Shown here piece by piece: positions 1 through 20,000 of a stretch of DNA of 20,000 nt. A program made the position numbers and the translations under genes. Under the pieces are notes generated by a model. That model was not told where the DNA came from. It saw only the letters and a list, made by a program, of their open reading frames with translations, and searched no databases. Numbering within the stretch: position 1 is the first letter of the stretch; each line of letters begins with the position of its first letter. The stretch comes from an uncultured virus (IMG/VR IMGVR_UViG_3300010429_002600) (lineage: Duplodnaviria; Heunggongvirae; Uroviricota; Caudoviricetes): the IMG/VR virus record IMGVR_UViG_3300010429_002600. One strand, 5' to 3'.

Positions 1-486
1 CGAATGGCAGAAGGGGAATATATTATCTGTCTTGATGATGACGATGTTTTCTACCCGGATCACATTGATAGATTGATTAAATGTCTTGACAGTAATCCTG
101 CTGTGGATCTGGCATATACAGATTATAACAAACAGTTTCACAGAGAGGATGAGGGCAGAAGGTGGGTTCATGCAAAAGATAGAATCCCCTGTAAATGCGG
201 AGAATTTTCTATTCATAGAATGATGGGTGGAAATTTTATTCCGGTCTGCTGCATTATGTTTCGAAAAAAATTAATTAATGATGTTGGAATGTTTGATGAT
301 GCGGTGGAAAGTCATGAGGATTGGGATTTATGGGCCAGAATGACACATGCAAATAAAGTCTGGAAATACTTACCCGGACATACTTGCGAAGTGTCGTGGA
401 GAGGCAATACAATGACTTCTAATGGAGAGATTATGAATGGAGGTCGAAAGAAGGTCATTGAAAAAATAAGAAAGTTACGGTCTTGA
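1..486 (+). CDS. Glycosyltransferase family 2 (GT-A fold), 5'-truncated by the window edge
   Basis: The frame is open from base 1 (CGA ATG GCA...). AEGEYIICLDDDD is the GT2 DxD motif region, normally about 80-90 aa into the domain, so the ATG at 4 is probably internal. Also MFRKKLINDVGMFDD and HEDWDLWARM (ED-x-D acceptor-side motif). Confidence 0.92.
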   Translation, partial: RMAEGEYIICLDDDDVFYPDHIDRLIKCLDSNPAVDLAYTDYNKQFHREDEGRRWVHAKDRIPCKCGEFSIHRMMGGNFIPVCCIMFRKKLINDVGMFDDAVESHEDWDLWARMTHANKVWKYLPGHTCEVSWRGNTMTSNGEIMNGGRKKVIEKIRKLRS

Positions 487-511
487 CAAATTTAATATAT
501 ATCTATAATAT
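483..511 (+). promoter_or_regulatory. Candidate sigma70/sigmaA promoter upstream of the head operon
   Basis: Perfect TTGACA at 483-488, overlapping the GT2 stop. TATAAT at 504-509 (15-bp spacer) or TAATAT at 506-511 (17-bp spacer), in an AT-rich gap. The spacing is non-ideal and the implied start site is very close to the AGGAGG at 512-517. Confidence 0.45.
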
Positions 512-522
512 AGGAGGTAGTA

Positions 523-1134
523 ATGAAGCATAAAGTGGATCTTGATAAATTAAGAAATGACCTGAGAACAGGGAACTTGCAACCGTGGATGTGTGAAATC
601 CCGGGTTGCAGGGAACCTGTAATCTGGATGGATAAACCGGAAGAATGGGTGTCCTTCGGGAATAAAAAGGTCAATATAGGGGATGGAATGGGCCTTGTAT
701 ATAATACCTGTGAAAAATGTAAAAGAAAAATATGTATGGCATCTAAGGCAAGGCCAAGTAAAAATAATCTCCAGGGACTTCCTGAAGTATTTTACCCTCA
801 CGAAGAGCAATCGGCTTCGCTTCTACTTTCACCAACTGCCAAGGCAGCCAATGCAACCAAGTATCGGTTAGAGAACTATAATAAAGAAGCGACGAAAAGC
901 AATCAGCCTCTTCCGGAACATCTGAGGCATATTCAAAGGCCACAGAACAAACAGATAAAAGGCCATGTTTCAGCCCTTCCCGGCCCATTCAAAAATACAC
1001 CGCACTGTGGAGTGGAACGGTTCTGGGTTGACCACATGGATAAAATAAAACTCATCTGTTGCTGTCATCAATGTAAAGATGAGTACTGGGAAGATTTAAC
1101 TGAGGAGAAGAAGAAGCACCGTAAGGAAGAGTAA
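523..1134 (+). CDS. Hypothetical Cys-rich, probably Zn-binding protein (203 aa)
   Basis: AGGAGG at 512-517. Motifs CEIPGC, CEKCKRKIC, PHCG and CCCHQC. No family recognised. Confidence 0.75.
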   Translation: MKHKVDLDKLRNDLRTGNLQPWMCEIPGCREPVIWMDKPEEWVSFGNKKVNIGDGMGLVYNTCEKCKRKICMASKARPSKNNLQGLPEVFYPHEEQSASLLLSPTAKAANATKYRLENYNKEATKSNQPLPEHLRHIQRPQNKQIKGHVSALPGPFKNTPHCGVERFWVDHMDKIKLICCCHQCKDEYWEDLTEEKKKHRKEE

Positions 1135-1154
1135 GGGGAATTACGGAGGAAAAA

Positions 1155-2705
1155 GTGAAAGCAGTAATTTCCCCGATTGAAAAACGCAATGGCGAGATAA
1201 AGCCAAAATTTAAAGAAAAAATGTTATCCGAGATACAGAAGGCTTACACCTTAAGTAAGACGGAACTATTAAGGGGTAAGCCCTCTTATTCTCGTTTTTT
1301 GTTTTCTACAGATAACCCTCTCGATTCCTGCTGGTTAAATGACTTCCTTTATAAAACAATATCCTGGGTTTATGCCTGTGCTCAAAAGACCGCAAACAGT
1401 GCTGTAAATGCAGGATATAGTATTGTTCCCCGTAAAAAAGACGGGAAAGTAAAACCACAGATAGAGAAATTTTGTGAAGGATTAGATGAGTTCTTTAAAA
1501 ACGTCAATGAGGAACAGGTCTTTGAAGAACTCTTAAAACAATATCATATAGATGCCGCTATTAATGGAAAGGCGTATTTCATATTTGATTTCCTTGAAAA
1601 CCACCCTCCATTTAACACCCTGATTGCAATATACAGGGCAGACTTCAGAACTATAAAACCTGTCCGTATGGACCAATATTTACGGAACTTTCCTGAATTA
1701 AATGATCCTGAATTAGAACGCCATAAAAACACCCTCATTGGATGGGTGCAGCAGATATATGATGGAACAGATATGGAGAGTTTCCTTGAGCCAATGGGTA
1801 AACCGCAGGGTAAAGTAAAACCGCTAAATGCAGTCCCTTATGTTATGGGAGCAGGTCCGAATACAAGATACTTTTATCCGGAGCAGGTTCTTGAAGTAAA
1901 ATTAGATGCACAGGGAACCAGTCCTCTGGACTGTCTTATTCGTTCCCTGAAAACAGAAATCTCTGCTCAAGAATATACAAATTCCTACTTTGATAATTTC
2001 ACAAAAGCAGGCATAATTATGTCTCTTGAGGAAGGCAGTATTGGAGAAGCAGAGGTAAATAAACAATGGCTTAAGGAAGAGTATGGAGATCCGGCAAATG
2101 CCTATTCTCCTATGTTCTTAATCGGAGGAATTAAGCTTGTCAGAGACAGTGCTTCTACTGCTGATGTAAAATATCTGGAGATAAGGGAATTTAATAAGTT
2201 AGAAGTTTGTGGTGCTATGGGAACAGATCCCGTTTTACTCTCTTCTACGCAGGGTAAATCAGCAGAGAAAGAAGAGGCTCAAAGAGCGTTTGAAGAGGGA
2301 ACTGTTACTCCACGCTCTGTATTATTCTTCCGAAAATTAACAAAAAAGATAGAAGAAATATATCCGAAGTTTAAAGGGAAATTCGAGATAATCCCTGGTG
2401 TAAAAGGAAGAAGTTCACTGCACTTATTGAATATTGCGCAGAAAATGGCAATGGCTGGAGCTTCGACAAACGAGGTTCGTAGTCTTACAGGACTTCAGGA
2501 AATTGAAGGGCCTGTATATGACAAACCGCTTATGGCCGTAAATGTCCAGCCTATTCAGACAATAGAAGATGTTGCCAGAGCAACCATGCAGCCTCAAAAA
2601 CTTGTGGGAAATAAAGCAATGAAAGATAATAACCCCGGAGGAGGTCAACCCCGTAATGAAAATGTTCAGGGTGGCCGATCCGGTGTTTATAATGAACAGA
2701 GGTGA
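1155..2705 (+). CDS. Phage portal protein, HK97 type
   Basis: GTG start with GGAGGA at 1145-1150. Portal motifs WVYACAQKTA, NGKAYF, GTSPLDCL...AQEYTNSYFDN..AGII, YLEIREFNKLEVCGAMGTDPVLL and TNEVRSLTGLQEIEG; position before the protease and capsid genes. Confidence 0.93.
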   Translation: MKAVISPIEKRNGEIKPKFKEKMLSEIQKAYTLSKTELLRGKPSYSRFLFSTDNPLDSCWLNDFLYKTISWVYACAQKTANSAVNAGYSIVPRKKDGKVKPQIEKFCEGLDEFFKNVNEEQVFEELLKQYHIDAAINGKAYFIFDFLENHPPFNTLIAIYRADFRTIKPVRMDQYLRNFPELNDPELERHKNTLIGWVQQIYDGTDMESFLEPMGKPQGKVKPLNAVPYVMGAGPNTRYFYPEQVLEVKLDAQGTSPLDCLIRSLKTEISAQEYTNSYFDNFTKAGIIMSLEEGSIGEAEVNKQWLKEEYGDPANAYSPMFLIGGIKLVRDSASTADVKYLEIREFNKLEVCGAMGTDPVLLSSTQGKSAEKEEAQRAFEEGTVTPRSVLFFRKLTKKIEEIYPKFKGKFEIIPGVKGRSSLHLLNIAQKMAMAGASTNEVRSLTGLQEIEGPVYDKPLMAVNVQPIQTIEDVARATMQPQKLVGNKAMKDNNPGGGQPRNENVQGGRSGVYNEQR

Positions 2706-2709
2706 AATG

Positions 2710-3246
2710 ATGAAAGAAGCGACTATTGAGAATACAATCAGACACTTTATAGGTGAGGCATGGGAATACATACACCAGAATAAAGAGAAAATAAAGAATT
2801 TCGATAAAGCAAAAGAGAAAATAAAATCACAGGCATTTTTATTTGATGTAAAACTCCCTGAAGATTTAAATGTGGAACTTTCAAAGGCCAGTGCTGATAC
2901 TGGTCTTGGGATATTATATTTCATAGCTTCAAAGGCAGATATCTTTGATACACAGGGAGATATGATAGAACTGCCTGAACTTAAAAAGGCCGCTTTTTCC
3001 TTTGTGAAGAGAAGCAGAAAAGGAGACAGGAACCATAACTATAAAAAATCAGCAGAGGTTGTGGAGAGTTTTGTGTTTGATGAAAAGATAATTGAACTGA
3101 TTAAATCAGGAGAAATACAGGCCGGTGACTGGGTTGTCGGTATGCAGCCGCTTGACCCGGACCTTTTAGACAAAGCACAAAAGGGCCTTATCAAAGGAGC
3201 TTCTATTGCAGGAAGGGCAAAAAAGGAGGCTGTTCGTAATGCGTGA
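2710..3246 (+). CDS. Prohead (maturation) protease, XkdF/Peptidase S78-like, lacking the terminal 'S-x-V...N' segment
   Basis: DTQGDMIELPELKKAAFSF, DRNH (His), VVESFV, GDWVVG and KGLIKGASIAG (Ser) match XkdF-type proteases as I recall them. Start moved from 2656 to the ATG at 2710 (or 2707), just after GAGGTG at 2699-2704 and the portal stop. Confidence 0.85.
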   Translation: MKEATIENTIRHFIGEAWEYIHQNKEKIKNFDKAKEKIKSQAFLFDVKLPEDLNVELSKASADTGLGILYFIASKADIFDTQGDMIELPELKKAAFSFVKRSRKGDRNHNYKKSAEVVESFVFDEKIIELIKSGEIQAGDWVVGMQPLDPDLLDKAQKGLIKGASIAGRAKKEAVRNA

Positions 3247-3907
3247 GTACAAGTTAAAGGACTTAATCATAGATTGGATCTCAATCGTCGAAGACGAATC
3301 TGAGCCGGTCAACCCAGAAGCAAAATTGCTTATTGTAAAAAGTAAGGAGGGAAAGAACGAAATGGAAAAGAAGTCAAAAGTGTTGGACTTTCTTTATAGT
3401 CTTGTGGGAAATGTTGAAAAAGCGGAAACTGCTGATCCTACAGAATCGGAAGAAAAAACACCTTCAAATACAGAACCAGCACAGGAGCCTCAGTACTTAT
3501 CCAAAGCAGACTTTACGGCTGAAATGGAGAAGTTTAAAACTGACCTGATGGCCTCTGTTACGGAGGTTGTAACCAAAGCAACTGAAGTAGAAAAAGCATC
3601 CCGAAACGATATTTTCGCAGGGTTTGCAAAAGCCTATAAAGAAGATATGGAGACACTCAAAAAAGGTCTTGTCGGAGAGAAAAGGACTAATCCTCCTGTT
3701 CTTCCAGACGGCCCTGGTCTTGAGGACCTCTTCAAACATGCCATCCAGAAAAAGGTTAGCCTTCCTTCTGTGAATGGCACAGTGGTAGAAGATTTCATTA
3801 AAAGTGAGATCGAAAAAGGCACAATAGAAAGGGATAGATTCCCTATGCAGGAAACCCAGGCAGATAGAGTTTTCAAACTTGTCTGTGACATGGGAAATCA
3901 AGAGTAA
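3239..3907 (+). CDS. Protease C-terminal segment fused to a probable capsid scaffolding protein
   Basis: ATG at 3239 with AGGAGG at 3224-3229 and an 8-nt overlap with the protease gene. The N-terminus MREYKLKDLIIDWISIVEDESEPVNPEAKLLIVKS resembles the protease 'L..iS.V..paNp.A....vKs' segment. The rest is acidic and helical and lies directly upstream of the capsid gene. Confidence 0.75.
   Translation: MREYKLKDLIIDWISIVEDESEPVNPEAKLLIVKSKEGKNEMEKKSKVLDFLYSLVGNVEKAETADPTESEEKTPSNTEPAQEPQYLSKADFTAEMEKFKTDLMASVTEVVTKATEVEKASRNDIFAGFAKAYKEDMETLKKGLVGEKRTNPPVLPDGPGLEDLFKHAIQKKVSLPSVNGTVVEDFIKSEIEKGTIERDRFPMQETQADRVFKLVCDMGNQE
3344..3364 (+). promoter_or_regulatory. Internal in-frame translation start (AAGGAGG plus ATG 3362) for a nested scaffold-only product
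   Basis: AAGGAGG at 3344-3350, 11 nt before an in-frame ATG (MEKKSKVLDF) that directly follows the protease-like segment. Confidence 0.6.
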
Positions 3908-3923
3908 AGGAGGATAGCCCAAA

Positions 3924-4925
3924 ATGAAAGGTTTTAATCCAATAGATATAGTTGAAACTTATCTCGAAAAGGCCAAACAGACGGCCACTACCGGGGCTAT
4001 GTTCCATACTCAGGATTTATCCCAGATAATTTACCTGGATGGAATCCCCGAACATAAGTTCTTACAAAGGTTAATGGTGGATGAAAACGTCAACGGAGAT
4101 CCCCATTACTGGAGTAAGATGTCTTATACAAGAGCAACAGGAACCGGAAGTCATTTTGACGATGGAGATAAACCCTCTGTATATTCCACTGCTCCAACCA
4201 GGACTTCGAACAACATTTATCAGGTTGGTAGATGTGCAGAAGTCACTGACAAACAGCTATTACTCTTTGCAAAAGCGTTTGGCGGTGTAGGTGGCGGAAC
4301 ATGGAAGATACACGGACCCGGCAATGCACTTCAGGCGTTCCAGAACGAACTCGAACTTCAGGTTAAGCTCCGGTTCATTGAACTGGTTGACGAAATAGCT
4401 GAAATTCTTGTCAATGGTGTAGGATCGACCACTCTTCCCGGAACTCAGGGATTAACTGATGTTCAGTGCGATGGTATGTTCCAGTTCTTAACTAATAACA
4501 CTGTGGATGCAAATGCCGCAGTATTAGATGAGAGCCATATCAAAACACTGGCAAAGGCAATCCGAGATAGAATGACCGGAAGATTTCCGCAGTATCTTTA
4601 TGTTAATAGCACCCAGAAAGGAACTATTAACAACTGGGCTACAAACATCTGGTTTGGCAGAAACAGAGAGCTGGAAGCAGGTAAAGACGTTTCTACCTTC
4701 AACACCGGATATTTCGTAGTTCAGATAGATATTGACGATCACATTCCAGTAGGAAGTTGTGCTATGATAGATCATTCCGTATGGTATAAGATGGACCTTT
4801 CTGGTATTATGATGAGTGAACTTGCCAGAATAAACACCACACTGGGCCGTATGATGACATATTATGGCACATTGAAATGTGGAACCGATCTCAGTTCTGG
4901 ACAGATATTCGACCTGGCTGCTTAA
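3924..4925 (+). CDS. Major capsid protein (HK97 fold; resembles the SU10/DUF5309 family)
   Basis: AAGGAGG at 3907-3913; 333 aa. Motifs SNNIYQVGRCAEVT, ELELQVKLRFIELVDEIAEILVNG, CDGMFQFL, YVNSTQKGTIN and ELARINT...YGTLKC...GQIFDL. Followed by a hairpin. Confidence 0.88.
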   Translation: MKGFNPIDIVETYLEKAKQTATTGAMFHTQDLSQIIYLDGIPEHKFLQRLMVDENVNGDPHYWSKMSYTRATGTGSHFDDGDKPSVYSTAPTRTSNNIYQVGRCAEVTDKQLLLFAKAFGGVGGGTWKIHGPGNALQAFQNELELQVKLRFIELVDEIAEILVNGVGSTTLPGTQGLTDVQCDGMFQFLTNNTVDANAAVLDESHIKTLAKAIRDRMTGRFPQYLYVNSTQKGTINNWATNIWFGRNRELEAGKDVSTFNTGYFVVQIDIDDHIPVGSCAMIDHSVWYKMDLSGIMMSELARINTTLGRMMTYYGTLKCGTDLSSGQIFDLAA

Positions 4926-4934
4926 ATATGAAGA

Positions 4935-4962
4935 GAGGGGACTTTTCGAGGTCCCCTCCTTT
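4935..4962 (+). terminator. GC-rich hairpin after the capsid gene (weak terminator or mRNA-stabilising stem)
   Basis: GAGGGGACTT-TTCG-AGGTCCCCTC: 10-bp stem with one G-U pair and a UUCG loop, followed only by CTTT. Confidence 0.7.
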
Positions 4963-4978
4963 ATCGAGGTGAAAGTAT

Positions 4979-6100
4979 ATGGTTTTTTTTATTTCTCCAC
5001 GATACCCTGAGTTGGAATTGCCCCTTCAGAAAAATGGAACTTACTGGAAGAATATTAAATTTGACAATCACTATTTCTGCACTTCAAACGACGAAGAAAT
5101 TGATGCTCTCCGCAAAATTATAGAACACAAAAAGAAAACGGGTAAAGAACTTTCTTTTCAGGAAACAAAAAATACAAAGGTTGATGAACACTCTCCTATG
5201 AAAATACTCTTTCACAGAGAAGGAGGTCTGGGAGATATTTTATTTACTCTGCCCATAGCGGAGTATTTACATTCTATAGGGCATACAGTGGATTACTATT
5301 GCCATTTTATGTTCTGGGATGTATTCAAAAACAATCCGAATATACGAAATATTTATGTTAATATAGAATTGAATAACTGGAGGAAAAAGGGATATCCTCC
5401 TCCCATGACAAAAGAATTGTATGGAACATATGACAGGCCGCTTACCTTCCGAGGCTGTATTGAAAAAAATAAATATGCTGAAGAAACACATGCAGTAGAT
5501 GCCTGTTATCACTGGGCAGGAATAGACCCTGAAGGAAAACCCAAACTTCCGAAACTATACCTTTCCAATGAAGAAAGAGCTGTTGTAAAAGAACGTCTAT
5601 TAAAAGAAAGAAAGATAAATCCGTATAAGAGAACAATAGCTCTGGCCCCTCATTCTTCTGGAGCCAGAAATAGAAGCTGGCAATACTGGAAAGAGTTTGC
5701 CGATGAAGCAAGCGAAGATTACAACATTATCATGATAAACAGAGGGGAGAGATTTTCTCCTTCTTCTGAGCCATGGACAGTAAGAGAAATGTGTGCTGTT
5801 ATAGATTTCTGTGATATTATGGTCTGTTGTGATACAGGACCCCTCCATGTTGCAGGGGCATTGAATAAACCCATAGTAACTCTTTTTGGTCCATTCAACC
5901 CGGATTTCAGAGTTAAATATTATAACAATGTTACAGTGCTCTGCAAAACCTCAGAGTTCTGTGAGTTCTGTTTTTCACATATGGATAAATGTAAGTATTT
6001 AAACCAATCCCGTGTATATCCGCCCTGTATGAACCATGCACCCCTGGATGTTTTACAGGCAGTAGAGGAGGCACTTTGCAGTGAAAGAGTATGCTGTTAG
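4979..6100 (+). CDS. Glycosyltransferase family 9 (heptosyltransferase-like, GT-B) with an extra N-terminal domain of about 73 aa
   Basis: GAGGTGA at 4966-4972. KILFHREGGLGDILFTLP, FKNNPNIRNI, CDTGPLHVAGALNKPIVTLFGP and C-terminal CEFC...C...PPCM are GT9 hallmarks. Confidence 0.93.
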   Translation: MVFFISPRYPELELPLQKNGTYWKNIKFDNHYFCTSNDEEIDALRKIIEHKKKTGKELSFQETKNTKVDEHSPMKILFHREGGLGDILFTLPIAEYLHSIGHTVDYYCHFMFWDVFKNNPNIRNIYVNIELNNWRKKGYPPPMTKELYGTYDRPLTFRGCIEKNKYAEETHAVDACYHWAGIDPEGKPKLPKLYLSNEERAVVKERLLKERKINPYKRTIALAPHSSGARNRSWQYWKEFADEASEDYNIIMINRGERFSPSSEPWTVREMCAVIDFCDIMVCCDTGPLHVAGALNKPIVTLFGPFNPDFRVKYYNNVTVLCKTSEFCEFCFSHMDKCKYLNQSRVYPPCMNHAPLDVLQAVEEALCSERVCC

Positions 6101-6950
6101 TGTTATAGTTTTAGTCCATAATAATGAGGATGTTTTACTTCCTCTTTGTAAGTCTATTTCACGAAATACTAAATATTCAGTGAAGTTGATTTATGTTGAC
6201 AACGCCTCAGAGGATGGTTCTGTGGACTTTCTCAGGAGATATTATTCTGATAAGCATGAAACAGGGTATATACTGGAAGTAGACCGGAACCTGGGTGTAT
6301 CAAAGGGGTGGAATGAAGGAATTAAGTTTTTGAGAAACCAGCGTTCTCCGCAGGATTTTATTGTTATAATGAACTCAGATCTGGAGGTAGGAGAAAACTG
6401 GCTTATTCCAATGCTGGAAGTTTTTGAGAAATATCCTGATGCCGGGATGGTTGATAATATTCTGAAATGTTCCAGGATGAGAAGTTTTATTCAGTCTGAT
6501 GGCCCGAAACTTTCAGATCCTTTTCATTATGAAATGTCACACCATCCGGGGTTTAGACCAAACACTTCTGTTATTCCTGTTCAATGGGGAACACTTGCCT
6601 GTGCTATGTTTAATGGAAAAGTCTTTGATGAGATAGGCCTGTTTGATGAAAATTTCTTTATTTATTCTTCAGACTTTGATTTTCAGTTAAGACTAAAGCA
6701 GGCAGGCTATAATATATATCACACCCCTCATTCTCATTGCTTTCACAGGGCCTTTCATACCTGCACACAGGTAAAGAGGAAAAATGAAAAGATTGCCCGA
6801 TTTATGGGAGAAGACGGAAATTACTTTAATCAAAAATGGTCAGCAAAGTCTATGATGGATTTTAAAAAAAACCTGGCATCTTCACCAAAACGATTTCTAC
6901 AAGAACTTTATGGAGAAACTAATTATGAAGTCTCTATTCGCCCATTTTAA
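6081..6950 (+). CDS. Glycosyltransferase family 2 (WbbL/rhamnosyltransferase-like subgroup)
   Basis: GTG start with GAGGAGG at 6065-6071. SVIVLVHN, VDNASEDGS, NLGVSKGWNEG, MNSDL and FDEIGLFDENFFIYSSDFDFQLRLKQAGY. Confidence 0.93.
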   Translation: MKEYAVSVIVLVHNNEDVLLPLCKSISRNTKYSVKLIYVDNASEDGSVDFLRRYYSDKHETGYILEVDRNLGVSKGWNEGIKFLRNQRSPQDFIVIMNSDLEVGENWLIPMLEVFEKYPDAGMVDNILKCSRMRSFIQSDGPKLSDPFHYEMSHHPGFRPNTSVIPVQWGTLACAMFNGKVFDEIGLFDENFFIYSSDFDFQLRLKQAGYNIYHTPHSHCFHRAFHTCTQVKRKNEKIARFMGEDGNYFNQKWSAKSMMDFKKNLASSPKRFLQELYGETNYEVSIRPF

Positions 6951-7914
6951 AAACCTGTGGGATTTTAAAGATAGGGTTGATATGACCCGGCTCAACTTTC
7001 ACACCGCACCTTTAGCGGTGGAACTGGATTTGACAAACCAGTGTGGACATGATTGTCCATGGTGTTTGAATAAAGGATTTCGGTATAAGACACCAACTTC
7101 TTTAAAATCAAAGATAGTTTTTCCCCTATTGAAAGAGTTAAAGGAAATGGGTGTTGTTTTTATAGTCTTTTCCGGAGGAGGGGAACCGCTTCAGCATAAT
7201 CAGTTTCCCTTGTTCTTACAAAAAGCTATGGAACTGGGTCTTAAAACAGGACTGATAACTAATGGAGAAGGTCTTTTAAAGAACATTGAAACCATACGAA
7301 AATGTGATTTTGTGGAAATATCTCTGGATGCTGGAGGGTATGAAACACATAAGAAATTACATAAATCAGATCCCATGTCTTATTCAAATATAATTCAGGG
7401 AATAAAGAAACTTACAAATGTTACGGTTTCATTCCTTGCAAATGCCCAAAACTATTTCGAAATACCCCGGCTGATAGAATCGCTCTTAATTATAGGGGTA
7501 AAGAAACTACATATAAAACCTGCTATAATCAAGGGTTATACCTTATCAAAGCGGTTGGAAGATGAAATATTTGAAATGATAGAAAGTCAAAAAGAATTAT
7601 TATCCGGAGGAAAACTGGAGGTTTCTTTTGACCCTGAATATTTCCAGGAGTCTGAGAATATGAAATGTTTTTCTCAGGGATTAGTTTCTGTTGTATGTGC
7701 AGACAGTAATGTTTATCTCTGTCCATTTCTCAGGGGAAAAGCGAAATTTTCACTGGGAGATTTGAGAGAGCAGAGTTTTAAAGCAATCTGGGAAGGTGCG
7801 AAAAGAAAAGAAATATTTTCTCAATTAGATGTTTCCAGATGCCCCTCCTGTCGGTATAAAGAGTACAACAGAATAATAAATGCCCTTAACAGAAAGGAGA
7901 TGAATTATCTGTGA
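6925..7914 (+). CDS. Radical SAM enzyme with a C-terminal twitch/SPASM-type Fe-S domain
   Basis: LTNQCGHDCPWC (CxxxCxxC), SGGGEP, ITNG and ISLDA; C-terminal Cx17Cx39Cx2C with LGDLREQSFKAIW. Start is 6925 (GGAG at 6912-6915) or 6910. Confidence 0.93.
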   Translation: MKSLFAHFKNLWDFKDRVDMTRLNFHTAPLAVELDLTNQCGHDCPWCLNKGFRYKTPTSLKSKIVFPLLKELKEMGVVFIVFSGGGEPLQHNQFPLFLQKAMELGLKTGLITNGEGLLKNIETIRKCDFVEISLDAGGYETHKKLHKSDPMSYSNIIQGIKKLTNVTVSFLANAQNYFEIPRLIESLLIIGVKKLHIKPAIIKGYTLSKRLEDEIFEMIESQKELLSGGKLEVSFDPEYFQESENMKCFSQGLVSVVCADSNVYLCPFLRGKAKFSLGDLREQSFKAIWEGAKRKEIFSQLDVSRCPSCRYKEYNRIINALNRKEMNYL

Positions 7915-8489
7915 TTAATCCTGTTGAGATAAGCCCTGCATATATTACAGAAAAAGAATTTCGGGAATATCCTCACGAACTGGATCTCACTTCATATACA
8001 GGCCCACAACTTGAAACCCTGTTAAACCTGGCCGGTTACTGGGTGCAGGAGTATGTTGACCTGCCTTTTATTGTTCAAACCTGTGTGGATGAAAGAGTGG
8101 GAAATAATAAAGACACTTTTACACTCACTGCTCCTCCGAAAACACTTATATCCGTAAAAGAATATAATAGCGATAATTCCTATGATGTTATTGCAAACAG
8201 CGAGTTTATTCTTCTTCCGACAAGGGCTATTCGAAGAAAGAGTTCTTACTTCTTCTCAGAATATTTATATAAAGTTTCGTATCGTTCAGGAGAGCAGAAA
8301 ATACCGACAAAGGCCAGAACCGCAGTATATCTGTGCCTGATTGACTTCCTGAACTCTAAAGACTTCAGCACAATGAAGTCTATTAAAATAGACACCATCT
8401 TAATTAATTTTAGAACAAGGACAGGACCTATCCCGAAAGATGCAGAGTATCTTCTGGGAGAGTGGAAAATAAAATCAAAAATAATTTAA
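7911..8489 (+). CDS. Head-tail connector/adaptor protein
   Basis: GTGA overlap with the radical SAM stop; AAGGAG upstream. YITEKEF...LETLLNLAGYWVQEYVDLPF, KVSYRSG..KIP.KARTAV and IPKDAEYLLGEW fit gp6/gp15-type adaptors. Confidence 0.8.
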   Translation: MINPVEISPAYITEKEFREYPHELDLTSYTGPQLETLLNLAGYWVQEYVDLPFIVQTCVDERVGNNKDTFTLTAPPKTLISVKEYNSDNSYDVIANSEFILLPTRAIRRKSSYFFSEYLYKVSYRSGEQKIPTKARTAVYLCLIDFLNSKDFSTMKSIKIDTILINFRTRTGPIPKDAEYLLGEWKIKSKII

Positions 8490-8502
8490 GGAGGAAAAGA
8501 CA

Positions 8503-8847
8503 ATGCAGTTTGAAGGTGAATTAAATCTTACTTTAACAGATGGGGCAGATGAAGATACCCATACTTTTACAATAGATCAGACAACAGAGAAATTCCAGAA
8601 GTTAGGAAGTTATGAGGTTGCAGAGGGAGCAACCGATCAAGAATTAGATTTCACCGGATTAATCGCTACAGTAGAAGAACTCTGGCTTATTGCCAGCAAA
8701 CAGGTTACAGTGAAATTCGGAGCAGATACAGGAACCCCCCTAAAATTTGACAGATTCATTCTTTCAAAAACGTCTGTTACAAAATTGTTCTTTACAGATC
8801 ATCTTGCAAACGGGGATATAACCATTGATATTTACGCAGGAGGCTAA
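8503..8847 (+). CDS. Small acidic beta-rich protein, probably virion-associated
   Basis: AAGGAGG upstream; 114 aa, inside the neck cluster. No family recognised. Confidence 0.65.
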   Translation: MQFEGELNLTLTDGADEDTHTFTIDQTTEKFQKLGSYEVAEGATDQELDFTGLIATVEELWLIASKQVTVKFGADTGTPLKFDRFILSKTSVTKLFFTDHLANGDITIDIYAGG

Positions 8848-8849
8848 CT

Positions 8850-9470
8850 GTGGATAAGGTTGCAAAGATAGTTAAAAACATCAGCAGGAAGATAGGATCG
8901 CCCTATAACGTCTATAGCAAAGAGGGTGTTCTTCTTGGCACAGACTATAGTTTTGTTATGGGTATAAAACGGTCTGCAAATGAAAACATAGCTCAGTTTG
9001 GAAGAAGTGGATTGTTTCATTATCAGACACTTCTTCAGCCCGGGTGTATTGTTCAAGATGCTGTGGACACAGAAGAGAAGTTCATTGTATCTTCCAGAGT
9101 GGAGACAAAGATTCAGGGCGGTGTTTTGGTCTGGCAGGTGTATTTATTAAAGATAAATGTTACCGGAATTACTGCAACCAGAAGGGTTTTGAACATTATA
9201 GATGCAACACAGGCTGATTTTAACTATCTTGAAACTACAGTTTATACAGGAATACAGGGTTTTTTAAGAAAAGAAGATTGGACAATGGAAACCACAACCC
9301 CTATAGGAAGAGAGCAGAAAGGATATCTGGATTTCATTACTCCGGATATTTATACTCTTATTAAGGGGGACAGATTGACCATTGAAGAAAATTTATATAT
9401 AATTCAGGAGATAGTGACTTTCAAAAAAGAGGGGTATCTTCAAATCCAGTTAGGAATGGATGTGAAATAA
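8850..9470 (+). CDS. Probable head-closure (stopper) protein
   Basis: Position, plus two stopper-like beta-barrel signatures: LQPGCIVQD...KFIV and LIKGDRLTIEENLYIIQEI. Confidence 0.65.
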   Translation: MDKVAKIVKNISRKIGSPYNVYSKEGVLLGTDYSFVMGIKRSANENIAQFGRSGLFHYQTLLQPGCIVQDAVDTEEKFIVSSRVETKIQGGVLVWQVYLLKINVTGITATRRVLNIIDATQADFNYLETTVYTGIQGFLRKEDWTMETTTPIGREQKGYLDFITPDIYTLIKGDRLTIEENLYIIQEIVTFKKEGYLQIQLGMDVK

Positions 9471-10039
9471 TGGGAAAAGTAAGAGTAAGTATGTTAAATC
9501 CGAAATCTTTAAAGATTGCTTTGGAGTCTGAGTTTTTTGTGGACATGAACCGGCTACAGAAAAAATACGTGGCTGCAACAGACAATCTTTATAAGAATAC
9601 AAACTCTTATCCTGGAGATGTTGACATTCGTCTCTCCGGTGGAAACACTGTTGTTTCCGTAGATACTAAATTAATAAACACTATAGACGCTCATCACATC
9701 TATGCAGAAGGTGGAACAGGTATTTATATGCCCTCTGATTGGACTCCTGAAATGACAGAAAGGGCCATACAACCTGCAAACAGAACTATTCCGAGGCCGG
9801 GAAAATTGATTGGTCCACGTGGAAAAGGCTCTACCTGGACAGACCTTACAGGGAAACTCAGACATGGAGCAGATATCCTGAAAGGCGGAAGGAAAGTTGT
9901 CAAAGGTATACAGGGTAAATTCAGGCTGAAAGATACTACGGAAAAATTCTTAACAGTGGATAGGTTAAATAGATTTGCTCAACTTTTGTTAAATAAATCT
10001 TTCCGTAAAACTACAAGGCAGATGGTGATATTCAAATGA
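9470..10039 (+). CDS. HK97 gp10-like neck/tail-completion protein
   Basis: HHIYAEGGTGIY motif and C-terminal KGIQGKFRL; position between the stopper and terminator genes. Confidence 0.7.
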   Translation: MGKVRVSMLNPKSLKIALESEFFVDMNRLQKKYVAATDNLYKNTNSYPGDVDIRLSGGNTVVSVDTKLINTIDAHHIYAEGGTGIYMPSDWTPEMTERAIQPANRTIPRPGKLIGPRGKGSTWTDLTGKLRHGADILKGGRKVVKGIQGKFRLKDTTEKFLTVDRLNRFAQLLLNKSFRKTTRQMVIFK

Positions 10040-10509
10040 ACAATGCAATATACAGAGCAATTTATAGCAAACTCTCTACAGACGTAACCCTGTTAGGGTA
10101 TTTGGGGCTTACGGCAGAGTCCACAGACGCAGAGAAGTTTGAAAAGTTTTTAAAGAGAATTCCGACAGAATATATTAATCTTCCGAGAGTTCTTGTCCTT
10201 GCCTCTGTATATAGCAGGCCACATTTAGATATAAGGTTTTTTGATAAGAAAATAGTTCAAATACGGGTTCAAACAAAGGATTCAACAGGTTCGTTGAACT
10301 TTAAAATATTATCAAGAATAAGAGAATTGCTTGACGGGGAAACTCCTCAGATTCTTTCGACAGACAACATATCTTACTGGGATATGTTCGAGTGGGAACG
10401 GGAAGATCAGGCAGAAGTTCTTCACTCCGATGTCTATGATTACTTTAACGAGTACTGTATCACTTGCGCTCCGAGGGTGAATAAAAAACTCCTTCGTGAG
10501 ACTTCGTAA
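10036..10509 (+). CDS. Probable tail terminator protein
   Basis: ATGA overlap; NAIYRAIYSKLSTDVTLLGYLG, VQIRV and RIRELLD; directly precedes the tail tube gene. Confidence 0.7.
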   Translation: MNNAIYRAIYSKLSTDVTLLGYLGLTAESTDAEKFEKFLKRIPTEYINLPRVLVLASVYSRPHLDIRFFDKKIVQIRVQTKDSTGSLNFKILSRIRELLDGETPQILSTDNISYWDMFEWEREDQAEVLHSDVYDYFNEYCITCAPRVNKKLLRETS

Positions 10510-10525
10510 GGAAAGGAGATTTTAA

Positions 10526-11263
10526 ATGAAACTTTTAAGAGGAGTTGGACAAGCAAGAGCCAAGTTCACTGTTGGAACTGCCAGCAGGTTTATGACATTT
10601 GCGACAATGAAAGAAATTTCTTTGTCCATTTCGGCAGAAGATACCCGTCAGACGGGTGGAGATAAACTGTTCCCTCTCGACATTCTTACTCACACAAAAT
10701 CCGGAAGAATAAGAATAGTCGATGCACAGCTTATCATGGATGTATTTCAGTTGATGGGTGCTGGCACTGCTGCAACTGCTGGTAATATAATGGTCCCTGA
10801 AACATTAACTGTTTCAGGTGGAGCCATTACCACAACTGTCGCCTATGTTGCTGGCTCTGTTTCAATACTTGATGAAGACGGCAATCCTGTATGGACATTT
10901 ACAGAAGCAGGCGGAACGTCTATAACAGGTCTTGATAGTTCTCTGAATACCACTCAGGTTTCTGTTCTCTATGAAACGGCTGTATTTACTGATATAACAA
11001 AATTCACCCTCCATTCTGATGATGAGCCACTTTACTTTGAATTAACTCATATCTCGAATTTCAGAGATCCCCAGGACAATAAGATTAAGACATTCCAGAC
11101 CCATATCTATAGATGCCGTATGCTTGGCAATATCGAGTTTGGTTTTACCCATGGTGAATTTACTGCTCCTGCAATGGAGGCAGAAGTTCTCGATCCTGGC
11201 AGATCTGACAAAGCCATTCTTCATTATACCTTTGGAACAAGGCCCGTAGGTCTGGGTGGATAA
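10526..11263 (+). CDS. Major tail (tube) protein
   Basis: Strong SD; 245 aa, beta-rich. FQTHIYRCRMLGNIEFGFTHGEFTAPAMEAEVLD is tube-like. Upstream of the chaperones and tape measure; followed by a hairpin. Confidence 0.82.
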   Translation: MKLLRGVGQARAKFTVGTASRFMTFATMKEISLSISAEDTRQTGGDKLFPLDILTHTKSGRIRIVDAQLIMDVFQLMGAGTAATAGNIMVPETLTVSGGAITTTVAYVAGSVSILDEDGNPVWTFTEAGGTSITGLDSSLNTTQVSVLYETAVFTDITKFTLHSDDEPLYFELTHISNFRDPQDNKIKTFQTHIYRCRMLGNIEFGFTHGEFTAPAMEAEVLDPGRSDKAILHYTFGTRPVGLGG

Positions 11264-11272
11264 GGAAACTAT

Positions 11273-11296
11273 AGGGAGGGCCTTAAAACCCTCCCT
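11273..11296 (+). other. Inverted repeat/hairpin after the tail tube gene
   Basis: AGGGAGGG-CCTTAAAA-CCCTCCCT, a perfect 8-bp stem followed by an A-run rather than a U-tract. Confidence 0.65.
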
Positions 11297-11322
11297 TAAA
11301 AAAATATAAGGAGGAATTTTTT

Positions 11323-11898
11323 GTGGATAGTCTTTTAAGTATGGATCTAACTAAACAGTTGGAAAATTTCACACAGGCAGAGGAGGTAAGTATGCCCAAA
11401 ATGATGGGAGAGGATTCCGTCGTGTTTATTGAATATCGTAAGAACGATAAAGGGACATGTGACAAAATTGAACACCATGCCCTTCCTGTGGTTTATAAAG
11501 ACCTTAAAAAATTACAGGAGCTACAGGATAAGTTAGATGAATTAAAAAGAAAGTCAATCAATGATGTTCTTGGAAAGAATGAGGAACTTCAGAAATTACT
11601 GCCTCATTCGGAAGAGGAACGAATAGAGTTTGCAAAGAACCCTGAGAATTTAGCAAAGGCCACCGCTTTAGGTGATGAGTTAAAAACCATATCAAGAAAA
11701 TATAATGATGAAATGAATGAAATCCGCCTGGACATGGCTGTCCTTGTGTTTTCCAGAACAGGAGATTATACCAGAGAGCAGGTATCTAATTTTTTGGATA
11801 TACAACAGCTTCAGGCGTTTGAATATATAGCTTTCGGATTATCTGTCCCCCCAAAGCAATTACCGGGTGGGAGCCAGAAGAAGCAAAAGAAAAAATAA
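11323..11898 (+). CDS. Tail assembly chaperone (lambda gpG-like)
   Basis: GTG start with AAGGAGG at 11308-11314; helical and charged; first of two ORFs between the tube and tape measure genes. Confidence 0.8.
   Translation: MDSLLSMDLTKQLENFTQAEEVSMPKMMGEDSVVFIEYRKNDKGTCDKIEHHALPVVYKDLKKLQELQDKLDELKRKSINDVLGKNEELQKLLPHSEEERIEFAKNPENLAKATALGDELKTISRKYNDEMNEIRLDMAVLVFSRTGDYTREQVSNFLDIQQLQAFEYIAFGLSVPPKQLPGGSQKKQKKK
11850..11856 (+). promoter_or_regulatory. Programmed -1 frameshift slippery site C CCA AAG
   Basis: In-phase X XXY YYZ heptamer. The -1 frame is open from 11823 through the ATG at 11934 to the stop at 12305. Confidence 0.8.
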
Positions 11899-12305
11899 CA
11901 AAAGGTGACTGTGTATCAGCACATATCCTTTTAATGTTTTTGAAAATAGGTATAACACCCGATAAATTAAAGAACTGTGATTTGTGGCAATATTTCGGAT
12001 ATCTCTCTTCTGCAAAGATCCTGGCAATGAGAGAAGATATCATGGATGGATATATAAAGAGACTTACATGTTTAACTTTTTCAAATGTAATGGGTAAGGT
12101 AAAGAAATGTGATCAGACATCTCCTGAAGATTATTTTGCGTTTGAAAGGGAGATAAAAAAGGCATACACCGGAAAAGACAGTGATCCATTATCCGAAGAA
12201 GGCGAATATGTAAAAGACCCGGAAACGGGTGAAATGTTATGGGTGTATCACTGGGAAGGTCTTTTAGGGGTAAAGAAAGAAATAGGAAAAGCAGGGGGAA
12301 GGTGA
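11856..12305 (+). CDS. Tail assembly chaperone, gpT-like part of the G-T fusion
   Basis: Lies in the -1 frame relative to G; reads AITGWEPEEAKEKITKGDCVSAHILL-MFLKIG...; no SD before the ATG at 11934. Confidence 0.75.
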   Translation, partial: AITGWEPEEAKEKITKGDCVSAHILLMFLKIGITPDKLKNCDLWQYFGYLSSAKILAMREDIMDGYIKRLTCLTFSNVMGKVKKCDQTSPEDYFAFEREIKKAYTGKDSDPLSEEGEYVKDPETGEMLWVYHWEGLLGVKKEIGKAGGR

Positions 12306-12309
12306 AGAG

Positions 12310-15300
12310 ATGGCAAGCCCGTTCATTAAAGGCACTGTAGAAGTAGAACTGATAACAAGCAAGGTTCGGGAGGAATTAGCAGAATTAAATTCTCTTGTAA
12401 CAAAAACACTGAAAGAAATCGGGGCTACCCCACTCAAGATTGATATAACACTTCCCACTGGATTGTCCGGAGAATTAAGTACTTTGGCCCCGTCTCTTTC
12501 TGCTGTTTCAAAAGAACTAACTCTTTTTAATAAAGCAATGTCCGGGTTAAGTGCTGTAAATGCAGCAAAACTTAAAAATATAGCCTCTACATTAAGCCAG
12601 ATAGATAGTATAAAACTTCCTCAGATAACAGGCGGTGCAGATTTCGGAACATTTGCGAAGTCTGTTGGTATGCTTGGTAAAATTGACAGTGGTAAAATTG
12701 CTAATGAGCTTACAGGCATAGCAAACGCCATTGGTCAAATTAAATTTAATATCACCCCACAGCAGGTCGCACTTCTGGAAAGATTTGCCAATGCCCTTCA
12801 GTTATTGAAAAATGTCAGTCCTAATGCTCGTCTATATTCAAACTTACAAAAAATTAATCAGCAGTTAGCAAAGCAGGTGTCACAGCAAGAGAAGATAAAT
12901 CAACAGCAAAAACAGTCCCAGGATATACTTGGCCGTATCGGGGGCGGAATTGTTGGAATGGTAAAAGATTTCGGCCAGATGATTGTCCAGCAGGCCACCT
13001 ATGCGGCAGTATGGACTGTAATCTTTGGAACTATCCAGGGCATTAAAAATACTATTCGTGAGGGCGTTGATCTCTTCAAAGAACTGGATAAAGGCGTTGG
13101 TCGTGTTCTTGCCACTGGATTATCAGCAGAACAGGCACAAAACGCTTTTACGGAAATGTTAGGTCCTGATGCAATAAAAGGAGGAAAAGAATATACAGAT
13201 AGCCTCCGTCAAATAGTTCAGCTTCAGGCATTAGCCTTTTCCACAAAGTATTCTGCCTCTCTTGAAGAATATACAAATGCTATGTATGAGTTGGTTTCCG
13301 CAAATATTGAAATGGGTAATGCCCTTGACTTTACAGATACTTCAATGAAACTGGCTCTTGCAACCCAGGCTGATATTCAGGAAACCACCAGAAGCATGGC
13401 AGGTCTTTATAATATCTTTGGAGATACTATTAAAGATGTTTCTACAGAACAGGAAAAATTTCAGCAAATATCAAATGTGGTCTTATATACGTGGTCAAAA
13501 GAACAGATGGAACTTACTGAGTTAAATACAGCATTGAAATATTCCGGTAATGTGGCAAGATTGGCAGGAGTTGACTATAAACTTCTCGTCACAATGATAG
13601 GACATTTGAATACATATTTAATCAGGAGTTCTACAGCAGGAACAGGTTTTAGAGCGTTCTTGGCCGAGAGTGGTAAAGACATTAAGGGCGTTGCTGATTT
13701 AGCAATGCAATTAGGCCCGGATCTGGATGAGGTTAAAACAAAATTTAACCTTGCATTTAACCCTAATGCCCCGGCTGATGTTTTGGGTGTTTTGAAAGTA
13801 TTAAGGGAAAGGGTTATTGATTACGCAAAAGACACAGGCGAGTCTGGAGAAAAGATTAAATTAACTCTTGGTCAAATAGGTAAGTTTATGGAGGCATACG
13901 GACTGAGGGCCGGTAACGTAGTGGCTCAATTAGTCCTGACTCTCCCTGAACTGGAAAAGAAATATAAGAATGTTCTTGATCTCCAGGATGATTATATAGA
14001 TAGTTTTGTAAGATTAAATCAACTGAATGTTTCGGATCAGTTTAATATATTAACCCGGAACCTCAAATTAGTTCCTGCTGCTTTCCTTCTTGGCATGGAA
14101 CATGGGAAAGATTTTGCCATTGCTCTTGAAAGTATAAATGCTGGATTTGAGGCAATTATTCAGACTATTTATAAATGGGGAATGTCTTTTTCTAAATATT
14201 GGGGAGATGCGGCTGATTTGATTGCAGAAAATCAACCGATAATTGATGAGGTTATTTCTGAATTTTTTGAATGGGGTAAAATCCTGGGGGAAACTGTTGT
14301 CAACATCATTGGCTTGGTTTCTGTGTTAAGCCCGGTCCTTTCACTTTTAAATGATTTTCTTAAAATTATAATAAGTTTATCAAATGCCCTTGTTGCTTTT
14401 GGCCTTATCGTTGCAAACGTGTTTACAAGTTTTGGCGAAATTATTATTGCCGCCGTAAGACTTATTGCCGATTCTATAGGTTCTGTCATTGAATATCTTC
14501 AGCAAGCAGGACAGCTAATGCGGATGCAAAAAGAAAACTTTGATAATTTTCTTTTGGGGAAAAAACAGCATTATTCTTATTCAACCCTAAAAGGATTTTT
14601 TGAGGATATGAACGATCAGTGGGATAAATCCTCAATTTTTGCCGAAGCATCTTTTGAAGATGCCTTAAATAATATTGCTAAAAAAGGAAGGTTTACCTTT
14701 AAGCTTTTGGGAGAGAACTTTTGGGATTCTTTAGGAAGTTTAGCGGGAGCATCCGGTGCCGATCAATTTTCAATTACTTTAGAGAGCTTAAAAGATAAAT
14801 TTTTTGGGTTGTCTACAATACCTAAAGATATTTTAGATGCTATTATCAAAACCTCCAGGGGTTCAGAGGCAGAAATGGAAAGAGTCAACAATTTTATGCG
14901 AGCCTTTGGACAAGAATTTGTTGAATTTGATATTAATTCAAAGAAATTTGAAGAAGATTTAGACGGTATTATTCGAACCATTCAGGATGAAGCAATGATG
15001 GCCGCCTCTACGGATTTAGCCTCCGGCATTTCAGTGCTGGTGGATGGTATGCAGAAGGCTTATAAGGGTGTTCGAGTGGCCTATGCGGGAGAAAGTCCTT
15101 TTATTAAAGAAATGGCAAATGCCGAGAAGTTCAGGGGGGCATTGACAAATCTTACAGAGGAGTACAATGCAACCTTATATAAACTATATAAAAAGGCGGC
15201 TGATATGCCGGATTGGTTGCCGGGTGCAGGGGAAAATACGAAAAAAGGATTAGGTTGGTTGGGCCTTGAACTTACCCCGGAGGCAGTTGCAGAGGGCAAG

Positions 15301-16956
15301 AAGGCATATCATGATCTTGGAAATGAAATAAATAGGGTTTTAAGAGAAATGGGAGAGGCCGCCGATACTGGTTTTTATAAAATTCAAAAATTGCTTGATT
15401 TTCCTGGAATGTCTGAAGACCAAAAGGAATTAACTATATTAAAGTTTAATCAGGCAGAGGAAGAAAAGGGGATTGAAGATTTATTAAATTATTATGAAGA
15501 AAAATTCCCGGAACGAATACAAGAAGTACAAGTGCTCGCCGATAATTTAAGGCTTGATCATGCACGGGAAACAGCAGACCTCCTTAAAAAACAAGAAGAA
15601 GAAATGACCGCTTTCTTTGGAACAGAGGAAGAGAAAAAAATAGCAGAGGCAAAAAGTAAGGCAGATGAGTTCCTTAAGGTTCATGGTGATACAGCAGAGA
15701 ATAGATATAAAGTTGAAAAGTGGTTAAAGGAAGAAACCATAAAAATACATGATGAAGAATTAGAAAGTACCAAAAAAACAGCAGAGCAAAAAGTAGAGGC
15801 GGAAAAGAAGGCGGCAGAGGCAATACAGAAGATACGGGAAGAACTTCTTAAAGATGCCCAGGAAAAGGCAGAGGCAGAATTAGGAATACAAAAACAGAAA
15901 AAGATACAAGAATTAACACAGGCGGCATTGCTCTCGATGCAGGGGGCATCTGCTTCGCAAATAGAGGCCATTCAAAAAAGATATGAAATTGAAATGAAAA
16001 TATTAGAAGGACAATATGGTATTAGAGAGGCACAGCAGGATCAGCAAATAGCACAGCAAAATATCATGCAAAATGCTAAAAAAATTCTTCAATTAGAACA
16101 AGAAATTAAAAAAACCAAAGAGGAAATATCCAGAGAAAAAGATCCTGTAAAGAAAAAAGAATTAGAGGTTACTCTTCAAGAGCAAATAGCAGAAAAGAGT
16201 AATCTTATTACTGAAAATGCTAAAGAAGAACTTGCCTTTCAAACAGCGAAAACAACAGAATTAACCTCTCAGTATAAAACCACAGCAGACATTATTGGAA
16301 TGTCTCCGGAAGAAAAAGGATATGCACAGCAGTATTACCAGGGAGAATCTCCGTCTGGTCCGTCTATGGTATCCAGTGGTATAAATGCTTTTGTTCAGGG
16401 ATTGGTTGGAGGTGCAAATAAATATTCTACTCCTGGAATAACAACAGGTGTTTCTGATATGTTCACTGGAGTAAATAAAGCGATGCCTTTAATTGGGAAG
16501 CCTCCCGGAATAACAGGCCAATCTTTTCGCCCCGGGACAACTCCGACAGGCGGCCCTATACTCCCGAAAGAAACACTTCTTCCTATGGCGTGGGATCTCT
16601 GGAATTTGCTTCGAATAGAAGTTGACAATTTAATGACAAAGCAAAAAACAGTTGGATTATCAGAAGAAGAAACTGCCATGTTAGCACAAAAGTCTCAAAT
16701 GTTACGAGATGCTAAATTAACAACAGAGGGCAATCAGTTCATAACAGACTTTCAGAAGCAGGGACCTTCTTTTGTTCCTCCTGCGGCAGGACAGTCTTTT
16801 AAACCCGGTGGGATTAAGTCTGATGCTTCAATGATAATGTATGTAAACCTAAATGGCAAAGATCAATCGACAGGTGTTCCAGTGGAAACCAAAAATGCGG
16901 GAGATGCCTTTGCAAGAGAAATATTTAAATTTGCCAGAATACGGGGGTTGAAATAA
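12310..16956 (+). CDS. Tail tape measure protein (TP901-like core), 1548 aa
   Basis: Longest ORF, helical. Core motifs SLEEYTNAMYELVSA, ELNTALKYSGNVARLAGVD and SSTAGTGFRAFL; central hydrophobic repeats and a long coiled coil. Confidence 0.95.
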   Translation: MASPFIKGTVEVELITSKVREELAELNSLVTKTLKEIGATPLKIDITLPTGLSGELSTLAPSLSAVSKELTLFNKAMSGLSAVNAAKLKNIASTLSQIDSIKLPQITGGADFGTFAKSVGMLGKIDSGKIANELTGIANAIGQIKFNITPQQVALLERFANALQLLKNVSPNARLYSNLQKINQQLAKQVSQQEKINQQQKQSQDILGRIGGGIVGMVKDFGQMIVQQATYAAVWTVIFGTIQGIKNTIREGVDLFKELDKGVGRVLATGLSAEQAQNAFTEMLGPDAIKGGKEYTDSLRQIVQLQALAFSTKYSASLEEYTNAMYELVSANIEMGNALDFTDTSMKLALATQADIQETTRSMAGLYNIFGDTIKDVSTEQEKFQQISNVVLYTWSKEQMELTELNTALKYSGNVARLAGVDYKLLVTMIGHLNTYLIRSSTAGTGFRAFLAESGKDIKGVADLAMQLGPDLDEVKTKFNLAFNPNAPADVLGVLKVLRERVIDYAKDTGESGEKIKLTLGQIGKFMEAYGLRAGNVVAQLVLTLPELEKKYKNVLDLQDDYIDSFVRLNQLNVSDQFNILTRNLKLVPAAFLLGMEHGKDFAIALESINAGFEAIIQTIYKWGMSFSKYWGDAADLIAENQPIIDEVISEFFEWGKILGETVVNIIGLVSVLSPVLSLLNDFLKIIISLSNALVAFGLIVANVFTSFGEIIIAAVRLIADSIGSVIEYLQQAGQLMRMQKENFDNFLLGKKQHYSYSTLKGFFEDMNDQWDKSSIFAEASFEDALNNIAKKGRFTFKLLGENFWDSLGSLAGASGADQFSITLESLKDKFFGLSTIPKDILDAIIKTSRGSEAEMERVNNFMRAFGQEFVEFDINSKKFEEDLDGIIRTIQDEAMMAASTDLASGISVLVDGMQKAYKGVRVAYAGESPFIKEMANAEKFRGALTNLTEEYNATLYKLYKKAADMPDWLPGAGENTKKGLGWLGLELTPEAVAEGKKAYHDLGNEINRVLREMGEAADTGFYKIQKLLDFPGMSEDQKELTILKFNQAEEEKGIEDLLNYYEEKFPERIQEVQVLADNLRLDHARETADLLKKQEEEMTAFFGTEEEKKIAEAKSKADEFLKVHGDTAENRYKVEKWLKEETIKIHDEELESTKKTAEQKVEAEKKAAEAIQKIREELLKDAQEKAEAELGIQKQKKIQELTQAALLSMQGASASQIEAIQKRYEIEMKILEGQYGIREAQQDQQIAQQNIMQNAKKILQLEQEIKKTKEEISREKDPVKKKELEVTLQEQIAEKSNLITENAKEELAFQTAKTTELTSQYKTTADIIGMSPEEKGYAQQYYQGESPSGPSMVSSGINAFVQGLVGGANKYSTPGITTGVSDMFTGVNKAMPLIGKPPGITGQSFRPGTTPTGGPILPKETLLPMAWDLWNLLRIEVDNLMTKQKTVGLSEEETAMLAQKSQMLRDAKLTTEGNQFITDFQKQGPSFVPPAAGQSFKPGGIKSDASMIMYVNLNGKDQSTGVPVETKNAGDAFAREIFKFARIRGLK

Positions 16957-17390
16957 TGCAGGCTCCTTATTGTAGCTTAACTAAAAAAACAGGGACATAT
17001 ACATTTACTTCTCAGTCAAATAGTACTACCTTTATTTTCAGAACAAGCGATGGAATGGGTGACTACATAGCGGCTAATCCTGTTGATTACAGGGTTTCTG
17101 TTCCTCCTATTCGTGGAAGTAGAAGGCCCTGTCTGGGCGGAGGTCATATTATCCAGAATTTTGTTCAGAGTAATCTGGATAGAGATATAACCTTTTCTCA
17201 ATATGTAACAGGGGCAGAAATGGATGATTTAATTGCCGCAAAAGCACAGATGTGTCAGTGGACATGGGCGGACTATCTCGGAGACTCCTATACTGTAACT
17301 TTTGACCATACGGAAGGGATAATTCTGGATAATAAACTAAAGGCAAATGATAAGTATTTATTAAGATTTAAATTCTGGGTGGATGCTTAA
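16956..17390 (+). CDS. Probable distal tail (Dit-like) protein
   Basis: TAATG overlap with the tape measure gene; 144 aa; GGHIIQNF...DRDITF and DYLGDSYTVTF. Mostly a positional call. Confidence 0.55.
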   Translation: MQAPYCSLTKKTGTYTFTSQSNSTTFIFRTSDGMGDYIAANPVDYRVSVPPIRGSRRPCLGGGHIIQNFVQSNLDRDITFSQYVTGAEMDDLIAAKAQMCQWTWADYLGDSYTVTFDHTEGIILDNKLKANDKYLLRFKFWVDA

Positions 17391-17993
17391 ATGTTTAATC
17401 TTATAGTATTAAATGATAGTTTAGTGGAAATATCAGAATATGATATGGGCAGTAGCAGGTTATATCCTGACTCTGAAGAGATAATGCTTTATATTAAAAA
17501 TCAGGACACTGAGGATATAAATAATGTGGAAATTTCTGTTGCACCTGCTGTAAGTTATCAGAATTTTTCTACTCCTGCACTTTTTACAGATGTTCGAATA
17601 GGGGATGTGCGGAACCCTATTTATCTTCGATATATGGAACTGCTTGCCATAGGGGATAATAAGGTGGTGGATCTTGCAAACTTCCCTTCAAAAGAATTAA
17701 CACCTGTCATTGATCCTGATGGATGGTGCAGAAATATAATTAATAATATTGAAATAAAATTTAATACTCTTGCCCTTAATGGGAATGGTAGAATATATAT
17801 ATCCGAGGCGGTATATATGTCAGGAGTAAGTAAAGATGTTTCAGGAACCCCTGAAGCATATCAAAATAAAATAAAATATGATAGAATTTTAGCAGGTGAA
17901 AGTCATGCTTTCTGGGTAAAAAATTTTCTACAGGCCAATATGGATGCAGAAAAAAACCCGTTTAAGTTTAACCTGTTAATTCGAGGAGGGTAA
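17391..17993 (+). CDS. Putative tail-tip/baseplate protein (beta-sandwich)
   Basis: Abuts the previous stop; 200 aa; LYIKNQD...NVEISV and SHAFWVK. Confidence 0.6.
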   Translation: MFNLIVLNDSLVEISEYDMGSSRLYPDSEEIMLYIKNQDTEDINNVEISVAPAVSYQNFSTPALFTDVRIGDVRNPIYLRYMELLAIGDNKVVDLANFPSKELTPVIDPDGWCRNIINNIEIKFNTLALNGNGRIYISEAVYMSGVSKDVSGTPEAYQNKIKYDRILAGESHAFWVKNFLQANMDAEKNPFKFNLLIRGG

Positions 17994-17994
17994 T

Positions 17995-18627
17995 ATGTCT
18001 TTAGAATTATACAATAAAGAGAACCTTGAGGAGGGGAGCAGAAGAATCCCACAGGACAGAATATCAGGAAATGGCGTTGATAAAGACTTCGCCCTTTATT
18101 ATCTTACCCCTGAAATAGTGGCAAGGGTATATTTAGATGAGACTCTTTTAACCGAGAATATAGACTTTTATCTGTATTCTATTTTGGGGACAGGGTTTAT
18201 ATCTTTCTATGACATACCTGCTTTAGGGACAAATAATATTATCTGCCAGGCGGGAACCTGTCTATTCTTTCCGGGTGGAACAACAGAAGCAGGACAATTA
18301 AATGGCTATAGTGGTGAGAGTGTTGACATTGAATATTATCTTTCCAATACTGATGCTTCAAAGGGGTATTTAGATGTTACAATAACACCCTCTGATTTTA
18401 TTGGAGAAAATCAGGCAAATTGGGTTAAATTAGCGACTACTCAGGGCGGTCTGGATAGTGCCGTGGCTGGAGATCCCTTGAATATTGGAACAATTAATGA
18501 TGTTAATACGGCCCATGCATTTTGGGTACGGTTAACAGTTCCCCCCGGATCTCTTCCCGCAAATGCAGGGAATATGAATAAATATGACATAACTTTTATC
18601 TTAAGCGGTGCAGAATATATCATTTAG
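17995..18627 (+). CDS. Putative tail-tip/baseplate protein related to the previous ORF
   Basis: GAGGAGG upstream; 210 aa; YYLSNTD...DVTITP and AHAFWVR; N-terminal GNGVDKDFAL...VYLDE...DFY...ISF..IP module. Confidence 0.6.
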   Translation: MSLELYNKENLEEGSRRIPQDRISGNGVDKDFALYYLTPEIVARVYLDETLLTENIDFYLYSILGTGFISFYDIPALGTNNIICQAGTCLFFPGGTTEAGQLNGYSGESVDIEYYLSNTDASKGYLDVTITPSDFIGENQANWVKLATTQGGLDSAVAGDPLNIGTINDVNTAHAFWVRLTVPPGSLPANAGNMNKYDITFILSGAEYII

Positions 18628-18642
18628 GATGTGTAAATAAAA

Positions 18643-20000
18643 ATGGCAAGCAGGTACTTAGTAGCCACTGGAGATTATGATTCTACTTCCGTATGGGCTG
18701 CAACATCAGGGGGTGCTCCCGGGGCAAGTGTTCCCGGAAGTGCCGATGATGTTTATTTAAATGCAGATTCCGGGGCATCAGTATTAACCATAAATGTTGC
18801 TTCTGAGGCTAAAACATTTATTCACACAGGATTTACAGGGACATTGGCCGGGTCTGCTGGAATAACTGTTTCCGGTAATGTTACTTTTGCCAGTGGAGCA
18901 ACCTATACCTATACCGGAGTAATAACAGTCAATGCCTCTGCTACGGTAAATATGGCAAGTATGGTACTTTTGTGTGCCTTACGGACAATCGGAAGTGGCA
19001 TTACCGTAACACTGAGTAATTCAGGAACATTTACATATATTAATCCAAACAGTTCTTCAGGAGCATTAACCGTAAGAATTACTTCTGGAAATACTTTGAC
19101 ATTAACAGATTCAAATCCTATTCGGGCCATTGGAACATCCGGAAATTTAATTACTCTTCGCTCTGTTACAGCATATTCAAAAGGAACTATAAATTGCACA
19201 AATGTTTCTGGAAAATCACTGTGTGATTATTTAGTGGTAACAGATATAAAGATAACTGGATCTGCAAAGATATATCCTGGAGAAAATACAGATTTAAATA
19301 ATAGTTTTGGGTTTATATTAACCTGTATTCATTCTACGGCAATGACGGCAAATGATACCCCCTCCCCGGTTGTGGTTTCTGCCAGTAGTGAAAACTCAGT
19401 TGATAAAAAAGCGTTCAAGGCTGCTGACAAAGATAATAACGATACTAACTGTTGGGTTTCTGCTGCTGGTGATGGTAAGGGTTGGTGGAAAATTGATCTG
19501 GGATCACCCTACTGGATCAGTGATTATTACTGGACCGGGAGAAATACTACCGGATTAGATACAAACATAGTAGAGTGGACAATAAACACTTCTTTAAATG
19601 ATAGCGACTATTCTGTTTCTGATACTCGGGATGTGGCAAATTGGTCCCGGGCAGAAACCCGAAAATATACATTAGCCTCTCCGGTATATTGTAGATATAT
19701 AAAAGTGCAATGTGTTCAGACACAGACTACAGATTATATAGCCTGTGCCATTGGAGAAATTGAGTTTGTCGGATATACCTTGTCTGAGAAGGAATATAAC
19801 TCCAGTATTGGAGTTAATGGAGGAATATATAATCTTCTTGAAAAAGAGTATAACGGAATTATTACTTTTAATGATTCTACTTATATCATGATAGAGAAAG
19901 AATATAATTCCATTCTTCGCCTTCAATCGGCTGCTCTTTTTGAAAAACATTATAACTCTATTATTGGCCTTAAGTCCGCCCGATTATTTGAAAAAGAATA
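18643..20000 (+). CDS. Tail fibre/adhesin-like protein, 3'-truncated (>452 aa): beta-helix-like N-terminus, F5/8 type C (discoidin/CBM32-like) domain, EKEYN repeats
   Basis: Absent from the ORF track because it has no stop in the window. Manual translation from ATG 18643: MASRYLVATGDYDSTSVWAATSGGAPGASVPGSADDVYLNADSG...; 19342-19773 reads MTANDTPSPVVVSASSE..AFKAAD...CWVS...GWWKIDLGSP...CRYIKVQC...IGEIEFVG. Confidence 0.88.
   Translation, partial: MASRYLVATGDYDSTSVWAATSGGAPGASVPGSADDVYLNADSGASVLTINVASEAKTFIHTGFTGTLAGSAGITVSGNVTFASGATYTYTGVITVNASATVNMASMVLLCALRTIGSGITVTLSNSGTFTYINPNSSSGALTVRITSGNTLTLTDSNPIRAIGTSGNLITLRSVTAYSKGTINCTNVSGKSLCDYLVVTDIKITGSAKIYPGENTDLNNSFGFILTCIHSTAMTANDTPSPVVVSASSENSVDKKAFKAADKDNNDTNCWVSAAGDGKGWWKIDLGSPYWISDYYWTGRNTTGLDTNIVEWTINTSLNDSDYSVSDTRDVANWSRAETRKYTLASPVYCRYIKVQCVQTQTTDYIACAIGEIEFVGYTLSEKEYNSSIGVNGGIYNLLEKEYNGIITFNDSTYIMIEKEYNSILRLQSAALFEKHYNSIIGLKSARLFEKE
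19786..20000 (+). repeat. Protein-level tandem repeat EK(E/H)YN(S/G)xx
   Basis: Copies start at 19786, 19840, 19894, 19942 and 19990 (periods 54, 54, 48, 48 nt); the fifth copy is cut by the window end. Confidence 0.85.

Follow-up and report, generated by a model that had tools for sequence, protein, structure and literature searches.

A predicted XkdF-type prohead protease encoded in two overlapping genes, with a conserved strand module at the start of the scaffold-like gene

The window analysed here is a stretch of 20,000 nucleotides from an uncultivated phage. Its head module contains two overlapping open reading frames, ORF1 and ORF2, located between the portal and the major capsid genes. 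The features discussed below are the following.

1155-2705, + strand: portal gene (PF04860, E 1.1e-21), given for context
2710-3246, + strand: ORF1, predicted XkdF-type prohead serine protease core, 178 aa (PF14550)
3219-3224, + strand: run of six As (A6) within the tail of ORF1; genuine sequence, neither a recoding nor an error site
3223-3229, + strand: Shine-Dalgarno (SD) motif AAGGAGG of ORF2, within the 3' end of ORF1 and 9 nt 5' of the ATG
3239-3907, + strand: ORF2 in its long form, scaffold-like, 222 aa, with its ATG at 3239-3241 and in the +1 frame with respect to ORF1
3239-3343, + strand: predicted strand module, residues 1-35 of ORF2, MREYKLKDLIIDWISIVEDESEPVNPEAKLLIVKS (alignment A4 and hhalign)
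3344-3350, + strand: internal AAGGAGG, 11 nt ahead of the in-frame ATG at 3362
3362-3907, + strand: candidate short scaffold starting at M42, 181 aa, without the module
3924-4925, + strand: major capsid protein gene (PF17236, SU10_MCP, E 6.7e-22), given for context

The stop codon of ORF1 (3244-3246) and the start of ORF2 share an 8-nt overlap. The frame of ORF2 is +1 relative to that of ORF1, (3239-2710) mod 3 being 1, and this +1 frame is open from 3206. An earlier note on this DNA had claimed that the next ORF lies in the +1 frame and has its own AGGAGG, and the AAGGAGG ahead of the ATG at 3239 bears this out. On the + strand of the window, AAGGAGG occurs seven times; four copies stand before gene starts, one is the internal copy at 3344-3350, and two are inside other genes. 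With an SD motif located within the end of ORF1 and an 8-nt overlap, ORF2 is predicted to be translationally coupled to ORF1.

ORF1 is predicted to be the core of a prohead serine protease of the XkdF type. It reads ...NHNYKK...GASIAGRAKKEAVRNA, its last residues being RAKKEAVRNA. The earlier note had described a stop 9 residues after GASIAG; the stop does come soon after the motif, at a distance of 10 residues (the motif ends with G168, in a protein of 178 aa). ORF1 matches Peptidase_S78_2 (XkdF; PF14550) with an E-value of 8.1e-21 and 74.8 bits (cut-off 24) over positions 12-125 of the 126 of the profile. It also matches PHROG 3017, a head maturation protease, at E 1.5e-15. His109 and Ser165, the latter within GASIAG (a G-x-S-x-x-G motif), are invariant in alignments A1 (n=5) and A3 (n=14), and are aligned with H92 and S146 of P0071, a single-chain relative. 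Moreover, the location of ORF1 between the portal and the major capsid genes is that of the XkdF family. Residues 1-52 form an N-terminal extension, modelled as two helices, and an alternative start at 2692 is possible, as in the database cluster P0001. Neither ORF1 nor ORF2 matched the HK97-type Peptidase_S78 (PF04586) at E<=1. Sequence searches of the PDB with ORF1 and with profile A3 retrieved nothing relevant, and a scan of viral contigs with the ORF1 sequence alone retrieved no relative. The search of genome contigs with ORF1 gave a single match, of 21 residues, in an actinobacterial genome. In a search of longer proteins, one match was obtained (P0007), in which the module stands ahead of the core.

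Comparison of ORF1 with single-chain XkdF proteins (alignment A5) using hhalign gives a probability of 99.7% and an E-value of 8e-26, and only residues 53-177 of ORF1 are aligned, facing residues 37-158 of P0071. The segment that opens the single-chain proteins is absent from ORF1: an HMM of the module finds nothing there, but matches ORF2 at E 5e-12. ORF1 therefore departs from the single-chain XkdF layout by lacking both the N-terminal module and the helical scaffold-like extension after the Ser motif. It also departs from the HK97-type layout, where the module follows the Ser motif in one chain, the stop at 3244-3246 and a change of frame standing in between.

The first 35 residues of ORF2 are best described as a conserved strand module of the protease family. 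In an alignment of 13 N-termini of such downstream ORFs (A4), I11, S15, V17, A28 and K34 are invariant, and L6 and N25 nearly so, which gives the pattern I-S-x-V...P-x-N...V-K. When A4 is compared by hhalign with the N-termini of the 23 single-chain XkdF-type proteins of A5, the two align N-terminus to N-terminus with a probability of 94.2% and an E-value of 1.1e-7. In P0071, the corresponding N-terminal module is MPRKLSEINVDWISLVKAGANGKTVILKG; compared with the single-chain form, the ORF2 module has a 3-residue insert. The positions S, V and N of the module are invariant in proteins carrying it in cis and in trans alike. The module also aligns to residues 139-163 of HK97 gp4 (LREISVCTFPANEQAGIAAMKSVDG), about 25 residues past the Ser motif GMSVGF, though weakly and with a single sequence (E 0.009, probability 4.5%). 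In addition, two of seven downstream ORFs have sub-threshold matches to PF04586 at profile positions 130-157 of 165, and several match PHROGs annotated as 'head maturation protease', with alignments that begin at about position 103 or 156 of the profile. The earlier note had stated that this segment follows G-x-S-x-G in HK97-type proteases and is N-terminal in XkdF, and had supposed that the start of ORF2 is homologous to it. The alignment with the XkdF-type N-termini supports the second and third of these statements, and the weak gp4 alignment agrees with the first.

A similar arrangement is found in a related locus, L002, whose protease is 44% identical to ORF1 and ends in GASIAGRGVLIDED*. 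The next ORF is in the +1 frame and starts with MKINPVKKMRKILKDLKIDFISIVEGEMDPVNQDATTLFVKS (...MRKILKDLKIDFISIVEGEMDPVNQDATTLFVKS); its ATG immediately follows a TAG, and no A-run is present. When viral contigs were scanned with the alignment of 14 relatives, 33 loci were obtained. The locus analysis covered 29 of these and L002; the remaining four, L033-L036, were partial or the weakest and were set aside. A regular expression located the module directly downstream of the protease match in 29 of the 30 loci, and the thirtieth, L032, carries the variant EISLVDEPAS... (PAS), spotted by eye. Once near-duplicates were removed (L005, L008, L009, L015, L018, L019, L022, L023, L026 and L028), 21 rows were kept. 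All the next ORFs in these rows (222-353 aa) open with M, about ten residues and then (E)ISLVDDPAN..ARVvIVKAK. Every one has its own start codon, and the frame relative to the protease is 0 in 7 rows, +1 in 5 and +2 in 9. In the related loci, GGAGG is often located inside the last codons of the protease.

The layout is shared by two cultured phages. In Roseobacter phage RDJL6 (genes UFK26761.1 and UFK26762.1), the protease ends in GFSIGGHWLKEED* and the next gene starts with ...KALKIAEISGVDVPAQEGAKALIMKR; in Vibrio phage vB_VhaS-MS01, the next gene starts with ...AEASYISVVDRGANRLPIRMLKNEG and is followed by the capsid gene. The view that the split is natural and kept by homologous phages is thus upheld in L002, in 29 viral loci and in these two cultured phages. 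As the same protease end, followed by an ORF that opens with the module, recurs in all of these, the pattern is not due to chance.

One alternative put forward in the earlier note is a one-base sequencing or assembly error in the A6 run, in which case the true genome would have only five As and the two ORFs would be one. Homopolymer runs are prone to error, and it follows from the codons that one A fewer in this run would make the frame continuous and fuse the two genes, as had been claimed. However, the run is crossed with 0 gaps by contigs, as distinct from raw reads, of two further DNA runs belonging to separate studies, each with its own substitutions: record 8 of X4 (2751-3627, 11 substitutions) and record 13 of X6 (3091-3350, 7 substitutions). 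A second assembly, L001, is identical to the window, but is not independent of it. In the annotated frames, 18 of the 22 strain substitutions are synonymous (12 of 14 in ORF1 and 6 of 8 in ORF2), and purifying selection appears to act in both frames across the junction. Moreover, the fused reading would destroy a C-terminal tail that is conserved in the family. The frame-0 tail RAKKEAVRNA fits the family consensus G.S..G..(K/R)RE.V, the consensus of A3 (n=14) being ..RRExV. The C-terminus of P0020, GFSIGGSAKREAVK, resembles it, and the four closest relatives (43-50% identity) likewise stop 8-19 aa past GASIAG. Because the contigs are gap-free, the tail is of the family type and the split is retained in distant relatives, an error in the A6 run is rejected and can be regarded as extremely improbable.

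The other alternative of the earlier note was a +1 frameshift. More generally, programmed ribosomal frameshifting, +1 or -1, at or near the A-run could produce a single protease-scaffold chain. The open +1 frame upstream of the ORF2 start would be compatible with this, and the heptamer A_AAA_AAG (3219-3225) has the register required for a -1 slip. However, the frame entered by such a slip stops four codons on and is not that of ORF2, so that the -1 slip was discarded. Against a +1 event stand the AAGGAGG placed 9 nt upstream of the ORF2 ATG and the situation in L002, where a TAG immediately precedes the ATG in the absence of any A-run. In the related loci, the A-run is also absent, and all three relative frames are used, including cases with an in-frame stop, each downstream ORF having its own SD motif and start codon. 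No slippery site that would shift ribosomes into the frame of ORF2 and that is kept in relatives is thus found, and recoding at this junction is rejected as very improbable.

The frequency of the two-gene form was considered in the wider family. A profile-free exhaustive search with ORF1 retrieved 949 family members at E<=0.001, and layouts were counted on the best 149 of these 949, the window's own protein being excluded. Among these 149, the module is missing in 113, which end at most 30 residues past the Ser motif; in 24 it is present in cis, invariably on the N-terminal side of the core; and 12 lack the module but have longer tails. The module-less, two-gene form seems to be the majority near the ORF1 protease (113 of the best 149 of 949). 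When 151 core domains are placed in an unrooted FastTree tree, 2 changes suffice for the cis-N form, against a mean of 22.6 when shuffled, and none of 500 shuffles was as low. In the same unrooted tree, the ORF1 protease falls within supported clades of 13 and 66 rows, neither of which has a cis-N member. Since the cis-N form clusters within a large and diverse module-less set, although in an unrooted tree, the split is a broad and stable state rather than a rare intermediate. The earlier note had seen in it a possible fission intermediate of the permutation, which an unrooted tree neither supports nor opposes.

Three layouts of what is probably one fold can then be distinguished. In HK97 gp4 (PF04586), core and module follow each other in one chain; the order His...Ser...module is collinear with ORF1 followed by ORF2, but gp4 is a single chain. 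The single-chain XkdF-type proteins (PF14550; PBSX XkdF-like proteins; P0071, P0046 and 22 others) share with the window the catalytic core and the module sequence. Their order, however, is module, core and scaffold in one chain, whereas in the window the core is encoded separately upstream and the module is joined straight to the scaffold-like part, giving two chains.

Structural models are informative on the relation between module and core. The AlphaFold2 (AF2) model of the single-chain P0071 has a mean pLDDT of 80.5. Its module consists of a 14-residue strand (3-16) and a short strand (26-28), at pLDDT 95, and is followed, after a disordered linker (pLDDT <50), by the core. The core itself has pLDDT values of 93-98, with the Ser motif in a 12-residue strand (144-155), and is followed by a helical scaffold-like tail. 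As the module is predicted with high pLDDT despite the disordered linker, it would be packed on the core in this model. The P0071 model resembles T4 gp21 (5jbl_B; Z 9.5, rmsd 3.0, 119 of 164 residues aligned), the next unrelated row having a Z of 5.1, and, more remotely, the HCMV protease (Z 4.2). This match to the fold of T4 gp21 (PDB 5jbl) and herpesvirus assemblin concerns residues 20-159 only, so that it does not place an equivalent of the module.

The AF2 model of ORF1 alone is poor (pLDDT 69.3, pTM 0.40); around the Ser motif it consists largely of coil, with pLDDT values of 51-56. This fits with a missing partner strand, but the contrast with P0071 is confounded by alignment depth (23 versus 14 sequences) and by the fact that different proteins are compared. 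Foldseek found no sensible match in the PDB for the ORF1-alone model, and a wide VIA-align comparison gave generic matches only, to the N-terminal helical hairpin (residues 1-47).

These data have to be weighed against the main rival reading, that the core is complete and active alone. In that case, the module would be an independent recognition or cleavage site (involving, for instance, the invariant V-K), an inhibitory pseudo-substrate, or a motif for scaffold oligomerisation or capsid binding. Minimal family members of 107-135 aa without a module in cis are common, and the core could therefore suffice alone. The PF14550 model likewise excludes the module, and P0046 matches it only from residue 45. 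Preactive T4 gp21 is reported to be blocked by its own N-terminal region, from which it follows that terminal peptides can be regulatory (PMC9958956). However, in HK97 gp4 and in the XkdF-type proteins the module belongs to the same chain as the core, after the Ser motif and at the N-terminus, respectively. The long, confidently modelled strand of P0071 and the invariance of S, V and N of the module, whether it is carried in cis or in trans, also speak against a self-sufficient core. Finally, the module is found in the next gene of module-less proteases wherever that gene is visible. Overall, we consider a self-sufficient core rather unlikely.

We favour instead, with a probability of roughly 60%, a genuine two-gene prohead protease of the XkdF/HK97 type, in which the module is carried by the scaffold-like ORF2 and docks in trans. 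The location of the module on ORF2 probably hooks the enzyme to the scaffold, and may also complete the enzyme. It can be proposed that the module docks on the protease core beside the strand bearing Ser165. Docking would tether the protease, together with anything fused at its N-terminus, to the scaffold, and the protease would in this way be built into the procapsid. Only a subset of the scaffold molecules would tether a protease, leading to few copies per procapsid. Within the complex, the docked module could stabilise the active conformation of the protease, or be required for it.

A more demanding version of this two-gene reading, which we hold to be unlikely, is a true two-chain enzyme. 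The strand of the scaffold module, with its invariant Ser and Asn, would then be needed for the active site near Ser165, and ORF1 would remain a zymogen until it meets the long scaffold in the procapsid. If so, a large part of the XkdF family would possess an activation switch by strand complementation, which would also load N-terminally fused cargo.

The position of ORF2 between the protease and capsid genes and the coiled-coil-like ORFs found at this place in relatives suggest a scaffold role. ORF2 has no Pfam or PHROG family match. It retrieves only itself from the protein collection, gives no match by tblastn in phage records, and returned nothing from the Atlas at a value of at least 0.9.

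Besides the long form, ORF2 may give rise to a short one. L002 has a matching internal AAGGAGG followed by 11 nt and an ATG, and an in-frame AGGAG followed by about 6 nt and an ATG is found at codons 64-118 in 14 of 18 related downstream ORFs. Such internal AGGAG-ATG sites number 16 per 2160 codons in these ORFs, versus 2 per 23195 in the other ORFs of the same loci, an enrichment of about 86-fold that is to be read with the relatedness of the 18 loci in mind, the sites not being independent events. The conserved M42 start suggests an additional, module-less short scaffold, which we retain as a candidate. In the mechanism proposed above, initiation at M42 would supply the bulk of the scaffold, and only some scaffold molecules would carry the protease.

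RNA data from two metatranscriptomes, which may belong to one campaign, were also considered. The contigs of higher depth start at 3282 (depth 24) and 3262 (depth 21), 20 nt apart, versus depths of 2-6 upstream, and the interval 3225-3261 is uncovered by RNA contigs in both runs. These contig starts hint weakly at a higher RNA level over the candidate short form and the capsid gene. A promoter scan of 3200-3362 detected no sigma-70-like site.

Linkage between scaffold and protease is found in other systems. The lambda C/Nu3 and herpesvirus UL26/UL26.5 pairs are nested protease/scaffold genes. There, the less abundant product is long and linked to the protease function, and the more abundant one is a short scaffold made from an internal in-frame start; M1 and M42 of ORF2 would be the candidate counterparts of the two starts in the window. 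However, the long product of lambda C/Nu3 and UL26/UL26.5 holds the whole protease, whereas that of the window would hold the strand module only, the core being separate. For the capsid maturation module, a conserved expression strategy is named in PMC11565193. In HK97, the scaffold is a domain of the capsid protein, and there is no separate scaffold protein (PMC10275583). In the openly accessible literature that was searched, we found no description of a prohead protease separated from its strand module. Both the enzyme family and the linkage of scaffold and protease are known; what appears undescribed in that literature is a conserved piece of the protease fold predicted to be encoded on the scaffold gene.

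How prohead proteases enter the procapsid in small numbers and stay quiet until assembly is an open question for most phages. The layout described here offers a testable answer, in which the protease is docked, and perhaps completed, only on the scaffold. In both RDJL6 and vB_VhaS-MS01, the downstream gene is labelled hypothetical protein in GenBank; as the split layout occurs in such cultured phages, its recognition would improve many phage annotations.

The N-terminal side of the proteases deserves a last observation. Among the 113 module-less proteases counted in the best 149 of 949, the N-terminal extension is longer than 100 aa in 65 and reaches up to about 1,120 aa, and a ChaB-like domain is present on close relatives of ORF1. 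The hook may therefore load cargo into capsids, with the N-terminal extensions of the proteases as the cargo, a possibility that would bear on both phage biology and engineered encapsulation.

RNA contigs assembled from two metatranscriptome runs start at 3262 and 3282, extend into the capsid gene (window 3262-4000) and have a depth of 21-24. In the same two runs, the RNA contigs covering the protease gene have a depth of 2-6. Taken together, the contig starts and depths hint weakly that the candidate short scaffold and the capsid protein have an RNA of their own, present at higher abundance. A promoter scan of positions 3200-3362 found no sigma-70-like promoter around the two contig starts.

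Among module-less proteases, those family members that lack the conserved strand module in their own chain, N-terminal additions are frequent (e.g., P0003, P0004, P0026, P0080, and P0087). More than 100 amino acids precede the core in 65 of the 113 module-less representatives, with a maximum of about 1,120, and the closest relatives of ORF1, the window's protease (P0003 and P0004), carry a ChaB-like domain (PF06150). These additions resemble cargo carried as a fusion with the protease. An addition at the other end is seen in the XkdF-like protease of Vibrio phage vB_VhaS-MS01 (L038 1801-2412), where a His-rich tail of about 80 amino acids, reading HKHRF...GHMHY...GHTHVF, lies beyond the Ser motif; the gene that follows nonetheless begins with the module.

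In several related scaffold-like proteins the module is followed directly (residues ~35-60) by a Cys-rich motif with the pattern P-C-x2-C-x5-6-C-x4-5-C. It occurs in the downstream ORFs of the related loci L004, L016, L017, L020, L021, L024, and L027, and is absent from ORF2, the window's scaffold-like protein.

Genes for glycosyltransferases and for a radical SAM/SPASM protein are also present in the window:

1-486, second GT2 glycosyltransferase, fragment
4979-6100, GT9-like glycosyltransferase (PF01075, E 3.6e-14)
6081-6950, GT2 glycosyltransferase (PF00535, E 3e-20)
6910-7914, radical SAM/SPASM protein

The last three (4979-7914) are located within the head gene block, with the capsid gene on one side and the head-tail genes on the other. 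The glycosyltransferase and radical SAM/SPASM genes may form a module for virion glycosylation or peptide modification.

Immediately 5' of the portal gene, a Cys-rich ORF of about 205 amino acids, for which no Pfam match was found, is present in the window (523-1134) and in L002 (1797-2429), a distant relative whose protease is 44% identical to ORF1. Finally, AAGGAGG sequences are found inside two other genes of the window, at 5220-5226 within the GT9-like gene and at 13178-13184 within the tape-measure gene.
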